Part shown: positions 1-64,000 of the stretch, in pieces
Numbering within the stretch: position 1 is the stretch's first letter
How the letters are laid out: each line of letters starts with the position of its first letter
NCBI GenBank assembly: GCA_002441425.1
Contig: DJWB01000001.1
Span: 224,602 to 288,601 of the forward strand
Length of the DNA: 64,000 nt
Direction of reading: 5' to 3'
Source of the DNA: Patescibacteria group bacterium UBA6241
GTDB taxonomy: Bacteria > Patescibacteriota > Minisyncoccia > Phycocordibacterales > Phycocordibacteraceae
Notes under the pieces: model-generated
What the model was told of the DNA's origin: nothing
Seen by the model: only the letters and a program-made list of their open reading frames with translations
The model's database searches: none
Position numbers and translations under genes: made by a program

Positions 1-425
1 ATTCAGAAGCAATGAGTATTGAGCGAGGTGTAGACCTTCTATGGAAGAAGGTTCGTAAGACTATTTCTGGTCCCGGTTTTCTTATTGGAGTGCCGGTATA
101 CCTAGAGCCTTTAGCAAAGAGATCAGAACAGAACCCTGCAGTTGTAGAGCGTTTCCAAATTATTCTCGCAGGAAGTGAGATGGGGAAAGGATTCAGCGAA
201 CTCAACAATCCTATTGATCAGCGCGAACGGTTTATGAAGCAGCAAGCCCTGCGTGATGCAGGAGATGCCGAAGCGCAAATGGCAGACATGGAATTTGTTG
301 AGGCTCTTGAGTACGGAATGCCACCTGCATTTGGATTTGGTCTTTCAGAAAGACTTTTTAGTTTCCTTATGAATATGGATGTGCGCGAGGCGCAACTGTT
401 CCCGCTCATGCGTCCAAAAGAGTAG
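1..425 (+). CDS. lysS: Lysyl-tRNA synthetase (class II), C-terminal fragment; 5' end lies upstream of window
   Basis: Frame is open from nt 3. C-terminal class IIb motifs ERFQIILAGSEMGKGFSELNNP and GFGFGLSERLFSFLMN...LFP match LysRS motif 2/3 region. Confidence 0.8.
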   Translation, partial: SEAMSIERGVDLLWKKVRKTISGPGFLIGVPVYLEPLAKRSEQNPAVVERFQIILAGSEMGKGFSELNNPIDQRERFMKQQALRDAGDAEAQMADMEFVEALEYGMPPAFGFGLSERLFSFLMNMDVREAQLFPLMRPKE

Positions 426-462
426 GTTCAAAAGGGAGTGAATTTCCCTTATACTATATGTT

Positions 463-942
463 ATGAAAAAAATTATTACACTCACTAAAGGAACAGGCAC
501 CGGAGATACTAAAATTGGCGCGTTTGATGCCGCCTTATTTGATGCAGGTATAGCGAACTACAATCTAATTCGTTTATCTTCAATAATTCCTCCTGATTCA
601 GAAATACAGATTTGTAAGGCTGAGATACAGTCAGATGAGTTTGGTCATAAACTATATCTTGTATACGCCTCTCAAATTGAGAACGAAGCAGGAATGGATG
701 CATGGGCAGGAATTGGATGGGTGTTACAGCAAGAGGGAGATGGAAGAGGACTATTCACTGAACATGAAGGGCATAGTGAGCAAGAGGTTTCAAATCTCAT
801 AAATGAAACTCTCTCCTCTATGGTTCAGTACCGCCCAGAAACATATGGGGAGATTCAGAGCGTCACTACAGGTATAACTTGCACAGGAAAACCTGTATGT
901 GCTCTAGTTGCAGCAGTATATAAAGCGGAGGGATGGGAGTAA
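463..942 (+). CDS. pdaD: Pyruvoyl-dependent arginine decarboxylase
   Basis: The stretch GTGDTKIGAFDAALFDAGIANYNLIRLSSIIPP aligns closely with archaeal PdaD, including the SS self-cleavage site. Length is about 159 aa. Confidence 0.85.
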   Translation: MKKIITLTKGTGTGDTKIGAFDAALFDAGIANYNLIRLSSIIPPDSEIQICKAEIQSDEFGHKLYLVYASQIENEAGMDAWAGIGWVLQQEGDGRGLFTEHEGHSEQEVSNLINETLSSMVQYRPETYGEIQSVTTGITCTGKPVCALVAAVYKAEGWE

Positions 943-951
943 TACGTTTCC

Positions 952-1848
952 ATGATTGCAGAATTTCCAAACTTTAAGAAAATTGAACTTTCAGACAAAG
1001 AAAACGTTGATGCTCTCACAAAGGAATACCCTCCTTATTCTGATTTTGAGTTTGGGAGCCTTTGGGCATGGGATGTTAAGGAGGAGATGGCCTTATCTGT
1101 GCTTAATGGAAACCTGGTTGTTAAATTTACGGATTACACGACAGGGAATCCATTCCTAGCATTTTTAGGGAAGAACAAGGTTACCGACACAGCACGTGAA
1201 TTGCTTTCGTACTCTAAGAAAAATGGCTTTGAAGAGACACTTCATCTTATTCCAGAAACTGTAGCGAAGGGTCTAGACAAAGAACTCTTCTCTATTGAAG
1301 AGTCTCGGGACCATTTTGATTACGTGTGTGATATTAACCGTCACATAGAATACCCAGGGAAAGAGCTTAAATCCCAAAGGAATCTCCTTAAGATATTCAA
1401 GGATGCGAGTCCTGATTTTGAACAGGTATCTCTCATGATGGATACCAAGGAAGCACAACAAGAAGTTGTTGGTGTCTTGCGACGGTGGACTGAAGGCAAG
1501 GGATTTATTACAGATAGCGAGGCATTCGCATACGATCGTTTTATTTCAGGTGCATCATCACTTTCATACTCAGCGGTTGGCATACGCGTTGGCGCAGATC
1601 TTGTCGCATTCCATATTGTTAGTCTTCCTCCTGGGAATTGTGCGAATGCTCTTTTTGGCAAGGCTGACACCTCATATCGTGGTGTATACGCTGCTTTAGA
1701 TCATGTTGTGGCGAGAGATCTCCTTTCAAGAAATTATACACACATGAACATACAGCAAGATCTGGGAATAGAAGGTCTGCGAGCAGCAAAGCTTTCACTA
1801 CATCCCTCGCACCTACTTAAAAAGTATTCTGTGAGCTTGCTTGCATGA
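952..1848 (+). CDS. DUF2156 / aminoacyl-phosphatidylglycerol synthase (MprF C-terminal domain)-like protein, standalone soluble form
   Basis: About 298 aa with no TM segment. The C-terminal stretch DLGIEGLRAAKLSLHPSHLLKKY resembles the MprF synthase-domain end (FDLGVG...GLRRFKNKFAPEWRPHY). The N-terminal FEFGSLWAWD resembles the LFLYHWW region. Sits next to lysS. Confidence 0.5.
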   Translation: MIAEFPNFKKIELSDKENVDALTKEYPPYSDFEFGSLWAWDVKEEMALSVLNGNLVVKFTDYTTGNPFLAFLGKNKVTDTARELLSYSKKNGFEETLHLIPETVAKGLDKELFSIEESRDHFDYVCDINRHIEYPGKELKSQRNLLKIFKDASPDFEQVSLMMDTKEAQQEVVGVLRRWTEGKGFITDSEAFAYDRFISGASSLSYSAVGIRVGADLVAFHIVSLPPGNCANALFGKADTSYRGVYAALDHVVARDLLSRNYTHMNIQQDLGIEGLRAAKLSLHPSHLLKKYSVSLLA

Positions 1849-1873
1849 AGCTGATACACTAACTACTACATAT

Positions 1874-2791
1874 ATGACTTGGTTTCTAATTTCCCTCATT
1901 GGTCCGTTCCTGTACGCGATGACCAATTTTATAGATAAGACACTTCTTGAGAAGTACTTCAAGAGTGGAGGAGTGGGTACACTTCTTATCTTTTCTGCAC
2001 TCCTTTCAGGACTAGCACTTCCAATTCTGTTTCTTTTTGACCCCACAGTGTTTAGCGTTGGTCTTTTTAACATCTTAGTATTGGCCGCTGTTGGAATACT
2101 TAATGTGTTGGTTCTGTTCTTTTATTTAAAGGCTCTAGAGGATGAAGAGGCCTCAATTACAGTTGTTTTCTATCAGCTTGTTCCCGTATTTGCGTACGGA
2201 CTGGCCTACTTTATTCTTGGGGAGAGTCTTACCACAATTCAACTTATTGCTATGGCAATAGTTATATTTGGTACCTCTATCATTTCATTTGAGGTAGACA
2301 CGGAGAATAAGTTTAAGCTTAGGACGAAGACCATATTTTATATGGTCTCAGCGTCTTTCTGCTGGGCATTGGGATCAGTTATTTTCAAGGCCGTAGCTCT
2401 TGAAGAGCAGGTTGTGAGATCGCTTTTTTGGGAGCACCTCATGCTCACTATTATAGGTATTGGCCTATTCTTCTTTGTTCGTACCTACAGAGAGCATTTC
2501 ATTATCGCTGTTCGGCAGAACTCTGTGGCTATCTTCTCTCTCAATGTACTTAACGAGACACTGTACATGCTAGGGAACACTATATTTGCATTTGCATATC
2601 TGCTCGGACCAATAGCAGTAGTTCTACTTGCTGAGTCGTTCCAGCCTCTCTTTGCAATTCTTATTGGTGTATTTATGACAGTGTTCTTTCCTAGAATCAT
2701 TTCTGAAAAGATACATATTAAGCATCTGTGGCAAAAGGGAATCGCATTTGCAGTTACCTGCCTAGGAACCTACTTGCTATTTGCCTTTTAG
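1874..2791 (+). CDS. EamA/DMT-family membrane transporter (10 TM)
   Basis: Polytopic hydrophobic profile. Contains the EamA-like segment YLKALEDEEASITVVFYQLVPVFAYGLAYFILGESLT. The ATG at 1874 is the first ATG; the tool ORF begins at a TTG at 1841 that overlaps the upstream stop. Confidence 0.6.
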   Translation: MTWFLISLIGPFLYAMTNFIDKTLLEKYFKSGGVGTLLIFSALLSGLALPILFLFDPTVFSVGLFNILVLAAVGILNVLVLFFYLKALEDEEASITVVFYQLVPVFAYGLAYFILGESLTTIQLIAMAIVIFGTSIISFEVDTENKFKLRTKTIFYMVSASFCWALGSVIFKAVALEEQVVRSLFWEHLMLTIIGIGLFFFVRTYREHFIIAVRQNSVAIFSLNVLNETLYMLGNTIFAFAYLLGPIAVVLLAESFQPLFAILIGVFMTVFFPRIISEKIHIKHLWQKGIAFAVTCLGTYLLFAF

Positions 2792-2859
2792 TTTATCTAC
2801 ACTGTCAAAGATTGCGACCGCTAGGCCTGCTATAGTGAGTGTAAACGAACACGTATCCC

Positions 2860-3231
2860 ATGGGATTTAAAAAGCATCCAATTCTTTACATCATCTTGCC
2901 GCTTTGCGTTATTGCTATCGTGGCATCCTTTTACAGGTTTATGGTCCTTCGGGATTATATGGTTACTTATGAGGGCGTCTGCGATCCAGCTACACACAGC
3001 TGCTTCCTAGCATGCGTGGATGACTCTTGTTCAGAAACCTACTATTACTCTTTAGTACAAAAGAGAAGCCAAGATGTGATGGCTCAGTGCGGCCCCGATA
3101 TTACTGATTGTGAGCTCGCAAGTGTGTGCGTGGAATCTGACAGAGAATGCTCAATTGAGTACTGTGATTCTTCAGTAGATACTTGTGTTGGAGGCAATGC
3201 TCCAGCACCTTTGGAACTTATGCCTCAATAA
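2860..3231 (+). CDS. Small N-terminally membrane-anchored cysteine-rich protein (hypothetical)
   Basis: N-terminal TM helix followed by about 14 Cys in 90 aa. Lies immediately upstream of a sensor kinase. Confidence 0.35.
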   Translation: MGFKKHPILYIILPLCVIAIVASFYRFMVLRDYMVTYEGVCDPATHSCFLACVDDSCSETYYYSLVQKRSQDVMAQCGPDITDCELASVCVESDRECSIEYCDSSVDTCVGGNAPAPLELMPQ

Positions 3232-3233
3232 GT

Positions 3234-4874
3234 ATGATCTGCCACTATTTCCCAGAACCCCTTTATTTCTTTTACGTAGCTGATCTACCGGGGATTCTTT
3301 ATTATTCCCACATTCCTGCGATTATTTTGGCTCTATTAACAGGAGTTTTTGTACTCCTGAGTGACAGACACTCTCTTCTTAACAAGCTTCTTTTTGGACT
3401 CTGCCTTTCTTTCTCGTTATGGTCTCTCGGAACCCTTATCACATGGACAAACATTCATAGCGATATTCTTCTTTTTGTATGGTCTTTCCTTGGACCAATC
3501 GCAGCATTCATATCAGTACTTTCTATCTACTTCACATATGTTTTCCTGCAAAAGAAAGATGTGGGTCCAAAGCTAAAAGCCATCTTCATAGCACTGCTTG
3601 CGCCGATTCTTGTCTTTGCTGCGACTCCGTACACACTAAGCGGGTTTAATCTGTCAGTGTGTGATGCCTTTGGGTTTGAAGGTCCTGCAAATACTATCTA
3701 TTACCCAGCCCTAGGAGCTGTTGCGCTAGTTTGGATACTTATTCTTTTGATAAGACACTACTACAAAGCCCCTAAAAGCTTTAAATCACAGATCGTAATC
3801 ATGGGAACAGGAATTGAGCTCTTTCTCTTCTCATTCTTCACTATTGGCTTCTTGGGAACTTATTTAACAACTACAGGATTCTTGCCTGACTCTCAGATTG
3901 AGACCTATGGGTATTTCGGGATGATTGTGTTCATGGTCTATATAGGAGTGCTTATAGTTAGGTTTAAGGCCTTCCATGCTGGGCTTATTGCCGCACAAGC
4001 TCTCATTGTTGCGCTCATAATTCTTATTGGTGCTCAGTTCACCTTTGCGAGAAGCACAACCAATCTCACCTTGAATGCAATTGCGTTCTTCTTGACCACT
4101 GTTATTGGATACATTCTCATTAAAAGCGTTAAACGAGAAATAGAGCAGAGAGAGCACATTGAGTTGCTCGCAAAAGATTTGGAGAAATCTAACAGCCAAC
4201 AGATTATCCTTATTCATTTCATTACGCACCAGATTAAGGGATTCGTCACAAAGTCGCGAAACATCTTTGCAACAGTATTGGATGGAGATTATGGAGCCGT
4301 TCCCGAGTCTGTTAAGCCAATGTTGCAAGAGGGTCTCAATTCAGACACAAAGGGTGTTGCGACAATTCAAGAGATTCTTAATGCAGCAAATATTAAGAGT
4401 GGAAAAGTTACGTACGAGAAGCAGGAGATTGACCTTAAAGAACTTGTTGATTCTATCGCAGGGGAATTGAGAGCAAACGCCGACAAGAAAGGACTTACGT
4501 TTACGGTTGAGACTGGAGATGTTCCACTTATGTATTCTGGAGATCGCATGCAGCTCACTAATGCATTTAAGAACCTTATAGACAACTCAATTAAGTACAC
4601 ACCTTCTGGAGAAGTACATGTTTACTTAAGTGAAAAAGAAGGAAGAGTCCACTTTAGAATTACTGATACTGGTGTAGGCATTACCTCAGAAGACATGGAG
4701 CATTTGTTTACTGAGGGAGGACACGGCAAAGATTCTGCGAAGGTAAACGTTGAATCCACAGGATTTGGTCTCTACATCGTGAAGAATATTATTGAGGCTC
4801 ACCACGGGAAGGTCTGGGCTTCTTCAGATGGCGCCGGGAAGGGGGCAAGCTTCATTGTTGAGCTCCCGAAGTAG
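3234..4874 (+). CDS. Membrane sensor histidine kinase (multi-TM sensor domain, HisKA + HATPase_c)
   Basis: About 8 N-terminal TM helices. H-box HFITHQIKGF. G-boxes DTGVGIT and GFGLYIVKNIIEAHHGKVW. The ATG at 3234 follows the upstream stop at 3229-3231. No adjacent response regulator is present. Confidence 0.7.
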   Translation: MICHYFPEPLYFFYVADLPGILYYSHIPAIILALLTGVFVLLSDRHSLLNKLLFGLCLSFSLWSLGTLITWTNIHSDILLFVWSFLGPIAAFISVLSIYFTYVFLQKKDVGPKLKAIFIALLAPILVFAATPYTLSGFNLSVCDAFGFEGPANTIYYPALGAVALVWILILLIRHYYKAPKSFKSQIVIMGTGIELFLFSFFTIGFLGTYLTTTGFLPDSQIETYGYFGMIVFMVYIGVLIVRFKAFHAGLIAAQALIVALIILIGAQFTFARSTTNLTLNAIAFFLTTVIGYILIKSVKREIEQREHIELLAKDLEKSNSQQIILIHFITHQIKGFVTKSRNIFATVLDGDYGAVPESVKPMLQEGLNSDTKGVATIQEILNAANIKSGKVTYEKQEIDLKELVDSIAGELRANADKKGLTFTVETGDVPLMYSGDRMQLTNAFKNLIDNSIKYTPSGEVHVYLSEKEGRVHFRITDTGVGITSEDMEHLFTEGGHGKDSAKVNVESTGFGLYIVKNIIEAHHGKVWASSDGAGKGASFIVELPK

Positions 4875-4895
4875 CCATCTGGTATACTCGTCTGC

Positions 4896-6146
4896 ATGAA
4901 CCTAGCAGAAGAGCTCTCGGCACGCGGACTGGTTGAGCACACCTCAGCACCTCTTGAAACTATTCTCAGTACTCCTCGTACTGTATATCTTGGCGTTGAT
5001 CCGTCTGCAGACTCAATGCAGGCAGGGAACTTAGTTGTGGTGCTTTTGATGAAAAGACTTGCAGATGCAGGACACAAAATAGTGCTTCTTGTTGGGGGTG
5101 GAACAGGGATGATTGGAGACCCAAGAGAATCTGGCGAGCGTTCTCTTTCAGATACTAAAACTATAGAACGGAACAAGAAGGCTATACGTGCTCAGATGCA
5201 GCAGATTATCGGGAAGAAAGTAACACTTGTAGACAACGCAGATTGGCTCCTCAAAGTTAAGCTTGTTGATTTCTTGCGTGATATTGGGAAGCATTTCTCA
5301 GTTAACGAGCTGATCAAGCGAGACATAATCAAAAGAAGACTAGAAACACCGGACGAGAGTATTTCATACACTGAGTTTGCATACTCTCTCCTTCAGGGAT
5401 ACGACTACTTGATTCTTAGCAGAGAAAAAGGAGTAGATCTTCAGGTTGGTGCTTCAGATCAATGGACAAATATACTTTCTGGAGTTGACCTCATACGCCG
5501 CAAAGAAGGGAAAGAAGCATATGCGCTAACTTGCCCGTTAGTTACTGACGCAAATGGAAAGAAGTTTGGAAAGTCTGAAGGAAATGCTGTATGGCTTGAT
5601 GGACACAAGACTTCTCCGTTTAGTTTTTACCAGTTCTGGCTTAATCAGCCTGACGAAATGGTTGAGAAGTACCTAAAGATGTATACCTTCATTCCTTTGG
5701 ATCAGATTGAAGAGATTCTAAGAGAGCATCGGAATAATCCAGGAGCCCGCGAGGCTCAGGAAGCACTCGCAAGAAGTATTACGGAACTTGTTCACGGACC
5801 GGGCGCTACGGCCGCAGCCACAGCTGCATCAAGTGCGCTGTTTGGGAAGGAAGGGTTGTCTCATCTTCCTCGGGAGGCACGCTCAATGCTTCTTACGGAG
5901 GCGCCAAACCTTCATGTATTATCAAGCGATATCAAAAAAGGACTTAACGTCCTTGATGTGCTAGCGACAAGTCCGCTTGTTACCTCAAAATCTGAGGCCC
6001 GACGCCTTATTGAAGCAAAGGGTATTTCTCTAAACGGGACTCAAGTATCCGAGGTAGACCAGCTGCTTACAGAGGGAGACTTTTCAGACGGAATAGCGCT
6101 CCTCAAGAAGGGAAAGAGGGATGTGCTCGTTCTTGTTTTGAAATAG
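4896..6146 (+). CDS. tyrS: Tyrosyl-tRNA synthetase with C-terminal S4 domain
   Basis: Global alignment to bacterial TyrRS (DPSADS..., AGHKIVLLVGGGTGMIGDP, KFGKS as KMSKS). The HIGH motif is replaced by MQAGN. Confidence 0.9.
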   Translation: MNLAEELSARGLVEHTSAPLETILSTPRTVYLGVDPSADSMQAGNLVVVLLMKRLADAGHKIVLLVGGGTGMIGDPRESGERSLSDTKTIERNKKAIRAQMQQIIGKKVTLVDNADWLLKVKLVDFLRDIGKHFSVNELIKRDIIKRRLETPDESISYTEFAYSLLQGYDYLILSREKGVDLQVGASDQWTNILSGVDLIRRKEGKEAYALTCPLVTDANGKKFGKSEGNAVWLDGHKTSPFSFYQFWLNQPDEMVEKYLKMYTFIPLDQIEEILREHRNNPGAREAQEALARSITELVHGPGATAAATAASSALFGKEGLSHLPREARSMLLTEAPNLHVLSSDIKKGLNVLDVLATSPLVTSKSEARRLIEAKGISLNGTQVSEVDQLLTEGDFSDGIALLKKGKRDVLVLVLK

Positions 6147-6174
6147 TCGGGAGGTATCGTATACTCGCCCTATT

Positions 6175-6260
6175 GCGTCGGTGGCAGAGTGGTCAATTGC
6201 AATTGGCTGTAAACCAATCGGATTTATCCTACGTAGGTTCGAATCCTACCCGGCGCACCA
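6175..6260 (+). tRNA. tRNA-Tyr (anticodon GTA), long variable arm, encoded CCA
   Basis: Cloverleaf built by hand: acceptor gcgtcgg/ccggcgc, anticodon loop ctGTAaa, 14-nt variable arm, T-loop ttcgaat, 3' acca. Confidence 0.9.
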
Positions 6261-6350
6261 AAAAGGCACTCTTCAAAAGGGGTGCTTTTTGCGTAAATAG
6301 GCATATACTCTTCCTTAGATCATGGCCGCTACTGGCACTGGTCTTTTGTA

Positions 6351-6896
6351 TTGGAGGAGGGAACTGTGGAGCTTCCACGACTAGTACTGCTAACAACGCG
6401 AGGGAAGGCAAGTCTCGTTGCAGAACGGGATCGCCTGAAATCTGAGTTGCGGACGATTCGCGAGAATCGGCCGTCGCTTGATGCCCGCTCCCCTGGGAAC
6501 ACCAGCAGCGGGACTCGCATGGCGGGCGAAAATGCCCGGCAAGAGGACCTCTACCTGCAACGCGTAGAGGAAATCCAGCATATTCTGAGCGTTGCGCAAA
6601 CTGCGCCGAAACCGAAAGGGGTAAAGACGGTTCAAATCGGGCACATCATAACTCTGTGTTATGCCTCATGGGTTGAAAAAACCCCTGGGGGTCCGAAGAC
6701 CTCTCGCCGCACGCGCAGGTACTACGAAATCGTTGGCTTCCGCGAGGGAGACTGCGATACGACGCCAGCACGTCTCTGCTACGAGGCGGGCCTGGCGAAA
6801 CATTTCGTGGGGGAATCCAAGGGCCACAAGGTCCTGGTGCGCATGGATGGAGAAGTCCGTCCGGTTACCCTCACCAACATCAAGATGCCCAAGTAG
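6351..6896 (+). CDS. GreA/GreB-family (Gfh/Rnk-like) transcription factor paralog on a GC-rich cassette
   Basis: C-terminal FKBP-like region YYEIVGFREGDC...GLAKHFVGESKGHKVLVRMDGEVRPVTLTNI parallels the GreA C-terminus. N-terminal coiled coil. The tool start is TTG 6351; the likelier start is GTG at about 6366, after GGAGGAGGG. GC-rich with GC3-rich codons, unlike the flanking genes. Confidence 0.55.
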   Translation: MEEGTVELPRLVLLTTRGKASLVAERDRLKSELRTIRENRPSLDARSPGNTSSGTRMAGENARQEDLYLQRVEEIQHILSVAQTAPKPKGVKTVQIGHIITLCYASWVEKTPGGPKTSRRTRRYYEIVGFREGDCDTTPARLCYEAGLAKHFVGESKGHKVLVRMDGEVRPVTLTNIKMPK

Positions 6897-6972
6897 GGAG
6901 GACCTGGGCAAGTAAAGCGCCATCTCGTAGAAAGCGGGGTGGCGTTAGTGTGTATATGGTATCGTACTAGCA

Positions 6973-7929
6973 ATGGAATCAGACAAGCCTATTTTGCTCT
7001 CAGGTATCAAACCAACAGGGACCCCCCATATTGGCAATTACTTTGGTGCACTTCGTCAATTTGTAGAATTTCAAACTATTGGCACCCATCAGTGCTATTT
7101 CATGATTGCGGACTACCACGCATTAAACTCAGTCCAGAACGCAGGCCAGATGAGAGAGCTAACTAAGGAGCTTGTTTTAACGTTCTTAGCTATAGGACTT
7201 AATCCAGACAAGGTAGTTATCTTTAAACAGTCTGATGTGCCTGCACACACGGAGCTTGCATGGATTTTTGACACCATCACTACGGTTCCATACCTTATGC
7301 GCGCACATGCATACAAGGATGCAGAAGCAAAAAAGCATGAAATATCTGTAGGCACTTTTAACTATCCAATGCTCATGGCTGCAGATATTCTTTTGTATAA
7401 CGCAGCGAGAGTACCGGTTGGACAGGATCAGAAGCAACATATTGAATACGCGAGAGATACTGCCGAGAAGTTCAACCGTATTTATGGAGAAACCTTTGCG
7501 GTTCCTGAGGAATACATTGTTCCTGACGTTGCTATTGTCCCTGGAATTGACGGGCAAAAGATGAGCAAGAGTTACAACAACACGATCCCTCTCTTTGCGA
7601 GCCGTTCAGAAATTGAAGAGCTAGTTATGAGTATTGTTACAGACTCTTCAGGAGACCGACCTGAGAATGTGTATCAAATGCATAGACTACTCAAGTCTGA
7701 GCATGATTTGGTACCTGTATACGAAGAACATAAAGGAAAGTACAAAGCATTGAAGGAAGCACTCATAGAAGATCTTGATGCGTTCATAAAACCGATGCGA
7801 GAAAGATATGCAGAACTTGCTGCAAATCCTAAGATTGTCTCGGAAACTTTGGAAAAGGGAGCAGAGTTCGCGCGAGCACGTGCTGAGGAGAAAATTGAAG
7901 AGGTACGCAGGGCAGTTGGGGTTGCATAA
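6973..7929 (+). CDS. trpS: Tryptophanyl-tRNA synthetase
   Basis: Motifs GIKPTGTPHIGNYFGAL and KMSKS. Length 318 aa. Confidence 0.9.
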   Translation: MESDKPILLSGIKPTGTPHIGNYFGALRQFVEFQTIGTHQCYFMIADYHALNSVQNAGQMRELTKELVLTFLAIGLNPDKVVIFKQSDVPAHTELAWIFDTITTVPYLMRAHAYKDAEAKKHEISVGTFNYPMLMAADILLYNAARVPVGQDQKQHIEYARDTAEKFNRIYGETFAVPEEYIVPDVAIVPGIDGQKMSKSYNNTIPLFASRSEIEELVMSIVTDSSGDRPENVYQMHRLLKSEHDLVPVYEEHKGKYKALKEALIEDLDAFIKPMRERYAELAANPKIVSETLEKGAEFARARAEEKIEEVRRAVGVA

Positions 7930-8021
7930 GTTATCCCAAAGGGGATATTTACAGATATAGCACCTGTGGTATAGTTCGCGCGTGGCAACAAGTCCACGTC
8001 TGAACCTTAGGGAGGTTCGCC

Positions 8022-8213
8022 ATGCTTAACCACCATCTCCCGGAAAAGACGGCTCATTTTGAGGGCGAAGACTATGTCGCCCAACAAATGGCTTTCGTCG
8101 AAAGCCTGGGATCCGGGAACATGAACTCCGAGATCACCGGCTACCACTGCAACGGAGCGGCCAACCCGCCCTACGCTGAGGTCTTCTACCGGGAGCAAGC
8201 AACTGAACACTGA
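8022..8213 (+). CDS. Small hypothetical protein (63 aa) on GC-rich cassette
   Basis: Strong SD AGGGAGG 7 nt upstream of the ATG. GC-rich codons. A 10-bp-stem hairpin follows. No recognisable family. Confidence 0.35.
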   Translation: MLNHHLPEKTAHFEGEDYVAQQMAFVESLGSGNMNSEITGYHCNGAANPPYAEVFYREQATEH

Positions 8214-8224
8214 GCTCCCGTCCG

Positions 8225-8275
8225 CCCCGGACCCCACTGCTTCTTGTAAGCGAAAGGGTCCGGGGCGTGGTATTT
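8225..8275 (+). terminator. Hairpin (ccccggaccc / gggtccgggg, 10-bp stem) followed by a T-run
   Basis: Inverted repeat read directly from the sequence, downstream of the 63-aa ORF and upstream of aspS. Confidence 0.4.
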
Positions 8276-8285
8276 TATAGACATT

Positions 8286-9635
8286 ATGGAACGGACACTA
8301 ATTGGCGAGCTTTCCGCACACAAAGGAAGCGAGATTTGCATACAAGGATGGGTTGACGTGCGCAGAGACCAAGGGAAACTTGTCTTCTTTGATTTCAGAG
8401 ACAGGAGCGGGATTGTGCAGGGTGTAGTACTTCCAGGAGATGAGAGTCTTATGGAGATAGCTAAAACTGTCCGTACAGAAGCAGTTGTATCTGTGCAGGG
8501 AATTGTTAACGAACGTCCAGAGCGTAACGTACAGGCAGATAAGCTAAACGGAGATATTGAACTTGAAATCAAACGAATAACTATTCTTGCACTCCCACAG
8601 ACTCTTCCATTTGAGCTAGACGCAGAACTTAATCTTGATACGTATCTTGATTATCTCCCACTCACACTTCGCAGCGAGCGCAGTCGCGCAATCTTTACTG
8701 TGCAGGCTGAGATTGTGCGCGCATACCGTGCATTCTTAAACCAGGAAGGCTTTACAGAGTTCCAAGCACCAAAACTTATCGGAGACGATGCTGAGGGCAG
8801 CGGAGAAGTTTTTGAAGTCCCATACTTCTATGGGAAGACTGCGCATCTTGCCACTTCACCTCAGTTGTACAAGCAGATTATGGTTGGGGCATTGGAGCGA
8901 GTCTTTTCTATTGGCATCGTATTCCGCGCTGAGAAGCACAGCACAACAAGACACTTGAATGAGTACACCTCTATGGATATGGAGATGGGCTTCATCAAGG
9001 ACCACACAGATGTCATGGCAGTTGAGAACAAGCTTATGCGCTATGTCTCTGCTGAGCTTGCTAAGAACTGCAGCAAAGAGTTTGCGCTTCTTAAGGCTGA
9101 GGTGCCTGAAGTTCCAGAACGTATCCCAAATCTAAAGTTGCGTGAGGCGCAGGAATTGATTTTTGCAGAGACTGGCAAAGATAAGAGAAATGAACCAGAT
9201 CTTGAGCCGGAAGACGAGCGTTGGCTCTGTGAATGGTCTAAGCGTGAGCACAACTCAGACTTTGTGTTCGTTACGCACTATCCTGTCTCAAAGCGTCCTA
9301 TGTACACCTTTGAAGATTCAACTGATCCGGGATATACAAACGGGTTTGATCTTTTGTTCCGTGGCGTTGAGATAACTACAGGAGGGCAGCGTAGACATGA
9401 CTACGAGAATCTTATTGAAGGAATAAAAATGAAAGGTCTTGATCCTGAGAAGTTTTCTTACTATCTCCAGGCTTTCAAATATGGCATTCCACCGCACGGC
9501 GGATGGGGTATGGGTCTAGAGCGACTCACCGCAAAGTTCCTTAATCTTGCAAACGTTAAGGAGGCAACACTATTCCCACGAGATATTAACCGCATTGATA
9601 CTCGCCTTACGGAGAATGAACCAACTGAAGTATGA
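8286..9635 (+). CDS. aspS: Aspartyl-tRNA synthetase, short archaeal/type-2 form
   Basis: Motifs SPQLYKQ, FRAE, GGWGMGLERL. About 449 aa and lacks the GAD insertion. Confidence 0.85.
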   Translation: MERTLIGELSAHKGSEICIQGWVDVRRDQGKLVFFDFRDRSGIVQGVVLPGDESLMEIAKTVRTEAVVSVQGIVNERPERNVQADKLNGDIELEIKRITILALPQTLPFELDAELNLDTYLDYLPLTLRSERSRAIFTVQAEIVRAYRAFLNQEGFTEFQAPKLIGDDAEGSGEVFEVPYFYGKTAHLATSPQLYKQIMVGALERVFSIGIVFRAEKHSTTRHLNEYTSMDMEMGFIKDHTDVMAVENKLMRYVSAELAKNCSKEFALLKAEVPEVPERIPNLKLREAQELIFAETGKDKRNEPDLEPEDERWLCEWSKREHNSDFVFVTHYPVSKRPMYTFEDSTDPGYTNGFDLLFRGVEITTGGQRRHDYENLIEGIKMKGLDPEKFSYYLQAFKYGIPPHGGWGMGLERLTAKFLNLANVKEATLFPRDINRIDTRLTENEPTEV

Positions 9636-11044
9636 AGCTAACTTTTAAGAAAGGAGATATTGATTCTGCACCTAAGGGCTATACCCGTGTTCGCCTTACT
9701 GGGGAGTCACGAGGAACAAAGAGAGTAGTCCGTGAGAACGGAATTGAGTGGCTTGAAATTGGTGCAGGCAAAGGTTCAGAAATGAACCGTAGGAAGTTTG
9801 TGTTGCTGTGTCGCACAATCGTAAAAACTGCAAAAGAGAATAAGTGTAAGAAAATTGCACTACAGTTTGATCGCTCTCCAGAATACTTCTCTGGCATACA
9901 AAAGGATGTAACACCAGAGGAGGTTTCAAGAATTGCCGCAGAGAACTTTGAGATGGCAAACTTTGAGTTCACTACCTACAAGACAAAGCCTAAAGAGGGG
10001 TGGGTAGCTGTTGAAGAAATACTTTTGTACGGAAAATCCTCTGCCGCATTGGAGCGAGCAGCAAAGGATGGACAAGTAGTTGGACAGTATGTAAATACAT
10101 GCCGCGACCTTGCAAACACTCCTTCAAGCGACATGCCTCCACAGCAGCTTGCGAAGACTGCTAAAAAACTCGTAGCAAATCTTCCTGTTACGGTAACCAC
10201 ACTTGGGAAAGCGCAAATGCAGAAGCTGGGTATGGGAGGAGTTCTTGGCGTAGCAAAAGGTTCAAGCCAAGAACCTGCATTTATTGTTATGGAATACAAA
10301 GGTGCTGCTGGTGCGCCTGTAGTGCTTGTTGGGAAGGGAGTTACATTTGATTCTGGAGGAATCAACCTGAAGACAGATGGGGGACATGAGATGCATATGG
10401 ATATGTCTGGAGGCGCAGCCGTTATTAGTACAGTTGCACTCGCCGCGAAGTTAAAACTTAAGAAGCACGTTGTTGGACTCGTACCGGCAGTTGAAAACAT
10501 GCCTGGTCCTGCTGCATATCGCATTCATGACGTGCTCAAGACACTTTCAGGAAAGACGATTGAGGTTATGCATACCGATGCTGAAGGTCGTATTATTTTG
10601 GCTGATACACTCACGTATGCAAAGCGCTTCAATCCGAGCGTAGTTATTGATGTGGCAACTCTTACTGGTGCCTGTCATGTGGCACTTGGAGATTATGCGA
10701 GCGGGCTTTTTACAAGAGATGATGCGCTCGCACGCACCCTTGAAGACACTGCTGAAAAGAGCGGGGACTATGTATGGAGACTTCCACTTTGGGACGAATA
10801 TGAACCAGCAGTGCGCGGCACTATTGGAGACGTGGTGAATTCAGTTGGAGGCGCCTCAAGCAAGTACGGAGGTGCTACCAATGCTGCAATGTTCTTGTGG
10901 CAATTTGCCAAGGAGCTTAGCTGTCCCTGGGTTCATCTAGATATCGCTCCCCGTATGACTGCAGCACAGGGAGAAGAGCTTTCAAAGGGCGCAGTTGGCG
11001 CACCCGTTCGCCTGCTTATTTCCTTTATTGAGTCATGGAAATAA
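9632..11044 (+). CDS. pepA: Leucyl aminopeptidase (M17)
   Basis: Motifs VGKGVTFDSGG and M17 signature HTDAEGRIILAD. Confidence 0.85.
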   Translation: MKLTFKKGDIDSAPKGYTRVRLTGESRGTKRVVRENGIEWLEIGAGKGSEMNRRKFVLLCRTIVKTAKENKCKKIALQFDRSPEYFSGIQKDVTPEEVSRIAAENFEMANFEFTTYKTKPKEGWVAVEEILLYGKSSAALERAAKDGQVVGQYVNTCRDLANTPSSDMPPQQLAKTAKKLVANLPVTVTTLGKAQMQKLGMGGVLGVAKGSSQEPAFIVMEYKGAAGAPVVLVGKGVTFDSGGINLKTDGGHEMHMDMSGGAAVISTVALAAKLKLKKHVVGLVPAVENMPGPAAYRIHDVLKTLSGKTIEVMHTDAEGRIILADTLTYAKRFNPSVVIDVATLTGACHVALGDYASGLFTRDDALARTLEDTAEKSGDYVWRLPLWDEYEPAVRGTIGDVVNSVGGASSKYGGATNAAMFLWQFAKELSCPWVHLDIAPRMTAAQGEELSKGAVGAPVRLLISFIESWK

Positions 11045-11775
11045 CTAACACTCAGGGATTCACTATACGTGCCGGATCATTTGAGGGACCCTTTGAGCTC
11101 ATTATTGAGCTCATTGATAGAAGGAAGCTCTCTGTAAACGAGTTATCACTGACTCAAATCACTGACGACTATATTTCGTTTGTGCGTGGCCACGAAGCAT
11201 TTCCTATGGAGGATGCTGCGCAGTTTATTGGCGTAGCTGCCACACTTCTTCTTATAAAATCTAAGTCTTTGATTCCTGAACTGGAGTTGTCTACAGAAGA
11301 GGAGGAGGACGTTGATGATCTCAAACGGAGACTGATGCAGTACGAGAAAGTACGAGAAGCTATGAAGGAGCTTTCTCGTGTTTTTGGAACTGCAGTACTT
11401 GTTTCAGCGGGAGACCGTGTTCCTGAACCATTCTTTGCACCTTCACGTGATTTTACACAGGCAAGACTTTCAGAAGCTCTATTTAGCGCACTACAAACCT
11501 TGGAAAAGGCTGAGGAGAAATTGCCAGAGGCAAGAGTGCGCCCACTCGTTACCATTGAAGAGATGATGGATACACTTTTAAAGCGCGTTCAAACTGCCAT
11601 GACACTTTCATTTAAAGACTTCTCAAAGGGAAGTGCAGAGAAAGTTGAAGTTATTGTTTCTTTCTTGGCACTCCTTGAACTCGTTAAACAAGGCGCAGTT
11701 GAGGCATTGCAGCACGATCCGTTTGAAGATATTCGTATAACTAATACGAGTACAGGAGTTCCTCGGTACGGTTAA
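11035..11775 (+). CDS. scpA: Segregation and condensation protein A
   Basis: N-terminal FEGPFELIIELI...LSLTQITDDY is typical of ScpA. Confidence 0.8.
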   Translation: MEITNTQGFTIRAGSFEGPFELIIELIDRRKLSVNELSLTQITDDYISFVRGHEAFPMEDAAQFIGVAATLLLIKSKSLIPELELSTEEEEDVDDLKRRLMQYEKVREAMKELSRVFGTAVLVSAGDRVPEPFFAPSRDFTQARLSEALFSALQTLEKAEEKLPEARVRPLVTIEEMMDTLLKRVQTAMTLSFKDFSKGSAEKVEVIVSFLALLELVKQGAVEALQHDPFEDIRITNTSTGVPRYG

Positions 11776-12614
11776 AGCACAAACAAGAAGAAAAGGAGAG
11801 CTGCAACGATACGGTATATACCGAAAGAAATGAACGTATGCTTTCTCACGTACTGAAGAAGGAAACGAATCGCGAGAAGCGCAACAACAAACGAAACAAC
11901 GAACCCAACTCCTAAGTTGCCCGCATCTGCAGAGGAAAAAGCATGCGCACTTTTAAATAAGTCCAAAGCTGTTGCTGCTGCCATAACAGGAACTGCAAGC
12001 AAGAAGGAGAACTCAACAATAGCTACGCGGCGAACACCCATAACAAGACCACCAATGATTGTGGCAGCCGAGCGAGAGACTCCTGGAATAATAGCGAGTG
12101 CCTGGAACACACCAACAGCTATTGCCTGAGGATAGGTAATAGTAGTTACAGAATCCGCGCCATCTTCCTTCTCCTTATGGAGTAGTTCAAAGACAATAAG
12201 TGCAACACCCCCAATTCCAAGCGCCCAGAGCACAACTTCAACATTTCCAAGAAGATAGGTCTTCGCAAGGTCATGCAAGAGGAGCCCGATAATAGCGGTT
12301 GGTATAAATGCTGCAGCAATCTTTTTAAGTATTGAGAAATCTAGAAATGATCTCCAGTACAAGACTACAACTGCAAGAATTGCTCCTAGTTGGATGGCAA
12401 TCTCAAAACTCTTCAGAAACTCCGTAGAAGGGAGTCCAAGAAGCGTGCTCGTTAAGATGAGATGGCCAGTTGAGGAAATAGGGAGAAACTCAGTAATACC
12501 CTCAACAATTCCCAGGATGGCGCTATCTAGCAAAGTCATAGCAGCTAGTATAGCAGCCCATCCCCAGGTCAGGTGGGTTGCTGTTGAGCGAGGAGGCGGT
12601 ATTCTGACTAGCAT
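11772..12614 (-). CDS. uppP: Undecaprenyl-diphosphatase (BacA/UppP)
   Basis: Motif GIVEGITEFLPISSTGHL. Eight TM helices. Confidence 0.85.
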   Translation of the reverse strand: MLVRIPPPRSTATHLTWGWAAILAAMTLLDSAILGIVEGITEFLPISSTGHLILTSTLLGLPSTEFLKSFEIAIQLGAILAVVVLYWRSFLDFSILKKIAAAFIPTAIIGLLLHDLAKTYLLGNVEVVLWALGIGGVALIVFELLHKEKEDGADSVTTITYPQAIAVGVFQALAIIPGVSRSAATIIGGLVMGVRRVAIVEFSFLLAVPVMAAATALDLFKSAHAFSSADAGNLGVGFVVSFVVALLAIRFLLQYVRKHTFISFGIYRIVAALLFFLFVL

Positions 12615-13163
12615 ATGGCGCTCGCGCTCTCATCCCGATTAGAAGCCCTTCTTTTTGCCTCAGGCGAGCCGTTGGCAAAGACTAGACTCGCGACACTGCT
12701 TAATGTGTCTCAGGAGAGTATTGAGGACGCCCTTCACGCACTTTCTATAACACTTCAGGATCGGGGTCTTGCACTCGTTCAGACAGGTAGAGATGTTGAG
12801 TTGCGGACTGCCGCTGCAGCAGCTGAAGATATTAAGCATCTGCGTGAAAGCGAGCTTTCTCGCGATTTAGGCAAGGCAAGTCTTGAAACACTTGCACTTG
12901 TTATGTACAGAGGCAGCGCAACTCGTGGAGAGATTGACTGGGTTCGTGGCGTTAATTCAAGTGCAGCAGTCCGCTCTCTACTTTTGCGTGGATTAATTGA
13001 GCGCATTGAAGATCCTGCAGACAAACGCCGTGCAAGATACCAAGCCACCATAGACGCATTAGCTCATCTAGGCATACAAGCAAAAGAAGAACTTCCGCGG
13101 TATGCTGAGCTCAGCGCAGCACTAGCAGCACACGAAGCGAAGGCAGACGAAAGCGAATTATGA
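12615..13163 (+). CDS. scpB: Segregation and condensation protein B
   Basis: N-terminal LEALLFASGEPL motif. Length 182 aa. Confidence 0.8.
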   Translation: MALALSSRLEALLFASGEPLAKTRLATLLNVSQESIEDALHALSITLQDRGLALVQTGRDVELRTAAAAAEDIKHLRESELSRDLGKASLETLALVMYRGSATRGEIDWVRGVNSSAAVRSLLLRGLIERIEDPADKRRARYQATIDALAHLGIQAKEELPRYAELSAALAAHEAKADESEL

Positions 13164-14134
13164 CCACTGAGCAACCTGATTTACAGACACTAATCCGCAA
13201 ACTTGAAAAGCGGCATCAAAAGAAACAGGCGACCACTGCGCTCGTGGCAGGTACTGCCGTACTCGCACTCACCGTACTTGTTGCACCGCTTTTTATGCAA
13301 CCAGAGAAGAGTCAGATTGTTGAAGCTCCAGCTCCTCTTGCTCCTGTTGCAGTGTCAGATGCATTCGCAGATTTACGTCTGGAAGGGAAGGCTGCAATTG
13401 TATTTGATTTAACTACTCAAGAAACTCTTTATGAGCGCAATGCACGCTCTCAGCTTCCACTCGCGTCTCTCACTAAACTTCTCACCATATACGCAGCCGC
13501 CAACACACTTGCCCCTGAGTCTCAGGTTTCTATATCAAGCAGTGCACTTGCTGCGGAAGGAGAGAGCGGCTTCTCTGAGGGAGAGACTTTCACCTTTAAC
13601 GATCTTGCGCGCTTCACCCTCATTTCTTCTTCTAACGATGGAGCGGCAGCAATTGCAGAAGCTGCCGCTACAAAGCAGGCAATGTCAGGAAAGAATCTTC
13701 TTGCAGGGGCTGCAGCTGCAGCTGGGCTCTCTCAGACGTATGCACTAAATGGAACTGGACTTGATGAGAGCACCTCTGTCTCAGGAGGATACGGGTCTGC
13801 ATATGATGTAGCGCGTCTTTCAGGGGCTCTTCTTGAGAAGGCGCCTGATATTGCACACGCAACCGTCTCTAGTATGGGATCAGTCCGTTCTTCTACAGGA
13901 GCAGTACACACGCTTCCTAATACGAATCCTGATGTAGTACACATTCCAAATCTACTTCTTTCAAAGACAGGATTCACAGATCTCGCAGGAGGAAATCTTG
14001 CCGTCGTGTATGACGCAGGTATCGGGCACCCCGTTGCCGTTGTAGTGCTTGGATCAAGCAGAGAGGGTAGGTTCACAGATGTTGAGCGGCTTATTAATCG
14101 GACCCAGGAGTACTTTATTGGGATCGCACCATAG
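13160..14134 (+). CDS. dacA: D-alanyl-D-alanine carboxypeptidase (S11, low-MW PBP), N-terminally anchored
   Basis: Motifs SLTK (SxxK), SSSND (SxN), KTGFT (KTG). Confidence 0.7.
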   Translation: MTTEQPDLQTLIRKLEKRHQKKQATTALVAGTAVLALTVLVAPLFMQPEKSQIVEAPAPLAPVAVSDAFADLRLEGKAAIVFDLTTQETLYERNARSQLPLASLTKLLTIYAAANTLAPESQVSISSSALAAEGESGFSEGETFTFNDLARFTLISSSNDGAAAIAEAAATKQAMSGKNLLAGAAAAAGLSQTYALNGTGLDESTSVSGGYGSAYDVARLSGALLEKAPDIAHATVSSMGSVRSSTGAVHTLPNTNPDVVHIPNLLLSKTGFTDLAGGNLAVVYDAGIGHPVAVVVLGSSREGRFTDVERLINRTQEYFIGIAP

Positions 14135-14139
14135 GATTC

Positions 14140-15201
14140 ATGATTTTGGCTGCTGCAAGCGTCCTCATTCCTTCCGTAATTTCCTTCATCATAGGAATAG
14201 CGCTCTCACCTGTACTCACGCACTATTTGTATAAGTATCAGGCTTGGAAAAAGAAGCCGGGAAAGGGGACAGGTATGGGGGACACGCAGGGAACTCCTTT
14301 ATTTGATGAGCTCCATAGAGAGCGAGAAGTTTCTACACCTCGCATGGGAGGAATTATTGTATGGGGTTCAACGCTTATTACCGCACTTAGTATTGCGGGT
14401 TTTGCATTCTTCTTCGGAGAGCCCTTTGAGACTTTTAACTTTGTGAATCGTGGACAGACCTGGATTCCTCTATTTGCGCTTGCCATAGGCGCTCTCGCAG
14501 GGCTGATTGATGACGTGCTGGAAGTAACTAAATCAACTGGAGGACTACGTCTTCGTTGGCGTCTTTTTGTAGTTGCTGCCCTTAGTGCATTTGTGGGGTG
14601 GTGGTTCTATTACAAGCTTGGTGTTTCTTCCATAGGCATTCCGTTCTTTGGGGAGTTGCAGCTTGGCATACTCTTTATTGCCTTCTTCATGTTCGTGACG
14701 CTTGCCTTGTATGCCGGAGGCATTATTGACGGCATTGATGGACTTGCGGGGGGAGTATTTGCCATTATTTTCATGACGTATGCGGGTATCGCGTTTGCGC
14801 AGGAACAAATCTCGCTCGCTGCCTTTGCAGCTACAGTCTCAGGAGCGCTCGTGGCATTCCTTTGGTTTAATATTCCGCCCGCACGCTTTTATCTGTCAGA
14901 AACCGGGACCATGGCGCTTACGGTTGCGCTTGCGGTTGTGGCGTTCTCTACAGATGTTTTGGGCGAGGGAGTTGGAGTTTCTGTACTTCCAATTATTGCG
15001 CTTCCGCTTACCGTTACTGTATTTACCAGTATGCTCCAAGTACTTTCAAAGAAAGTGTTCAAGCGAAAGCTCTTCCAAATTGCACCTATTCATCACCACT
15101 TTGAAGCAATTGGGTGGCCAGCGTACAAAGTTACGATGCGGTACTGGGTTATTACACTTATCGCGGGTATTTTCGGGCTTGCACTAGCGCTGCTGAAATA
15201 A
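14140..15201 (+). CDS. mraY: Phospho-N-acetylmuramoyl-pentapeptide transferase
   Basis: Motif GLIDDVLE, polytopic membrane profile, and the GGIIVW region. Confidence 0.9.
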   Translation: MILAAASVLIPSVISFIIGIALSPVLTHYLYKYQAWKKKPGKGTGMGDTQGTPLFDELHREREVSTPRMGGIIVWGSTLITALSIAGFAFFFGEPFETFNFVNRGQTWIPLFALAIGALAGLIDDVLEVTKSTGGLRLRWRLFVVAALSAFVGWWFYYKLGVSSIGIPFFGELQLGILFIAFFMFVTLALYAGGIIDGIDGLAGGVFAIIFMTYAGIAFAQEQISLAAFAATVSGALVAFLWFNIPPARFYLSETGTMALTVALAVVAFSTDVLGEGVGVSVLPIIALPLTVTVFTSMLQVLSKKVFKRKLFQIAPIHHHFEAIGWPAYKVTMRYWVITLIAGIFGLALALLK

Positions 15202-15241
15202 TTCTTTGGAAGAACCGGGTATAGGATAGAATAGGGACATC

Positions 15242-16351
15242 ATGCGTCTATCCGGGGATCGTATTTTTGCCTTCATTATTGCAATCCTCGTAGTGGGAGG
15301 TGCTGCAATCTTTCTTTCTGCAGCTCTTGGGCTACTTGCTCGCGACGGCGCATCTATAAGCAGGCTCGCGATGACTCAGCTTGCGCTTGGACTTATTCCT
15401 GGAGTCCTTGCACTAGCAGCAATACGCTTCTCTCCTCCTGAGTGGATTATGAAAGCAGTGGTGCCGTTTTATATATTTTCTTTGGCTCTAACTGCACTAG
15501 TATTTGTTCCGGGACTTGGAGTACATGCAGGAGGCGCTACACGATGGATTGATCTTGGACCCATAACCATACAGCCTGCTGAGTTTCTGAAGCCTGCAGT
15601 AATTCTCATGCTTGCTCTGTATTTGGGAAAGATGAAAGACAAGATTAAAGACATGCGCTATGGCCTGCTCGCATTTGGCGTGATCGTGGGCCTTCCTGCA
15701 TTGCTACTCCTTGCTCAGCCAAACACTTCAACAACACTCATCATAGGGGCCACTGCTGCAGCGCTCTATTTCCTTGCAGGGGCTCCGTGGAGAGACTTTG
15801 CAGTTCTTGCAGTTATTACTATCGTTGCTTTAAGTGCACTTTTGTTCACGAGACCATATCTCATGAACCGTGTAATGACATTTGTGAATCCTGCGCATGA
15901 TTCCCTTGGAAGCGGGTACCAGATCCAACAATCTCTTATAGCTATTGGCTCAGGAGGGATGATTGGTCGGGGATTTGGTCAGAGCGCGCAGAAATATAAA
16001 TACTTACCCGAACCAGTAGGGGACTCAGTCTTTGCTGTATACGGAGAAGAGTTCGGATTTATTGGAACGGTTCTTCTTGTGCTTCTGTTTACTGCGTTTG
16101 CTATGCGTGGGTTCGCTATAGCAGCACAAGCTAGCACTGCCTTTGGTGCCTTTAGTGCGACAGGACTGACACTTTTGATTTCGCTTAGTGCGTTTATGAA
16201 TATCGGGGCGATGTTAGGTATCATGCCTCTCACCGGACTTCCGCTCCCGTTTGTCTCGCACGGAGGAACTGCACTGTTGGCTGCACTCGCCTCAGTTGGA
16301 ATTATTTTGAATGTCGCAGCACACAGGAGTAAGAGGAAGACCTTCGCGTAA
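15242..16351 (+). CDS. ftsW: SEDS-family peptidoglycan glycosyltransferase FtsW/RodA
   Basis: Conserved SEDS block QSLIAIGSGGMIGRGFGQS...DSVFAVYGEEFGFIG. Confidence 0.85.
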   Translation: MRLSGDRIFAFIIAILVVGGAAIFLSAALGLLARDGASISRLAMTQLALGLIPGVLALAAIRFSPPEWIMKAVVPFYIFSLALTALVFVPGLGVHAGGATRWIDLGPITIQPAEFLKPAVILMLALYLGKMKDKIKDMRYGLLAFGVIVGLPALLLLAQPNTSTTLIIGATAAALYFLAGAPWRDFAVLAVITIVALSALLFTRPYLMNRVMTFVNPAHDSLGSGYQIQQSLIAIGSGGMIGRGFGQSAQKYKYLPEPVGDSVFAVYGEEFGFIGTVLLVLLFTAFAMRGFAIAAQASTAFGAFSATGLTLLISLSAFMNIGAMLGIMPLTGLPLPFVSHGGTALLAALASVGIILNVAAHRSKRKTFA

Positions 16352-16353
16352 GT

Positions 16354-16935
16354 ATGCCGAGTCCAATTTTAATGATTGGAGTTTTAGTTGCGAGCATAGG
16401 AATTTTTTCCTACATACGCGATACCGTCCGCGGGAAAGTTAAGCCAAACCGAGTTACATGGCTGCTGTGGGCGATCGCGCCCCTTATCGCAACAGCAGCA
16501 GCAATTTCTGATGGTGTTGGGTGGGCAGTTCTCCCTGTATTTCTTTCAGGCTTTGGACCTCTTTTGGTATTCCTATTTTCCTTTGTGAACAAAGAATCAT
16601 ATTGGAAGCTTGGACGTTTTGATTATGTTTGTGCACTATTCTCCTTGCTCGCCCTTATTCTTTGGGCCATAACGAGCCAGCCTGCTATAGCTATATTGTT
16701 TGCAATCTTGAGTGACGCTGTTGCTGCCATACCAACCGTTGTTAAGGCATGGAAGCATCCAGAGACAGAGAATGCAGGCCCATTCCTTTCTGGACTCTTT
16801 ACTTCCTCAACGGCATTTACAGCCATAACTGCGCTACGGTTCTCTGAAATAGCGTTCCCGATATACCTCATAAGTATCAACTGCGTTCTCGTCTTCTCAA
16901 TTCTGAGAAAAAGGGTTCATCTGGGGAAAACCTAG
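16354..16935 (+). CDS. Hypothetical polytopic membrane protein (about 6 TM) between ftsW and murG
   Basis: Hydrophobic profile only. Confidence 0.35.
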   Translation: MPSPILMIGVLVASIGIFSYIRDTVRGKVKPNRVTWLLWAIAPLIATAAAISDGVGWAVLPVFLSGFGPLLVFLFSFVNKESYWKLGRFDYVCALFSLLALILWAITSQPAIAILFAILSDAVAAIPTVVKAWKHPETENAGPFLSGLFTSSTAFTAITALRFSEIAFPIYLISINCVLVFSILRKRVHLGKT

Positions 16936-16962
16936 GTTCTGCTATAATCCAGCTATTCTGGT

Positions 16963-18105
16963 ATGAAAATACTTTTTACTGCAGGAGGCACAGGGGGTCA
17001 CTTTTACCCACTTATTGCTATTGCTGAGGCAATACGTGATGTTGTGGCAGAACAGAAGATACTTCCTCCAACCCTGTACTACTTGGCAGACAAGCCGTAT
17101 GACGAAGAGGTTCTTTTCGCAAACGATATTATTTTCCTTAAGGCACCCGCAGGCAAGGTCCGCAGATACGCCTCGTTTGCGAATGTAACAGATATCTTTG
17201 TTACCTTTGCCGGTGTAGTTAAGGCATTCTTTATACTCCTTAGGATTTATCCTGACGTGATTATTTCTAAAGGTGGGTATGCAAGTGTCCCTACGGTTAT
17301 AGCAGCCTCTTTGTTGCGCATTCCACTCATTGCGCACGAGTCAGATGCAAAGCCAGGAAGAGCTAACTTGCTTGCCGCAAAATCTGCAGTGCGCATTGGT
17401 GTTGCCTTTGAAAGTGCGCGTGAAGCTTTCCCACAAAAGTATCAATACAAAGTTGCAAAGACCGGCATTCCCGTGCGCAAGCGGCTTATGCAGAAGATTC
17501 CTCGTACTGAAGCGGTACAGACACTAGGTCTTGATCCACTTGTACCAACAGTCTTTATTGTTGGAGGATCATCAGGATCTCAACGCATAAACGAGACTGT
17601 CCTTGATGCACTCCCTGATCTTGTTTCCTTTGCGAACGTGATTCACCAAACAGGAAAGACTCACTTTGAAAGTACTCGCCAGACAGCAAGTGTAATTCTA
17701 GGGAAGAGTGCACATAAGGAGCGCTACCATCCATACCCGTATCTAAACGCAGATACATTAGTCCAGGCGGCAGGCGCAGCTGATGTTGTTATCGCACGTG
17801 CTGGATCTACTTCTATTACGGAAATCTCCCTATGGGGCAAGCCATCAATACTCATCCCTATTCCAGAAAGTATCAGCCACGACCAGAGAACAAATGCATA
17901 CACATATGCGCACACAGGTGCTGCCGTTGTTTTAGAAGAAGCGAATCTTACACCCCATGTACTTGCGAGCGAGGCAAGGCGTATTAGTACAGACACTATT
18001 GTGGCTACTCGCATGAGTTCTTTAGCTCAAGGATTTGCAAATCCTGATGCAGCAAGCATTCTTGCAAAAGAGGCTATTCGCATAGCACTCTCTCACGAAA
18101 AATAG
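16963..18105 (+). CDS. murG: UDP-GlcNAc:lipid I GlcNAc transferase
   Basis: N-terminal ILFTAGGTGGHFYP and the C-terminal GT28 domain. Confidence 0.85.
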   Translation: MKILFTAGGTGGHFYPLIAIAEAIRDVVAEQKILPPTLYYLADKPYDEEVLFANDIIFLKAPAGKVRRYASFANVTDIFVTFAGVVKAFFILLRIYPDVIISKGGYASVPTVIAASLLRIPLIAHESDAKPGRANLLAAKSAVRIGVAFESAREAFPQKYQYKVAKTGIPVRKRLMQKIPRTEAVQTLGLDPLVPTVFIVGGSSGSQRINETVLDALPDLVSFANVIHQTGKTHFESTRQTASVILGKSAHKERYHPYPYLNADTLVQAAGAADVVIARAGSTSITEISLWGKPSILIPIPESISHDQRTNAYTYAHTGAAVVLEEANLTPHVLASEARRISTDTIVATRMSSLAQGFANPDAASILAKEAIRIALSHEK

Positions 18106-18106
18106 T

Positions 18107-19540
18107 ATGTCTGTACGAACTCGTTTTGCTCCAAGTCCAACCGGATTCATACACGTAGGAAGTGCGCGCACTGCGTTGTATGCGTGGCTCTTTGCCAAAA
18201 AGCACGGAGGTCAGTTTGTTCTTCGCATTGAAGACACAGACAAGGCTCGTGAGGTTGAGGGTGCTATCGGGCACTTAATGGAGTCTCTTAAGTGGTTGGG
18301 TATTCAATGGGACGAGAGTATTGATGTAGGGGGTCCCTACGAGCCATACCTCCAATCTGCACGTATAGACTCACACCAAGATTACGCACGTCGCCTTATT
18401 GATGCGGGCTTTGCATATCCAGACCCCTATACGCCCGAAGAGGTAGACGTATTTAGGAAGAGGGCAGAGGAAGAGAAGCGACCGTTTCTATTCCGTGATC
18501 ATCGCCCTGACCAATTTGAGGAATGGGATGGTACGAAACCATTGCGCTTTAAAGTGCCGGTTATAAAGAGGTATGAGTGGGAGGATGTTGTGTTTGGAAC
18601 TCTCTCCGCAGGTGAGGAGGCTCTGGACGATTTCATTCTCATAAAGGGAGATGGCTACCCAACCTATAACTTTGCACATGTTATAGACGATATTGAAATG
18701 CGTGTTACGCACGTCATGCGCGGACAAGAATTCATATCTTCAACTCCAAAGTTCCTCTCGTTATATGACGCTCTTGGAGAGACACCACCTATTTTTGCAA
18801 CACTCCCTCCAATTCTTGGAGATCAAGGTACTAAGAAACTTTCAAAGCGAGACGGTGCGAAAGACATTCTTGAGTATCGTGACGAGGGATACTTGCCTGA
18901 AGCTATGATTAATTTCTTGGCGCTTCTTGGATGGAACCCAGGCGGAGAGAAAGAGATTTACACACGCAACGAACTTGTAGCCGCATTTGAACTTGAGCGT
19001 ATTCAGCGATCTGGCGCACGCTTTGACGAAGAAAAACTTTTGTTCATGAACAGAGAGCACATGCGTATGTTGTCTGATGAAGCGTTCATAGAGCGCGGAG
19101 GGTTAACGGCGCCTGACACTGCAAAATTAAAGAAAGCAGTTCCACTCCTTAAAGAAAGAACCCATACATTTGGAGAAGCGAAAGCTATGCTTGCAGGGGA
19201 GCTGGCTTGTCTGTGGGAAGCCCCAAAACTGGCCAAAGAGCTACTTATTGCCAAAGAGCCAGCAGAGCGCCCAGACCTTACTAAAACAGCCCTGGAGGCC
19301 ATTTTGGAGGCCCTAGACGGCATTCCAGAGAGCCTTTCTGTAGAGGAGGTGAAGGAGATCCTCATGCCTCTCGCAGACGCGGAAGAGGCGAAGGGGAAGG
19401 GAGGAAGAGGGGCAGTGCTGTGGCCAGCTCGGTACGCACTATCGGGTCTAGAAAAATCTCCAGACCCATTTATCTTGGTATCTATTCTTGGAACAGAGGA
19501 ATCTACTTCACGCCTACGCACTGCGCTTGCTATACTGTAG
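18107..19540 (+). CDS. gltX: Glutamyl-tRNA synthetase
   Basis: Motifs RFAPSPTGFIHVGSARTALY and KLSKRDGA. Confidence 0.9.
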   Translation: MSVRTRFAPSPTGFIHVGSARTALYAWLFAKKHGGQFVLRIEDTDKAREVEGAIGHLMESLKWLGIQWDESIDVGGPYEPYLQSARIDSHQDYARRLIDAGFAYPDPYTPEEVDVFRKRAEEEKRPFLFRDHRPDQFEEWDGTKPLRFKVPVIKRYEWEDVVFGTLSAGEEALDDFILIKGDGYPTYNFAHVIDDIEMRVTHVMRGQEFISSTPKFLSLYDALGETPPIFATLPPILGDQGTKKLSKRDGAKDILEYRDEGYLPEAMINFLALLGWNPGGEKEIYTRNELVAAFELERIQRSGARFDEEKLLFMNREHMRMLSDEAFIERGGLTAPDTAKLKKAVPLLKERTHTFGEAKAMLAGELACLWEAPKLAKELLIAKEPAERPDLTKTALEAILEALDGIPESLSVEEVKEILMPLADAEEAKGKGGRGAVLWPARYALSGLEKSPDPFILVSILGTEESTSRLRTALAIL

Positions 19541-19543
19541 CGG

Positions 19544-20881
19544 ATGTTGAAGTTCCGTTTATTCTTTTTAGGAATCTGTGTGCTTGGTCTTTCTCTTTCC
19601 GGAATTTCTGGAGAAGTTTTTGCGCAGAGTGTGGACGAGATTAAATCTCAAATAGAAGAGCACAACGGAAAAATTCAAGCTCTTGAGAAAGAGATTAATG
19701 AGTATCAAAAGCAACTCAATGTTGTGTCCGGACAGAAGCAGACTCTGCAGTCTGCAATTAAGACATTGGATATTTCTCGCCAACAAACTTCTACACAGAT
19801 AAATCTTACGCAGAACAAAATCTCCTCAACAAATCTAAAACTTGAGAAACTTTCGTACGATATTGAAGATACTGAGCAACTTATAGCGCTTGACCAGCGC
19901 ACACTCGCAAAGTCTATTCGGACCATGGCAGAGACTGGAGATATTTCTCTAATTGAGCAGGTCTTTGCTTCCGACAACCTTACAGCTGCATGGGTTGCTA
20001 TGGATGACGCTGCGGCAATTAACGACGCATTGCGTGCGAACGTTGCAAACCTGAACGAAGCAAAAGAAAATCTCACCGGACAGAAAGAAGATGTGAGCGC
20101 AAAGAAGAACGAACTTACCTCGTTGCAGGGAGAGCTTTCTAACCAGAAGAAAGCGCTAGACGTTGCAAAGAGCGAGAAAGACAAACTCCTTACACAAACC
20201 AAAAACCAAGAGAGCACGTATCAGGCATTAATAGCTACAAAACGAGCAGAGCAGAAGGTGTTTGAATCAGCACTCTCAAGCCTTGAGAACAGTCTTGCCT
20301 CTATCGGAAAGGGAGCTGCACCAACTGCGCAAACTGGCGCGCTTGCGTGGCCGTACTCTTCAACATTCGCAGCTTCCTGCGCAGGGAAGGCGAGTGCTCT
20401 TGGAAACACCCGCTGCATTACGCAGTATTTTGGAAACACTGCATTCGCAACTGCAAACGCGCAGATATATAACGGTTCAGGACACAATGCCATTGATATT
20501 GGAATGCCTTCAGGTACTCCTGTACTTTCAGCTCTCTCTGGAACAGTTACAGCAACAGGGAACACAGACGCAGTTCCTGGCTGCTACTCATTTGGAAAAT
20601 GGGTTGTAGTGAAGCATCCAAATGGACTCTCAACCCTGTACTCACACCTTTCCTCAATTGGTGTATCCGCAGGACAGAGTGTAAGTACAGGTCAGTTCCT
20701 TGGAAACTCTGGTATGACAGGGTACGCAACTGGTCCTCACCTACACTTTGGAGTGTATGCATCTGCGGGTATTCAGATTATGACTTTGGCACAGTACAGA
20801 GGGGCAACCACTCCATGTGCACGGGCAACCATGCCTGTTGCGCCTAAGGATGCATACTTGAATCCTATGTCGTATCTCTAA
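19544..20881 (+). CDS. Coiled-coil M23 peptidase (EnvC/NlpD-like murein hydrolase activator or peptidase)
   Basis: Signal/TM segment, long coiled coil, and a C-terminal M23 domain (HNAIDIG, HLHFGV). Confidence 0.75.
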   Translation: MLKFRLFFLGICVLGLSLSGISGEVFAQSVDEIKSQIEEHNGKIQALEKEINEYQKQLNVVSGQKQTLQSAIKTLDISRQQTSTQINLTQNKISSTNLKLEKLSYDIEDTEQLIALDQRTLAKSIRTMAETGDISLIEQVFASDNLTAAWVAMDDAAAINDALRANVANLNEAKENLTGQKEDVSAKKNELTSLQGELSNQKKALDVAKSEKDKLLTQTKNQESTYQALIATKRAEQKVFESALSSLENSLASIGKGAAPTAQTGALAWPYSSTFAASCAGKASALGNTRCITQYFGNTAFATANAQIYNGSGHNAIDIGMPSGTPVLSALSGTVTATGNTDAVPGCYSFGKWVVVKHPNGLSTLYSHLSSIGVSAGQSVSTGQFLGNSGMTGYATGPHLHFGVYASAGIQIMTLAQYRGATTPCARATMPVAPKDAYLNPMSYL

Positions 20882-21509
20882 TTCTCCACAGCACTCTTGA
20901 AGCAAATGTTCTGTGCGGAGACCAGCGTATGGAGATAAGTTCTAGTTCCTTTTGGTGTATATCTTTTTCAAGTCCATAGAGCTGCTCAATAGATCTACGC
21001 AGTCCAAGATCGCCCGGAGAGAACACATCCTCTCTTTGAAGAGCAAACATAAGGAACATTTCTGCAGTCCAGCGTCCAATACCCCACACTGAAGAAAGTT
21101 GCATCACTGCTTCTTCTTCAGGGAGTTTTGTAAGAAGGAGGAGATTGAGTTTTCCGGAGAGGACTGCTTTTGAAAGTTCTTTGAGAGATTTTACTTTTGC
21201 CGCAGAAAGTCCTGCCTTGCGCAGCGTTGGGGCTCTAAGTTTTTGAATAGCCTCAGGGGTAACTTCTCCTTTGCATGCGTCTCGTACTCGTCTCCAGATA
21301 GTGTCGGCAGCTTTTGTAGAGAGCTGCTGACCAGTTATTGAACTTGCGAGCTCCGCAAAGAGTTTATTTCCTGTCTTTCTTCTGCGAACTGCCTTTCCAC
21401 GCAGATGCTCTGCGTGGGGCAGGGCAGCTGCGTACAAAATAGGATCAACAATTTTCAGATGATTTAGTGCTGCATCCACTCCCTCCTCCTTTTTGACAGA
21501 CATGGCCAT
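20865..21509 (-). CDS. HhH-GPD DNA glycosylase (AlkA-like 3-methyladenine glycosylase)
   Basis: HhH-GPD segment VWGIGRWTAEMFLMFALQREDVFSPGDLGLRR. Confidence 0.65.
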   Translation of the reverse strand: MAMSVKKEEGVDAALNHLKIVDPILYAAALPHAEHLRGKAVRRRKTGNKLFAELASSITGQQLSTKAADTIWRRVRDACKGEVTPEAIQKLRAPTLRKAGLSAAKVKSLKELSKAVLSGKLNLLLLTKLPEEEAVMQLSSVWGIGRWTAEMFLMFALQREDVFSPGDLGLRRSIEQLYGLEKDIHQKELELISIRWSPHRTFASRVLWRIRDTT

Positions 21510-21524
21510 AGTATACTGGCCTAT

Positions 21525-21719
21525 ATGGTTAGGTTCATAATCCTGCTCATTATCCTCGTCTTGGCACTCTCATACTTTGGGATTTCAATACGAAATATAG
21601 TTGAGTCTCCCACAGGCCAGGACAACTTCACGTTTGTCTGGGCACACATAAAAGAAGGCTGGGAACTCCTTGTGGTCTGGGTGGCAGGAATTATTCAGTC
21701 TCTAAAGAATATATTCTAG
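21525..21719 (+). CDS. Small 2-TM membrane protein (hypothetical)
   Basis: Hydrophobic 64-aa ORF. Confidence 0.3.
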   Translation: MVRFIILLIILVLALSYFGISIRNIVESPTGQDNFTFVWAHIKEGWELLVVWVAGIIQSLKNIF

Positions 21720-21721
21720 AT

Positions 21722-21979
21722 ATGGAAGGAGAAGTAAAGCAAAAGCAGATATCAATCGTCCTTCCTACGGACGCAAAGGCAGAATTTGTAAACGCAACAC
21801 AGGTTACGGTGTCAGATGATGCAGTGCTCATTCAGTTCGCATATGTACGCCCAAATTCAGAAACTGGCCAGTTAGTCTCAGAAATAGCACTTTCTCCAAA
21901 ACACGCCATTGAATTCAGCAGAGCACTTGATGCCACAATTAAGCAGCATTTTACTCGTCATCTGACGGATCAGGTGTAA
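21722..21979 (+). CDS. Small hypothetical protein (85 aa)
   Basis: ORF followed by a hairpin carrying the recurring ACGCTTCATCTT motif. Confidence 0.35.
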   Translation: MEGEVKQKQISIVLPTDAKAEFVNATQVTVSDDAVLIQFAYVRPNSETGQLVSEIALSPKHAIEFSRALDATIKQHFTRHLTDQV

Positions 21980-22067
21980 ATTCATGTGAGCCGCATGAAC
22001 GCTTCATCTTGCGTTCATGAGGTCTTCTATATAGTGACAAAGGATTATTAATCCTAAGACACAACAC

Positions 22068-22304
22068 ATGAAAACAACTTTCCTTGGAATCGCTGCATTA
22101 GCTGCAGTTATCGCAGTCCCAAGCCTCTCGCTTGCGGCAACATTCGCATATGTTAATCAGGCAGGTGAGGTTATGACTACTGAAGCAGCAACACCTACCG
22201 AGGCACTTATGACTGCACCAAACATTGATGAACACAGTGGCGTTATGCTCATAAACAGCTCTACCGACTCAGAAGTTGTTGGAGACAGCGTTAACGGAGT
22301 GTAA
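22068..22304 (+). CDS. Small secreted protein (signal peptide)
   Basis: N-terminal MKTTFLGIAALAAVIAVPSLSLA. A 38-bp perfect palindrome lies downstream. Confidence 0.4.
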   Translation: MKTTFLGIAALAAVIAVPSLSLAATFAYVNQAGEVMTTEAATPTEALMTAPNIDEHSGVMLINSSTDSEVVGDSVNGV

Positions 22305-22326
22305 TCACTTTAGTGATTCATCGCTA

Positions 22327-22364
22327 ACAAGGTCCTCCTGCAAATATTTGCAGGAGGACCTTGT
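22327..22364. terminator. Perfect 38-bp palindrome (acaaggtcctcctgcaaat|atttgcaggaggaccttgt), likely bidirectional terminator
   Basis: Read directly from the sequence. As RNA it forms a 17-bp stem. Confidence 0.5.
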
Positions 22365-22427
22365 CCGTTAACGCTTCATCTTCATGAAGATTACGCGATA
22401 TTTATTACTATACGTAAAGAGTATTAC

Positions 22428-23300
22428 TTGATAGACTACATGCATATGACTACGATCTTTTCGCGCGCACAAAGCGCCACACTTTTCCTTTTACTAATGT
22501 TAGGCTTCGGCTTCATACCAGCAGCAACTCATGCAGCTGAGGATGACTTAGGCTGTCTACTCATTACCAGCACTCCGAGAGGATACGAAGTATTTGAAGG
22601 AGAGAAGGACATTGAGATTCGTTCAGGAGAGCGAATTATCCTTGCATGGATTGGAATCAATGCTGAATCAGGTGAGGATCGTGACGGCACCTCAATTTCT
22701 ACTGTTGGACTACGTCTGTTTACCGCGCAAGGGAGCGGCTCTTACGATTTCACTTTTAAAGATGGGTCAGACGAAACAACCTGTACTGCTAATTTGCAGC
22801 TTGCAGGAGGGCAGCAAACAAACACCGTTGATACTTCAGACATAGATGAGGACGCGGGTGTTCTCTCTATTAGTTCCATTCCACTTCTCTCTGGAGGTGT
22901 AGCAGCGCGCGGTGCTTCTGTGCCAGTTGCATACATTAAGGTTGAGAACACAAGTACAGAGGCCGCAAAGATAGAAGGGTTTACTCTTGTACAAAATGGT
23001 TCTGCTGATACCGATGTAGTTATTGGATTTGCAACGAACGATGACAAAGGAGGATCTCGTTCTGTTATTGGAGGCAACGAAGACGACACTGTCTTTGACG
23101 GACGTGAGGCATACGTACCTTTGTCAGCAGTACTCAATCCAAAGTCATTCCGTATCTTTACACTGAAGAGTATTCTAAGTGCTGACGCGAGTGGGGAAGC
23201 AGGGAACACTCTTATGCTAGACGTTGATTCTGTTGATACTGGAGCCAAAGTATACGGGGCCTTCCCTATACGCGGCACAACTTGGAGACTCGGCTTCTAG
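22428..23300 (+). CDS. Secreted hypothetical protein (signal peptide, about 290 aa)
   Basis: Hydrophobic N-terminus ending AATHAAED. No recognisable domain. Confidence 0.45.
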   Translation: MIDYMHMTTIFSRAQSATLFLLLMLGFGFIPAATHAAEDDLGCLLITSTPRGYEVFEGEKDIEIRSGERIILAWIGINAESGEDRDGTSISTVGLRLFTAQGSGSYDFTFKDGSDETTCTANLQLAGGQQTNTVDTSDIDEDAGVLSISSIPLLSGGVAARGASVPVAYIKVENTSTEAAKIEGFTLVQNGSADTDVVIGFATNDDKGGSRSVIGGNEDDTVFDGREAYVPLSAVLNPKSFRIFTLKSILSADASGEAGNTLMLDVDSVDTGAKVYGAFPIRGTTWRLGF

Positions 23301-23336
23301 CCAAAACCAAGGCTTCTGCGGTAGAATCAGGGCCAC

Positions 23337-24206
23337 ATGACGTATCAAGTGCTTCTATTCTACAAATACGTAGAAATCCAAGATCCCGAGCTTCTAAAGG
23401 AGCAGATTCGGGATCTTGCTGCTGCACACTCTTTAACTGGACGTATCCTCGTTGCTAACGAGGGAATTAACGGAACTGTTGAGGGGGAAGTTGAGCACAC
23501 AGAACAATTCGCATCAGCACTTCTCTCTTACCCTCTATTTTCTGATATGGGTATTAAGCGAAGTGTAGGGACAGGAGATTCATTCCCTAAACTCTCTGTT
23601 AAAGTTCGTGACGAGATTGTAGGAACACACTTTGACAAGAAGATTGATCCAACAAAGAAAACCGGCAAGCGATTGTCTGCAGAGGAATTGCGCACGTGGT
23701 ACGAGGAGCAGCGTGACTTTGTTGTAGTTGATATGCGCAACGACTACGAATACAAGTCTGGTCACTTTAAGGACTCAATAAACCCAGAGCTGGAAAATTC
23801 ACGTGATCTTCCTAAGGCGCTTCCTAAGCTAGAGCCTCTTAAGAAGAAGACGGTCCTTACCGTTTGTACTGGAGGTATTCGTTGCGAAAAGATGTCTGCG
23901 TTCTTGCTTGAACACGGATTTGAAGATGTGTATCAGCTAGACAATGGAATCCATGGGTATATGGAGAAGTTCCCCGGGAAGGATTTTGAAGGGGCACTCT
24001 ACACGTTTGATAATAGAAAGACCATGGACTTCGGAGGAGACCGGAGTGTGATTGGCACCTGCTATTTGTGTTCGGAGCCTACAGAGCTCTATGTGAACTG
24101 CAAAAATGATTTCTGTCACCTGCATTTCCTTGCATGCGCAAACTGTCAGAGTGAGGACGGTACCTTCTGCTCAAAATCTTGTGCGAGCAAAATAGCAACG
24201 ACATAA
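23337..24206 (+). CDS. trhO: Rhodanese-domain tRNA U34 hydroxylase family (UPF0176/YceA/TrhO)
   Basis: N-terminal LLFYKYV...GRILVANEGINGT, rhodanese CTGGIRCEK, and a C-terminal Cys cluster. Confidence 0.75.
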   Translation: MTYQVLLFYKYVEIQDPELLKEQIRDLAAAHSLTGRILVANEGINGTVEGEVEHTEQFASALLSYPLFSDMGIKRSVGTGDSFPKLSVKVRDEIVGTHFDKKIDPTKKTGKRLSAEELRTWYEEQRDFVVVDMRNDYEYKSGHFKDSINPELENSRDLPKALPKLEPLKKKTVLTVCTGGIRCEKMSAFLLEHGFEDVYQLDNGIHGYMEKFPGKDFEGALYTFDNRKTMDFGGDRSVIGTCYLCSEPTELYVNCKNDFCHLHFLACANCQSEDGTFCSKSCASKIATT

Positions 24207-24249
24207 GTTTCATGAATGCTTCATCATACTCAGTGTAGAGTATGACTAT

Positions 24250-24579
24250 ATGATTCTTTCCCTTATCTTCGGATTTGTTATCGGTGCGGGCGCAATTATT
24301 TTCATCCTACAAAACACAGCCACAGTTGCACTTACCTTTATTGGTTGGCAATTTGAGAGTTCTCTCGCAATTGTAGTTATGCTCTCAATACTCGTAGGTA
24401 TTGTCTTTAGTCTCCTTGCATCAATTCCTAGCGCCATTAGAAGCAGCATGGCCATAGCAAGGCTCAAGAAGCAGAATAAGTCCCTCCAGGAAGAGGCTCA
24501 GAGCTACCTGCATACCGCTCAAGAAGCGACTGCACGCCTTAATGCGTCTTCAACTCCAACTCATCCTTCAGCGATGTAG
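24250..24579 (+). CDS. LapA/DUF1049-like small inner-membrane protein
   Basis: Two TM helices followed by a short coiled tail, in LapA-like arrangement. Confidence 0.45.
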   Translation: MILSLIFGFVIGAGAIIFILQNTATVALTFIGWQFESSLAIVVMLSILVGIVFSLLASIPSAIRSSMAIARLKKQNKSLQEEAQSYLHTAQEATARLNASSTPTHPSAM

Positions 24580-25053
24580 AAAGCAGGGAAGTACCACTCC
24601 CCCGACACTGGTTTCAAAATTGAGACCAATCGGGGGAGTCCTTATACCTACCTTTAACTGGAGGAATAGAGGGGAGACACCAGAAATGTCACACCCTCTA
24701 CATCAGACCTAGAACCATAGACAACGACAGGGAAAAGAAAACTTCTGCCAACAGACGAATACAGATCAGCGAACGCGCGGCTTATATAAGCGGCTATTTG
24801 TTTATCGTAAAAGGTATATTGTGCGCACATTAGAAACAAAGCTCTTTCTTGGCCTTTAATGGATTTATCCTCTGAGATGATTTGTCCCTTACTCTTCCCT
24901 GTTTGGACACTTAAGAAAATATTTCTCTGCGGTATCCTTGTCGCTACTTTTATCTTTAAAGTTAAGGAAACTTTATTTTGCATAAATCTGACCACTTCCC
25001 CGATTTCCAAATTCTGCCGCTAGGGAAGACCTAAGCGGGATCATAGTTGAGGG

Positions 25054-25347
25054 TTGACCTTCACTTCCCTATTTGCCATGCTTGCGATGGGCAGAAGGAG
25101 GTTGATCTTTGCCATGAAGACACTTCTCATTGCTGTTGAGATATTTTGCATTTTTCTTTCGGCAGTCCTCATTCTGTTTGGGATACTTAGCCTACTGAAC
25201 CTCGCATACATTTCAGCCAACCCAATTGAAGAGTGTGTGCGGGAAGTTTTACTTTCAGCCTTAAGCGTCCCTTTAATTCTTTTTGGTCTCTACCTGGACC
25301 GCCTTGTGCCTATCTTAATAGAGCGCAGGAGAATCAAATACCACTAG
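25054..25347 (+). CDS. Small membrane protein (hypothetical)
   Basis: Hydrophobic ORF followed by a hairpin terminator at about 25346-25374. Confidence 0.35.
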   Translation: MTFTSLFAMLAMGRRRLIFAMKTLLIAVEIFCIFLSAVLILFGILSLLNLAYISANPIEECVREVLLSALSVPLILFGLYLDRLVPILIERRRIKYH

Positions 25348-25817
25348 ACCGCCGCAGATTGCGACGGTCTTTTAATTTAGTAGCAGGCCAATTATCTAGC
25401 GTGCCTTCTTGCCGTAGTATGTTGCGCGAACTTGCTTCTTAACACCCTTTGCTGAGAAGCCTTTCTTTACACCAGGGCCCTGGAAGCCTGGAACCTTTTT
25501 TGATGCACTCATATGCTGCTATCCCTTTGTTGCAACGATAAGCACATGGAGCAAGCTAATAATAGTACTTGCAAACCCTGTCCAGAATGCGTACACCTCA
25601 AGTCCAGGCTGAATTCTCGTTCTTCGTTTTTTGTGGGCGCGTGCCATATACAAAAAAGAATATCACAGCTAGCGCAGTGCAGTGAGAATGAGCTGCACAA
25701 GGGAGATAAGCATACCCATGACTCCAGTTAGAAACGCATACTTTTGTAGCTTCTTGTTTTTCTTGCTGCGAAAGCCAGCACCCACAAGTCGCTTCTGACT
25801 GTAATCAAGTCCCATAC

Positions 25818-26606
25818 TTAACAGGTTACATTCTTTACTATGTACTCGTATGCTTCGTCCACAGAATCAACAACCTGGAATAGGTTAAGGTCTGCCTCAT
25901 CAATGTTGTGATACTTAGCAAACAGATGGTTCTTAAAGAGATCAACTATTGGATCCCAGTAGTCTTTTCCGTACAGGACTATAGGAACTGGATTGATTTT
26001 CTTGGTCTGCACGAGCGTAAGAATCTCAGTAAACTCATCAAGCGTTCCGTATCCTCCCGGGAAATACACATAGACTTCAGACGCGAAGGCGAGCATCACT
26101 TTACGCACAAAGAAGTGATCAAACGTAAACGAGCTATTAACATATTTGTTAAGTGACTGATCGTCAGACAGTCTGATGTTTAGACCAATTGAAGACCCTC
26201 CCGCATCAAATGCTCCCTTATTCCCTGCCTCCATAATTCCGGCTGATCCACCTGTGATAACCGAGTACCCGTTCTTGGCGAGTTTTCCTCCGAGCTCAAC
26301 GGCTGCCTCGTAGTATGGATCTCCAGGCTGAGTACGCACGCTTCCAAAAAAGGTTGCAGTAAGTCCGAAATTCTTAAGAAGATCAAAGCCATCAACAAAT
26401 TCGGCCATGATCTTAAATACTCTCCAGCTCTCAAGCTTCTGAGGCTTACAGACAAGAGGCGCAGGATTCTCTGGAACATCGCGCTTCCCTTCTTCAATTA
26501 CGCGCGACAAAATTGAACCCATCTCATGTGCACGCTCTCGCGTATTTGAGTGATCAGGAATAGTAATGTCTCCTGTTGGTGTTGAAATTATCGGTTGGTC
26601 TCCCAT
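25818..26606 (-). CDS. LOG-family (TIGR00730) nucleotide 5'-monophosphate nucleosidase
   Basis: Motifs VITGGSAGIMEAGNKGA and YFPGGYGTLDEF. Confidence 0.8.
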   Translation of the reverse strand: MGDQPIISTPTGDITIPDHSNTRERAHEMGSILSRVIEEGKRDVPENPAPLVCKPQKLESWRVFKIMAEFVDGFDLLKNFGLTATFFGSVRTQPGDPYYEAAVELGGKLAKNGYSVITGGSAGIMEAGNKGAFDAGGSSIGLNIRLSDDQSLNKYVNSSFTFDHFFVRKVMLAFASEVYVYFPGGYGTLDEFTEILTLVQTKKINPVPIVLYGKDYWDPIVDLFKNHLFAKYHNIDEADLNLFQVVDSVDEAYEYIVKNVTC

Positions 26607-27217
26607 GGAATATCGTATGTACTAAACTCGGGCAATAATTTTCTAGTATACGCTATGCGCGAGATAACTTCGGCATGGCAAAACGCTCCAGTGAGCGCAT
26701 TATGCGGTTTTGGTTCCTCAGGTATTCCGCAATAACGAAGCGCAGCATCAAGATTAATTGCTGAGTGCGCATGATTTTGTGGCGGCACAATTCCCTGCCC
26801 TGTCATGTGTAACCAAACGAGGGTATGCACGTCTATAGTGCGCTTTGCAAACGGACACTCAATACCCGCACGCTTGCATGCAGCCTGCACGAACTCTAAA
26901 TCAAAAGAAGGATTCTGTGCAGCAAGTGTTCTGTCCTTTGGGCGGTCTGTTGCCCACGCAACAAATGCTTGTACAAGACCCGCTTCTGTTTGCCTTTCTG
27001 GAGAAACAATTTCCTCTTCTGTAAACCCGTTTATACGTAGCGCATCCTCATCCACAGAAGCCCCCTCCCAGATGCGACACTCCTCATAAAACTGGTTAGT
27101 AGGATCTTCAAGATCCAGAGCACCTATTGAAAGAATGGAATGTGTTTCCGGCACGAGTCCTGTTGACTCAACATCTAGAACAATCATGCACGTATTGTAC
27201 CCTACAGCCCTGGGCAA
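26588..27217 (-). CDS. DEDDh 3'-5' exonuclease (DnaQ/epsilon-like)
   Basis: Motifs MIVLDVESTGL and HNALTGAFCHAEV. The likely true start is the internal ATG at about 27188 (MIVLDV). Confidence 0.7.
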   Translation of the reverse strand: MPRAVGYNTCMIVLDVESTGLVPETHSILSIGALDLEDPTNQFYEECRIWEGASVDEDALRINGFTEEEIVSPERQTEAGLVQAFVAWATDRPKDRTLAAQNPSFDLEFVQAACKRAGIECPFAKRTIDVHTLVWLHMTGQGIVPPQNHAHSAINLDAALRYCGIPEEPKPHNALTGAFCHAEVISRIAYTRKLLPEFSTYDIPWETNR

Positions 27218-27621
27218 TTTGCTGCAGGAGCATACCCTGCCGCCTCAGCCTCAGCTTTAGTTGCAAACCAGACCCTGTTTTCTGGCTTTATGCGGTTTGA
27301 GGAGCTACATGTTGGCAGATAGTACTTAGTACCGTTCTTAGAGGCCATGTAGGTGCCTGTGGTGGCCTTTGCGGCCTGCGCAGGAGCAGCCCCGACAGCT
27401 GCAGGCCCTCCCCCGCCAACAGGCACAGCAGGGACTTCAAACAACTCAAAGCTAATATCGGACCCTCCCCCTGAAAGAGCCTGGTCCTTCCCTGTTACAT
27501 ACCCAAGTCCAAAGGCTGCGAATATAGACCCAAGGAATACCATAACAACCAAAGCATCCGTTGGAACCCGGCCTAAAAGGGCCTTGCTCCTCTGTATAAG
27601 GCCTGGTATAGTCATATGCAT
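27202..27621 (-). CDS. Membrane-anchored protein with C-terminal Ada-like zinc-binding domain
   Basis: N-terminal TM segment and a Gly/Ala/Pro linker. C-terminal KYYLPTCSSSNRIKPENRVWFATKAEAEAAGYAPAANCP resembles the Ada N-terminal metal-binding domain. Confidence 0.45.
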   Translation of the reverse strand: MHMTIPGLIQRSKALLGRVPTDALVVMVFLGSIFAAFGLGYVTGKDQALSGGGSDISFELFEVPAVPVGGGGPAAVGAAPAQAAKATTGTYMASKNGTKYYLPTCSSSNRIKPENRVWFATKAEAEAAGYAPAANCPGL

Positions 27622-27683
27622 ATCAGTATATAGTCTTCAACAGGTGTGATGGGGTATATCCCCTCCCCTGATTTACTACGTGT

Positions 27684-27962
27684 ATGGCACATACAAAAGC
27701 CGGGGGTTCAACAAAAAACGGGCGCGACTCAGGACCGAAGTATCTCGGAGTGAAGGTTGCTGATGGTCAGGCTGCACGCCCAGGCATGGTTATCGTTCGC
27801 CAACGCGGTACGAAGATTGAAGCTGGAAAGGGTGTGAAAGTTGGCCATGACCACACTCTTTACTCTGTAGTTACCGGAATTGTTTCATTCCGTAACCGAC
27901 GCAAGACCAACTTTGACGGACGAGTCGTCAGCAAGAAAGTTGTAGACGTTGTTGCTGCGTAA
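27684..27962 (+). CDS. rpmA: Ribosomal protein bL27
   Basis: N-terminal [16 protein letters not shown]. Confidence 0.9.
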
Positions 27963-27982
27963 CAACCTCCCCTACCTAAAAC

Positions 27983-28014
27983 AAAAGACCCGCATAAAGC
28001 GGGTCTTTTGTTTT
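27983..28014. terminator. Bidirectional hairpin terminator between rpmA and rplI
   Basis: Sequence aaaagacccgc-ataa-agcgggtcttttgtttt. Confidence 0.6.
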
Positions 28015-28026
28015 ACTACGCGCTTC

Positions 28027-28452
28027 CTACTCAGCCTCAACAATAACTGAAATCTTTCCAAATACTTCTCCAACAGCAACAGGAACTTCAATTGTTCCGA
28101 GTTCTTTAACAGGCTTTTCAAGCTTGATTGCCTCAACGGGAAGGCTTGTAGCAGATGCAATCTCTGCAGCATCAACTGCGTCATACAGATGTCCCTTCTC
28201 GTTTGCCTTCTTGCGAATAACAATGCGCTCCTCAGCGAGTGCAGCAATGCGGTCCTGTACGAGCTTCACATCAAGCTCCTTACGATCCTTGTTCTGCTGT
28301 GCACGAAGCTCAGCCTGCTTTACGTTTGCTGGAGTTGCTGGCGCCGCCATGCCGCGAGGGATAAGGAAGTTAAGGGCGTGTCCGCTCGCACATTCAATAA
28401 TGGCTCCTGCACGCCCTGTGTTCTTCACGTCTTTGAGTAGTACGACTTTCAT
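28027..28452 (-). CDS. rplI: Ribosomal protein bL9
   Basis: N-terminal MKVVLLKDVKNTGRAG. Confidence 0.85.
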   Translation of the reverse strand: MKVVLLKDVKNTGRAGAIIECASGHALNFLIPRGMAAPATPANVKQAELRAQQNKDRKELDVKLVQDRIAALAEERIVIRKKANEKGHLYDAVDAAEIASATSLPVEAIKLEKPVKELGTIEVPVAVGEVFGKISVIVEAE

Positions 28453-28545
28453 ATAGGACTATCCTACAGAGAAAGGTCTCTGGGTGCAAATAAAAGCACC
28501 CTCCTTCCGAAGAAGTGAGGGCGCTAAAGTATTCCGTCGTTCTGA

Positions 28546-29145
28546 TTACGGGAGACGGCCGCCGGTGATGGTGACGACACGCGCACCAGCCCAGCGGCTG
28601 CCACGACCGTCCACCTTGACCAGGTCCACGTCCCAGAAGGGCGTGACATGGAGACAGTGGCCGATGAAGACCAGGCTGATGGCCCGGGCCCCGTTTTCAA
28701 TCAGCAGAAGGTTCGGCTGGCCGTTGTCGCGCAGGATGACGTCTGGCTGTTCAGCGTCGTGCAGCAGCAGACGCGCGAACAGATCGGGCATCTTGTCGGT
28801 GAGATGGGTCTCGCCGGCTTTCGTGCACGCGTGCTCCGCCTTGACGCACAGCTCCGGTCCTTGAAGCGGACCGTCGTCGCAGAGCGGCAGGGCTTTCACG
28901 TTCACCGGCATGGCCAGGAACGGCGAGCAGTTGTCCTCCTGGCTGTACCAGTGCAGAAGAGCCGGCGACAGACGCACTTGCGTCTGCAGGCTCCTCAAGG
29001 CCATGACCCCGTCACCTTCCTTGAAGGTCGGCGACGGCAGATGGGCCCGGTTGATCAGACGCTTTTCGGGCGCGTCAGCCACCAGAGCAAGAGCATTCAT
29101 TAGATTTTCCTCCAGGAATACACTGCGTACGATTAAGTTCGTCAC
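28546..29145 (-). CDS. Hypothetical protein (199 aa) on GC-rich cassette
   Basis: GC3-rich codons. SD GGAGGAAAATCTA precedes the ATG. The antisense ORFs are Arg/Gln-rich and were judged non-coding. No family recognised. Confidence 0.45.
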   Translation of the reverse strand: MTNLIVRSVFLEENLMNALALVADAPEKRLINRAHLPSPTFKEGDGVMALRSLQTQVRLSPALLHWYSQEDNCSPFLAMPVNVKALPLCDDGPLQGPELCVKAEHACTKAGETHLTDKMPDLFARLLLHDAEQPDVILRDNGQPNLLLIENGARAISLVFIGHCLHVTPFWDVDLVKVDGRGSRWAGARVVTITGGRLP

Positions 29146-29239
29146 AGCAGAAAAAAGCCAGAAGCTGCTTTCTGCTGTGACGAACTGAGGATATTTACGA
29201 AGAACAGCTCATAGCATTATACCATGCTATGAGCTGTTC
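29137..29239. promoter_or_regulatory. Two tandem perfect hairpins (17-bp and 16-bp stems); a near-consensus promoter for the minus-strand cassette gene is embedded in hairpin 1
   Basis: Hairpin 2 is 29137-29185; hairpin 1 is 29202-29239. On the minus strand, TTGGAC (29240-29245) + 18 nt + TATAAT (29216-29221) spans the loop and arm of hairpin 1. Confidence 0.5.
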
Positions 29240-29255
29240 GTCCAAACGTTGTGTA

Positions 29256-30521
29256 TTACTTCCCTGTCCTTAAGAATTCAACTGCACGAGCCTTCTGGGG
29301 ATCTTTTCCTGCAACGATGTCTTCCTTGGTTACCTCTATCTTAATGTCTGGAGTGAGTCCTCCTTCTGAAATAGATCGGCCTGAAGGGGTAAGCCAGCGA
29401 GCAACAGTCACCTTGAGCGCTCCTCCATTGATATCAACCAGTTCCTGCACTGATCCCTTTCCAAAGGATCGAGTTCCGATAAGTGTGGCAACACCAGCGT
29501 CTTGCAATGCTCCTGCAAGAATCTCGGAAGCAGAGGCTGATCCCTGATCCATGAGAATAACTACTTTTGTTCCCTCAGGTATTCCTCCCTTTCCACTGCT
29601 GCGGTGCACAATATTCTCTTGCTTTCCCTTGTAGTCTTCTGTTACCACAACTGAGCCGCGAGGAAGGAAGTGGCTTGCGATAGAGACCGCTGCTTCAAGA
29701 TAGCCTCCTGGGTCTCCGCGAAGATCAATAATGAGGTTCTTTGAACCAGACGCTTTGAATTCTGTAAGTGCCTTTGCAAATAGTTGTCCTGAGTTTGCAG
29801 TAAAGCTGTACAACGCAATGCTATAGACTCCCGTCTCACGATCATACGTGTTCTCAATGGTTGGAACTGCAATGGTGTCGCGTACTACACTAATCTCCAT
29901 AGTTTCTCCATCTCTGAGTACCGTAAAGATAACGGTAGTCCCCTTTTCTCCACGAATCTTCTTAACTGCTTCGTCAGTAGAAAGTCCTTCGGTTGAAGCC
30001 CCATCAATTGCAAGGATCCCGTCACCAGAGCGGATACCTGCACGCTCTGCTGGAGTTCCCTTAAGGGGCGCTATAACCGTGAGGAGTCCTTCTTTTACTC
30101 CAATCTCCATTCCTACTCCTTCAAAGTTTCCCTTTATGTCGTCTTGGAAAACCTTAGCCTCAGCCGGAGGAAGAAACACGGTATAGGGGTCCCCATAAGA
30201 CGCAGTAAGTCCCTGAATTGCGCCCCAAAGTTTTTCCTTTGCCGTTGGGTTACTTGAAGAAGCGTGTGTCTCAACGAATCTAGTATTAAGTGCATTCCAT
30301 GCCTTCCAGAAAGCACCGAGATCTACAGATTCATCTGGTGTTGCATCAAGACCATCTCCTAGCAATGGAACGTTTGAGAAAAAGCTATTCCCTCCTGCAG
30401 CACCCACAGAAACTCCTCCCGCAAAACCAATAGCGAGAACGAGTGCGAATGCAATTCCCATCTTTGCAAACTTTCCAAGTGGTCGTGCTTGGGATTCTTT
30501 TTCTTCAAGTTCCGGTGTCAT
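29256..30521 (-). CDS. ctpA: Carboxy-terminal processing peptidase (S41A, PDZ)
   Basis: PDZ block followed by LIIDLRGDPGGYLEAAVSIASHFL. Confidence 0.85.
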   Translation of the reverse strand: MTPELEEKESQARPLGKFAKMGIAFALVLAIGFAGGVSVGAAGGNSFFSNVPLLGDGLDATPDESVDLGAFWKAWNALNTRFVETHASSSNPTAKEKLWGAIQGLTASYGDPYTVFLPPAEAKVFQDDIKGNFEGVGMEIGVKEGLLTVIAPLKGTPAERAGIRSGDGILAIDGASTEGLSTDEAVKKIRGEKGTTVIFTVLRDGETMEISVVRDTIAVPTIENTYDRETGVYSIALYSFTANSGQLFAKALTEFKASGSKNLIIDLRGDPGGYLEAAVSIASHFLPRGSVVVTEDYKGKQENIVHRSSGKGGIPEGTKVVILMDQGSASASEILAGALQDAGVATLIGTRSFGKGSVQELVDINGGALKVTVARWLTPSGRSISEGGLTPDIKIEVTKEDIVAGKDPQKARAVEFLRTGK

Positions 30522-30568
30522 ACGAGTAGTGTAGCACGCACCTTTATGCCCACATATCGTATAGGAGG

Positions 30569-31513
30569 GTGTGTTTAGAACGGTATACTGAAAGCAAGAT
30601 GATAACGCGACACACTCGTGGAAAGACCACGTGGATTGATCTTGAGTACCCGACCTCTGAGGAACTTCTCACCGTAATGGGTGAGTTTCAGATTGATGAG
30701 CGAGTACGTGAGGAGATTCTGACTCCTACTCCCTATCCGTTTACCATTGCCTTCCCTGGCTACTGCTACTTGGTGCTTCACTTCCCAACCGCAGACGCAC
30801 AGAGCGGTGCAAAAGTACAAGAAGTTGATTTTATTGTAGGGAAAAACTTCATCATTACAGCAAGGTACGAAGTCATTCATCAAATTCACTCTCTTCACAA
30901 GATTATTGAAGCTGAGGAATTGCTTGGTAAGACACAGAAGCAATTCAAAATTGAAGAGCTCCTTTCGCGAATCATGGACCGCATGTATGTGGGAATCAGT
31001 GAAGAGATTGAGCAGGTGGGATACCGTCTTGATCGCATTGAGCGGGATATATTTTCTGGAAAAGAGCGTGAAGCAGTACGCACTATTTCAGACACTGCAC
31101 GAATCTTGCTTAGGTTTGAAACTGCGCTTACAAGACACGAGACTCCACTTGCTGACTTCCTCACATTCCTCGGAGCTCCTGCGTTCTTCGGCACGAAGTT
31201 TGATGAGTACGCAGCACACATAGAAGGAGGTCGTAATCATGCTGCAGCTATGGTGGCTGCATACCGCTCAACGGCAACAGAGCTACGTATTACAAATGAT
31301 TCCCTTCTCACCTCATCACAAGATCGGATCATTAGGAGGCTTATGGTGTTTTCATTTGTGAGCTATCCTCCCCCACTTCTGGCCGTTATCTTTGCTATGC
31401 GTACGGATCTCCCAATTGTCGGAGGTCAAAACGACTTCCTGTGGGTTATCGCCATTATGCTCGGCTCTTCCCTATTCTTGTTCCTCATAGCACGTTTCAA
31501 TCGCTGGCTATAA
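30569..31513 (+). CDS. CorA-like divalent cation transporter (divergent)
   Basis: Large cytoplasmic N-domain and two C-terminal TM helices with YPPPLLAVIFAMRTD (no canonical GMN). Confidence 0.5.
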   Translation: MCLERYTESKMITRHTRGKTTWIDLEYPTSEELLTVMGEFQIDERVREEILTPTPYPFTIAFPGYCYLVLHFPTADAQSGAKVQEVDFIVGKNFIITARYEVIHQIHSLHKIIEAEELLGKTQKQFKIEELLSRIMDRMYVGISEEIEQVGYRLDRIERDIFSGKEREAVRTISDTARILLRFETALTRHETPLADFLTFLGAPAFFGTKFDEYAAHIEGGRNHAAAMVAAYRSTATELRITNDSLLTSSQDRIIRRLMVFSFVSYPPPLLAVIFAMRTDLPIVGGQNDFLWVIAIMLGSSLFLFLIARFNRWL

Positions 31514-31534
31514 ATGCGGTAGTATAGAGACATT

Positions 31535-32998
31535 ATGTCTTGGTTTTCTCAGCTGTTTGCGCGTGCCCCAAAACCACTTACAAGCGACGCGCCGCTTTTT
31601 TTCACCAATACACTCACTGGGAAAAAGGATCTCTTTTCTCCCCAAACAGCGGGACAGGCGACCATGTATTCTTGTGGTCCTACCGTCTACAGCAAGGCTC
31701 AAATTGGAAATCTTCGCGCCTATATATTCTCTGATCTTATTGCACGAGTACTTTCTGAAAATGGATATCGTGTCCGTAGAGTTATAAACATTACAGATGT
31801 TGGACATCTGCAAGGAGACGGTGACGAAGGAGAGGACAAGATTGAAGCAGGAGCAAAGAAAGAGGGACTCAATGCTGAAGCAATTGCCACAAAATATACG
31901 AAACTCTTCGTTGACGATTTGTCTGATCTTAATGTAGATGTTGCACACATTCAGTTCCCTCGTGCTACAGAATATATAAAGGAACAGATTGCTATTATTA
32001 AACTCCTTGAAGAAAAGGGATTCACGTACCGCACCTCAGATGGAATTTATTTTGATACTGAAAAATACCCAAATTATGGTGCGCTAGATCATAGCGGACC
32101 TAAACTTAAAGAAGAAGCGTTCGCAGAGATTGGACGAAGAATAAAAACAAATAAGGATAAACAGCATCCCGCAGATTTTGCTCTTTGGAAGTTCTCTCCG
32201 CTAGGTGCGCGCAGACAGCAGGAGTGGAGTTCGCCTTGGGGTATCGGATTCCCTGGATGGCACATTGAATGTTCTGCAATGGCACGTGCACTCTTGGGAC
32301 AACCTATTGATATCCATACGGGCGGTATGGACCACATACCTGTGCATCACACCAATGAGATTGCGCAGTCTGAATGTGCATTCGGAAAACCTCTTGCACG
32401 CTTCTGGATACATGAAGCCTTCCTTACTCTCTCAGGAGAAAAGATTTCAAAGTCTTTGAATAACGATATATACCTCTCAGATATTATTGAGCGAGGATAC
32501 AGTCCGCTTGCATTACGATATTTTTTCTTGCAGGCACATTACCGCACTCCCCTCTCGTTCTCATGGGAAGCACTCGCTGCAGCGAATGAAGCATTAGAGC
32601 GACTGACAAAGCTTGCCCGCCGTATTAACGAAGAGGCAAAGTACAAGGCAACTCCTACAGACACGAGTCGCAGAGTTATTGCATTGTTGCGAGACGATCT
32701 TGCAACACCTGCAGCTCTTGGACTTCTATGGGAAGCGGTGCGTGACGAAGATATGGAGCGAACAGAACAGCTTGCCGTTATTCTTGCTGCAGATGCAGTG
32801 TTTGGACTTTCGCTGCTAGAACCAGCTCAGAAGATTGAAGTACCTGAAAATATTCAGAGACTCATAGAAAAGCGCGAAGAAGCACGGAAAAGTAGAGATT
32901 TTGCTACTGCAGACGCACTTCGTATCCACATAGCAAACAGTGGATATCATGTTGAAGACGGCCCTTCTGGCCCCATAGTCACCACCCGTCCTGGTTGA
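31535..32998 (+). CDS. cysS: Cysteinyl-tRNA synthetase
   Basis: Co-linear with E. coli CysRS (MYSCGPTVY, WHIECSAM, KISKSLNN). HIGH is replaced by QIGN. Confidence 0.9.
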   Translation: MSWFSQLFARAPKPLTSDAPLFFTNTLTGKKDLFSPQTAGQATMYSCGPTVYSKAQIGNLRAYIFSDLIARVLSENGYRVRRVINITDVGHLQGDGDEGEDKIEAGAKKEGLNAEAIATKYTKLFVDDLSDLNVDVAHIQFPRATEYIKEQIAIIKLLEEKGFTYRTSDGIYFDTEKYPNYGALDHSGPKLKEEAFAEIGRRIKTNKDKQHPADFALWKFSPLGARRQQEWSSPWGIGFPGWHIECSAMARALLGQPIDIHTGGMDHIPVHHTNEIAQSECAFGKPLARFWIHEAFLTLSGEKISKSLNNDIYLSDIIERGYSPLALRYFFLQAHYRTPLSFSWEALAAANEALERLTKLARRINEEAKYKATPTDTSRRVIALLRDDLATPAALGLLWEAVRDEDMERTEQLAVILAADAVFGLSLLEPAQKIEVPENIQRLIEKREEARKSRDFATADALRIHIANSGYHVEDGPSGPIVTTRPG

Positions 32999-33011
32999 TA
33001 GAATAGAGGGA

Positions 33012-34376
33012 ATGGCCACCTCAAGTGTGATGCGCGTCCCTCCCCAGAGTCTTGATTCTGAGCGTGCACTTTTAGGTGCTCTCCTTTTAAAGCCTGATGC
33101 ACTGCATGATATTGCAGACTTAGTTAAGCCTGATTCCTTTTACGCTGAGAAGCATCGTTTGATATTTGAATGCATGCGCGAACTTGCTGAGCGCGGCGAG
33201 CCTATTGATATTCTTTCTCTTGGAGAACGTCTTCAGTCAAAAGGGACTCTGGAGCGCTGTGGAGGACGTGCATACATCGCGGAACTTGCAGGAAGTGCGC
33301 CAACTCCGGGCAACTACAATCACTATGCAGATCTTGTGGTGCGTAAACATCTTATGCGCTCACTTATTGATGCTGCACATGACATAACTGAAGCCGCGTA
33401 CGACGAATCAACTGACACGGCTGTACTTTTAGACCAAGCAGAGAAATCAATCTACGCTATTGGAAATGCTTCTGCCGTACACAAGTTCGTTGCTATTGCA
33501 GACAAAGTAGATGATGCATGGGAGCGTATTGAACAACTTTCAAAGAGCAAAGATGCAATTCGTGGAGTTTCAACAGGCTTCCCAGACTTGGATGGACTCC
33601 TCTCAGGACTCCACAAATCTGATCTCATAATCCTTGCTGCTCGTCCTTCAATGGGAAAGACTTCCCTTGCGCTTGATATTGCACGCAATGCGGCAGTTCG
33701 TCATGACGTACCAGTAGGAATCTTCTCTCTTGAGATGAGTTCCGAGCAGCTTGTGGATCGTATGCTTTCTGCTGAATCATTTGTTAACTCTTGGAAGATG
33801 CGCACCGGTGCTATTCATGCGGAAGAGGATTTTGGAAAGATTAGAGACGCACTGGAGAGCTTGTCTAAGGCTCCTATCTATATTGACGACAAGCCAGCAC
33901 AGAACATTCTTTCTATGCGTGCTGTAGCGCGCAGACTTAAGCGCGAACGCGGTATTGGACTGATTGTAGTTGATTACTTGCAGCTCATGGCTCCAACCAA
34001 TACCAAAGCTTCAGACTCAATGGTGCAGCAGGTTACAGAGATCTCTCGCTCCCTAAAGTCTCTTGCTCGCGAGCTTGAGGTTCCTGTTATTGCACTCTCA
34101 CAGCTTTCTCGTGCAGTTGAGCAGCGCGGAGGAAAGCCTCGCCTTTCAGATCTTCGTGACTCAGGATCTATTGAGCAGGATGCGGATGTGGTTATGTTTA
34201 TCCATCGCGAGGACAAGCAGAACAAGGAGAGTGATAGACCAAACATTGCAGAGATTCTTGTTGAAAAGCATCGTAACGGTCCTACAGGAAAGATTGAGTT
34301 GTACTTTGATGAAAAGCGCACCAGCTTTATGCCTATGGATAAGTCAGGGTACGGGGACTTGGCTTCTGAGTTTTAA
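33012..34376 (+). CDS. dnaB: Replicative DNA helicase
   Basis: Walker A ARPSMGKTSLAL and DnaB C-terminal blocks. Confidence 0.9.
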   Translation: MATSSVMRVPPQSLDSERALLGALLLKPDALHDIADLVKPDSFYAEKHRLIFECMRELAERGEPIDILSLGERLQSKGTLERCGGRAYIAELAGSAPTPGNYNHYADLVVRKHLMRSLIDAAHDITEAAYDESTDTAVLLDQAEKSIYAIGNASAVHKFVAIADKVDDAWERIEQLSKSKDAIRGVSTGFPDLDGLLSGLHKSDLIILAARPSMGKTSLALDIARNAAVRHDVPVGIFSLEMSSEQLVDRMLSAESFVNSWKMRTGAIHAEEDFGKIRDALESLSKAPIYIDDKPAQNILSMRAVARRLKRERGIGLIVVDYLQLMAPTNTKASDSMVQQVTEISRSLKSLARELEVPVIALSQLSRAVEQRGGKPRLSDLRDSGSIEQDADVVMFIHREDKQNKESDRPNIAEILVEKHRNGPTGKIELYFDEKRTSFMPMDKSGYGDLASEF

Positions 34377-34378
34377 GT

Positions 34379-34984
34379 ATGAGAGATCGTATTGAAGACC
34401 TCGCTCATGCCTTTACGAGATTCCCTGGAATAGGACCTCGCCAGGCGAAGCGTTTTGTATACCATCTGCTTTCAGCCCCTCCCCAGGAGCGCGCACGTCT
34501 TGCAGACCTTGTCCTTAATCTTTCTAACGACATTCGCCAGTGCGGACTCTGCATGCGCTTTGCGCAGACTAATAGCGAGAACCTCTGTATGTATTGTGCG
34601 GACACACACAGAGATGATTCAGTCCTCATGATTGTAGAGAAGGACCAGGATGTTGCTGCAGTTGAAAGAGCAAACACCTATAAAGGCAGATACTTTGTGT
34701 TGGGCGGCGTACTCACCCTCTCAGGCAAAGGAACTATTCGCGAACGAGAGCTTGTACGCATTGTTGAGTTGCGTGCTGCCTCTGGACTCTCTGAAATTGT
34801 ACTTGCCCTCTCAGCAACGTCTGAGGGAGAGCATACTGCAGACCGTGTTCGCCAGATCCTGACACCGTTGCGTGGTCCTATGACTCTTACAGAGCTTGGA
34901 AGAGGCCTCTCAACAGGTGCTGAGCTTGAATACGCTGATTCCACTACCCTTTCCGAAGCGCTTCGCAATCGCAAGGAGACCTAA
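34379..34984 (+). CDS. recR: Recombination protein RecR
   Basis: HhH motif FPGIGPRQAKRF, zinc finger CGLC...CMYC, Toprim domain. Confidence 0.9.
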   Translation: MRDRIEDLAHAFTRFPGIGPRQAKRFVYHLLSAPPQERARLADLVLNLSNDIRQCGLCMRFAQTNSENLCMYCADTHRDDSVLMIVEKDQDVAAVERANTYKGRYFVLGGVLTLSGKGTIRERELVRIVELRAASGLSEIVLALSATSEGEHTADRVRQILTPLRGPMTLTELGRGLSTGAELEYADSTTLSEALRNRKET

Positions 34985-35016
34985 TCAAAAAAGACTCCCT
35001 CGGGAGTCTTTTTTGA

Positions 35017-35346
35017 TTACTTGATTGCGTCAATCTTTACTTTGACGTATGGCTGGCGGTGTCCGCGGCGCTTCAAGTAGTTGCTCTTTGCTTTGTACTT
35101 AACAACCTCTACTTTCTTTGCGCGTCCTACAGACTGAACAGTTCCAGTAACTGTCTTTCCTGAGACTGTTGGAGTTCCGAGAGTAAGTGTACCGTTGTCG
35201 GTCATAAGCACCTGATCAAAAGTAACCGTATCTCCCTTCTTCAGGTCCTGAGTAGCAGCACCCCGACCGAGTTTCTCAATCGTAACGGTTGCGCCGGGAG
35301 CAACCACATACTGCTTTCCACCGGTCTTTATAACTGCGAGTTCCAT
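35017..35346 (-). CDS. rplU: Ribosomal protein bL21
   Basis: N-terminal MELAVIKTGGKQYVV. Confidence 0.9.
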   Translation of the reverse strand: MELAVIKTGGKQYVVAPGATVTIEKLGRGAATQDLKKGDTVTFDQVLMTDNGTLTLGTPTVSGKTVTGTVQSVGRAKKVEVVKYKAKSNYLKRRGHRQPYVKVKIDAIK

Positions 35347-35394
35347 AGTAGGGCCATTCTAGCCTGTTTAAAGTAAAAAGCAAGGAGTAGGGCG

Positions 35395-36456
35395 CTAGTC
35401 CTCCTCGTCAGTTCCTGGCTTATCTAAAAGGTTTATTTCAATCTCAATCTTCTCCTTGGCTATACGGTACACATCCTTATCTATCTTCCCGAGCTCTTTC
35501 ATACCGCTGTTGTAGTGGGATACAGAGGTTCCCAGGGCCGTTCCAAGCTTCCTGTAGTACTCCTGATAGGCTCCTAGGTGCTTCCCGAGCTCTCCCACGC
35601 GCTTTTGTATCTCCTCTGCCTGCTTCTCAATCTGGAGGGCTTTTAGGCCCTGCATAACGGTCTGCAAATACGCGAGGAAAGAGGTTGGGGAGACGATAAT
35701 AACCTTGCTCTTTGAGGCTGCGCGCTGAATAAGATTCTCGTCCTCCCCTGCTCCTACCTGGTTCGTAAGGAGGTCGTAATAAATACCCTCAGAAGGGATG
35801 AACATAAACGCAAAGTCCATGGTTCCCTCTTCAGGCCTGATGTATTTTGCGGTCTCAGTGATTCTAAGCTTGAGATCATTCACGAATGCTTTTTCAAGCG
35901 TAATTCGCTCTGTTCCCTCTGCATGAATGTACCTGTTGTAGTTGTCCAAAGAGAACTTTGAATCAATAGGAACTATTTTGTCATTCACATACACAGCAGC
36001 GTCTACAATCTCTCCGTTACTGAACGGATGCTGCATACGATACATACCCGGAGGCAATACATTCTTGAGCACGGTCTCAAGGTAGTACTCTCCCAAGATT
36101 CCGCGCTGCTTTGGGTTCTTAAGAATATCTTGCAAGTTCTTAAGCTGTTCTGCAAACTTGCCAGTCTCTCTTCCAATTTCCTTAACACTCGTTATCTCCT
36201 CTGTTATCTCGCGAATAAGACGTGAGGATTCCCCGAGCTGGCTTCGCATGGTCTCATTCACCTGTTTAGATGATTCGTTCATGCGAGAGTCCAAAGAACG
36301 TTCCAGATTCTCTATCTGCTTCTGAAGCATAAGCAATCCTCCAGACTCCTGTGCGTGATCCTTTTGACTCTCCTTTCTGCGCAGAATAAGCCACAGACCG
36401 ACTCCCTGCAGGAAGACGAGTCCAAGAACTATGAGTGCGATTGAAAGCGTGTTCAT
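35395..36456 (-). CDS. rmuC: DNA recombination protein RmuC
   Basis: N-terminal TM segment, coiled coil, and a C-terminal RmuC nuclease-like block. Confidence 0.75.
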   Translation of the reverse strand: MNTLSIALIVLGLVFLQGVGLWLILRRKESQKDHAQESGGLLMLQKQIENLERSLDSRMNESSKQVNETMRSQLGESSRLIREITEEITSVKEIGRETGKFAEQLKNLQDILKNPKQRGILGEYYLETVLKNVLPPGMYRMQHPFSNGEIVDAAVYVNDKIVPIDSKFSLDNYNRYIHAEGTERITLEKAFVNDLKLRITETAKYIRPEEGTMDFAFMFIPSEGIYYDLLTNQVGAGEDENLIQRAASKSKVIIVSPTSFLAYLQTVMQGLKALQIEKQAEEIQKRVGELGKHLGAYQEYYRKLGTALGTSVSHYNSGMKELGKIDKDVYRIAKEKIEIEINLLDKPGTDEED

Positions 36457-39191
36457 GCAGGAAGTATACGTGATTTAGTCTCAGGGCGAATAAAGAACAC
36501 CCACTTCGCAAGCTCTATAGTTGCTAGGTTAATGAGACCAAAGCCAAAGAGAATTGCGAGCTGCAGCAGAGTAGGTTCCGTAACATGAACCAGAACCTGT
36601 AGGAATGGAATATACAGTGCTCCGAAGAGGAATGCGGTACTTCCAAGGAGCGCAAGCAGCAAGAAGCGGTTAGAAAGCAGAGGCAACTTCCAAAGCGGAG
36701 TTCCAAGGCTCTTCATTGAGAATGCCATGAAGATACAGTTCACAGACACAGCAACGAACATAAGTGTCTGAATTTCATCTAGTGGGAGCCCGAGGTTCAA
36801 GAGGAACAAGTAGATTCCAATAAGGATTGCTGCGGTGAGAGAACCAACCAGCACAATGAGCTTCATCAGTTTTGGTGAAAGCACGCGTGCTATCTCAGGG
36901 TCCTTTGGTTTGCGCTTCATTGCAGAAGGATACAGAGGCTCAAAGGCAAATGCGAAATTCATAAATCCTCCCTCAATAAGATTAGACCAGAGCACCTGTG
37001 TTGGCAGGATCGGAAGCGGGAGTCCCACTATAAGCGCAAATCCAATGAGGATAACCTCACTGAAGTTTGTAGAGAGCATATACGCAAAGATTTTCTTAAA
37101 GTTCTCACGCAACCTACGCCCCTCACGAATGGCCGCTGTAATAACTGAGAATCCGTTATCAAGCAGCACGAGGTCTGAAGCTTCCTTTGCAACATCTGTT
37201 CCAGAACCAACCGCTACTCCAATGGCTGCAGCGCGTAGTGCCGGTGCGTCATTAACTCCGTCTCCGGTCATAGCAACAACTTCGCCAGCATCTCGCAACA
37301 CATTCGCAATACGCAGTTTCTCAGCAGGGGCTACGCGTGAGAATACGGTGTGCGTGTTTAGAATCTCAAGCAATTCTGCATCTGAAAGTACTGAGAGCTC
37401 TGCTCCGGTATACGCACGCTCTCCCTCTTCTGCAATCCCTACTATCTTTGCTATAGCGAGTGCAGTTTCAGGGTTATCTCCCGTTAGCATGAGCACGCGC
37501 GCACCCGCGTCCTGCATGTCATGAATCGCTACTTTTGCTTCCTCGCGTATGACATCAGAAAATACAAGGAACCCAACCAACGCACCGGTACTCAGGTATC
37601 CTTGGAGATCCTTTTCTGCAGGGAATGCTCTAGCTGCACCCTCTACACGCGCAACACCAATAACACGCTTTCCATCTCTGGCAGCTGTCTCAAGTGCACG
37701 AAGGAAGTACGTGCGTGTTTTATCTGTTAGAGGCTCAGCATCTCCTGTAGCGCCAACAACTAAAGACGTACTAGAAAGCAGCAATTCAGGGGCACCCGTA
37801 ATATATGCAATTGGATTCTTCTCGTTCTGCACGAGCATTCCTCCAAATCTGCGAGAGGAGTCAAAGTGAAGCTCGTCTAGACGCGGGTACGCACTCAGAC
37901 ATGCTTGTTGAGAAATACCTGCCTTAAGTCCTGCGAGCACAATAGCCTGTTCAATAGGTCTTCCGTGCACTACAAGCTTCTCGTCTCCTTCTGCCTCAGG
38001 ACGCTCTTCAACATACGCATTTGAAGCAAGGACTGCTGCGGTGAGCAATCTCCTTGCTTCTCCTTCCTGCCCGCTCTCACTAATCTCGTGCATGCTTACG
38101 TATGACTCCAGGGTCATACGACCTTCGGTAAGAGTTCCTGTCTTATCTGTAAGAATAATACTTGTTGTTCCAAGCGTTTCTGCAGCAAGCAGGTTGCGGA
38201 CTAGTCCTCCTGATTTAAGGATCCGCTCCATACCGAGCGCAAGCACAACTGTCACTGCTGCAGGAAGTCCCTCAGGCACACTCGCCACAGCAAGCGCGAT
38301 TGCAGTGAAAAGAGTTTCCTCAAAAGGAAGTCCTCGTATAACACCGAGTGCAAAAATTCCTACCATAATGAACGCAACTGCAATCAGGATGAATCGCGCA
38401 ACCTGACGAATATCCTTCATGAGAGGCGTTACTGATTCATCTTTCTTCCCAAGTTCAACAGCAATTCGTCCAATCTCTGTATCTCCTCCGATAGCAACTA
38501 CAATTGCCCTTCCCGCACCAGACGCTACGAGTGTACCTGCGTACGCCATACCACTTCGCTCAACAAGTGGGGCTTCCTCAGCAGCTGCCTCTGTGTCTTT
38601 CTCAACGGCCAACCACTCGCCTGAGAGTGCTGATTCGTTAATAGTGAGACCATGTACTTCAATGAGACGCATGTCTGCAGGAACTGCGTTTCCAGCAGAA
38701 AGTACAACGACATCTCCAACAACGAGCTGTTCGGCAGGAATCTTTAGAGGCTCTCCATCTCTAAATACCACTGCATGTTGTGCTTCTCCCTTCTTTAGCG
38801 CTTCAAATGCTTTTGATGCTCTTCCCTCCTGCAGAAGTCCCATACCCACGTTCACCAGAAGTGCGATGGTAATCACAATTGCATCAGTGTAGTGCGCAAG
38901 AGATGCTGTAGCGATAACCGCAAGCACGAGCACTAACGTAATAGGACTCTTGAACTGCTGGAACAGTTTCATAAGCATGCCGTCCCGATCTGGAGTTGGC
39001 ATACTGTTTGGCCCTTTTTCCTTTAAACGGTCAATTGCTTCGCTTTTAGTGAGTCCCTTTTCACTACTTGTTCGTAGATGTTCCCCTACTTCTTTGATAG
39101 TACGTGCGTGCCAATGTTCTGAAATAAGCATAGATACGAGAAGTATACCAAGCCAATCACGGTATGGTAGGATTTTTCCATGACCATACAC
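36453..39191 (-). CDS. P-type cation-transporting ATPase (type II, Ca2+/Mg2+-like)
   Basis: Motifs DKTGTLT, MTGDGVNDAPAL, and an N-terminal cation-ATPase domain. The real start may be the internal Met at about 39131. Confidence 0.85.
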   Translation of the reverse strand: MYGHGKILPYRDWLGILLVSMLISEHWHARTIKEVGEHLRTSSEKGLTKSEAIDRLKEKGPNSMPTPDRDGMLMKLFQQFKSPITLVLVLAVIATASLAHYTDAIVITIALLVNVGMGLLQEGRASKAFEALKKGEAQHAVVFRDGEPLKIPAEQLVVGDVVVLSAGNAVPADMRLIEVHGLTINESALSGEWLAVEKDTEAAAEEAPLVERSGMAYAGTLVASGAGRAIVVAIGGDTEIGRIAVELGKKDESVTPLMKDIRQVARFILIAVAFIMVGIFALGVIRGLPFEETLFTAIALAVASVPEGLPAAVTVVLALGMERILKSGGLVRNLLAAETLGTTSIILTDKTGTLTEGRMTLESYVSMHEISESGQEGEARRLLTAAVLASNAYVEERPEAEGDEKLVVHGRPIEQAIVLAGLKAGISQQACLSAYPRLDELHFDSSRRFGGMLVQNEKNPIAYITGAPELLLSSTSLVVGATGDAEPLTDKTRTYFLRALETAARDGKRVIGVARVEGAARAFPAEKDLQGYLSTGALVGFLVFSDVIREEAKVAIHDMQDAGARVLMLTGDNPETALAIAKIVGIAEEGERAYTGAELSVLSDAELLEILNTHTVFSRVAPAEKLRIANVLRDAGEVVAMTGDGVNDAPALRAAAIGVAVGSGTDVAKEASDLVLLDNGFSVITAAIREGRRLRENFKKIFAYMLSTNFSEVILIGFALIVGLPLPILPTQVLWSNLIEGGFMNFAFAFEPLYPSAMKRKPKDPEIARVLSPKLMKLIVLVGSLTAAILIGIYLFLLNLGLPLDEIQTLMFVAVSVNCIFMAFSMKSLGTPLWKLPLLSNRFLLLALLGSTAFLFGALYIPFLQVLVHVTEPTLLQLAILFGFGLINLATIELAKWVFFIRPETKSRILPA

Positions 39192-39635
39192 CAGACTATT
39201 AAGGCAGGAATTCCTGATGCGTTGCGCGCTAGAGATGAGGTGCGCCTGCGTACACTTCGTTCTCTTGCTACTGCTATGACTAATGAAGTGGTGAGCAAAA
39301 AGCGTAAGCCAGATGAGTTTTTAACTGATGAGGAGGCTCTTGTAGTCCTTAAACGAGCAGCGAACCAGCGCAAAGATTCAATTGAGCAGTTTACGGCCGC
39401 AGGTCGCACAGAACTTGCTGAGCCTGAGATTGCAGAGCTTGCTGTTATTGAGACTTTTCTTCCTGAGCTTATGAGCAAGGAGGAGATTCGCGCAATTGCT
39501 ACTGAAAAGCTCACCGCTATGGATATTACAGAGAAAAAAGATGCAGGCCGCTTCATGGGATCCTTGATGCAGGAACTAAAAGGCAAAGCTGATGGAGGAG
39601 ATGTGAAAGAAGTGGTGGACTCTCTTTTGAGCTAG
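39180..39635 (+). CDS. yqeY: GatB/YqeY-domain protein
   Basis: 151 aa with the typical YqeY helical pattern. Confidence 0.7.
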   Translation: MTIHQTIKAGIPDALRARDEVRLRTLRSLATAMTNEVVSKKRKPDEFLTDEEALVVLKRAANQRKDSIEQFTAAGRTELAEPEIAELAVIETFLPELMSKEEIRAIATEKLTAMDITEKKDAGRFMGSLMQELKGKADGGDVKEVVDSLLS

Positions 39636-39717
39636 TGGTAGCATTGCGCCGGACCCAGAACAAAGAATTCTGGGACAGTGATGGTCGGGTGTCTCCACTT
39701 TTTTATGGAGCACACTT

Positions 39718-40053
39718 TTGACTGACGCATACGTTATTTACCCCGAGCTCTGGGAAGTGAATGAAGGAGCCAAACTAGTGGTCCGCATCTTCCCGAGCGG
39801 AATCCGCAAGATCCGGAAGGATCCGAAGGCTTTCGCATATGGGCTGCTGCGCGCGCAGCTTGAGCTTGGACAGCGCTTTGTCGTCTCATATACAGAGGGT
39901 GTCTTCTTGATTGAAGGCTATGTATGTTCCGCAGTTCGCGGGATAGACATATGGGCGGAAGCTAACACCTTCCTCTGCCTGCTGGATATGTGCACTGGCC
40001 TTACGCTCAGTCCGATTTCTGAGCGCCGGTTCTACAGACGTAAAGCCGCCTAG
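39718..40053 (+). CDS. Hypothetical protein (111 aa) on GC-rich cassette, TTG start
   Basis: GC3-rich codons. Followed by a classic terminator (aacgcacc-tctcttct-ggtgcgtttt). Confidence 0.4.
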   Translation: MTDAYVIYPELWEVNEGAKLVVRIFPSGIRKIRKDPKAFAYGLLRAQLELGQRFVVSYTEGVFLIEGYVCSAVRGIDIWAEANTFLCLLDMCTGLTLSPISERRFYRRKAA

Positions 40054-40105
40054 TCAAACGCACCTCTCTTCTGGTGCGTTTTCTTTTTATCTATAGGATG
40101 AGTGT

Positions 40106-40918
40106 ATGAAGAAGTATGTGGTTATAGAGAAGCCTGTGGGGCAAACTCCTCTGGAGGCCATCCGTGTATATCAGGAGCAGCATCAAGAATATACAGATAT
40201 TCCAATGAGTTATGCGGGCAGACTTGACCCAATGGCTTCGGGAAAGCTTTTAGTACTTATAGGAGAAGAGTGCAAAAGGCAGAAGAAGTATCACGGATTG
40301 GATAAGGAGTATGTAATTGAAGTCGTGCTTGATATCGGAACTGATACCGGAGATGTATTGGGTATGGCAACTCATACAGAGACCAGCTCAAGACCAACAG
40401 AAGGAGAGCTTAAGGATGCACTTTCAAAAGTAACGGGAATTGCTGAAGTTCCCTATCCCGCCTTCTCCTCAAAGACTGTTAATGGGAAGCCATTGTTTCT
40501 ATACTCCCTTGAGGGAAATTTGGATTCAATAGAGATTCCCACACATACAGAGGAAGTTTTCTCAATCACCCCTTTGAAATCTGAATCGGTACCAAGCTCT
40601 GTTCTTCAGAAGCGCATTTCTGAAACTCTGTCCCTTGTTCCTCGTTCAACTGAGCCCTCTAAAGAATTGGGTGCAGACTTTAGACAGGATGCCGTCCGAG
40701 AATCATGGAGGGAGCTTTTCACTGCATATCCAGACAGGACATACTGCGTGTATACGCTTCGCGTTGCGTGTGGATCTGGCACTTACATGCGTACGCTTGC
40801 TGGACGCATTGCACACGTACTTGGAACCAAAGGCTGTGCCCTGTCCATACATCGCACCAAGATTGGGAAAAGAATATCTGTAGCTGGGATTCCTCTTTGG
40901 ATACGGAAGTATACATAA
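40106..40918 (+). CDS. truB: tRNA pseudouridine-55 synthase
   Basis: Catalytic Asp motif YAGRLDPMASGKLLVL. Confidence 0.85.
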   Translation: MKKYVVIEKPVGQTPLEAIRVYQEQHQEYTDIPMSYAGRLDPMASGKLLVLIGEECKRQKKYHGLDKEYVIEVVLDIGTDTGDVLGMATHTETSSRPTEGELKDALSKVTGIAEVPYPAFSSKTVNGKPLFLYSLEGNLDSIEIPTHTEEVFSITPLKSESVPSSVLQKRISETLSLVPRSTEPSKELGADFRQDAVRESWRELFTAYPDRTYCVYTLRVACGSGTYMRTLAGRIAHVLGTKGCALSIHRTKIGKRISVAGIPLWIRKYT

Positions 40919-40922
40919 CGTG

Positions 40923-40950
40923 AAAAAGCGCCACAGGGCGCTTTTTCTTT
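40923..40950 (+). terminator. truB hairpin terminator (agcgcc-acag-ggcgcttttt)
   Basis: Read from the sequence. Confidence 0.6.
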
Positions 40951-40951
40951 G

Positions 40952-41111
40952 GTGAGGAATTACTTACCCTCGCGCGAATCTACTTCGAGAATATTTAGCC
41001 CTCTCACGCCTCGCGGACTCGCGCTCGGGGTTGAATGCATATCTGATTTCTGAATTTAGGAGGGGGGTATGAAAAATGCATTCGGGAAATAAACAGCCCG
41101 GGGCTGTTTGG
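40952..41111. repeat. IR1 left copy (about 160 bp)
   Basis: About 90% identical to the reverse complement of 42982-43158. Begins with gtgagga. Confidence 0.85.
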
Positions 41112-41201
41112 TATTAAGAAAATGTCGCGAGCGCGGCTGGTATTCTGAGGAGAGGATATGAAGCAAAAATCTATGTATCGTGAGGAGTTTTATGAAGAAC
41201 T

Positions 41202-42944
41202 ATGATATATACTTCCTATATCGCCTTAGCTTCACGGAATTCAACCATGTCAAATTTTAACGGTGCTCCGAGACAGTCTGATCCTCTGAAACAGGAGCAG
41301 TTCAATTCTGCGGAAGACAGCGCTTTCGACCAGGCGCGTGAACGCGTCCTTGCGAGAAATAGAGACTTTGTAGAAACCGACAAAAACAGAGAGGAATCAT
41401 TCTCTGCACCTCGAACCGTTCAGGAAGAGCAGGATGATATAGAATGGAAAAATTTGCTCCTAAACACCGAAGCTACACTCGGGAGCATTGGTAACCCAGA
41501 CCAACGTAAGTTACTACAAGCAAACCCTGTTATGGCAAATGATGCTACGTATTTCTTAGCATCACAGACTTCGAGCTGGATAGATAGTAGGCATCTTGCC
41601 AAGAATATTCCTGACGATGTTCAGGAAGTGTGGAGGAGTGCGGAAAAGGATGACCGAAAACTTTTTGTTGAGACCGGTAAGCGCCTTTATCCTGAAGTGG
41701 AGCTTTCGTCTAACAATGTTGATACGATTTTTGGAACCCTTAAGAACGATGCCATGAAGTTCAGTAGCAAGGAACTAAAAGATTGGCTTCAAGATTTTCC
41801 TGTGCATGGAGCTGCCAACAGTTCCATGAATGGAAGTCCTGATAAGTTCCTAAGTCAGGTTGAATCCTTTATTCAAAGAGGAGCGGACAGTATCGGGAGA
41901 GCACGCAAGAGCAGTGACCCTGTTACATCAATGGAAATCGCAGCCGTTGGAAAAGGTCTATACGCGCTCGAACTACTCAGACAAGATCTGGAGCAACGCG
42001 TCCAAGAGAGAAAGGAGCCAAAAATTCAACATGGTGCTCTTAATACTGATGAAGAACTTCGTCGCAAAGCTGCGGAGCTCAGTAAATTAAATATTAGTGG
42101 AGAAATGAGCGCAGACACCAAGGCAAAACTTGAGGCTCACAGAGCAAAAATGGGGCTGTCTGTTTCTCCCGAAGTGCAACAAGGAATTCCAGTTTCTGAG
42201 GTAGACCCAGTTCGACCAGAAGCTACCTCTGAAGAGCATCCAAACACCCCGCAAACGCCAGGAGAAAAATTCTTTGCAGCGAAGGAAGCGGAACTCAAGG
42301 GAAACATCCAGAGCTTCTTTGAAGAGGAGAACGCGGAGTTCTCAAAAGTAGAGGTAAGCGGTCCTGCTTTTGTTGAGAATCCTGAAAAGCTTGAGATGAA
42401 GAAGGATTCGCTTCAGAGGGCTGAAGCACTCGTAAAAAGACTTCTCGATCCTAAATCTGCTGAAGACATCCGGGACAACTGGTTGGAGAATATAGACGAG
42501 ACAAATAATCTTTCGCAGTTTTTTACTAATGCGCTGACAAAAGAGATTCAGGGCAGCAGAACTGCGCCAAAGGAAGGAGGCAGTAGGAATATTGCCAGCT
42601 CTCTATTTAAGGAAATCATTCACAAGCGCCTGTATCCTTACCTGTCACCGTTGCCGCCTGCAGCTACCCTAAGTTCCAGAGGATTCGAACAGTTTAAAAA
42701 CCCCGCTCTTAAATACTGGGGAGAATCACTTACTAATGATGGTTTGACGGTTAACGAACCGGAAGCCCTGTTAGAAAAACTTGAAAGTGCGATTACTCAC
42801 GCCGCAAGTCAATTAGAGCTCGCACAGAGCGATACAGTGAATCCTCCTACCTCACTGGAATTAAGAATGGTTGGAGAACGCATTTTAGGCATAGAGCTAC
42901 TTAGAAGTGCCATAAAACAAAAACTTGAGCTTAGGAATCAGTAA
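41202..42944 (+). CDS. Large acidic hydrophilic protein of unknown function (580 aa), cargo bracketed by IR1
   Basis: Long ORF with no TM segment and no recognisable catalytic motif. Glu/Lys-rich helical character. The alternative start is Met16. Confidence 0.5.
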   Translation: MIYTSYIALASRNSTMSNFNGAPRQSDPLKQEQFNSAEDSAFDQARERVLARNRDFVETDKNREESFSAPRTVQEEQDDIEWKNLLLNTEATLGSIGNPDQRKLLQANPVMANDATYFLASQTSSWIDSRHLAKNIPDDVQEVWRSAEKDDRKLFVETGKRLYPEVELSSNNVDTIFGTLKNDAMKFSSKELKDWLQDFPVHGAANSSMNGSPDKFLSQVESFIQRGADSIGRARKSSDPVTSMEIAAVGKGLYALELLRQDLEQRVQERKEPKIQHGALNTDEELRRKAAELSKLNISGEMSADTKAKLEAHRAKMGLSVSPEVQQGIPVSEVDPVRPEATSEEHPNTPQTPGEKFFAAKEAELKGNIQSFFEEENAEFSKVEVSGPAFVENPEKLEMKKDSLQRAEALVKRLLDPKSAEDIRDNWLENIDETNNLSQFFTNALTKEIQGSRTAPKEGGSRNIASSLFKEIIHKRLYPYLSPLPPAATLSSRGFEQFKNPALKYWGESLTNDGLTVNEPEALLEKLESAITHAASQLELAQSDTVNPPTSLELRMVGERILGIELLRSAIKQKLELRNQ

Positions 42945-42981
42945 ATCGAACCTTCCATTCAAAACTATAAGGTGGGAATTT

Positions 42982-43158
42982 TCCACAAAGCAGCCCGAGA
43001 CATTGTCTCGGGCTGCTTTGTTCCCGAATGCATTTTTTCATACCCCCCTCCTAAATTCAGAAATCAGATATGCATTCAACCCCGAGCGCGAGTCCGCGAG
43101 GCGCGAGAGGGCTAAGTATTCTCGAAATGGGTTCGCGCGAGGGTTAGGAGTTCCTCAC
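42982..43158. repeat. IR1 right copy (inverted), includes an extra 12-bp-stem palindrome
   Basis: Hand alignment to 40952-41111 in reverse complement. Confidence 0.85.
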
Positions 43159-43283
43159 AAAAAGATACTTCCTCGGAAGATAGTTCGGAATACAATCCCG
43201 CCCATGGCGGGATTGTATTCATTTTCGCGCGCAGACGCGCGGCATTCTCAGACGGCGGGGATACTCTGAAATGCATGGATTTG
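43155..43283. repeat. IR2 left copy (129 bp) containing a 33-bp perfect palindrome (43188-43220) and a GC palindrome (43226-43241)
   Basis: Identical to the reverse complement of 44719-44847. Confidence 0.9.
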
Positions 43284-43330
43284 CACTTCTCTTTCGAGCC
43301 ATACCGTCGCAAGTGATACCATGCAAAGAT

Positions 43331-44875
43331 ATGGCACCGAGATATTTTCTCTACGCGCGCAAAAGTACCGAGCCGGACGACAAGCAAGCGATGAGTATTC
43401 CGGCGCAGCTCGTTGAGTTGCGAGAGTTCGCGCGGAGAGAAAACCTGAATATTGTCAGTGAGTACACTGAATCAAAAAGCGCAAAGACACCGGGACGCGA
43501 TGTGTTTGGCGATATGATGATGCGTCTTGAGCGCGACGAAGCCAACGGAATAATCGCGTGGCATCCCGATAGGTTGGCGAGAAACAGCATTGACGGTGGG
43601 CGCATCATATACGCCGTAGACACGGGCAAGATCGTGTCGTTGCGCTTTCCGACATTCTGGTTTGAACCCACGCCACAGGGTCTATTTATGCTTCAGGTGG
43701 CGTTCGGGCAGTCCAAGTACTATTCAGATAACCTCGGCGAGAACACGAGGCGTGGGATGCGGCAGAAACTGCGTAGAGGCGAGTGGCTCACAAAAGCGCC
43801 GTTCGGGTATACCAACAACCCTAAAACCCGCAATATCGAGCCGGACGCGGTAAAAGCAAAAATCATCGTTCGCGCTTTTGACGAGTACGCAACCGGAAAA
43901 TATACGCTCGTTTCCATGGCGCAGTTTCTCCAAGACCTCGGCATCACGACCAAAGCCGGAACACAGCTCGGCAAAGCGTCCATAAAGCGCATTTTGACGA
44001 ATCGTGCATACCTCGGCTTTACGAAACACCTCGGCGAATTCTTTCCCGGCTCGTTCGCTTCGATTATCACTTCAACGCAGTTTGAAGCGGTGCAAAATAT
44101 CCTCGCAAAACGCGAGCATCGCTACAAACGCCGTCAAAGGAACGATTTCCCGTTTACCAATCTTTTTCGCTGCACTGAGTGTACGTCTATGTACACGGCG
44201 CAATGGACAACTGGAAAATCTGGCGGACGCTATCGCTACTACCGTTGCACGAAAAAGAAAGGAAACTGCACATCAGGCTATGTGCGCGAGGATATATTGC
44301 TCGCGCAAATTCAAGAGCGGATCGAAAGCATCTCGCTTCGCGATAGGCATACGGGCTGGATGTTGAACAAGGTGGACGAGTGGGAGCGCAAAGAAAATAG
44401 TTCCAACGGGAGCGAGATACAAAATCTTTCTTCCAAGATATCAGCGAGCGAAGAGCGCATGGACAAACTGGTTTCCGCATACCTGGACGGCGATATCCCC
44501 AAGCCAATCTATTTGAAGCGGAAAGACGAAATTATGCGCGCTCTCGCCTCGCTGAACGAAGAAAAGAAAGATTTCGAGAACGGAAAGAAAAAGTGGGTCG
44601 AACCCTTGCGTGCGTGGGTTCTAGACACCAAACAAGCCATGGAATTGAGTTCGTCCGACAACTTGCACGAAATCTCCGCTTTCGTCAGGAAGGTCGGAAC
44701 GAACCCCCGTATTGAATACAAATCCATGCATTTCAGAGTATCCCCGCCGTCTGAGAATGCCGCGCGTCTGCGCGCGAAAATGAATACAATCCCGCCATGG
44801 GCGGGATTGTATTCCGAACTATCTTCCGAGGAAGTATCTTTTTGTGACCTCACGGGGAATCGAACCCCGATTTGA
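43331..44875 (+). CDS. Large serine recombinase (resolvase catalytic domain + recombinase domain + zinc ribbon + coiled coil)
   Basis: N-terminal YFLYARKSTEPDD...SIPAQ catalytic Ser region, Cys cluster CTECT...YRCTKKKGNC, and a coiled-coil tail. The ATG at 43331 is internal to the tool ORF. The ORF reads through IR2 and 30 nt into tRNA-Glu before its first stop, so the true C-terminus is uncertain. Confidence 0.8.
   Translation: MAPRYFLYARKSTEPDDKQAMSIPAQLVELREFARRENLNIVSEYTESKSAKTPGRDVFGDMMMRLERDEANGIIAWHPDRLARNSIDGGRIIYAVDTGKIVSLRFPTFWFEPTPQGLFMLQVAFGQSKYYSDNLGENTRRGMRQKLRRGEWLTKAPFGYTNNPKTRNIEPDAVKAKIIVRAFDEYATGKYTLVSMAQFLQDLGITTKAGTQLGKASIKRILTNRAYLGFTKHLGEFFPGSFASIITSTQFEAVQNILAKREHRYKRRQRNDFPFTNLFRCTECTSMYTAQWTTGKSGGRYRYYRCTKKKGNCTSGYVREDILLAQIQERIESISLRDRHTGWMLNKVDEWERKENSSNGSEIQNLSSKISASEERMDKLVSAYLDGDIPKPIYLKRKDEIMRALASLNEEKKDFENGKKKWVEPLRAWVLDTKQAMELSSSDNLHEISAFVRKVGTNPRIEYKSMHFRVSPPSENAARLRAKMNTIPPWAGLYSELSSEEVSFCDLTGNRTPI
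44719..44847. repeat. IR2 right copy (inverted); its last 3 nt overlap the tRNA-Glu 3' end
   Basis: 129/129 identity to 43155-43283 in reverse complement. The palindrome sits at 44782-44814. Confidence 0.9.
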
Positions 44876-44916
44876 TCCGTGAGAGGGATCTGTCCTAACC
44901 GTTAGACGATGAGGCC
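44845..44916 (-). tRNA. tRNA-Glu (anticodon CTC), no encoded CCA
   Basis: Hand-built cloverleaf: acceptor ggcctca/tgaggtc, D-arm identical in layout to E. coli tRNA-Glu, anticodon loop ctCTCac, T-loop ttcgatt. Confidence 0.85.
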
Positions 44917-44958
44917 GTATGGCCATTTATACCAGAATCAGGTGCCGTACGCTAGGGT

Positions 44959-46230
44959 CTACCGACGCTTCCACTCACGTTCTTGGCGAACGAGACGCGA
45001 TGCATCTTCAGGGTTTCTGAGAAGCGCCTCAGATACCCGCTCCATACGCACAGACTGGGAACCTTTAACAAGAACCACATCATTTTCTGATACGAGATCA
45101 ACAAGGAGTGTCGCTGCATCCTGAGCTGTATCAACTGCATACGCCGCATCTTCAGAAAGTCCTGCTGTCTTCGCAGCTTCATAGGTAGCGCGCGAACGAA
45201 CACCCACAGCAACGAGCATGTCTGCCTTTTGGGCAACAAGAGTTCCAATTCGCGCGTGCTCTTCCTGAGAGTATCTTCCAAGCTCCAACATATCTCCCAA
45301 AACTGCGATACGTCTTCCCTTCTGCGGTATAAGAGAAAGCGAAGAAAGACCTTCTTCAACTGCTGCAGGAGATGCGTTGTATGAGTCGTCAATAATGTAC
45401 GAGTTGTGTATACCTAGAAGAACTCGTGCACGTCCAGGAGGAGCTACGTAGTTTGCAAGACCTGCAAGAACATCAGCGCGAGAGATGTTTAATGCCTTTG
45501 CAAGTGCCAGCGCTGCTGCTGGCGCATACAACTGAGGCCTTCCGAGTGCTCCTTGTACCTTAATCTCTTCGTTATCAATCTGTGCACGCATACCGCTCGC
45601 TTCTCCTTCAGCATAAAACTCAGGGCTGGCAATGCAGATGTCTGCATCTTTTGAGAATCCAAATGTAGTTACGGAAACAGGAAGTCTTGCTGCCATTGTC
45701 TTTGCATATGTATCCTCTGCACAAATAATCAACGGAGCTTCCGGGTTAAGCGCATACGCGGGAGTGAATTCTTCGTCTCGCACCGCCTGTGGTCCTTCAT
45801 ATGCCTCAACATGTACAGGCACATCGGGAAGTCTCGTGACAACAACTGCATCAGGCTTTGCAATGCGAAGAATTCGTTTTAGGTCTCCAGGCCTGTCTGC
45901 GCCAACTTCTAGAATTAGAAGCTTTGGATAGTGGCTTGGCAGCATGATAAGTGCGAGCGCTTCTTGGAATACGCCGAACCATGCAGCGGGATTCTCCCAA
46001 GGGTTCTTTGCACCGATAACCGTAAGAGGAAGTCCGAATTCGCTGTTATAGCTTTTCTCGCTTGCTCTCAGGAAATGGGTCTCAGAAAATGCCGCGGCGA
46101 GTGCGTCTTTCGTAGAGGTCTTCCCTACGCTTCCTGTAACCATAACTATCTGGGGCTGGTACTTGTTTAGAATCGCTCGCGCAAGAATGGCGAGAAATAC
46201 TGCTACCGGAGCTTTTAGGAGCTTTTTCAT
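44959..46230 (-). CDS. murF: UDP-MurNAc-tripeptide--D-Ala-D-Ala ligase (Mur ligase family)
   Basis: P-loop GSVGKTSTK and DDSYNASP signature. Confidence 0.75.
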   Translation of the reverse strand: MKKLLKAPVAVFLAILARAILNKYQPQIVMVTGSVGKTSTKDALAAAFSETHFLRASEKSYNSEFGLPLTVIGAKNPWENPAAWFGVFQEALALIMLPSHYPKLLILEVGADRPGDLKRILRIAKPDAVVVTRLPDVPVHVEAYEGPQAVRDEEFTPAYALNPEAPLIICAEDTYAKTMAARLPVSVTTFGFSKDADICIASPEFYAEGEASGMRAQIDNEEIKVQGALGRPQLYAPAAALALAKALNISRADVLAGLANYVAPPGRARVLLGIHNSYIIDDSYNASPAAVEEGLSSLSLIPQKGRRIAVLGDMLELGRYSQEEHARIGTLVAQKADMLVAVGVRSRATYEAAKTAGLSEDAAYAVDTAQDAATLLVDLVSENDVVLVKGSQSVRMERVSEALLRNPEDASRLVRQEREWKRR

Positions 46231-47960
46231 AGACTAGATGCGTATTCTGCCCTATCTGGCGGAATTTCGTAATAGTTAATCAAAAAGTGTGTGAGATCCA
46301 TGAATGGGTGTGTGAGCGTCTCAGATGCATACTGCACATTCTGTGGCTCACGTGTATACAAGAGAATAATGAACTTCGGATCGTACGCTGGGAAATACCC
46401 GAAGAATGAGTGGAAGTATCTTCCTTCTGCATACTTCCCGCCTGGCCCTGCAATCTGTGCTGTTCCTGTCTTTGCAGCGACACTCATCTCTGGAATACGA
46501 ACCGTTCCATTCGCAAGCTTTAGATCAACAACGTTAACCAACATGCGCGTAGTTTCTGCTGTTGCCTCAGCACCAAACACTCGTTCAGGCTGCCCCCATG
46601 ACAACTTCTTTTCAATACCAGATTCAAGACGCACCGAGCGGACAAGATGCGGGGTTACGATCTGTCCCTGATTTGCGAGAGCTGCGAGCGCACGCACCAT
46701 CTCAATGGGTGTTTGCGCGATACCCTGCCCGTACGAAGCAGTTGCGTATTCAATATCGCGAGGACTCGTTTCAATGTTGTCCAAGCTTCCTGAAATCTCA
46801 CTCGGCAAATCAATACCAGTTTCAGTCCCCATACCTAAATCCTTGAAATAGTGACGCATCTTTTCGTGCCCTACCTGGAGTGCGATGTATGCAGCTCCCA
46901 TGTTTAAAGACTGAGACAGTACTTGCTGCATTGGCGTTACACCGCGCGCCTTAAGGTCGTAATTGCAGAACGTCTTGTTATTAAGTGTTGTACACCCCGT
47001 ATCGTTATACGTTGAGTTAGCGGTTACTGCTCCTGAATCAAGCCCCGCTGCCATGGTGAGCGCTTTAACAATAGAACCGAACTCATACCGGTGCTCAACA
47101 AGAGGATTTCCAAAGTGCGTAGAGTCTCCATTCGCAAAATCATTCGCATTAAATGAAGGGGCTGTATCAAGTGCGATTATCTCCCCAGTCTTAGGGTCCA
47201 TGATGATTCCACCGGTCTCTCTACTTCCGTATTGAGTATTAACACTGAGGAGAATCTGATCCAGCTTTTCTTGCACCACTGGCTCAATTGTTGTTATAAG
47301 GTCTCCTTCGCGTGTCTCTCTTGCGTCAACAACAACACTATCAATGTTCGCAAAGAGTTCTGAAAAGAAGTTCCCAAACAATCCAACTGAGCCGCGACTT
47401 AATACATCGTTGTAGTAGCGCTCAAGTCCAAACCGCCCCGCAAGAGTATCGTCATCATCAAACGCAACAAATCCAATAGATTGTGCCGCACGTGTACTTC
47501 CTGGATAGGATCGCCATCGCTCTCGCTCCAGCTGTATACCCTCAATCTCAAGTGCTTCAATTGCCTGTCCCTGTTCTTCAGACACACGCTTTGCAACAAC
47601 TTCGTATGGATCGTCCGTACGAGCTGCTGACTCCATAAATACCGCCTCCTCAATAGGAATAATTGCAGAAAGCGCAGCATATGCTGCGCCTGGATCGGTT
47701 AGTCTCTTTGGTGTCATAGCAACGGTAAAGCCATTTGAAAGCGTCGCTGCTGAAATGATGGTGCCGTCCTTCCTGGTGAAATAAATACTTCCACGATCAT
47801 ACAGCTCCTGGCTCGCGGAAATGTATTGTCGTTCAGCACGTAGTGCAAAATCTGCACCATGAACTACTTGTACGAAATAAAGACGAGTTATGAGAAGTGC
47901 AGCAACAAGAATCAACCCAATGGATAGAATGCGCAGCCGTCCTCGTATCGCCCTACGCAT
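46227..47960 (-). CDS. ftsI: Division transpeptidase PBP (FtsI-like)
   Basis: N-terminal TM anchor and motifs SIVK, SQSLN-like, KTGTAQ. Confidence 0.85.
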   Translation of the reverse strand: MRRAIRGRLRILSIGLILVAALLITRLYFVQVVHGADFALRAERQYISASQELYDRGSIYFTRKDGTIISAATLSNGFTVAMTPKRLTDPGAAYAALSAIIPIEEAVFMESAARTDDPYEVVAKRVSEEQGQAIEALEIEGIQLERERWRSYPGSTRAAQSIGFVAFDDDDTLAGRFGLERYYNDVLSRGSVGLFGNFFSELFANIDSVVVDARETREGDLITTIEPVVQEKLDQILLSVNTQYGSRETGGIIMDPKTGEIIALDTAPSFNANDFANGDSTHFGNPLVEHRYEFGSIVKALTMAAGLDSGAVTANSTYNDTGCTTLNNKTFCNYDLKARGVTPMQQVLSQSLNMGAAYIALQVGHEKMRHYFKDLGMGTETGIDLPSEISGSLDNIETSPRDIEYATASYGQGIAQTPIEMVRALAALANQGQIVTPHLVRSVRLESGIEKKLSWGQPERVFGAEATAETTRMLVNVVDLKLANGTVRIPEMSVAAKTGTAQIAGPGGKYAEGRYFHSFFGYFPAYDPKFIILLYTREPQNVQYASETLTHPFMDLTHFLINYYEIPPDRAEYASSL

Positions 47961-47963
47961 AGA

Positions 47964-48242
47964 TTAGCGGCGTGAAAGCGCAGGTGCTTGTGCCTTAACT
48001 GCATAGCTCACGGAAACCGGTGCAACGAGCCCTAGAGAGCTTGGCTTCGCGGCGTCAATCTCGGAAACCATTTGGTAGTAAGTATTCTCAAGTTGCGCAA
48101 TCTTCCCTTCAGTTACATGCACCTCAACAGCAAGGTCTGTCTGCCACGCAGCTAGAGAGACCGTTACGATAATGAGAGCTAGGTATGCCACAACCAGAGC
48201 TGCACAAGAATATCCAAGAATTGAAATGGTTCGGTCAGGCAT
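47964..48242 (-). CDS. ftsL: FtsL-like small bitopic division protein
   Basis: TM segment plus a short coiled coil between rsmH and ftsI. Start taken at an internal Met; the tool ORF (to 48407) overlaps rsmH. Confidence 0.45.
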   Translation of the reverse strand: MPDRTISILGYSCAALVVAYLALIIVTVSLAAWQTDLAVEVHVTEGKIAQLENTYYQMVSEIDAAKPSSLGLVAPVSVSYAVKAQAPALSRR

Positions 48243-49185
48243 ACACAGGAAAGGAATGAAGATTAATAGATTTTTTTGGTGCAGGGGCTCCTGCTTCAAA
48301 CACACGCAACTTTGCACTACGCGCACGAGGATTTGCTTTGCACTCCGCCTCTGAAGGCACGAGGGGCTTACGAGACACCAAAGTGCCCTGCCCAGCCTGA
48401 GCTGCATCGCGGAACATGCCTTTCACAATCCGGTCCTCAATGCTGTGGAAAGTAATGACCGCAACACGTCCTGCATCTGGAACGCGCGTGAGCGCCGCTC
48501 CTACTCCCTCGCGAATAGCACCGAGTTCGTCATTTGTTGCGATGCGTAGTGCTTGGAATGTTTTTGTCGCTGGATGAAGACGGCGATGCTTGTACCAAGC
48601 TGGTGTCCCTGCTTCTATAGCGCTCACCAACTGGTGCGTAGTGCTAATTTCAGCTTCTTCCCTCGCCTCCACGATGCTCTTTGCAATTTTTCGTGAAAAT
48701 CGTTCTTCTCCTAGAGACCAAAGGAGATCTGCGAGAGATTCCTCAGAGAGATGGTTTACGAGATCACCTGCAGTTGTTGCAGTCTCTGGGTCTCCATACG
48801 TCATGAGAAGAGGCTCGTCAGCACGAAATGAGAATCCTCTTCCGTTTGCAAGCTGAAACCCACTCCATCCAAGATCAAAGAGGATCTTCGTGGGAGTAAG
48901 CTTCTGCTCGTCCAAAATCTCAGCAAGATCACGGAAGTTTCCATTTACGAGACGCACATCAGGACGTGATTCTTCTGGGGTTTCATCAACTACTGCTTGA
49001 GCTCGTACGAGCGCATCAGCATCTGCATCAATTCCCACGAGCACACCATCCTTTCCGAGCTTCTTTAGAAGTTCACGGAAGTGTCCTGCGCCTCCAAGAG
49101 TTGCATCAACTACTACGTCGTCAGGCTGCACCAAAAGCGCGTCTACGGATTCATTTAGGAGAACGGTTTCGTGACGAGCTTCCAT
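48235..49185 (-). CDS. rsmH: 16S rRNA m4C1402 methyltransferase
   Basis: N-terminal VLLNESVDAL...DATLGGAGH. Confidence 0.9.
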   Translation of the reverse strand: MEARHETVLLNESVDALLVQPDDVVVDATLGGAGHFRELLKKLGKDGVLVGIDADADALVRAQAVVDETPEESRPDVRLVNGNFRDLAEILDEQKLTPTKILFDLGWSGFQLANGRGFSFRADEPLLMTYGDPETATTAGDLVNHLSEESLADLLWSLGEERFSRKIAKSIVEAREEAEISTTHQLVSAIEAGTPAWYKHRRLHPATKTFQALRIATNDELGAIREGVGAALTRVPDAGRVAVITFHSIEDRIVKGMFRDAAQAGQGTLVSRKPLVPSEAECKANPRARSAKLRVFEAGAPAPKKSINLHSFPVYA

Positions 49186-49188
49186 ACG

Positions 49189-49623
49189 CTAGGTGAGGCC
49201 TTTCTGGCCGAGAGTCTCTGCAAACTGATCGGCATCTCTCTCAATATCTGTGGTGTACTGCTCCCATACCGGTTCGTCCCACAACTCAACACGATCTGAT
49301 ACTCCAGCAACAACACACTTTCCTGAAAGACCTGCGTAGGTTCGTAAGTAATCAGGTACGAGCACGCGTCCTGCACTGTCTACATCTGCTTCATTTGCTC
49401 CTGCAAGCATAAGGCGCGCGAATGCTCGTCCTGCTGCTCCTCCTGAAGAATGCTGTGCAAACTTCTGTGCTTCTTTCTTCCATGCAGCCTTTGGATACAC
49501 AAAGAGACAGTGATCCAAACCACGCGTCACAATTACAGAAGAACCTAACTCTTTCCGAAACTTTGCCGGAAGAGAGACGCGGTTCTTTGCATCAAGGGTG
49601 TGACGGTATTCTCCGATAAACAT
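49189..49623 (-). CDS. mraZ: Transcriptional regulator MraZ
   Basis: N-terminal MFIGEYRHTLDAKNRVSLPAKFR and duplicated SpoVT/AbrB-like halves. Confidence 0.85.
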   Translation of the reverse strand: MFIGEYRHTLDAKNRVSLPAKFRKELGSSVIVTRGLDHCLFVYPKAAWKKEAQKFAQHSSGGAAGRAFARLMLAGANEADVDSAGRVLVPDYLRTYAGLSGKCVVAGVSDRVELWDEPVWEQYTTDIERDADQFAETLGQKGLT

Positions 49624-49799
49624 AGAAGGTAGTTGCGCGAGATTTAGATGAAGAACATATATTCCCACTTCATCCCACTAGTAGCTAAGTATATGACACT
49701 TTGCCCCACTCTCCTCATCTCCCCTTCAGGAAATTGTGCATAACTATAATCACAAAAGGCCCGAATCTAGGGCCTTTTAATAACCTATTTGTGAGAAAT

Positions 49800-50543
49800 T
49801 TATCCTAAGAGCGCCGCAAATCTCGGTATAAGTGTGGAAGCTTCTGGAGAGGCCTTACTAACATCAGTTGGTTCAACACCCTCTGGCAAGTAGCCGGGTG
49901 AAAGCAGCAACTTTCTTGTGACATCTTGGGCAGTGAGCTCTGGATGAAACTGGAAAGTGTACATCTTCGGACCATAGCGAAGGCCACTAAACTTACACTG
50001 CGCTCCTGTAGCAATAAGTTCTGCTCCCTCAGGCAATGTAGTTAGGCTGTCTTTGTGGCCATACTGCGCAATAAAAGCATCAGGCATACCCGTAAAGAGA
50101 GGGTCTGATTTTCCCGTGTCTGTTAAGAGCACTTCGTGAGAACCTATCTTTTTCTGTGTGGGATCACACGATACTTTCCCTCCCTTCCATTCACCAATAA
50201 TCTGGTGCCCGTAACAAATACCGAGCGTAGGAATAGCATTTTGGAAAATATACTCAAGCAAAGGAGTTACCTGAGTGAGTATGGCTTGTGAAGTGGAACG
50301 AGCAGGGTCCTCCATTGCCCTTCCTCCATCAAAATCATATTCTCCAGAACCTCCGAAAATAACGCCTGCAGCGTCTTCAATAATTTGCTCAGGCATGTTC
50401 CAAGGGATAGATGCGTCAAGAGCATTCTTAAACACAGGGTAGTACTCAGTACCCGCGAGCGCACGAGTGTATTCTCCTTGCTCCCCTTCAACCATCTCTG
50501 GGCGGGTGCGGGATTGTATAACGAGAATCTTTTTCATAGTCAC
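49800..50543 (-). CDS. Class I glutamine amidotransferase-like protein
   Basis: Motif GICYGHQI with the nucleophile Cys, and a GATase1 fold pattern. Confidence 0.7.
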   Translation of the reverse strand: MTMKKILVIQSRTRPEMVEGEQGEYTRALAGTEYYPVFKNALDASIPWNMPEQIIEDAAGVIFGGSGEYDFDGGRAMEDPARSTSQAILTQVTPLLEYIFQNAIPTLGICYGHQIIGEWKGGKVSCDPTQKKIGSHEVLLTDTGKSDPLFTGMPDAFIAQYGHKDSLTTLPEGAELIATGAQCKFSGLRYGPKMYTFQFHPELTAQDVTRKLLLSPGYLPEGVEPTDVSKASPEASTLIPRFAALLG

Positions 50544-50616
50544 ACCGTATCATCTTAAGCTTCCTAATAAAAATCAGGCGATGGATATGTTCCACCGCCT
50601 GAGGCAAGATTACGCG

Positions 50617-51609
50617 CTACTCGCGAAACAGCAGCGGTCCCGTCACGGTCTGGTCGGTGCCATGGACGATGAGCGAATCAAGCGCCATCCACACTCCGCC
50701 CAGTGGCCTCCACTTGCCAGTGGCAAGATCAAAGCCGTAGAACATCCGATAGATCGCGTTACGCGAGGGCTCATGCAGAAGACGCATGGGCTCCACGAAC
50801 GGCTGCCGGTACATCTGTGACGTGGGTTGACTGCGAATCAGCTTCAAGAGCTGAGGGATGCTGTCCGTATCGCTCTTGCGCATCGGAACACCCCGTTCTC
50901 GCAGTTCCTGCTTCATGCCCTGAGGCAGGTGCACCTTGATGTGCCTGCTTCTGGTCCCCTGTACTGGCTTGAGCACACTCGCGCTTGCGAGCGCGGGCGA
51001 GATGTACCAGTCCAGATCTCCGTCATGTGTGGACGAGACCAGATCCCACCAGCCAAACTGGAGTCCGTACTGTTTGTTCCCCTCGTGAGAGATGGAACTA
51101 ACCGAGCGGTCCTCCAACTCGTGGAATTCGGTTTCCTCGGGCCTGCTTCTCGCGAGAAGCATTCCCTCATGATCTTTCGCTTCTTCAAGCGTCAGACCCG
51201 GACCGAAATGCAGTTCGTCATCGGTCGCCCGATAATTGCTCTGCACCCAGCGAATTGCTGGCCACGACGCTTGAACCCTTTTCAGGTTCTGGGCGAAAGC
51301 CGGATTGCAGAGTCCCGTGAGACCGAGGCCACACGGGCGCTCTTCAATCTCGTAGGGTCTGATCTGATTGTACACGTCCACGACGCAATCAATCCGCACG
51401 ATCAGAGAAGGCACGCCGCAGTGCTTGCCGACCCAGGTGTTCCCCACAGGAAACACGCGAGACCAGTCTTTCAGGATTTCTACGCCCTGAAAGACAGCTT
51501 CTGTGGGCATGTACTCCACCTCCTGCGACAAGTTGGTTCTCCACTCGCCGCCGTGGTGTTTGATAGCTCCCGAAGGTGCTTCAGCACCGGGAAAATCAAC
51601 TCCGTCCAT
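50617..51609 (-). CDS. Hypothetical protein (330 aa) on GC-rich cassette
   Basis: GC3-rich codons. SD GGAAGGAAG precedes the ATG. Bounded upstream by a 20-bp-arm palindromic terminator. No family recognised. Confidence 0.45.
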   Translation of the reverse strand: MDGVDFPGAEAPSGAIKHHGGEWRTNLSQEVEYMPTEAVFQGVEILKDWSRVFPVGNTWVGKHCGVPSLIVRIDCVVDVYNQIRPYEIEERPCGLGLTGLCNPAFAQNLKRVQASWPAIRWVQSNYRATDDELHFGPGLTLEEAKDHEGMLLARSRPEETEFHELEDRSVSSISHEGNKQYGLQFGWWDLVSSTHDGDLDWYISPALASASVLKPVQGTRSRHIKVHLPQGMKQELRERGVPMRKSDTDSIPQLLKLIRSQPTSQMYRQPFVEPMRLLHEPSRNAIYRMFYGFDLATGKWRPLGGVWMALDSLIVHGTDQTVTGPLLFRE

Positions 51610-51687
51610 TGAATACTTCCTTCCATAATTGAACGCGTTGCTGAGTATGTGAGAAGCTTCTGCTTCTGATAGAAAGAACTTCCTACC

Positions 51688-51733
51688 CTAGAAAAAGCGC
51701 GAGACCCATTGCTGGGTCTCGCGCTTTTTCTAG
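51688..51733. terminator. Perfect 20-bp-arm palindrome (ctagaaaaagcgcgagaccc-attgct-gggtctcgcgctttttctag), bidirectional terminator
   Basis: Read from the sequence. Sits between greA and the GC-rich cassette. Confidence 0.6.
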
Positions 51734-51885
51734 GAGTTTCTCTATCCAGAAATTTTACGCAGTGACCCAGGCCCTCTTCATAAAGAGAGTCCATAGGACA
51801 ACCACGTAAATCTGCTGGAAATAAGTCACCTAGTAACCTTATACCCAAAAAGAACCCTGTCAATAAGGGTTCTTGGGATAAATTC

Positions 51886-52356
51886 TTAGCTCACTTTCTC
51901 AATGCTGTACGTCTGCTTTCCGTTAGGAGTTTCAAACGTAAAGACGTCTCCCTTCTTCTTTCCCATGAGTGCCGCGCCAAGTGGAGAAACGTGCGAGAGC
52001 TTGTGTACACGCATGTCAGCTTCTTCGCTTCCTACAATAGTGTACTCGTGAGCCTCAGCACTTCCTTCTTTCTTAATCGTAACCGTGGAGGTGAATCCAA
52101 CTACATCTTTCTTCTTTCCGTCAGTAACAATCTTCGCTCGCTTAACCAATTCTTCTAGTTTGCGAATACGCTCCTCTGTTGCTGCTTGCAACTCGCGTGC
52201 TTCTTGGTATTCAGCATTCTCTGAAAGATCCCCAAGAGAACGTGCATACTCCAAGTTCTCCGCAATCTCTGTACGACGCACAGTTTTGAGTGTCTCAAGT
52301 TCCTTGAGCATTTCGTCAAACTTTTCCTGGCTAACGACGGTTTCCTGATCGGTCAT
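51886..52356 (-). CDS. greA: Transcription elongation factor GreA (canonical)
   Basis: Motifs GDLSENAEYQEARE and the C-terminal FKBP-like domain. Confidence 0.9.
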   Translation of the reverse strand: MTDQETVVSQEKFDEMLKELETLKTVRRTEIAENLEYARSLGDLSENAEYQEARELQAATEERIRKLEELVKRAKIVTDGKKKDVVGFTSTVTIKKEGSAEAHEYTIVGSEEADMRVHKLSHVSPLGAALMGKKKGDVFTFETPNGKQTYSIEKVS

Positions 52357-52426
52357 GTATGTAGTGAATGAATGATGGGCTTTGTAGCTGTATTCTACGG
52401 GCTCCTACGAAGCCGTCAAATAGTCT

Positions 52427-54178
52427 TTATTCAAAATATTCTGGAGCAGTTCTATGGAGCTCCGAGAGCGCATGATATGTCGCGTAAATACCCCCCACAG
52501 CATTCGTTGAGGGTCCTCGCTCCATAACCACCACATATACATACTTTGGTTTGTCGTATGGGAAGTATCCTACGGCCCAGGAGTTATAGAATTCATTATT
52601 AACCCCAAGCTGCGCAGTACCCGTCTTTCCTGCAAGTTCAACAAAGGAGAGATCTGAAAGTCCTATGGAAGTTCCCTCAGTTGCACCCAACCGCATTCCA
52701 TCCCTTGCAACCTGTAGTGCAGCTTGATCTACTGGAATACTCTTCCCTTCAAGTGGCGCATCTTTCACAAGAGTAGGACGGATCAATTTCCCGCCATTAG
52801 CAACAGCAGCAACAGCTCTCGCCGCTTCAAGTGGAGTTACCTGCATCGCGTACTGTCCAATGGCAGTGTTGTACGTATCTCCTACACGCCATGGTTCTCC
52901 GTATCGTTCTTCCTTCCACTCTGGAGTAGGTACAAATCCTTCCGCCTCTCCTTCAAGTTCAATACCGGTGCGCGAGGTAAATCCAAACAAGTCGTACCAA
53001 TATTTAAGTCGTGCAATCCCAAGTCCTCTAATTCCGTCATACCCTCCTCCTACGGCATAAAAGTACACGTCAGAGGACCATGCCACGGCACTGCGTGCGT
53101 TCATGGGACCATGCACTTTCCAGTCTTTAAAGATTGAAGGACGGGAAGGATCATATGGGTTGGGTATAGAAATAAACCCATTTGAAACAATAATGGTCTC
53201 GGGAGTAACCACTCCATCAGTAAGCGCTCCTGCAACTTCCATCGGCTTTACAATTGAACCAGGAGTATAGAGACCAGACACGGCTCTATCCAAATACACT
53301 TGTCGGGTATCTTTTTGGTACGACGCAATAAGTTCACTCGGACCACCCGAAGAGAGCACGTTAGGATCGTATTCAGGATACGAGACAAGTGCATGTACTT
53401 CTCCGGTGTTTACGTCCATAAGAATCGCAGAGCCGCCTTTGAAAGGAATACGGTCTGCAAGTTCCTGTATGGATCGTGCAAAGGCACGTTGCGCACGTGA
53501 GTCAATTGAAAGTGTGACCGTCTGGCCTTTCTCTGCAGGCTTAACTGTTCCAGAGGACTGAATCTTTCCAAGCGCGTCCTCCTCAACGAGCAATGTTCCA
53601 TTCTTTCCAGACAGTATGTCGTTCATCGCAGACTCAACTCCGCTCAATCCCTTTATTTCTGTATCATAGAACTTCCCTGACGAGTCTCTCTTTGGATACG
53701 ATACGTACCCGAGCAGGTGTGCAAATCCTGGAGATTCATACTTTCGCGTTACGAACCCATCATCTCCTGCTTCATTAAACACAAGCGCAACTCCATTGCG
53801 ATCAACAATAGCGCCACGCTCTGCAAACAATACTTGTGGGCGCAGTCTATTACGCTCGCTCTGTGCCGAGTACCGCTCTCCCTGCAACATTTGCAGATTC
53901 GCTGCCTGTGCGACAAGTGCAGTTAGTATGAGCACTGCAACAAGACCAATGCCCGCAAATGTATTCGGTGCGATAGGTTTTTCAAGACGCCCCTCAAGCT
54001 GTCCCGTATCAAATCCGGACAGGTTTGAAGAATCCAGAAATATTTCATCAGGATCAAGTTCCCGCTCTCTTCTCCTTCTTCGTCCTCTCCCAAATAGCAT
54101 TACTCTATGATACGCGTCTTCACGAAACGATGCACGAGGAGCGCAAAAGCCGTCGCACACGCTCCTCCTATAGCCCAT
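52427..54178 (-). CDS. mrdA: Penicillin-binding protein 2 (elongation transpeptidase)
   Basis: Motifs SIVKP, SSD (SxD/N) and KTGTAQ, downstream of mreBCD. The tool ORF N-terminus overlaps mreD; the real start is probably later. Confidence 0.8.
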   Translation of the reverse strand: MGYRRSVCDGFCAPRASFREDAYHRVMLFGRGRRRRRERELDPDEIFLDSSNLSGFDTGQLEGRLEKPIAPNTFAGIGLVAVLILTALVAQAANLQMLQGERYSAQSERNRLRPQVLFAERGAIVDRNGVALVFNEAGDDGFVTRKYESPGFAHLLGYVSYPKRDSSGKFYDTEIKGLSGVESAMNDILSGKNGTLLVEEDALGKIQSSGTVKPAEKGQTVTLSIDSRAQRAFARSIQELADRIPFKGGSAILMDVNTGEVHALVSYPEYDPNVLSSGGPSELIASYQKDTRQVYLDRAVSGLYTPGSIVKPMEVAGALTDGVVTPETIIVSNGFISIPNPYDPSRPSIFKDWKVHGPMNARSAVAWSSDVYFYAVGGGYDGIRGLGIARLKYWYDLFGFTSRTGIELEGEAEGFVPTPEWKEERYGEPWRVGDTYNTAIGQYAMQVTPLEAARAVAAVANGGKLIRPTLVKDAPLEGKSIPVDQAALQVARDGMRLGATEGTSIGLSDLSFVELAGKTGTAQLGVNNEFYNSWAVGYFPYDKPKYVYVVVMERGPSTNAVGGIYATYHALSELHRTAPEYFE

Positions 54179-54369
54179 AGCGGCAACACATGTACTCCTG
54201 GAGAGAAATACAATGCTTCAGCAAAAAGGCCCAGCGCAAACCCTGCGAACGGGAGCAACAAAGCTGCTGCAAGAAGGAGCAGTGCTGAAACGGGGTACGG
54301 AAAGAAAAAGAACGAGAGCACCGCACTCACGAGGACGACTATGCGGATCATGGCAGAATAGTTACCCAT
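54100..54369 (-). CDS. mreD: Rod shape-determining protein MreD-like small membrane protein
   Basis: Three-TM 89-aa ORF between mreC and pbp2. Confidence 0.45.
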   Translation of the reverse strand: MGNYSAMIRIVVLVSAVLSFFFFPYPVSALLLLAAALLLPFAGFALGLFAEALYFSPGVHVLPLWAIGGACATAFALLVHRFVKTRIIE

Positions 54370-55133
54370 GTCGTTGAGAAAGGATTTAGATACGGACGAA
54401 TGCCCACTGCAGAGCGTGGAGAAGAAGGATCATTCCCTACTGAGCTAACCACACCCACGGGCGCAAATGAGGAACCGTCTATATATACAAAATCTCCCTC
54501 TGAAACTCCTGACTCTCTTGCTGCAGTTGCAGTAAACGCTCCGCTTCCTTTGCCACTCAAGATAAGTGCCAGTCGCTCTTCCCCAACCCAGCTCGTCGTT
54601 TCGCGTGCGGGTGCTGAGTATAAGAGTACGCGTGCAGTGCGTTCAGTTACGCTTTCAATAGTTCCAAGCGGTACTCCTCCAGGACCAAGTACACGCATGC
54701 CTGGCCCAACTCCTGCGCTCTCTCCCTGATCTAGAACAAACGTGTCGTACGGAGACACTGGCGGACGAACAAGTACTGCTGCAAGTATTTCGTCAGTGCG
54801 TTCTGTGCGTGTGCCGAGCAACTTAGTTAAGTCTTGCACTTTTGCCTGAAGAGCTAGCTGCTCTGCCTTCAGAGCCGTATTTTCTGCAAGAAGCTCATCA
54901 CGCTCTTTGGTGAGGGTGGTTGCATTGCCAAAGAATGAAGTGGCGCTTTGTACATTTGCTGAAAGTGCAGCGCCCGTCTTCCAAAAAGGAGTACCGAGAG
55001 CGGCGAGTGCTCCAGGCGCAACTGCGCGCAGTATAAGAAACAGGACAGCAATACCCACTACAGACAGCGAGGCAGGACCTATCCAGGAATTGCCTATGAG
55101 CGAATTACGTTTTCGGGAGAATTGCGTCTTCAT
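54348..55133 (-). CDS. mreC: Rod shape-determining protein MreC
   Basis: TM segment, coiled coil, and a beta-rich C-domain. Position after mreB. Confidence 0.7.
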   Translation of the reverse strand: MKTQFSRKRNSLIGNSWIGPASLSVVGIAVLFLILRAVAPGALAALGTPFWKTGAALSANVQSATSFFGNATTLTKERDELLAENTALKAEQLALQAKVQDLTKLLGTRTERTDEILAAVLVRPPVSPYDTFVLDQGESAGVGPGMRVLGPGGVPLGTIESVTERTARVLLYSAPARETTSWVGEERLALILSGKGSGAFTATAARESGVSEGDFVYIDGSSFAPVGVVSSVGNDPSSPRSAVGIRPYLNPFSTTWVTILP

Positions 55134-56160
55134 GCATAAATGCGTCCGCCCACGGACGAGGATCTTCTGTAACTACACCAGTACCGCGCACCACAGCAGT
55201 AAGTGGGTCGCTTGCTACATGTACAGGCACGCCGAGCATTTTAGCTAAAAGCTCTGGAAGACCACGCACCAGCGCACCTCCTCCAAATACGGTTACACCC
55301 CGTTCAAGTACATCTGAGAGAAGTTCAGGAGGAGTGTGTTCAATAACATCCTTCATAGCTTCCATAAGAGAATCCATTGAAGGCGCGAGTGCCTCTCTCA
55401 CATGCGCATCGGTAAGCACAATCTCTCTTGGGAGTCCTGTTGCAAGATCGCGGCCACGAATTGCCTTTTCTAGTCCTGTCTCAAGCGGCAGTACCGCACC
55501 AATAGCAATCTTTGTGTCTTCAGCGGTCTTCTCGCCAATAGCAAGCTGGAACTCGCTTCGTACGTAGTCAATGATGTTGTCATTGAACCGATCTCCTGCA
55601 ACCTGCGAACTCTTTGACGCAACCGTGCCTCCGAGCGCAATAACTGCAATGTCTGTTGTACCAGCTCCGATATCAAGAACCATGGTTCCCAATGCTTCCA
55701 TAACGGGAAGTTTTGCACCAATAGCACCTGCCATAGGTTCCTCAAGGATAAATACTTCGCGTGCACCTGCCGTGAGTGCAGCATCACGTACCGCACGACT
55801 CTCCACGTTTGTAACTCCGGTTGGAACTCCCACCACTACACGTGGCCCAAACAGACGAGAACGTCCTCCCTGCGCTTTATTAATGAAATACGCAAGTAAC
55901 TCTTCTGTTACTTCAAAATCAGAGATAACTCCATGCGAGAGAGGACGCACTGCACGAATGTGCGGAGGGGTCTTGCCAAGCATTTGCTTTGCGCTTTGCC
56001 CAACTGCCACCATCTGTCCTGTCTTTTCGTTAACGGTAACAACAGAAGGCTCTGCGATAACAATCCCGCGGCCACGAACATAGACAAGCGTATTGCCGGT
56101 ACCTAAATCAATACCAATGTCAGTTGAGAACAAAGAGTTCTTTGAAAATCGGTTAGCCAT
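55105..56160 (-). CDS. mreB: Actin-like rod shape-determining protein MreB
   Basis: Motifs DLGTGNTLVYV and EPMAGAIGA. Confidence 0.9.
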   Translation of the reverse strand: MANRFSKNSLFSTDIGIDLGTGNTLVYVRGRGIVIAEPSVVTVNEKTGQMVAVGQSAKQMLGKTPPHIRAVRPLSHGVISDFEVTEELLAYFINKAQGGRSRLFGPRVVVGVPTGVTNVESRAVRDAALTAGAREVFILEEPMAGAIGAKLPVMEALGTMVLDIGAGTTDIAVIALGGTVASKSSQVAGDRFNDNIIDYVRSEFQLAIGEKTAEDTKIAIGAVLPLETGLEKAIRGRDLATGLPREIVLTDAHVREALAPSMDSLMEAMKDVIEHTPPELLSDVLERGVTVFGGGALVRGLPELLAKMLGVPVHVASDPLTAVVRGTGVVTEDPRPWADAFMHEDAILPKT

Positions 56161-56162
56161 AC

Positions 56163-57407
56163 TTATCGTTGAAGCAACTCAGCGCGGCCCACGCGAGTAA
56201 CCTCGCCTGTCTTCCTATGAACAAGCTCAACCTGTCCTGTCGCGAGTGCTTCTTTCCCAATAACAATTCTCCACGGAATACCAATGAGGTCTGCATCTGC
56301 AAACTTCTCTCCGGCACGGGCATCCCGGTCGTCATACAGCACGGACTTTCCAGCATCAGTAAGTTCCTCATATAACCCTTCTGCAAAGGCAGCAATCTCT
56401 GCGTCATTTCCTGCGAGAGAAACGAGGTGGTACGCAAAAGGAGAAACAGACTCAGGCCACACGATTCCCTTTTCGTCCGCAAAAGCTTCAACAATCGTTC
56501 CCATGAGACGAGTGATGCCAATGCCGTATGAACCCAAAATAACGGGCTTCTCGTTGCCCTCTTCGTCTCTATACGTGAGTCCTAATTGCTGAGACTTCAC
56601 ATCTCCGAAACTAAAGATATTTCCAACTTCAACTGCTTTCTCTTCAACAAGATCTTCTCGTTTAATATCAAGCTGTGCGAGTACTTCTGGAGTAAGTACT
56701 TCCTTGTTAACAGCAAGTCGCTTTTCTTTGTGTACATAAATAATATCCTCCCCAGCATCACAGAGAGTCTGGAACTCGTGACTAAATTGTGTGAACGCGC
56801 CTCCTGACGCAAAGGTGAGATAGGTGCGCTCTCCAAGTCCTACACGCATAAATACGTTGTGGTATGCCTGAATGGCTGCGTTATAAAATTTAAGGTGCGC
56901 TTCCTCGTCACGTGTGTAGGAATACATATCCTTCATAACAAATTCCCTTCCACGCATAATTCCTGACTTTGCGCGAAGCTCATTTCGCAGCTTTGTCTGG
57001 AACTGGTACACGAATGCAGGAAGATCTCGGTAGCTCTCAAGGTACTCAGTCATGAGTTCAGTAATAGGCTCTTCGTGGGACCATCCGAATCCAACCTCAG
57101 ATCCATTCTTAAGTTCAGACTTAAACCAGACGTCTACGTTCTTATCATCCCAACGATCAGTCTTCTCCCAGAGCTCCTTGCTCTGCAGACTTGTCATGAG
57201 TAGTTCGTGAGCACCTACTGCCTCCATCTCCTCACGCACAATTTCTTTGATACGCTCAACAACTTTGAGTCCGAGAGGGAGATACGCGTACACCCCTGCC
57301 ATTTCTTTGTGTACATATCCTGCACGAATAAGAAGCTGTGCATTCTTGGCAAGCTCGTCCTTTGGGGCTTCCCGACGAGTCTTTGTGAAGAGGCTGGACT
57401 GGCGCAT
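56163..57407 (-). CDS. proS: Prolyl-tRNA synthetase, short form lacking the INS editing domain
   Basis: Motif 2 RGREFVMKDMYSY and class IIa layout. Length is 414 aa, versus about 570 aa for INS-containing forms. Confidence 0.85.
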   Translation of the reverse strand: MRQSSLFTKTRREAPKDELAKNAQLLIRAGYVHKEMAGVYAYLPLGLKVVERIKEIVREEMEAVGAHELLMTSLQSKELWEKTDRWDDKNVDVWFKSELKNGSEVGFGWSHEEPITELMTEYLESYRDLPAFVYQFQTKLRNELRAKSGIMRGREFVMKDMYSYTRDEEAHLKFYNAAIQAYHNVFMRVGLGERTYLTFASGGAFTQFSHEFQTLCDAGEDIIYVHKEKRLAVNKEVLTPEVLAQLDIKREDLVEEKAVEVGNIFSFGDVKSQQLGLTYRDEEGNEKPVILGSYGIGITRLMGTIVEAFADEKGIVWPESVSPFAYHLVSLAGNDAEIAAFAEGLYEELTDAGKSVLYDDRDARAGEKFADADLIGIPWRIVIGKEALATGQVELVHRKTGEVTRVGRAELLQR

Positions 57408-57509
57408 GATGCTCCCAGTATACGACTCTCCGCACCTGAGGGCAAAACCATACTTTTGACTGAATATGCTGAGGGTGTAGTGTCTATATAGATCAGAGGG
57501 AGGAAGCTG

Positions 57510-58109
57510 ATGAGACTCTGTGTATCTGTTTCGGGACGCACCGGAACACAGAAGGCTGAGATCCTTTGTGAGCTACACCGGCTTGCTGAGGGCGCGCGAT
57601 TTGCGCGAGGAGACACCGATCGGGATTACCGGCCCGGCGATCTTCTGAACGTTCGCAACTATCTCACCCGGAATTCGTTTGACTGTATGCGTCGGAGTGA
57701 GTCGTTCTTGTGGACGATCCGTCATGACGGCGCAGACTACGGAATGTCGGAAGGCGCGCTTCAGTTTGCGCTTCGCGGGCGTGAGGACGAACCGATTCTA
57801 GCGCTTACGAGTGTGGTGCCGCGTATGGTTCCCGAGCTTCACAAGGCGGTTCACGAGATCACCGGCGATCCTGAATCCTATGTACCGTTTTATGTTCTCT
57901 CCACAGAAGAGGACCTGATGCGGCGCAGATGGACAACGGATGCGGGGTACCGAGACCGCCGGACTGCCGAACGGCTCTTTGAAGAAAAGGACTGGTTCAG
58001 AGAAGCGAGAAACAGCTCTGTTCCCTTCCGGTTCGTTCGCAACAACGTGAGCCCCGAACACACCGCGAGGCGCATTCTAACGCGCCTTGGCATTGAGCCG
58101 CTTTCCTAA
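57510..58109 (+). CDS. Hypothetical protein (199 aa) on GC-rich cassette, possible degenerate P-loop/kinase-like
   Basis: SD GAGGGAGGAAG precedes the ATG. N-terminal VSVSGRTGTQKAEI is loosely P-loop-like. GC3-rich codons. Confidence 0.4.
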   Translation: MRLCVSVSGRTGTQKAEILCELHRLAEGARFARGDTDRDYRPGDLLNVRNYLTRNSFDCMRRSESFLWTIRHDGADYGMSEGALQFALRGREDEPILALTSVVPRMVPELHKAVHEITGDPESYVPFYVLSTEEDLMRRRWTTDAGYRDRRTAERLFEEKDWFREARNSSVPFRFVRNNVSPEHTARRILTRLGIEPLS

Positions 58110-58122
58110 GGGAGGCGGCTTT

Positions 58123-58719
58123 TTATATAGACTGAATCTCTTGAATGAGTTCTGGAAACTCTTCTTGCAGAAAATGTCCCTTATCTGGAAAGGTTCGCAC
58201 TGCTGCATCTGGCAGTTTTTCTTTGTACTTCTCAAGCGCTGAGAACGGGACTATAGGATCGTCTGTGCTGTGATACACGAATATCTTTGACGTCTGCGCA
58301 GATACCTTTTCAAGAGAATCCGGGAGTACAAAGTCTGCAAGTGAATAGTCCGTATCACTGGTATCAAATGGCGCAGCAACAAGCCACAGTGCTGAGATAG
58401 ATACAGGAAGCGTGTGTTCGCTCAGATACTTTGCAAGAAAGATTCCTCCCAATGAATGCCCAACCAATCTCACCTCGTCTTTAAGGAATGGAACCACCTT
58501 TTCAAACCAAATACACCACTCCACATACTTGGCGTTGTATTTGGAAGGCATGGTAGGCGCAAAGACCAACCATTCATCTCCGAGTTCCTCAGCAAGAGAA
58601 TTCTTCCACCGTCCACCAAATTCTTTAAACGGATCGTATGTCCATTCCTTCAGTGCATCCAAGTATGCGTCGTATGTATCAAAGGTTTCTCCCCCGTGAA
58701 TGAATACGAGCTGCTTCAT
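58123..58719 (-). CDS. Alpha/beta hydrolase (YdeN/RBBP9-like serine hydrolase)
   Basis: Nucleophile elbow GHSLGG. Length about 198 aa. Confidence 0.7.
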   Translation of the reverse strand: MKQLVFIHGGETFDTYDAYLDALKEWTYDPFKEFGGRWKNSLAEELGDEWLVFAPTMPSKYNAKYVEWCIWFEKVVPFLKDEVRLVGHSLGGIFLAKYLSEHTLPVSISALWLVAAPFDTSDTDYSLADFVLPDSLEKVSAQTSKIFVYHSTDDPIVPFSALEKYKEKLPDAAVRTFPDKGHFLQEEFPELIQEIQSI

Positions 58720-58721
58720 AG

Positions 58722-59813
58722 CTAACTAACGATTCTAAATATATCGTTTGCGGTTACTACAAGCATAAGAAGAATAAGGAGCGCAAACCCAACAGTATTG
58801 AATGAGTTTGCAACAATAGGATGGATTGGGCGCCTGGTTATAGCTTCAATGATCACAAAGAGGAGTCTTCCTCCATCAAGCGCCGGCACAGGGAGCAGGT
58901 TAATAAGTGCCAAGTTAATAGATATGAGTGCAGTTATGGAGAGCAAAGATGCGAGTCCGTTAGACGACGCACTTCCAACTGCTCCTGCAATACCAACGGG
59001 TCCTGAGACCTGAGACAAATCTGCACTAAAGGTAAAGAGTGCCGCAAAGAAATGGAACAGTGCTACTGCTGTCTGCTTGGTAAGCTCCCACGTGAGAATT
59101 GCCCCTTGAATAGGTGCTTCCCAAAGCGGGACAGACACGGTGCCAATTGTTGCGAGTCCTACCCCGAGCGCTTTGCGTTCAGGGTCTGATGCAATAACTC
59201 CTGACTCAGCAGTTATAAAAATCTCCTGCGCCTCTTCCCCACGCTCAACAGAAAGCGTAATAGGACCGCTCTGCTCTGTAATTAGTGTAGTGAACGTCTC
59301 AGGATCTGCACCTTCGTATAGAGTGTCGTTGCTTTCAGCTGAAAGAATTATATCCCCCTGAACAAGTCCTGCGCGGGCAGCTGGAGAATCCGGAAGCACG
59401 CTTGCAACTGCAAGTTCTGCATCTGGGGCAGACTTCGCTTCCTCTGGAGAAAGTGCGCGCACCGTACCCATGGTGAGTGTTGCACTGATAAGAAGGTAGG
59501 CAAACAAAAGGTTCATTCCAATACCAGCAACAAGCACCGCAGCTTGCAGAATGCGTGGACGCGAAGAGAATGCGCGCGGATCTTTCGCTGCTCCTGGCTC
59601 TGGGTCTTCTCCGAATATCTTTACGAACCCTCCAAATGGAAGCCAGTTAAGTGTGTACTCGGTCTCCCCTATTTTCTTTCCGAATGCTTTAGGCGGATAC
59701 CCTATACCAAACTCATCCACACGCATCTTTGAAAGTTTAGCCACTACAAAGTGCCCAAACTCATGAACAACGATGAGCGCAACGAGCACGAGGATAAAAA
59801 TAACAATAGTCAT
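58722..59813 (-). CDS. rseP: Site-2 protease RseP (M50, PDZ)
   Basis: HEFGH motif, PDZ, and a C-terminal LDGG motif. Confidence 0.85.
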   Translation of the reverse strand: MTIVIFILVLVALIVVHEFGHFVVAKLSKMRVDEFGIGYPPKAFGKKIGETEYTLNWLPFGGFVKIFGEDPEPGAAKDPRAFSSRPRILQAAVLVAGIGMNLLFAYLLISATLTMGTVRALSPEEAKSAPDAELAVASVLPDSPAARAGLVQGDIILSAESNDTLYEGADPETFTTLITEQSGPITLSVERGEEAQEIFITAESGVIASDPERKALGVGLATIGTVSVPLWEAPIQGAILTWELTKQTAVALFHFFAALFTFSADLSQVSGPVGIAGAVGSASSNGLASLLSITALISINLALINLLPVPALDGGRLLFVIIEAITRRPIHPIVANSFNTVGFALLILLMLVVTANDIFRIVS

Positions 59814-60367
59814 TATTGAGAGACTTCAGTTTCCTTTCGTTTTCCGAGTGCATCTAGTGCCTCATTCGCCTTATCAATCTTCTTCTGCACTTCCTCCTTG
59901 AAGCGTGTTACTTCATCCTTGCCCATACCTCCTTCCTTTTCAGCTGCATCAATAGCTTTGAGTGCATCTGTACGGTGTCCGCGAAGCGTAATACGTGCCT
60001 GCTCCACTTTCTCTCCTGCAACCTTGAGGAGCATGGTGCGGCGCTCGCTCGTGAGTTCTGGGAACGTTACGCGTAGTCCCTGGTCATCTGTAGCGAGACC
60101 AACTCCGAGGTCTGCATCGGAAATTGCCTTTTCAATACTCTTCGTGAGTGATTTGTCCCAAGGAATGATGCGTAGAGAACGAGCGTCCTCAATAGTTACA
60201 GACGCAACCTGGTGTACTGCTTGGCGAGAGCCATATACTTCAGGCTTCACCGTGTCCAAAATAGAAGGGGTAGCGCGCCCAGTACGGACACTAGAAAGCT
60301 CACGCACGAGCCACTCCTCAGTCTCCTTAATGCTTGAATCAAGCGGGGAAAAATCAAATGATGCCAT
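59813..60367 (-). CDS. frr: Ribosome recycling factor
   Basis: Co-linear with Frr; length 184 aa. Confidence 0.9.
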   Translation of the reverse strand: MASFDFSPLDSSIKETEEWLVRELSSVRTGRATPSILDTVKPEVYGSRQAVHQVASVTIEDARSLRIIPWDKSLTKSIEKAISDADLGVGLATDDQGLRVTFPELTSERRTMLLKVAGEKVEQARITLRGHRTDALKAIDAAEKEGGMGKDEVTRFKEEVQKKIDKANEALDALGKRKETEVSQ

Positions 60368-60382
60368 ATGGTCCTTAGTGTA

Positions 60383-61066
60383 TCACTTCCCCAGTTTCTC
60401 CGGCAAAACTAATAGAAGATGCTCAAAGATTAATTTCAGAGGTGCTGAGCGCTCATGAAGGATGGGGAGGAATTTTGTGAGTTCCTCAAGGAGCAGATCC
60501 AAATCTGGAGTACTCGTTTTCTCGCGTGCTGCATACGCGGCACGTGTAATTCCCTCAACGAGTGCGAGCGCTTCAAGTCTCGCTGCCTGCTTCTCCTCAT
60601 CTTTGTCAGACTTTGTTTTCGTTATGAGTTTTGCTACAAGCTTTTCACGCTCTTCTTTCGTAGCAGAAAGAAACTCATCTGCAGCTGTTCTTTCTTGATC
60701 AGGGCTTGCGCCCAGAGACATAAGTCTTGAACGCAACGTTGGCAGTACGATTCCTTCAGCAGGAACAACTAATATAAGTGTGGTCCCCTCTGCGGGTTCT
60801 TCAAAGAGTTTCAGGAGTGCGTTCTGTGCCTCATGAAAGAGTCTTCCTGCGGAAATGATGATGACCTTCTTGTCTCCTTGTACGGGTGCTTGAGCGGCAA
60901 AGACCGTAATGCGACGCGCATCATCAACAGAGAGGTGCCCGTACTCAAATAGCGTTACATCAGGGTTCCCTTTGGACGAGAGCCCGAGCTCCTGTTCGCT
61001 GAACGTGAGTGCAGCTTGTATTCCCTCCTCTTTAGGGCCTGCATACACATACGCATGGTGGGTCAT
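60383..61066 (-). CDS. holB: DNA polymerase III delta' subunit (short)
   Basis: Motifs NALLKLFEEP and LPTLRSR. Confidence 0.7.
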   Translation of the reverse strand: MTHHAYVYAGPKEEGIQAALTFSEQELGLSSKGNPDVTLFEYGHLSVDDARRITVFAAQAPVQGDKKVIIISAGRLFHEAQNALLKLFEEPAEGTTLILVVPAEGIVLPTLRSRLMSLGASPDQERTAADEFLSATKEEREKLVAKLITKTKSDKDEEKQAARLEALALVEGITRAAYAAREKTSTPDLDLLLEELTKFLPILHERSAPLKLIFEHLLLVLPEKLGK

Positions 61067-61123
61067 TTCCTTAGGATACCCTGGTGCTAGACTATCTGTA
61101 TAGGAGGTAACGGACTCAAATCT

Positions 61124-61588
61124 ATGAACACGAAAGTAGTAACAGGAATAGTAGTCGTGCTCGCACTTTTAGTTGTGGGCTGGTGGTATTGGGCGGTGAT
61201 GGCCCCTGCAGCACTTGCGCCAACTGAAAACAATCCGGAGGAGAGCGTGAATGGTGTCGCTATCTCAGAGGAGAATGCAAGCACTATGATTGTAGGAACC
61301 TGGAGAAGCACTGAGGACGCAAACTTTGTGCGGAGTTTCAGCAGTGACGGAACTGTAACTGATAGCTACGAAGGAATTGCAGACGCTACTGTGACAGGAC
61401 AGTGGAGCTTTGTTACAGATCTCAGCCAGGAACCTGCTAGTCTACCTGTCGTTAAAGATGCGCGAGTACTGAAGATTGAGTTTCCTGAGGAAGCACTTTA
61501 CTTTGCTATAACCGGTCTTTCTGAGACTGATCTCAGCATGATATATCTTTCTGGAAACGGTGTTCTGCAGTTTACACGAGTTAACTAA
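61124..61588 (+). CDS. N-terminally anchored hypothetical protein (154 aa)
   Basis: TM segment followed by a soluble domain. Terminator hairpin at about 61600-61635. Confidence 0.4.
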   Translation: MNTKVVTGIVVVLALLVVGWWYWAVMAPAALAPTENNPEESVNGVAISEENASTMIVGTWRSTEDANFVRSFSSDGTVTDSYEGIADATVTGQWSFVTDLSQEPASLPVVKDARVLKIEFPEEALYFAITGLSETDLSMIYLSGNGVLQFTRVN

Positions 61589-61637
61589 AGAGACAGCTTG
61601 AATACTAAAGGCCCGCTATATGCGGGCCTTTAGTATT

Positions 61638-61666
61638 TTGACACTAGTACCTATGTTAGGTATAAT
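61638..61666 (+). promoter_or_regulatory. Perfect sigma70 consensus promoter TTGACA-17 nt-TATAAT
   Basis: TTGACA at 61638-61643 and TATAAT at 61661-61666, read directly. SD GGGGAG and ATG 61702 follow. Confidence 0.6.
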
Positions 61667-61701
61667 ATAGGTATCGTCCGCGCCTTCAGGGGAGAATTCC
61701 A

Positions 61702-62133
61702 ATGCGCACCAGTGTCCTTTCCATTCTTGTTTTCGGTTCCGTCATCGGCGTCGCGGGCATCGCCTGCGCCCAGGATCGTGCGCCGGCCAACATCCAGTTC
61801 GTGCACGAGCCGACCGGCCAGGAGTTTTCTCCGCCGCCGGTTCGGTTCGTCCGGACCAACCTGGCCGAGCAACGCATCGCCGAACGGCAGCGGGCCATGG
61901 ACAACGTGACCTGCGCCTACGAGCACGGCGTCGCCGGCTGCGAACAGCAGCCGTTCGCGAGCGACGAGCGCATTCTGCTCGCCGAGCGTCTGTGCGCGGA
62001 ACGCGTGCATCAGGTCTATTCCTATCGCAGCCAGATCTATCTGACCTGTCTGCGCGAGGAACTGGTTCCCCAGGGCTTCACCGTCCTGGAACCCAGCCAG
62101 GTCGCCGCTTACTACAACGTCGCGACCAACTGA
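61702..62133 (+). CDS. Secreted Cys-containing hypothetical protein (143 aa) on GC-rich cassette
   Basis: Signal peptide MRTSVLSILVFGSVIGVAGIACA. Very GC-rich codons. Terminator at 62155-62186. Confidence 0.45.
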   Translation: MRTSVLSILVFGSVIGVAGIACAQDRAPANIQFVHEPTGQEFSPPPVRFVRTNLAEQRIAERQRAMDNVTCAYEHGVAGCEQQPFASDERILLAERLCAERVHQVYSYRSQIYLTCLREELVPQGFTVLEPSQVAAYYNVATN

Positions 62134-62214
62134 CCGAAACCCGAAAAACAATGAGAGGCCCCCGCAGCGATGTGTGGGGCCTTTTAATTTCTATACAGTG
62201 GAGGTTACTTATAC

Positions 62215-62243
62215 TTGACAAAATATTGTATATGGACTATAAT
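62215..62243 (+). promoter_or_regulatory. Second perfect TTGACA-17-TATAAT promoter
   Basis: TTGACA at 62215-62220 and TATAAT at 62238-62243. Confidence 0.6.
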
Positions 62244-62296
62244 AGTATCAGTAGTGCGGTATGTGAGCCGCTAACCCTCTCTTGTGGAGATCCGAG

Positions 62297-63004
62297 ATGC
62301 GTCCCATCGCACTTGCCCTTTCTGCTTCCATTACTGCCCTGATCGCCTTCCCCGCCCTCGCCGACTGCGACACCGTCGTCTACGGCAGCGTCCAGAGCGC
62401 CTATGTCTACCAGGACATCGGCGTGGTCGCGACCGACAGACCGGTTCTGCAAGCCGGCGTCAGCAAGGTCTGCGGCAAATTCACCTATGATCTGTGGACT
62501 TCAACGGAGCTGTCCACCGACGGCCCCTACGGAAACCGCAGCTACGGTGACGAGCTGGACCTGACGGTCAACTACGACACGGAAATCAGCGACACCCCGA
62601 TCGGCGTCGTTAAAGTCCAGGTTTCGGCAGCGTACTACATCGCCGCCGACTTCGGGAACGTGGACGACGACTTCGGCCAGGTCTATGTGGACTTCGGTCG
62701 GCCCATTCAATTCGGGAGCGCTACGGTCACTCCGTATGTGCGCCCGATGCAGTGGCTCGGCGTGGAGACCATCCAAGACACCACCCTGGTGCGTGCGGGC
62801 GTTCGCTTCAACATCCCACTGGATCAGAACTGGTCTGTCCGTGGAGATGCTTCGCGCACCTCCGACCTCACGCATGGGACGGGCGTCTTCCGCGGCGACG
62901 TGACGGCAACCCGAGATATGGGAAGCTGGAACCTCTCGCTCAGCGCGAAGTTCACCGAGGCCACGCAAACGGTCTTCGGGATCGGCGCAAGTCGCGTCTT
63001 CTGA
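62297..63004 (+). CDS. Secreted beta-rich hypothetical protein (about 235 aa) ending in ...RVF, on GC-rich cassette
   Basis: Signal peptide MRPIALALSASITALIAFPALA. Alternating hydrophobic pattern and a C-terminal Phe, as in outer-membrane beta-barrels. The tool ORF starts at GTG 62282. Terminator at 63034-63069. Confidence 0.45.
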   Translation: MRPIALALSASITALIAFPALADCDTVVYGSVQSAYVYQDIGVVATDRPVLQAGVSKVCGKFTYDLWTSTELSTDGPYGNRSYGDELDLTVNYDTEISDTPIGVVKVQVSAAYYIAADFGNVDDDFGQVYVDFGRPIQFGSATVTPYVRPMQWLGVETIQDTTLVRAGVRFNIPLDQNWSVRGDASRTSDLTHGTGVFRGDVTATRDMGSWNLSLSAKFTEATQTVFGIGASRVF

Positions 63005-63071
63005 ACCAACGACGAGGTGCAGTAATGAAAGAAAAGGACCCCTTCGCTTCCGAGCGTCGGGGCCTTTTTAA

Positions 63072-64000
63072 TTACTTCTTTGAGATAATACTCTTCTTAT
63101 ACGTATCTAAATGTTTGAGTGCTACTCCTGTTCCGCGCGCTACACAATAATAGGCATCCTGCGCGAGCTTGGCCTCAACGCCCGTACGGCGATACACAAG
63201 CTCTGGAAGATTGCGGAGCTGGGAAGTTCCTCCGGTTAGGATAATGCCGTTATCAATAATGTCTGAAGCCAATTCTGGAGGAGTATCCTGAAGCACTTTG
63301 CGCACTGCATTCATCATCTCGCGCAACTCCCTATTCATTGCCTGTACAACTTCGTTTGTGCGCAGCTCAACAGTGCGTGGAAGTCCAGAAACTAAATCAC
63401 GTCCTTTAATAGACATGGTGAGCTCCTCAGTAACAGGGACAGCAGAGCCAATCTGAATCTTGATCTCCTCAGCAGTCTTGTCTCCAATAGCAAGGTTGTA
63501 CTGCTTCTTTACGTAATCAATGATGGAGCGGTCTAGCTTGTTGCCTGCAATCTTAACTGAGGTGGACGCCACGATACCTCCTAGTGAGATCACGGCCACA
63601 TCAATAGTGCCGCCACCAATGTCCGCAACCATGCGCCCCAATGCTTCCTGAATAGGAATACCTGCACCAATAGCAGCGAGGATTGGTTCTTTGACGACGT
63701 ACGCATCAGCTGCACCTGCTTTAACTGCCGCTTCAATAACAGCGCGCTTCTCAGTTGAAGTTACACCTGCAGGAACTGAAATGAGCACCGTTGGCTTAAA
63801 TATGTTTTTCCCAAGTGCCTTTTTAATGAAGTACCTGAGCATTGCTTCAGTAACGCGGTAGTCAGCAATAACACCGTCTTTCATAGGGCGGTATGCCTGA
63901 ATAGAGTCAGGAGTCTTCCCCACCATTGCTTTCGCTTCAGCACCAATTGCGAGTACTTTGTTGTTTTCAGTTGAAACCGCAACAACAGAAGGCTCGTTGA
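63072..64000 (-). CDS. Second MreB/Mbl-family actin homolog; N-terminus lies beyond the window end
   Basis: Motif EPILAAIGAGIP and co-linear with MreB. The frame is open to 64000. Confidence 0.8.
   Translation of the reverse strand, partial: NEPSVVAVSTENNKVLAIGAEAKAMVGKTPDSIQAYRPMKDGVIADYRVTEAMLRYFIKKALGKNIFKPTVLISVPAGVTSTEKRAVIEAAVKAGAADAYVVKEPILAAIGAGIPIQEALGRMVADIGGGTIDVAVISLGGIVASTSVKIAGNKLDRSIIDYVKKQYNLAIGDKTAEEIKIQIGSAVPVTEELTMSIKGRDLVSGLPRTVELRTNEVVQAMNRELREMMNAVRKVLQDTPPELASDIIDNGIILTGGTSQLRNLPELVYRRTGVEAKLAQDAYYCVARGTGVALKHLDTYKKSIISKK

Follow-up and report, generated by a model that had tools for sequence, protein, structure and literature searches.

Patescibacteria, the Candidate Phyla Radiation (CPR), are characterized by tiny genomes in which few plasmids or prophages have been recognised, and the gain of accessory genes in these organisms is poorly understood. 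Outside this group, flip-flop inverted repeats occur in plastid genomes and in the yeast 2-micron plasmid. Among site-specific systems, serine integrases follow a spacing rule whereby their DBD2 domain binds nearer the centre in attB than in attP, by 4 bp in the case of SPbeta (PMC11722253). A further class, the tycheposons, is associated with a specific clade of tyrosine recombinases in 474 of 501 cases and displays partial-tRNA direct repeats at its flanks (bioRxiv 10.1101/2020.12.28.424599).

The locus described here combines a large serine recombinase, a tRNA gene and two pairs of long inverted repeats. It lies within a stretch of 64,000 nucleotides of Patescibacteria group bacterium UBA6241, the whole of which was analysed and is referred to as the window. 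A search of the open-access full-text and bioRxiv literature retrieved no description of a double inverted-repeat architecture of this kind.

Anatomy and attachment sites of the element

The open reading frame under study, ORF580, probably travels as a passenger in a 3.9-kb integrative element (40948–44847) located at the 3' end of tRNA-Glu. The order of the components is host flank, arm a, ORF580, arm a' joined to arm b', integrase, arm b and tRNA-Glu, and the features are as follows.

40923–40951, + strand: host side of attL (B arm), with the truB terminator hairpin and T-run, lying before insertion just downstream of tRNA-Glu (sequence reading)
40948–41100, + strand: arm a (IR1-L), putative P' arm plus extra repeated sequence, forming attL with the flank (inverted repeat with 43009–43162)
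40952–40955, + strand: crossover core GTGA in attL (comparison of three junctions)
41058–41092, + strand: AGGAGGGGGG (motif plus ATG, 41058–41071), then a 7-codon mini-ORF (41069–41092), in arm a and facing inward (sequence)
41192–41260, + strand: upstream ORF of 22 codons with a GAGGAG Shine-Dalgarno, overlapping the probable ORF580 start (sequence reading)
41247–42944, + strand: ORF580 from its probable start, a 565-aa cargo protein (homologues open MPNFNG)
42985–43021, no strand assigned: hairpin with a perfect 18-bp stem, 3' of the ORF580 stop, a likely terminator overlapping the inner end of arm a' (inverted-repeat detection)
43009–43162, − strand: arm a' (IR1-R), the P' arm repeated in inverted orientation, forming one side of the internal attP (inverted-repeat and junction alignments)
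43155–43158, − strand: core of the internal, intact, inverted attP (TCAC on the + strand; junction comparison)
43155–43283, − strand: arm b', repeating the P arm and integrase 3' end in inverted orientation and ending 47 nt before the integrase start codon (129 nt, 100% complementary to 44719–44847)
43331–44875, + strand: large serine recombinase (integrase) of 514 aa, beginning MAPRYFLYARKST, with its last ~43 codons in arm b and its stop codon within the tRNA gene (Pfam, PHROGs)
44719–44847, + strand: arm b, the P arm, which also codes for the integrase C-terminus and forms attR with the tRNA end (repeat and motif alignments)
44844–44916, − strand: tRNA-Glu(CTC), the integration target, whose 3' end gives the core and the B' arm (ARAGORN, Rfam)

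The integrase harbours the Resolvase (PF00239, 2e-21), Recombinase (PF07508, 8e-13) and Zn_ribbon_recom (PF13408, 1e-10) domains and matches the PHROGs integrase family phrog_95 (1e-81); its best NCBIfam matches, CcrB, XisF and CcrA, all fall far below the cut-offs. More than 5,700 homologues, the majority labelled Patescibacteria, were recovered with a query spanning 43322–44875, three codons longer than the gene starting at 43331.

The existence of the inverted repeat IR1 is confirmed: its arms, at 40948–41100 and 43009–43162, match over 129 nt at 93% and a further 29 nt at 90%, far beyond chance. The two window a arms are thus only about 92–93% identical, with the differences concentrated in the outer 50 nt. 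The AGGAGGGGGG-ATG signal and 7-codon ORF reported in IR1-L are likewise present, although the signal faces inward, towards ORF580, and not outward as had been proposed. The mini-ORF is probably non-coding: it is not conserved as a coding sequence, because the window a' arm and the left arm of the L001 locus carry a frame-shifting extra A.

Comparison of the three junctions clarifies the origin of the repeats. The left junction reads TTTGGTGA joined to GGAATTAC, the internal junction, in reverse complement, TTTTTGTGA joined to GGAACTCC, and the right junction TTTTTGTGA joined to CCTCACGGGG; the GTGA core is the sole sequence common to all three. The reverse complement of 43100–43215 corresponds to b, GTGA and a, exactly the junction expected in a circularised element. 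Furthermore, joining 40923–40951 to the sequence from 44848 onward rebuilds ...GAGGTC-A-CCA-AAGAAAAAGCGCC, that is, tRNA-Glu with its encoded CCA followed by the terminator. As judged from these alignments, IR1 can be read as a duplicated P' arm, one copy belonging to attL and the other to an internal inverted attP.

The same l/a, b/a and b/tRNA junction pattern recurs in all 18 elements that were aligned, with cores of 3–7 nt in the 16 where they could be delimited. In the P' arm GCGCGAA begins 16 nt past the core, and on the tRNA side the T-arm TCGAA begins 12 nt past it, in 18 of 18 elements in either case. The shared CGAAC starts at +13 on the tRNA side and at +19 in the P' arm, exactly 6 bp farther from the core in the latter, again in 18/18; under the DBD2 spacing rule (PMC11722253), this shift is the signature expected of attP versus attB half-sites. 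In arm b, the conserved DNA motif GAAGT(A/T)TC encodes E-V-S of the integrase C-terminus.

In the mechanism suggested by this arrangement, the integrase would recombine attP (P arm b, GTGA and P' arm a) with the 3' end of tRNA-Glu(CTC) acting as attB. The reaction would leave attL, the junction of host flank and a, at 40948 and attR, the junction of b and tRNA, at 44847, and tRNA-Glu would stay intact through the discriminator base. A second putative complete attP in inverted orientation (a' and b', 43009–43283) would sit between cargo and integrase gene; because of this internal copy, the cargo is bracketed by a and a' and the integrase by b' and b. Excision would be expected as well, and the contigs recovered contained neither a circular b/a junction running into the ORF580 leader nor an empty attB.

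Other origins for the repeats were considered and rejected. IR1 does not behave as a MITE or insertion sequence, as no further copies are found elsewhere in the window and the att-site logic accounts for the repeats. An LTR-like model, in which the arms are identical at insertion and diverge with age, is contradicted by the disagreement between the a and b pairs of one and the same element: in the window a is 92% and b 100% identical, and at the L093 locus a is 100% and b 91%. Integron-like cassette insertion at the internal site was discarded because the flanking sites are inverted and not direct. An assembly artefact was dismissed, the design being found in dozens of assemblies made independently, among them the complete chromosomes CP060229.1 and OY970382.1. 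An Rfam search of the arms gave no match, and the arm patterns were absent from IMG/VR viral contigs; a metagenome scan for the arm-b hairpin produced 22 matches, one of which was related (L022).

The element is 99.4–99.9% identical among the window, L001 and L022/L113, and occupies three different left flanks. The flanks in L001 (ATPase, YqeY, TruB) share only 65–75% identity with those of the window, and the L022/L113 flank is unrelated. Such near-identity in three host flanks indicates that the element has moved recently. ORF580 itself was detected in seven contigs with 1697 of 1698 bases identical, the lone difference, S328P in the linker of the protein, separating the six others from the window.

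The cargo protein ORF580

The reading frame at 41202–42944 (+ strand, 580 aa) is uninterrupted in the window and has a GC content of 0.45–0.46, against ~0.48 for the window, in keeping with the long, unbroken, host-like ORF first described. Translation probably starts at M16 (41247), giving 565 aa, because every homologue opens M-P/S-N-F-N-G. The product is a soluble protein, acidic and hydrophilic, rich in Glu (10.8%), Lys (7.1%) and Gln (5.1%), with a pI of 5.1, a net charge of −20 and no cysteine; no transmembrane segment or signal peptide was detected, the highest Kyte-Doolittle 19-mer reaching 1.1, as anticipated. RNA folding of arm a and the ORF580 leader disclosed nothing unusual (z = −1.3), and a promoter and terminator scan returned counts no higher than those in shuffled sequence. 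The gene would most likely be expressed from signals within its own 146-nt leader.

The helical repeats that had been predicted from the sequence correspond to an internally duplicated domain, and the Pro-rich segment to a flexible, low-confidence linker joining the two copies:

41433–42020, + strand: N-terminal helical-bundle copy, ~190 aa (domain alignment, AlphaFold)
42168–42269, + strand: Pro-rich acidic linker between the domains (low pLDDT; poorly conserved among homologues)
42384–42941, + strand: C-terminal helical-bundle copy (BLASTP of the halves, domain alignment)

The two halves find each other by BLASTP (E=2e-8), and the copies also align in a domain alignment. An AlphaFold model of the N-terminal copy is all-helical, with nine helices (pLDDT 90.5, pTM 0.88), and the fold class of the protein as predicted by this model is taken as established.

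The early impression that no motif could be assigned has held. Profile searches against Pfam, PHROGs, PADLOC and NCBIfam gave no significant match, and a sequence-profile search of the PDB none at all; the remote-homology check that had been recommended, Foldseek with the predicted structure against BFVD and the PDB, matched no family, housekeeping families included. A DruF hit for the homologue P0003 (E=3e-4, 17 bits) was disregarded as weak.

ORF580 is a genuine gene with hardly any known relatives. An exhaustive search of 1.84 billion proteins uncovered only three homologous clusters, of which P0003 (34% identity) is the only full-length homologue, the two others being partial. A word-indexed homologue search, with a single sequence or a profile, returned ORF580 alone, and a protein-pattern scan of species-representative genomes disclosed no relatives. 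Genomic context is available for two family members, ORF580 and P0003; P0005 has no recorded contig, and the contig of P0004 (L007) is too short to reveal a recombinase in its vicinity. P0003 adjoins a large serine recombinase beside a tRNA 3' end (L005, L006), and its L005 locus is a simple integrase element devoid of the long repeats. ORF580 founds a new, tiny family of tandem helical-bundle proteins which, where context is known, have so far been seen only on serine-integrase elements. Its role is most likely accessory and non-enzymatic, for example protein binding or scaffolding.

Family, cargo slot and orientation

Species-representative genomes contain at least 563 loci with a close relative of this integrase. 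In the 84 Patescibacteria loci surveyed, the b inverted-repeat pair is present in 76 (median identity 99.2%). In 75, the integrase 3' end overlaps or directly adjoins a tRNA gene encoded on the other strand, with many different tRNAs being used. Both repeat pairs occur in 19 loci, around 1.1–6 kb of cargo. The contig begins less than 600 nt upstream of the integrase in 37 of 84 loci, and the repeats are held responsible for these recurrent breaks in metagenome-assembled Patescibacteria genomes.

The cargo is highly variable. Pfam searches identified enzymes, a transporter operon, surface proteins, an AAA_15 ATPase and HTH regulators, and a small HTH_3 protein adjoins a' in 6 of 19 relatives. 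The backbones and arms of L057 and L059 are ~89–95% identical and the sequence between the arms is mostly non-homologous. At L030, the same truB...tRNA-Glu-murF locus carries the same architecture and an integrase 85% identical to that of the window, with unrelated 597-aa and 113-aa genes in the slot. This locus supplies the presence/absence comparison in related genomes that had been called for and, together with the lack of a housekeeping match and the position of P0003 by a recombinase, bears out the original view of ORF580 as an accessory gene in a repeat-bounded module next to a recombinase. Because the design recurs at many tRNAs with unrelated cargo, ORF580 would appear to be one passenger among many in a swappable slot and dispensable for integration.

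That ORF580 might instead simply be a host gene, or a spurious reading frame, lying among chance repeats is suggested by a GC content near the host average and by the absence of an annotated domain. This reading is so improbable as to carry next to no weight: the gene was transported with the element into three flanks virtually unchanged, is replaced by other genes at L030, has homologues with shared conserved motifs and a confident fold model, and is surrounded by repeats of 129–153 nt that are part of a family-wide design.

A second alternative sees in ORF580 a mobility helper, either a directionality factor or a transfer or establishment factor. The family is integrase-adjacent in both known contexts, the sole full-length homologue likewise lying beside a large serine recombinase at a tRNA 3' end, and divergence is alike for the two partners (34% between ORF580 and P0003, 33% between their integrases). 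In the window element no directionality-factor gene was recognised, and ORF580 is the one candidate there for such a helper. Known directionality factors are highly diverse in sequence and fold (PMC11722253). Against this proposal, integrase relatives at 59–88% identity carry unrelated cargo, hmmsearch found an ORF580-like protein in none of the 18 other complete elements, characterised directionality factors are mostly far smaller than 565 aa, and nothing in a duplicated helical bundle plus a long disordered linker hints at a helper. A helper function is accordingly considered very unlikely.

The original prediction envisaged that expression might depend on orientation. In a switch of this kind, a and a' would recombine, flipping ORF580 toward an outside promoter on the truB or the integrase side and thereby switching it on or off. 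Long inverted repeats around ORF580, with a serine recombinase adjoining, invite this proposal, and ORF580 is codirectional with the upstream truB in the window. In 16 of 19 elements the integrase and most of the cargo are on opposite strands (both are on the same strand in the window and L075, and L089 is mixed), which points to both orientations over evolutionary time. In L113 the segment carrying the integrase is inverted within the repeat pair that brackets it, in an assembly made at k=141, longer than the 129-nt arm. Moreover, arm pairs are ~99–100% identical, implying ongoing recombination or gene conversion between arms.

Several observations make such a switch unlikely. The orientation of ORF580 relative to left flank and arm is the same in 7/7 independent contigs, which are consensus contigs and blind to minority orientations, and the 16:2 bias speaks against free flipping. 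The enzyme is a 514-aa integrase-type protein and not a small invertase of ~190 aa with a C-terminal HTH, and the sites here would be attL and attP, a pair not known to be permissive (PMC11722253). As each arm is the mirror image of the other, signals within them face the cargo from both ends regardless of its direction, and cannot tell the two orientations apart. A terminator hairpin stands between truB and the element, and cargo elsewhere includes whole operons and its own HTH regulators. With IR1 interpretable as a P' att arm and the 7-codon ORF unconserved, orientation-dependent expression through IR1 finds no support.

The double inverted-repeat design as a whole, with its near-identical arms, may, although this is less likely than not, be a functional device and no relic, defining a new class of Patescibacteria serine-integrase elements, possibly an either-orientation platform for gene capture and exchange and/or a flip-flop switch. 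If so, the integrase gene would, once its segment was flipped, come to lie immediately downstream of the tRNA promoter and codirectional with it, and ORF580 would represent one captured cassette from a large, little-explored cargo pool. Present in at least 563 species-level genomes and bringing 1–6 kb of varied cargo to tRNA genes, the element family could account for much of the gene flow among Patescibacteria. These organisms are now without genetic tools, and the family offers integrases whose attP and attB sites can be predicted.

Comparison with known systems

The likeness to the flip-flop systems of plastids and the 2-micron plasmid is architectural only: a circularised element would consist of two unique segments and two inverted repeat copies, the repeats are near-identical and one inverted isomer has been observed (L113). 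In contrast to those systems, there is no sign of replication of the element and no conserved replication gene.

Serine-invertase segments (Mu G/Gin, Hin, P1 Cin, PinQ) also feature a gene segment bracketed by inverted repeats beside a serine recombinase gene. The invertases, however, are proteins of ~190 aa which act on sites of ~26–34 bp and switch alternative gene ends, whereas the recombinase described here spans 514 aa, the att arms extend over 130–430 nt and the recombinase gene is itself bracketed.

The tycheposons of Prochlorococcus are, similarly, small cargo elements at tRNA genes in streamlined genomes, with cargo comprising nutrient uptake, metabolism and defence-like genes, and they accrete in tandem at one tRNA, for which L095 and L064 may be compared (Hackl et al., bioRxiv 10.1101/2020.12.28.424599). 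The elements under discussion stand outside the definition of that group, having a large serine recombinase, a shared core of 3–7 nt (4 nt in the window) and inverted flanking repeats.

SCCmec (CcrAB/CcrC) resembles the present family in being a site-specific serine-recombinase island with variable cargo at the 3' end of a conserved gene. Here the target is the 3' end of a tRNA gene and not rlmH, the elements are much smaller, a single recombinase gene is present together with an internal inverted attP and long inverted repeats, and the host belongs to the Patescibacteria.

Phage-type large serine integrases (phiC31, Bxb1, SPbeta SprA, the Listeria A118/LI integrase) possess the same three-domain recombinase and also use a short non-palindromic core, recombining attP with attB into hybrid attL and attR. 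In SPbeta the attP motif is likewise farther from the core than that of attB, by 4 bp there (PMC11722253) and 6 bp here. The elements described here differ in being 2.7–8 kb long and free of phage genes, with no recognised directionality factor. Their integrase ORF reads through the P arm, past the crossover site and into the tRNA, the integrated element retains another attP, intact and inverted, directly upstream of the integrase gene, and near-identical inverted repeats of 130–430 nt bracket both integrase and cargo. Neither an intact attP that stays resident nor integrase genes that are self-bracketed would be expected from what is known of serine integrases.

The layout of the element and its attachment sites

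The open reading frame of 580 amino acids, ORF580, lies in DNA arranged as host flank, arm a, ORF580, arm a', arm b', integrase, arm b and tRNA-Glu. Arms a and a' are the left and right copies of IR1, the inverted repeat originally predicted to bracket ORF580 beside a recombinase; both the repeat and its neighbour prove real.

Features of the element (window positions)
40948-41100 and 43009-43162: IR1, inverted repeat, arms a and a' (P' arm of the attachment site)
41202-42944, plus strand: ORF580, uninterrupted
43155-43283 and 44719-44847: inverted repeat of the recombinase, arms b' and b (P arm), 129 nt, 100% identity
43331 (MAPRYFLYARKST): start of the large serine recombinase (integrase), with Resolvase, Recombinase and zinc-ribbon domains; phrog_95 integrase, 1e-81
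44844-44916, opposite strand to the integrase: tRNA-Glu(CTC)

No further IR1 copies were found elsewhere in the window. Arms a' and b' are contiguous, so that 43009-43283 forms a single 275-nt unit. The right-hand recombinase repeat encodes the last ∼43 codons of the integrase, whose stop codon falls within the tRNA gene; across 44719-44875 the reading frame traverses the P arm and the crossover core before ending there. A conserved P-arm motif, GAAGT(A/T)TC, doubles as code for the conserved C-terminal E-V-S of the integrase, and DNA-site and protein constraints therefore overlap. Integrase queries were started at 43322, three codons before the true start.

Three junctions delimit the element. 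The left one reads ...CTTTGGTGA|GGAATTAC (host flank and a), the internal one, in reverse complement, ...CTTTTTGTGA|GGAACTCC (b and a) and the right one ...CTTTTTGTGA|CCTCACGGGG (b and the tRNA 3' end). As read from the sequence, they match the attL, attP and attR pattern with a 4-nt core, GTGA, which places the element at 40948-44847. When the left flank is joined to the tRNA side, the result is a tRNA-Glu with the end GGTC-A-CCA and the truB terminator behind it, plausibly the empty attB. The element keeps an intact, inverted attP between cargo and integrase, an unusual trait. Base-by-base comparison discloses identical junction logic in 18 elements. Each of the 18 has the P' arm motif G[CA][GT]CGAA beginning 16 nt past the core and the tRNA T-arm TCGAA 12 nt past it, which sets the shared CGAAC 6 bp farther from the core in attP than in attB. 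The shift matches a known rule for serine integrases, whose zinc-ribbon domain binds nearer the centre of attB than that of attP (4 bp nearer for SPbeta; PMC11722253).

Comparison across contigs indicates that the element is mobile and has moved recently. In contig L001 the same a-ORF580-a'-b' sequence occurs at 99.4% identity, flanked by ATPase, YqeY and TruB genes merely 65-75% identical to those of the window, and in L022 and L113 the element, at 99.9% identity, sits behind a third, unrelated flank. Among seven contigs ORF580 differs by one base (S328P), the window being the odd one out. The mismatches of the window a arm are concentrated in its outer 50 nt: 40956-41005 differs from the internal copy at 43105-43154 at 9-11 positions, as in L022 and L113, and this divergent left arm moves with the element into different hosts. 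The left arm of L001 (5073-5125) matches the internal type.

ORF580 and the cargo slot

ORF580 is acidic and devoid of a transmembrane segment or signal peptide, as had been predicted: its pI is 5.1, its net charge -20, and it contains zero cysteine and no hydrophobic stretch of that kind. Its GC content is 0.45-0.46 against ∼0.48 for the window, in which local peaks occur at 28001-29000 (0.56) and 62001-63000 (0.59). Every homologue opens with M-P/S-N-F-N-G, and translation thus probably starts later than annotated, at M16 (41247), yielding 565 aa. This start has no obvious Shine-Dalgarno sequence of its own and is overlapped by a 22-codon upstream frame (41192-41260; MKNYDIYFLYRLSFTEFNHVKF) that has the Shine-Dalgarno sequence GAGGAG, so that translational coupling is possible.

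The helical repeats foreseen in the protein correspond to a duplication: its halves align with each other (E=2e-8) and, together with the homologues, define a ∼190-aa domain bearing the motifs LFxExGKRLYP, NPxLKxW and LELLRQDLE. The AlphaFold model built on the domain alignment is confident and purely helical, with nine helices (pLDDT 90.5, pTM 0.88); the full-length single-sequence model is poor (pLDDT 47), with a disordered Pro-rich stretch. The remote-homology search originally proposed yields no family: Foldseek of the model against PDB and BFVD gives no significant match, and nothing is retrieved by profile searches of PDB, Pfam, PHROGs, PADLOC and NCBIfam. The family is very small: a search of 1.84 billion representative proteins finds homologues in three clusters, a further one consisting of a query fragment being left out. 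The only full-length homologue adjoins a different large serine recombinase, 33% identical to that of the window, which lies by the 3' end of a tRNA-Arg; their element (L005) has no long inverted repeats. The family looks restricted to mobile elements. That element (L005 8383-13060) carries an 18-mer (GTGCGATACCGTG...) in three direct copies, at 8425, 12768 and 12980, and unannotated reading frames of 285, 58 and 48 aa.

The description of ORF580 as accessory cargo is upheld by the proposed survey of presence and absence. At the same truB...tRNA-Glu-murF locus, L030 harbours an integrase 85% identical and the same two repeat pairs, and its a arms enclose unrelated genes of 597 and 113 aa in place of ORF580. 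Between L057 and L059 the backbones and arms are ∼89-95% identical and most of the inter-arm sequence is non-homologous. Other cargos comprise a cytochrome d1/b5 protein, an aromatic amino-acid lyase, an FAD oxidase, a 2-hydroxyacid dehydrogenase, a phospholipase D-like protein, a GTP cyclohydrolase II-methyltransferase fusion, an AAA_15 ATPase, an ABC transporter operon, a beta-helix/PKD/peptidoglycan-binding protein, small HTH_3 regulators and unknowns; none resembles ORF580. With no counterpart in the other cargos, ORF580 cannot be an obligate partner of the integrases of this clade. A role as integrase helper or directionality factor is improbable. An anti-defence role is possible. No result speaks positively for a particular function; our best guess, which we favour with some reserve, is a non-enzymatic, protein-binding accessory protein dispensable for mobility.

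Six of the 19 double-repeat elements carry a small conserved protein at the integrase-proximal end of the cargo, divergent from the integrase; the window element has none of this HTH_3 type. Both members tested, L083 and L039, contain an HTH_3 (XRE-type) domain by Pfam, and the protein is a possible regulator or excision factor.

Small conserved protein (all minus strand)
L083 7295-7516
L039 7373-7726
L041 7310-7558
L044 7463-7681
L082 7250-7465
L102 3998-4219

A stretch of ∼100-350 nt directly inward of the distal a arm is conserved where the remaining cargo is unrelated (L057 4819-5335 and L059 5591-6172; L041 4518-4911 and L093 3262-3660) and may be a further backbone component. Small inward-reading frames in this position also cluster (L059 with L103, L044 with L104).

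The integrase family and segment inversion

The integrase has more than 5,700 homologues, of which the best 120 are 61-100% identical over nearly the full length; the named members of these 120 bear mostly Patescibacteria labels. At least 563 loci emerged from scanning species-representative genomes; the analysis covered 84, namely the best 80 with the window and L030-L032. The b pair is present in 76 of the 84, at a median identity of 99.2%, and in 75 an opposite-strand tRNA gene overlaps or abuts the integrase 3' end (Glu 40, Ser 22, Arg 7, Leu 3, Gly 1, Val 1, Pro 1). Both pairs occur in 19 loci, with a arms of 61-297 nt and an enclosed segment of 1.1-6 kb. Complete chromosomes (CP060229.1, OY970382.1) also contain the double-repeat design, as do tandem arrays that include integrases only 38% identical to that of the window (L095, L064). 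These arrays, at L095 900-14400 and L064 5560-15886, hold two or three elements; in L064 the b arm of one directly meets the a arm of the next, and this hybrid attP-like junction suggests that the attL of an element already present was the insertion site. At 37 of the 84 loci (within L033-L112) the contig starts no more than 600 nt upstream of the integrase, often 100-600 nt, in Patescibacteria metagenome-assembled genomes. Many metagenome contigs of ∼1.7-2.0 kb contain the integrase alone. Assemblies break systematically at the repeats, and cargo is for this reason probably under-reported in these genomes.

The orientation-dependent switch originally suggested for ORF580 is not shown, as the gene has one orientation in seven of seven contigs. 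The AGGAGGGGGG-ATG signal, described as outward, faces inward from either side since the arms mirror each other, and the 7-codon frame behind it is frameshifted in other arm copies. It is the integrase segment of L113 that indicates inversion in this system: host flank, a, ORF580, a' and b' are followed by a reversed integrase segment and then b. This contig (L113 1-4162; ENA ERZ27247358 k141_1820008) corresponds to window 40952-44847 with the L022-type flank and terminates exactly at the core; its integrase frame reads from b into a and acquires an altered C-terminal tail (539-aa variant P0129). It was assembled at k=141, which exceeds the 129-nt arm, and the join should accordingly rest on real reads. 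In 16 of the 19 elements most of the cargo is on the other strand from the integrase (the window and L075 are co-directional, L089 mixed), and a tRNA upstream of the integrase occurs in none of the 84 loci; in consensus genomes, then, flips are either uncommon or counter-selected.

The double-repeat design and known systems

Arm pairs stay ∼99-100% identical across elements whose integrases are down to 60% identity. A clock set at insertion is disfavoured by discordant identities within single elements (a 92% and b 100% in the window, a 100% and b 91% in L093), which argue for independent gene conversion of each pair. The internal inverted attP lies right upstream of the integrase gene in every element; in the window 47 nt separate it from the start codon. 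It may serve autoregulation, the integrase binding its own upstream attP, or flip-flop isomerization, a flip placing the integrase gene downstream of, and co-directional with, the tRNA promoter; the arms may permit cargo exchange in either orientation by homologous recombination.

The integrase and att logic are classical for large serine integrases; the double inverted-repeat architecture with a resident attP was not found in full-text searches of open-access papers and bioRxiv. The life-style of the element is similar to that of SCCmec-type cassette chromosomes and resembles tycheposons in concept. It lacks the tyrosine recombinase and direct partial-tRNA repeats that define the latter, as well as the small invertase and short sites that define invertase switches.

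Follow-up and report, generated by a model that had tools for sequence, protein, structure and literature searches.

A candidate stem-loop module in the inverted-repeat arms of a tRNA-inserted large serine recombinase element of Patescibacteria

The window analyzed here, a 64-kb stretch taken from a 608-kb contig, carries a 3.9-kb element (40952-44847) inserted at the 3' end of a tRNA-Glu gene and flanked by the chromosomal gene truB on the left and by a Mur ligase gene and a PBP gene on the right (Table 1). Inverted repeat IR1 flanks the cargo reading frame ORF580, IR2 flanks a gene for a large serine recombinase (LSR), with the right arm of IR1 directly next to the left arm of IR2. We refer to the IR1 arms as A, to the IR2 arms as X, to the short core at each junction as O, and to the adjoining host sequence as Y. 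Read from the core inward, the X arm consists of the core, a conserved half-site (AAAAAGATACTTC), a small hairpin, a 33-nt hairpin, a second GC hairpin, and the C-terminal codons of the LSR in antisense. At the right end of the element, the X arm overlaps the 3' end of tRNA-Glu by 3-4 nt, and the last ~52 codons of the LSR gene cross this arm and enter the tRNA in antisense. Y would originally have been the sequence downstream of tRNA-Glu and truB, with its hairpin as a terminator for the two genes, and is now separated from the tRNA by the element.

Table 1. Features of the element and its borders, in window coordinates
Feature	Position	Strand	Remarks
Y, host bidirectional terminator hairpin GAAAAAGCGCC-ACAG-GGCGCTTTTTC	40922-40947		just outside the left element boundary
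Core O of left junction S1, GTGA (reverse complement of TCAC)	40952-40955	-	attR-like A-O-Y; left end of element
IR1 left arm, inverted copy of region A	40952-41100	-	92% identical to 43009-43158
Cargo ORF, 580 aa (ORF580)	41202-42944	+	without Pfam or NCBIfam match
Perfect hairpin, 17-bp arms, terminator-like	42985-43021		40 nt downstream of ORF580
Region A, IR1 right arm	43009-43154	+	last ~40 nt, conserved P-type half-site of internal attP, ...GAAatggGTTCGCGCgaGGgTTAGgAgTTCC
Core O of internal attP-like site S2, TCAC	43155-43158	+	A-O-X
IR2 left arm, region X	43155-43283	+	129 nt
33-nt palindrome, left copy	43188-43220		followed by ATTTTC
Second GC hairpin cgcgcg-caga-cgcgcg, left copy	43226-43241		compensatory variants in L007-L013
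LSR gene, 514 aa from ATG 43331	43331-44875	+	domains and homologs in text
IR2 right arm X'	44719-44847	-	100% complementary to 43155-43283
Second GC hairpin, right copy	44761-44776		mirror of 43226-43241 within IR2
33-nt palindrome, right copy	44782-44814		inside 3' end of LSR ORF
Core O of right junction S3, GTGA	44844-44847	-	attL-like tRNA-O-X; overlaps last tRNA-Glu nucleotides
tRNA-Glu(CTC), complete	44844-44916	-	convergent with LSR gene; ARAGORN; Rfam 59.3 bits

An Rfam search of the window returned two tRNAs alone, with no match in the A or X arms, and a consensus scan of the window for an LSR promoter returned none. In one related locus (L088; ENA ERZ27316799), a TTGTCA-N17-AATAAT sequence straddles the inner end of X; this is a match by eye, and we do not claim it as a promoter. 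A ribosome binding site with a start codon in the A arm was considered as a general signal for cargo expression and dropped, since it is confined to the window and is not conserved.

An earlier note, made from the letters of the window alone, had described a perfect palindrome with 15-bp arms and a 3-nt center in each arm of IR2, and this description proved exact. The plus strand reads GAATACAATCCCGCC-CAT-GGCGGGATTGTATTC at 43188-43220, and the reverse complement occupies 44782-44814, where the center on the plus strand is ATG and not CAT; the 33-mer had no match in 100 dinucleotide shuffles of the window. Its start lies 33 nt inward of the core. The left copy stands past the end of ORF580 and ahead of the LSR gene, and the right copy lies 3' of tRNA-Glu, 30-62 nt past its end as read along the tRNA strand. 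Because both copies belong to one perfect 129-nt inverted repeat, they are not independent events. The second GC palindrome was likewise placed correctly by the earlier note, except that it starts 5 nt, not 6 nt, past the 33-mer. The note had also proposed looking for the same 33-mer elsewhere. No further copy of the 33-mer or of its 15-nt arm with fewer than three mismatches occurs in the 64-kb window, and a degenerate search with the stem core found 22 contigs, of which L109 alone is this element. Perfect hairpins as such are common in the window: those with arms of at least 9 nt number 16, compared to 1.3 in shuffled sequence, and 12 of the 16 are intergenic.

The predicted product of the LSR gene carries a resolvase domain (PF00239; E = 2e-21), a Recombinase domain (PF07508; E = 8e-13), and a Zn-ribbon (PF13408; E = 1e-10). 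The catalytic motif YARKST is present, and its R10 and S12 are invariant in 30 homologs. The best PDB match is the SPbeta integrase (E = 1e-11), with the CcrB and XisF models far below their cut-offs. By domain content, the protein is thus a large serine recombinase, and by similarity it is remote from characterized ones. The closest matches are 60-88% identical, and the family in Patescibacteria comprises 6466 proteins at E ≤ 1e-20 among 8000 candidates tested. No relatives were found in IMG/VR, with either the single LSR protein or a 30-sequence alignment as the query, and a viral origin of the element was rejected on this absence.

To describe the family, we compared 80 loci from GTDB species representatives. 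In 74 of the 80, the LSR gene is enclosed by an inverted repeat whose register matches that of the window. Full-length X repeats in the related loci measure 110-148 nt, with 98-100% identity between the arms in most. Between the left arm and the LSR start codon lie 14-84 nt (mostly 30-65 nt), and the right arm spans the last ~105-170 nt of the LSR reading frame. In at least 65 of the 80 loci a convergent tRNA gene (Glu, Ser, Arg, Leu, Gly, or Pro) abuts the right arm; the opposite arrangement was found in none. Where there is sufficient upstream sequence, region A (the 160-290 nt to the left of X) recurs as a near-perfect inverted copy 1.1-5.2 kb upstream. The cargo between the two copies of A is wholly different from locus to locus and includes a HAL-like lyase, an ABC transporter, an OLD-like ATPase, methyltransferases, and unknown proteins. 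Judged from these loci, the general layout is reverse-complemented A, cargo, A-O-X, LSR, and then reverse-complemented X and O joined to the tRNA, and the window is a typical member. A design with attR, cargo, an inverted internal attP, LSR, and attL, as these sites are assigned below, is by the same comparison widespread in Patescibacteria. We found no description of the family in the literature, our coverage of which was incomplete, leaving novelty unproven; the element combines features that no single known system among those compared here unites.

The borders of the element were placed by comparing junctions in 25 loci. Three kinds recur, A-O-Y (with Y unique host DNA), A-O-X, and tRNA-O-X, and all that they have in common is O, a core of 4-5 nt. 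These are the attR, attP, and attL sites expected after recombination of an attP site (A-O-X) with an attB site (tRNA-O-Y). The core consists of the last two acceptor-stem bases of the tRNA, the discriminator base, and the next C (sometimes an A as well), and at each of the three sites it changes in step with the kind of tRNA (Glu, TCAC; Ser, CCGC; Arg, Leu, and Gly, GCAC). Contigs L109 and L117 carry the element of the window at 99.9% identity beside other host DNA, with the break in similarity exactly at GTGA 40952-40955. In L001, the LSR side is 99.7% identical and stands beside a Mur ligase gene of 73% identity.

Conserved sequence adjoins the core on both sides, namely nt 1-17 of X (tCaCA.a.aGAAACTTC) and the last ~40 nt of A (...GAAataaGTTCGcGCAAAGG.tA..Atttca). 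A GTTCG motif is common to A, where it starts 24 nt from the junction (33 of 37 arms), and to the T-arm of the tRNA, where it starts 18 nt from the junction (38 of 38), giving an offset of 6 bp. In serine integrase attB half-sites, the outer motif lies 4-5 bp nearer the center than in attP half-sites (PMC11722253). The GTTCG offset may be likened to this attP/attB offset, which it resembles in direction and, approximately, in size, and GTTCG would then be a candidate contact of the zinc ribbon. Of X, probably only ~25 bp are required as a half-site. The predicted empty attB site, GAGGTCAC joined to CAAAGAAAAAGCGCC, was not found among JGI metagenome contigs in a single exact-match search, a weak negative.

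The arrangement around the LSR gene predicts a second state. Since X flanks the gene as a perfect inverted repeat, the segment can be inverted with the reading frame intact both ways; after inversion the frame would leave the right arm into the reverse complement of A, and not into the tRNA, yielding a 539-aa protein ending ...SFCEELLTLARTHFENT. This exact protein sequence is present in a public collection (P0121), encoded on contig L117 (ENA ERZ27247358; MEGAHIT k141; 4162 nt) from a sample other than that of the window (ERZ27315056). L117 reads O-X-LSR(+)-X'-O'-A'-ORF580(-)-A-O-Y* and differs from the window element, to which it is 99.9% identical, in that the LSR segment alone is inverted. 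The adjacency in L117 should be read-supported, since the 129-nt arm is shorter than the k of 141. LSR tails encoded antisense to A were found in 13 of the top 120 homologs. One of these elements (protein P0084) is seen in the flipped state in L090 (ERZ27316440), with tRNA(+)-GCAC-X-LSR(+)-X'-O'-A', and a different element (protein P0057) in L092, with tRNA-Ser(+)-CCGC-X-LSR(+)-X'-A'. These contigs show that the IR2-bounded segment inverts and that both orientations occur. The earlier note had suggested that inverted sites around the recombinase gene would support DNA inversion; the inversion is borne out by L117, L090, and L092, while the choice of the palindrome as the site of exchange is not.

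The crossover of this inversion cannot be placed within IR2, because the arms are identical, which leaves the hairpin some formal chance of a part in it. The LSR could act at the two cores, or RecA-type homologous recombination could take place between the 129-bp arms. In L092, hybrid arms change parentage close to where X ends on its inner side, suggesting that related elements have exchanged sequence homologously, and where arms have diverged the mismatches are scattered, with no step at the hairpin. Taken together, the switch in L092 and the scattered mismatches would fit homologous exchange and gene conversion at the repeats. Three further contigs (L087-L089) have A-O-X on both sides of the LSR gene, as an excised circle with a pair of inverted attP sites would. 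We did not accept them as proof of a free circle, since a mixture of isomers could assemble identically. As to the predominance of convergent loci among the 80 genomes, with L117, L090, and L092 as the flipped cases, transcription from the tRNA destabilizing the co-directional state is one possibility.

We then asked what is conserved at the position of the 33-mer. Of 67 distinct X arms, 65 have a perfect GC-rich hairpin at this place, and Watson-Crick pairing around nt 50 from the core reaches 73%, compared to at most 43% at any other center. The hairpins comprise 47 distinct sequences, with arms of 6-15 nt and loops of 1-8 nt (3 nt in 51 cases); in a few subfamilies the center lies at 41-42. 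In an alignment of 39 hairpins, 65.6% of cells were paired, compared to 29-43% with slid partners, and the covariation score was 0.274 (0.065-0.109 with slid partners), a value reached by none of 500 shuffles. Eight of the 11 inner pairs change on both sides, and in one locus (L021) a C-G pair of one arm is answered by a compensatory T-A pair in the other. Over the hairpin codons, the LSR protein consensus is almost entirely "x," which argues for selection on the structure of the nucleic acid and not on the peptide. The innermost 4-6 pairs of the stem (CGCC...GGCG) are nearly invariant, as would also be the case in a palindromic protein-binding site; this invariance may reflect stem stability, relatedness, or protein contact. 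On the evidence of these alignments, fixed position together with free sequence and a variable loop is the signature of a hairpin and not of a crossover site for a conserved protein.

The 33-mer resembles the terminators of its host. Hairpins at the 3' ends of genes in intergenic parts of the window are 33-48 nt long with an AT-rich base and a GC top, and the 33-mer is of the same build, with a 15-bp stem, a 6-bp GC top, and a 3-nt loop (3' arm, AUUGUAUUC). Read from outside into the LSR module, the letters next to it are ATTTTC. When folded as RNA, the tRNA trailer forms a 15-bp stem followed by AUUUUC (-41.7 kcal/mol; z = -5.0). Another tRNA gene in the window, tRNA-Tyr, has a terminator-type palindrome directly after it. 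The stem core of the 33-mer also occurs in 21 unrelated metagenome contigs as hairpins with an A-tract, a stem, and a T-tract, in one case 4 nt after a tRNA-Ser gene. A simple terminator consensus scan did not call the 33-mer, because it has only 4 T in the 8 nt past the full stem. Across the family the T-tract is found only in the subfamily of the window, with others mostly having none or having it on the other strand, indicating that classical intrinsic termination is not the family-wide role. The right copy of the 33-mer lies within the LSR reading frame, which speaks against the terminator reading.

Weighing these observations, we consider it slightly favored over even chances that the 33-mer is a stem-loop module of the ~130-nt X arm of a tRNA-inserted LSR element, with the crossover elsewhere, and that it stops or insulates transcription from outside. 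The insulator or terminator role taken by itself has about an even chance of being correct for the window, where it is the most likely role, and is weaker for the whole family, most subfamilies of which have no T-tract. The proposed mechanism is as follows. A stem-loop 33-65 nt inside each core, facing outward on both sides, would halt or insulate incoming transcription. Since the insertion severed tRNA-Glu from its own terminator, the right hairpin is in a good position to terminate the tRNA transcript ahead of the LSR gene, which the transcript would otherwise enter in antisense, and this copy may thus replace the native terminator, displaced to 40922-40947. Protection of the LSR gene from transcripts reading through ORF580 would fall to the left copy. 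Whichever way round the LSR segment lies, one arm would complete the gene and the other would shield it, with the remainder of each X arm carrying hairpins and, on the other strand, the last ~45 LSR codons; the A arms would complete and shield the cargo likewise. Such an orientation-neutral design suggests that inversion is a regular part of the life of the element, and it might proceed in place or by integration through either attP of an excised circle.

A function in RNA other than termination, that is, as a 3' stabilizer or processing signal of the tRNA trailer or LSR mRNA, or as a brake on translation of the LSR tail, appears unlikely, though it would fit the fact that most subfamilies keep the structure but have no T-tract. 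Among the 47 distinct hairpins, C(GNA)G triloops are found 17 times on the X strand and 6 times on the other, suggesting that one strand matters; however, this loop bias is modest and confounded by relatedness, and in the window the hairpin is followed by an inward T-run, as in host terminators.

We regard as distinctly unlikely a role in DNA, in which the hairpin would be an accessory element of the att site (a protein site or a cruciform) that shapes synapsis or direction in the manner of res sites II/III or an enhancer in small serine recombinases. The distance between core and hairpin is fixed, at ~47 bp in most of the family, the GC core of the hairpin is nearly invariant, and 26 of 44 A arms have a GC hairpin at -35 to -75, such that attP is often bracketed by two hairpins. 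Moreover, serine integrases do not usually recombine an attP-like with an attL-like site, and such a reaction might call for additional architecture. To our knowledge, however, large serine recombinases do not use accessory sites, and those serine integrase att sites that have been described are 40-50 bp long (PMC11722253). The variable loops and arms are also hard to fit with a fixed protein footprint, and the A-side hairpins vary in position, with none in the A arm of the window itself.

The reading offered in the earlier note, in which strand exchange at the center of the 33-mer between its inverted copies flips the LSR gene, is very improbable in light of the junctions and hairpins described above. 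Two identical 33-mers in inverted orientation do flank the LSR gene, the segment does invert through a crossover that cannot be mapped within identical arms, and the inner stem CGCC/GGCG is nearly invariant in the family. Nevertheless, every mappable host/element junction falls at a TCAC-type core, 33 nt away from the 33-mer. The note had named the outer ends of IR1 as another place where the sites might map, and the junctions lie at the outer ends of IR2 and IR1. Half-sites of known LSR sites extend ~20-25 bp, and the start of the 33-mer, 33 nt inside the core, lies beyond. Its odd 3-nt center also fits poorly with what is generally known of the 2-bp staggered cut, as the dyad axis of a 15-3-15 palindrome passes through a base and serine recombinase sites are centered on a 2-bp overlap. 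Sequence, arm length (6-15 nt), loop length (1-8 nt), and sometimes position (center at 41-42) of the hairpin vary among relatives with LSRs 60-88% identical, and the hairpin has no motif in common with the half-sites (GTTCG and GAAACTTC). Where arms have diverged there is no discontinuity at the hairpin, and the sole mappable hybrid junction (L092) is near the inner end of X. We rejected the 33-mer as the crossover on this mapping of junctions and on the variation among relatives. Finally, that the inverted repeats and palindrome copies are an assembly artefact or a functionless chance duplication is hardly credible, even though many public contigs break at the repeats and the "closed" contigs L087-L089 could be chimeras of two isomers, given that the same architecture and register recur in no fewer than 74 independent loci, put together with many assemblers in many studies, that junctions on the inner side of both arms are unique, and that the repeats of the window are interior to the 608-kb contig.

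As a terminator-style hairpin, the palindrome itself is ordinary; its setting is not. Patescibacteria (CPR) have tiny genomes and few recognized mobile elements, and the LSR family described here has thousands of members, found at tRNA genes in dozens of species, with varied cargo between identical arms. A broader reading, which we hold only tentatively and consider doubtful, is that the LSR flips modules by recombining attP with attL- or attR-type sites, that the element passes through a circle with two attP sites like that of the 2-micron plasmid, and that the conserved hairpins some 50 bp from the cores are part of this machinery, beyond any action as terminators. We know of no canonical serine integrase that performs attP-type by attL/attR-type recombination. 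The elements would then make up a very large, undescribed family targeting tRNA genes, with three att-type sites embedded in homogenized inverted repeats and with a recombinase module and an exchangeable cargo module that are both orientation-neutral. Should this three-site design be functional, it would constitute a natural device for gene shuttling and inversion in a major uncultured lineage, a source of new compact serine recombinases with defined ~60-bp sites, and an equivalent in nature to the inverted-attP cassettes engineered for cassette exchange.

Among known systems, the element shares with the serine integrases (phiC31, Bxb1, A118/LI, SPbeta) the Resolvase, Recombinase, and Zn-ribbon domains, the short common core, and the attL/attR logic of its junctions; GTTCG may be a counterpart of their half-site motif, which lies nearer the center on the bacterial side (PMC11722253). 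Unlike them, it targets the extreme 3' end of a tRNA gene, keeps a complete inverted attP between attR and attL, and has long perfect inverted-repeat arms and no phage or conjugation genes. Hin/hix and Gin/gix, including the Salmonella H segment that contains hin, likewise place a recombinase gene in a segment bounded by inverted repeats and occurring naturally in both orientations. However, Hin and Gin are invertases of ~190 aa with a C-terminal HTH, whereas the protein here is a 514-aa LSR with Recombinase and Zn-ribbon domains, and their repeats of 26-34 bp contrast with arms of 115-140 nt that also carry integration half-sites. The crossover sites of Hin and Gin are imperfect palindromes ~26 bp long and conserved among relatives, with a 2-bp core, whereas the 33-mer has an odd 3-nt center and neither its sequence nor its loop is conserved; moreover, we have here no evidence of an enhancer and no gene identified as switched by inversion.

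Excision by attL × attR would be predicted to yield a 2-micron-like circle with the layout seen in L087-L089. Like the yeast 2-micron plasmid (FLP/FRT), the deduced circle would have two segments, LSR and cargo, split by two inverted repeats of ~300-430 nt that contain the sites; unlike the plasmid, it has a serine and not a tyrosine recombinase, no recognized replication origin or Rep gene, and cargo that varies. Islands that target tRNA genes, including the tycheposons of Prochlorococcus, are also small elements with variable cargo at tRNA 3' ends in streamlined genomes. These rely on tyrosine integrases, and their direct repeats copy a portion of the tRNA, whereas the element here has a serine recombinase, shares 3-4 nt with the tRNA, and is built on inverted repeats. 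The hairpin itself is most readily compared to bidirectional Rho-independent terminators, with its GC stem, its 3-nt loop, the A-rich 5' and U-rich 3' shoulders that extend it to a 15-bp stem, and its location 30-60 nt past a tRNA gene and past a protein gene; it differs from them in its short T-run (ATTTTC), in having one copy within an ORF, and in the lack of a T-tract in other subfamilies. Lastly, the retained inverted attP is a feature that the element has in common with the landing pads engineered for cassette exchange.

The cargo lying between the A arms (the inverted-repeat arms outside the core; loci L011 to L085 and the window) shows no kinship across loci, including those with near-identical A arms, X arms (those around the recombinase gene) and large serine recombinase (LSR). 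Loci L031 and L035, for example, carry unrelated cargo although their A, X and LSR sequences are almost the same. Unrelated cargo beside such closely similar recombination modules implies that cargo would be exchanged in the manner of a cassette. ORF580, the 580-aa cargo ORF of the window, has no homolog among the cargos of the remaining loci and no family match.

A hybrid element was observed in locus L092. Its tRNA-side X arm and LSR body are similar to those of L023, L031 and L035, while its second X arm and A arm are similar to those of L034; parentage switches within X, ∼12 nt from the inner end. At the level of sequence, this switch point is evidence for homologous exchange among related elements. 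Separately, in L091 (one of the contigs bearing the element of LSR homolog P0084), the left inverted-repeat arm is longer than in sister contigs, with ∼85 nt extra reaching into the LSR coding-sequence antisense. The inner repeat boundary therefore shifts, which would fit gene conversion.

The two arms of the window IR1 are only 92% identical, compared to 98 to 100% in most relatives, and in attR the conserved motif GTTCG appears as ATTCG (AGATTCG). In the window, the left site may be decaying, yet its sequence is unchanged in L109 and L117, contigs carrying the window element in a different host context. A GC hairpin was found in 26 of 44 distinct A arms (L007 to L085), frequently in the form CACGCGC-TCC-GCGCGTG, at positions −35 to −75 relative to the core (the 4 to 5 nt common to the junctions) and on the side opposite the X hairpin; the attP-like site therefore often lies between two hairpins. 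No GC hairpin was detected within 130 nt in the window A arm. Eight of 42 A arms, that of the window among them, contain GCGAGTCCGC or a close variant 65 to 142 nt from the core. Among 47 distinct X-arm hairpin sequences, C(GNA)G triloops were more frequent on the X strand than on the complementary strand (17 versus 6), a bias that is modest in size and confounded by relatedness. The bias is a hint that function could lie with one of the two strands, either as RNA or as single-stranded DNA.

Two element copies per genome were observed in CP060229.1 (L015 and L033), JAJDCJ01 (L014 and L050), CALRGX01, CAZYTF01, SCSN01, JBAXFJ01, CAZTKT01 and CAYXKV01. In at least two of these genomes (L015/L033 and L014/L050) the copies occupy different tRNA genes, and the core fits the tRNA type for each copy. 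ARAGORN called no tRNA in the right flanks of loci L038, L062 and L069, where the right arm adjoins degenerate look-alikes of a tRNA 3′ half (e.g., GTGACCGAATCCCACCGTCT directly followed by CCGC). Judged by their sequence, these flanks could represent either remnants of tRNAs or decoy sites.

Across the window, the genome has perfect palindromes of unusual length (arms of 15 to 22 nt) that apparently serve as bidirectional terminators.

Coordinates of element features and examples of long perfect palindromes
Feature	Sequence	Position (nt)
IR1 arms	window	40952-41100; 43009-43158
Cargo between A arms	window	41202-42944
tRNA-antisense end of LSR ORF	window	44848-44875
Long perfect palindromes	window	27977-28015; 34982-35019; 51687-51734; 61601-61637
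Hybrid element	L092	1640-3700
Inverted-repeat arms	L091	1-119; 1449-1567

Public assemblies frequently break within or at the margin of the element repeats (L004, L005, L006, L002 and many of L007 to L086), and many contigs stop 100 to 320 nt upstream of the LSR gene. Fragmentation of Patescibacteria genome bins can therefore be traced repeatedly to the LSR element family. In the window, the LSR ORF ends in ∼10 codons (CDLTGNRTPI) that run antisense to the T-arm and acceptor stem of the tRNA. Annotated C termini of the top LSR homologs (P0001 to P0120) are of two kinds, tRNA-antisense and A-antisense (..ARTHFE..), so that the orientation or junction of a contig can be read from the protein tail.

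Follow-up and report, generated by a model that had tools for sequence, protein, structure and literature searches.

Two consensus-promoted cassettes for exported-type proteins in a Patescibacterium, one encoding a predicted 12-stranded transmembrane-type beta-barrel

Analysis of a 64-kb stretch of DNA (the window) from a Paceibacterota-type Patescibacterium showed two adjacent cassettes, c1 and c2, lying next to mreB. In the account considered most probable, and held with somewhat more confidence than doubt, both are autonomous, consensus-promoted units for exported proteins and behave as mobile modules, and c2 encodes a barrel belonging to an unnamed family of transmembrane-type beta-barrels. 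Each unit would be monocistronic: a consensus sigma70 promoter and a short leader bearing a Shine-Dalgarno sequence precede an ORF whose product would begin with a Sec signal peptide, and an intrinsic terminator closes the unit. The analysis established the anatomy of the units, the distribution of the family, its synteny, its presence/absence polymorphism, and a deficit of dS and dN between lineages. Finding a pore protein of outer-membrane type is surprising here, since the group is believed to lack an outer membrane.

The exact sequence TTGACA-17-TATAAT was found on the + strand at 61638-61666 (P1) and 62215-62243 (P2), 577 bp apart, and nowhere else in the 64 kb. Both sites scored 12/12 with a 17-nt spacer, within the 16-18 nt expected of a sigma70 promoter, and were correctly placed upstream of a gene, the start codons of c1 and c2 following 35 and 53 nt further on. 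They were the only sites in the window with a score of at least 11/12. Shuffling gave an expectation of 0.02 perfect promoters against the 2 observed, and two sites occurred in 0/100 shuffles; the two exact promoters reported in a preliminary description of this DNA are therefore real and far above chance. The spacers of P1 and P2 were unrelated, which indicates that each promoter reached the consensus independently and that they are not copies of one module. A search for identical promoter modules, proposed in the same description, returned just these two sites in the window; a duplicated module, or copies elsewhere in the window, was ruled out on these grounds. Promoters scoring 10/12 were located upstream of tRNA-Tyr and greA, showing that the consensus is in use by the organism.

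Across 165 kb of distinct loci, six perfect promoters were found, all ahead of c1 or c2 genes. The counterpart of P1 was perfect in loci L005 and L025, with spacers of 17 and 18 nt respectively, and scored 11/12 in L007. At 10 other loci, the promoters of c2 homologues scored 10-12/12 and lay 42-71 nt from the start codon; a near-consensus promoter (10-12/12) and a predicted 3' hairpin accompanied c2 in 11/11 loci scanned. Judged from promoter consensus alone, the c1 and c2 units are probably very highly transcribed.

The first unit follows T0 (61607..61637, + strand), a hairpin terminator that belongs to p154, the gene upstream, and consists of GGCCCGC-TATAT-GCGGGCC and a T-run. The ORF c1 (61702..62133, + strand) encodes an exported-type protein of 143 aa and is followed by the terminator T1 (62157..62190, + strand), composed of GGCCCCCGCA...TGTGGGGCC and TTTTAATTT. 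P2 leads into the c2 5' leader (62244..62296, + strand), which contains the motif CAGT..GCGG-N-CCGCTAACCC, and then into c2 (62297..63004, + strand), an ORF for an exported-type 12-stranded barrel protein of 235 aa. The Shine-Dalgarno sequences, GGGGAG for c1 and GGAG for c2, were situated 7-9 nt 5' of the start codons. T2 (63033..63071, assigned to neither strand) comprises an A-tract, a hairpin and a T-tract between the convergent genes c2 and mreB, and its sequence suggests that it is probably a bidirectional terminator; its terminator-like hairpin with T-run spans about 63033-63069. The ribosome-binding sites and hairpin terminators claimed earlier were thus seen in both cassettes, and the sequence supports the earlier view of autonomous promoter-ORF-terminator units encoding exported proteins.

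The c2 leader motif was common to the window, L005, L007, L006, and L020; the c2 proteins of these loci shared 94% (L005) or about 45% (L007, L006, and L020) identity with that of the window. Hairpins were predicted in the 5' leaders of all loci, yet their energies were not beyond those of shuffles in 9/11, and the hairpin of the window was no better than shuffles (z -0.58); a conserved stabilising 5' hairpin is therefore not claimed. A search of the leaders against Rfam (E<=1) gave just two sub-threshold chance matches on the opposite strand. Gram-negative genes for major outer-membrane proteins, for example ompA and lpp of E. coli, are monocistronic: transcription runs from a very strong promoter through an untranslated leader to a strong terminator, and the products are abundant exported envelope proteins. 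The c1 and c2 units have the same layout, but their expression is a prediction, the c2 leader hairpin is without statistical support, and the organism is without a known outer membrane.

Integron gene cassettes were rejected as a description of the units: each unit has its own promoter, and no integrase is adjacent (the flanks being holB, p154, and mreB). The boundary hairpins had GC stems of 7-9 bp followed by T-runs, as terminators usually do, whereas attC sites span 57-141 bp.

The N-terminus of c2 (MRPIALALSASITALIAFPALA|DC) resembled a Sec signal, with an MR start, a hydrophobic core of mean Kyte-Doolittle 1.9 and an end at ALA|DC, while the C-terminus was ...ASRVF. By its sequence, c2 thus appears to combine the Sec signal peptide and the C-terminal aromatic residue of the barrel class; a C-terminal F or W was present in 20/24 aligned family members. 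Structure prediction and a fold search gave a closed antiparallel beta-barrel with an even number of strands. In the 12 strands, one alternate face had a mean Kyte-Doolittle value of +1.43 (6/69 residues charged) and the other of -1.31 (21/69 charged), so that the strands show the dyad pattern of a barrel, hydrophobic towards the lipid and polar towards the lumen. According to the models, c2 is a 12-stranded transmembrane-type beta-barrel of KdgM/NanC/Tsx-like architecture, and this fold class can be taken as established at the level of prediction. The barrel guessed at earlier from alternating hydrophobic residues and the terminal SRVF was borne out in this way. The pair Cys24/Cys59 was conserved. 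A lipobox was absent from c2 (...PALADC, with Asp at -1), and in relatives the Cys lay 1-7 residues past the AxA site.

The profile search with c2 returned 169 representatives at E<=1e-3, 47 of them at E<=1e-30; in a scan of GTDB representatives, the L005 genome was the sole return. No family was assigned to c2 by Pfam (E<=0.1), NCBIfam, or PHROG, and c3 gave nothing against Pfam, NCBIfam, and PHROGs. Pfam outer-membrane-protein families were reached by distant family members only. Gcw_chp (PF09694 / TIGR02001), which comprises predicted proteobacterial outer-membrane beta-barrels, was matched by 7/83 members, all distant (best E-value 6.6e-10; P0147 and P0155 carry PF09694), and c2 and its close relatives had no match to this model even at E<=0.1. 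An N-terminal pattern (Y..QD.G....PV.Q.G) looked alike by eye, and the sequences would point to a relationship at the superfamily level at best. The KdgM Pfam model did not match c2 and was absent from the families matched by the 83 relatives. The KdgM/NanC family and Tsx are 12-stranded outer-membrane channels of Proteobacteria; c2 resembled them at the fold level only, with 6-12% identity and no detectable sequence homology. It differs from them in its conserved Cys pair, in a host phylum considered monoderm, and in being encoded by a mobile, GC3-rich, consensus-promoted cassette.

The window's RRF, GreA, L9, and FtsW have counterparts of at least 90% identity that are labelled Patescibacteria or Candidatus Paceibacterota, which places the organism. 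The identical locus was present in the ENA 608-kb contig k141_820366 (ERZ27315056) and in two Logan read assemblies (SRR943318/9), whose contigs covered c1-c2-mreB with 0 mismatches. Related MAGs are GCA_018826405.1, GCA_018826145.1, and GCA_964652615.1. Diverged versions were found in several NCBI MAGs (Patescibacteria, Paceibacterota-type) and in JGI metagenomes, the natural alleles having 94%, 92%, and 42-48% identity. An engineered origin, raised in the preliminary description, is contradicted by the independent assemblies and by these diverged versions. The order holB-c2-mreB was shared by the window, L005, L007, L011, L017, L021, and L024; the c2 proteins of these loci were 94% (L005) or 35-48% (the other five) identical to that of the window. 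A c2 homologue occupied the holB-mreB slot in 8/8 holB-mreB loci, and an alternative context, SET-membrane protein-c2-AspRS, was found in L006 and L014. Because homologues of only 35-48% identity keep the same slot, the family is an old resident of the clade, and a one-off foreign acquisition does not fit. The c2 family would be the long-standing holder of this intergenic slot.

In L025, c1 was present (92% identical) and c2 was missing. The unit concerned, of about 884 bp, corresponds to P2, leader, c2 and T2 (62184..63067, + strand); the T1 hairpin of L025 continued directly into the sequence found 3' of T2 in the window, and the junction fell within the GGGGCCTTTT repeat at the terminator ends. 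This indel was flanked by a short repeat, with the left copy GGGGCCTTTT at the 3' end of T1 and the right copy GGGGCCTTTTT in T2. L007 carried a third cassette of the same type, and another barrel-like protein with Phe as its last residue. A serine recombinase was also seen elsewhere in the window. The cassettes behave as modules. Terminator hairpins mark their limits, and short direct repeats are made up by the 3' ends of these hairpins; the units would be gained or lost singly, and the present alleles would have been swapped between lineages long after the lineages split. The locus would then be a clean natural case of terminator-bounded gene modules moving between lineages.

At about 61600 the nucleotide identity between the window and L005, until then about 0.8, rose to 0.94 or more, and T0 was the left edge of this high-identity block. 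The dS values were 0.07-0.29 (c1) and 0.21 (c2), whereas M50, RRF, holB, p154, and mreB gave 1.2-3.2. Between the window and L005, dN was 0.022 for c1 and 0.183 for holB; between the window and L007 the relation was reversed (c1 0.48, holB 0.39). The dS and dN of the cassettes between lineages were about 10-fold below those of flanking genes or expectation, which indicates recent exchange between lineages. Pure synonymous constraint was excluded as the cause of the low dS because dN was equally deficient, about 10-fold, relative to the deep comparison. The dN/dS of the cassettes was 0.12-0.49 in the + frame (c1 0.14-0.31), and being below 1 it shows that they are under purifying selection. Recent acquisition, as first suggested, holds in that the cassettes and their copies in sister lineages go back to a much younger common ancestor than the rest of the genome does; it does not hold for the c2 family, which is old in the clade.

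The GC content of the cassettes was 0.60-0.70, where the window as a whole has about 0.47, and GC3 was 0.81 for c1 and 0.79 for c2 against 0.42-0.46 for the neighbours, so the compositional distinctness pointed out earlier is genuine. The GC3 of the c2 family was 0.55-0.85 regardless of genome GC3, which ranged from 0.36 to 0.83; in L006 (a contig of 62% GC), the composition of the gene agreed with its genome. The excess was mostly C3 enrichment and A3 depletion, and did not hold consistently among two-fold codons with a final purine. A general codon bias in highly expressed genes was not supported as its cause: the third positions of GreA were ordinary, as were those of L9, the single ribosomal protein gene of the window (GC3 0.43). 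The GC3 excess of the family lies outside what the preferred account explains. A gene-specific excess persisting across genomes bears on amelioration versus GC-biased gene conversion.

Origins outside the lineage were weighed against this evidence. It is quite improbable that the cassettes are recent foreign DNA, taken up from a diderm of high GC content, for instance a proteobacterium, and with no established function in the recipient. A GC3 of about 0.8 beside neighbours at 0.43, signal peptides and an outer-membrane-protein fold of proteobacterial appearance, the Gcw_chp matches of distant family members, and the low dS between lineages would all suit such a transfer. However, the closest homologues examined (35-48%) lie in small-genome Patescibacteria-like contexts wherever the flank suffices, mostly holB-mreB; the L006 gene fits its contig in composition; dN/dS is below 1; and conservation extends from the gene to its AT-rich consensus promoters and its leader motif. 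Phage morons are autonomous promoter-gene-terminator units of deviant GC lying between conserved genes, and the cassettes are like them in modular anatomy, compositional contrast, and presence/absence among close relatives. A phage moron or prophage remnant is nevertheless very improbable, even with the promoter, ORF, terminator and deviant-GC architecture and the serine recombinase in its favour, since c1 and c2 had no IMG/VR relatives or PHROG match, nearby phage genes were absent, the units are chromosomal between core genes in conserved order, and the c2 slot is deeply conserved. Two exact promoters 577 bp apart and the sharp change of composition at the boundaries might suggest engineering, a chimeric assembly, or contamination. 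The same junctions in independent assemblies of different studies, the mismatch-free Logan contigs, the diverged natural alleles, the mutually unrelated promoter spacers, and a region that on reading contained nothing vector-like make all of these extremely improbable.

Patescibacteria have been described as monoderm, without an outer membrane, outer membrane proteins, TonB, or PilQ (PMC6744442, PMC7137472, PMC11665869), and therefore no destination membrane or insertase is known for the c2 barrel. Parcubacteria and other CPR have likewise been reported, from microscopy and comparative genomics, to lack this membrane (PMC7137472, PMC6744442). No match to Omp85 or POTRA was found in the annotated parts (the 64 kb and flanks of the contig of at least 608 kb). 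One unlikely reading is that c2 is an exported effector inserted into the outer membrane of a Gram-negative host by the host BAM through its C-terminal Phe signal, opening a nutrient conduit or permeabilising the host, with c1 co-secreted. It is consistent with the strong c2 promoter and with a barrel of outer-membrane type, ending in an aromatic residue, in a phylum for which no outer membrane is reported (PMC6744442), and Patescibacteria are epibionts that need host nutrients (PMC11665869). Lineage exchange, presence/absence polymorphism and fast evolution (window-L007 dN 0.47, dN/dS 0.38-0.49) would also suit a host-interaction gene. The locus has no linked delivery system, though, and Sec alone would release c2 outside a monoderm cell and not in the host periplasm where BAM acts; synteny on the mreB side, kept over deep divergence, resembles that of a housekeeping envelope gene. 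That the clade itself has a barrel-accommodating outer layer, be it an outer membrane, genuine or residual, or a toga-like protein sheath, with c2 as its major porin or structural protein, is likewise doubtful. In its favour, c2 is conserved, single-copy and fixed beside cell-shape genes with 10-12/12 promoters in 11/11 loci, L007 has its second barrel-like protein with terminal Phe, and the Thermotogae sheath, which is made of beta-barrel arrays (bioRxiv 10.1101/2022.09.22.508938), provides a precedent. The reported lack of an outer membrane in CPR/Parcubacteria (PMC7137472, PMC6744442) speaks against it, and BamA, Lpt, and LPS genes were not seen in the accessible sequence, which covers about 10% of the genome.

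In the preferred account of autonomous exported-protein units, c2 would be an abundant envelope channel protein. Sec would export it, with cleavage following ALA; the conserved Cys24 and Cys59 would form a stabilising disulfide, and the mature protein would make a pore with a polar lumen in some layer of lipid or protein beyond the cytoplasmic membrane. A more tentative proposal is that a Patescibacteria clade conserves a 12-stranded barrel, probably massively expressed, either in an unrecognised outer layer or as a porin planted in a Gram-negative host; with a host porin, the exchange, the presence/absence polymorphism, and the odd GC3 would reflect a symbiont-host arms race. If c2 is truly an abundant membrane barrel, the assumption that all CPR lack an outer membrane-like layer would have to be revisited. 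Alternatively, c2 would be a concrete candidate for the means by which ultrasmall epibionts breach the host envelope, a process that is very poorly understood (PMC11665869). Since the c2 family is small, easily synthesised and refolded, and clear in its structural prediction, the question is directly testable.

The c1 protein appears to be of a separate kind. Its N-terminus also resembled a Sec signal (MR start, hydrophobic core of mean Kyte-Doolittle 2.1, then ACA|QD), so that the signal peptides attributed earlier to both proteins look Sec-type by start, core and cleavage site. No lipobox of the form [LVI][ASTVI][GAS]C was present in c1, the sequence reading ...GIACAQD. The mature part contained four cysteines and the conserved motif FxHEPxGQxFxPPPxRxVR. 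No match to c1 was found in Pfam, NCBIfam, or PHROG, and it had no relatives in IMG/VR; the single-sequence AF2 model was weak (pLDDT 62), with a helical C-terminal part. It occurred in four lineages, with homologues of 95% (P0005/L005), 92% (L025), and 42% (L007) identity. As c1 and c2 were each found without the other, joint working is unsupported, and c1 may be an independent small secreted disulfide-bonded protein added to the holB-mreB slot in a subset of lineages. A minus-strand ORF at 61651-62151, called by the ENA pipeline, was rejected as a shadow frame; the GC-rich codon pattern keeps it open in every lineage, and substitutions clustered at the third positions of the + frame.

Two genes on the + strand of the window, c1 (61702-62133, 143 aa) and c2 (62297-63004, 235 aa), were each preceded by an exact TTGACA-17-TATAAT promoter, designated P1 (61638-61666, + strand) and P2 (62215-62243, + strand). 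The pair of perfect promoters named in the preliminary description was confirmed: these were the only exact sites in 64 kb, where dinucleotide-preserving shuffles gave a mean of 0.02 and two sites occurred in 0 of 100 shuffles. No other site matching at least 11 of the 12 hexamer positions was found within the window. Sites with 10 of 12 matches lay upstream of tRNA-Tyr and of greA; therefore, the organism uses a sigma70-type TTGACA/TATAAT consensus. Downstream of each perfect promoter lay, in order, a Shine-Dalgarno sequence, an ORF starting with ATG-CGx, and a GC-stem hairpin with a T-run. Both proteins started with MR, then had some 20 residues of hydrophobic core (mean Kyte-Doolittle 2.1 in c1 and 1.9 in c2) and an AxA-type cleavage motif. 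The described order of Shine-Dalgarno sequence, ORF with a putative signal peptide, and hairpin terminator was recovered in both cassettes. The spacers of P1 and P2 were unrelated; therefore, the promoters are not copies of one module, and the search of the window for a repeated promoter module yielded only these two sites. All six perfect promoters across 165 kb of distinct loci lay upstream of a c1 or c2 gene. P1 and P2 are explained as the usual, conserved promoters of an exported and presumably abundant protein family, and not as a sign of engineering.

The locus is real and natural. The window was identical to a 608-kb ENA metagenome contig across the 7.7 kb compared, and c1-c2-mreB was spanned with 0 mismatches by two short contigs that Logan assembled from the reads of other runs. 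Diverged versions were found in NCBI MAGs labelled Patescibacteria: L005 (GCA_018826405.1; c1 95% and c2 94% identical to the window), L025 (GCA_018826145.1; c1 92%) and L007 (GCA_040384045.1; c1 42%, c2 45%). An engineered origin, which the preliminary description had considered, was rejected because of these independent assemblies and diverged natural alleles. Proteins that clustered with the window RRF, GreA, L9 and FtsW at 90% identity or more were named Patescibacteria group or Candidatus Paceibacterota, and the gene set (many aminoacyl-tRNA synthetases, MurG, FtsW, two MreB, MreC, RRF and holB) fits a small-genome CPR bacterium. At 61648-61677, a palindrome (TACCTA-N3-TAGGTA) overlapped the -10 of P1, and another TAGGTA followed 5 nt downstream. 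The palindrome was kept in L005 and not in L025; it could be a candidate operator, or, given its absence from L025, may be due to chance.

No match to c2 was found in Pfam or NCBIfam, and a word-indexed search retrieved four relatives only. Of 1.84 billion cluster representatives searched with a c2 profile, 169 matched at E<=1e-3, 47 of them at E<=1e-30. The AlphaFold2 model of c2 (five-sequence alignment; pLDDT 80.4, pTM 0.73) contained twelve long beta-strands. Its best Foldseek matches in the PDB were OmpG and autotransporter beta-domains, and the top matches ranked next, the EstA barrel (16.9), Tsx (16.7), VhGalP (16.7), FapF (16.1) and NanC (16.0), were 12-stranded outer-membrane barrels. 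One face of the modelled strands had a mean Kyte-Doolittle of +1.43 (charged 6/69) and the other of -1.31 (charged 21/69), a predicted dyad repeat as expected for a membrane barrel. The beta-barrel-like character suggested earlier for the second protein was thus supported by the model, the fold searches and the dyad pattern. An 83-member family profile matched the OmpG sequence weakly (E 0.0018), and a few distant members matched Pfam Gcw_chp, Autotransporter or OMP_b-brl. Members of the family had in common a signal peptide, two cysteines (one soon after the cleavage site, the other near residue 59), the motifs GDE.D and TPY.R, and Phe or Trp as the C-terminal residue. From the lack of a Pfam or NCBIfam match, the predicted fold and the family profile, c2 is therefore assigned to a new, unnamed family of predicted outer-membrane-type 12-stranded barrels. 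It is related to known outer membrane proteins in fold, and perhaps through a common superfamily. The predicted fold of c2 was that of the KdgM/NanC/Tsx 12-stranded channels, but its sequence fell outside those families and outside Gcw_chp.

The context of c2 was recovered at twelve distinct loci, and in eight of them it lay between holB and mreB, both on the minus strand (window, L005, L007, L011, L017, L021 and the near-identical group L022-L024). Apart from L005, the c2 copies at these loci were 35-48% identical to that of the window. L006 and L014 shared another context, in which c2 followed SET and a membrane protein and preceded AspRS and NUDIX, and at L008 the divergent gene upstream of c2 resembled, by eye, the GyrB N-terminus. 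In all 11 loci scanned, c2 was a stand-alone unit with a promoter of 10-12/12, located 42-71 nt from the start codon, and a predicted downstream hairpin; the promoter was perfect in the window, L008 and L021. The c2 family is thus no stray foreign gene but an old and conserved component of this Patescibacteria clade, presumably very highly expressed. No relatives of c1 or c2 were found in IMG/VR, and neither had a match in PHROG. Their gene organisation was similar to that of Gram-negative major outer-membrane-protein genes and, formally, of phage morons. An integron cassette was rejected, with no attC, a promoter for each unit and no adjacent integrase. The window carried two mreB paralogues (54348-56160 and 63072-64000) about 48% identical to each other; mreC adjoined the first, and the c2 slot was always beside the second.

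The c2 leaders of the window (62244-62296), L005, L007 (4428-4478), L006 (7935-8000) and L020 shared CAGT(C)..GCGG-N7-9-CCGCT(A/T)(A/C)CCC despite a c2 protein identity of about 45% (L005 94%). Hairpin energies were not better than those of shuffles in 9 of 11 c2 leaders and no leader matched Rfam; therefore, no structured leader element is claimed. No covariation was seen in the shared motif.

The c1 gene was found in the window, L005, L025 and L007 only, and Pfam, NCBIfam and PHROG gave no match. The mature part contained four cysteines; its N-terminal motif (F[VI]HEP.GQ.F.PPP.R.VR) was strongly conserved, and its C-terminal half was conserved too. The single-sequence AF2 model was weak (pLDDT 62), with a helical C-terminal part. 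The coding strand of c1 is the + strand, because the substitution pattern (dN/dS 0.14-0.31 in that frame), promoter, Shine-Dalgarno sequence, signal peptide and terminator orientation agree. A minus-strand 119-aa gene at 61651-62151 (ENA gene caller) was rejected as a shadow frame; the GC-rich codon pattern leaves the antisense frame free of stop codons in all four lineages. As c1 occurred without c2 in L025, and c2 without c1 in L011, L017, L021, L024, L006 and L014, the two are independent units, and no evidence of functional pairing was found across the loci examined. In L007, a third cassette missed by the gene finder followed c2 (5335-5760, + strand, 141 aa), with its own promoter-like site (TTGACG, 9/12), a terminator and a GC3 of 0.71 (C3 0.44 and G3 0.27). 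Its protein, with the signal peptide MRLALFALTAVAAAALSFNAHA followed by Q and the C-terminus YGFGFTRTF, had no match in Pfam or PHROG and may be a small barrel-like protein.

L025, which lacked c2, came from a close relative (RRF 96% and MreB 97% identical to the window). There, the c1 terminator hairpin joined directly to the sequence found after the c2 terminator in the window (L025:5160-5230 vs window 62176-62190 and 63059-63075), which makes the c2 unit (62184-63067) an insertion or deletion of about 884 bp. The 3' ends of the two terminators make up a direct repeat of 14-16 nt, GGGGCCTTTT(T)AATT, and the crossover lay within it; this suggests deletion or insertion of c2 via recombination between terminator ends. 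Nucleotide identity between the window and L005 was 0.66-0.88 across most of the flanking genes, reached 0.94-0.99 at about 61600, dipped in the inter-cassette spacer and was 0.90-0.98 across c2. Nei-Gojobori estimates for three lineage pairs among the window, L005 and L025 gave dS of 0.07-0.29 for c1, 0.21 for c2 and 1.2-3.2 for M50, RRF, holB, p154 (the gene upstream of the c1 cassette) and mreB. Between the window and L005, dN was 0.022 for c1 vs 0.183 for holB; between the window and L007, dN of c1 (0.48) exceeded that of holB (0.39). Since c1 also had an about ten-fold deficit in dN, the low dS does not merely reflect synonymous constraint. The cassettes of the window, L005 and L025 thus have a far more recent common ancestor than the surrounding genomes, which points to inter-lineage exchange or allele replacement at a conserved slot. 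The recent acquisition proposed in the preliminary description holds in the sense of such exchange, but not as the arrival of a stray foreign gene, the family being old in the clade.

The cassettes were GC-rich, as described previously, with GC of 0.60-0.70 in the ORFs vs about 0.47 in the window, and GC3 of 0.81 (c1) and 0.79 (c2) vs 0.42-0.46 in the neighbours. Across genomes, GC3 of c2 homologues was 0.55-0.85 and the median of flanking genes 0.36-0.78; the c2 excess was 0.2-0.35 in moderate-GC genomes, c2 equalled the genome in L006 (62% GC contig), and was slightly below the flanks in GC-rich L024. The excess came mainly from higher C3 and lower A3, with a modest rise of G3 at four-fold sites, and two-fold purine-ending codons had no consistent shift. 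The window genes for GreA and ribosomal protein L9 had ordinary third positions; therefore, the excess cannot be put down to a bias shared by highly expressed genes. Candidate explanations are repeated replacement by alleles of GC-rich relatives, a recombination hot spot with GC-biased gene conversion, and gene-specific selection on mRNA. This gene-specific excess was unexpected.

The consensus promoters would give very strong constitutive transcription of c1 and c2, whose products would be exported via Sec and cleaved by signal-peptidase I; no lipobox was found in either protein, and a lipoprotein was rejected. A Cys24-Cys59 disulfide would form in c2, which would assemble into a channel with a polar lumen, in a layer external to the cytoplasmic membrane. 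Patescibacteria are described as monoderm, without outer membrane, outer membrane proteins, TonB or PilQ (PMC6744442, PMC7137472, PMC11665869), and the second membrane was likely lost in CPR (bioRxiv 10.1101/2022.09.22.508938). A conserved, mobile outer-membrane-type beta-barrel family was thus unexpected in this phylum, an emphasis that differs from that of the preliminary description. The barrels might be housed in an unrecognised, for example toga-like, outer layer of the clade, which we regard as improbable. No Omp85, Lpt or LPS genes were seen in the available sequence (about 10% of the genome), a negative that carries no weight either way. Delivery of the c2 barrel into the outer membrane of a Gram-negative host is equally improbable, and even the two readings taken together are doubtful and tentative.

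Other compositionally distinct genes were found in the window. A large serine recombinase (43271-44916, 534 aa, GC3 0.60; Resolvase, Recombinase and Zn_ribbon_recom), whose 3' end overlapped an opposite-strand tRNA-Glu(ctc), probably marks an integrated mobile element. ORFs at 28546-29145 (minus strand, GC3 0.78, 10/12 promoter at 29244), 50617-51609 (minus strand, GC3 0.69) and 57510-58109 (+ strand, GC3 0.60, then a strong terminator at 58095-58121) had no Pfam match and no signal peptide, and seem to be further foreign or mobile cassettes, of another kind than c1 and c2. The 10/12 promoter of tRNA-Tyr (6175-6260) was at 6138, and the GC-rich ORF directly after this tRNA (6351-6896, GC3 0.64, no Pfam match) is possibly a small island.
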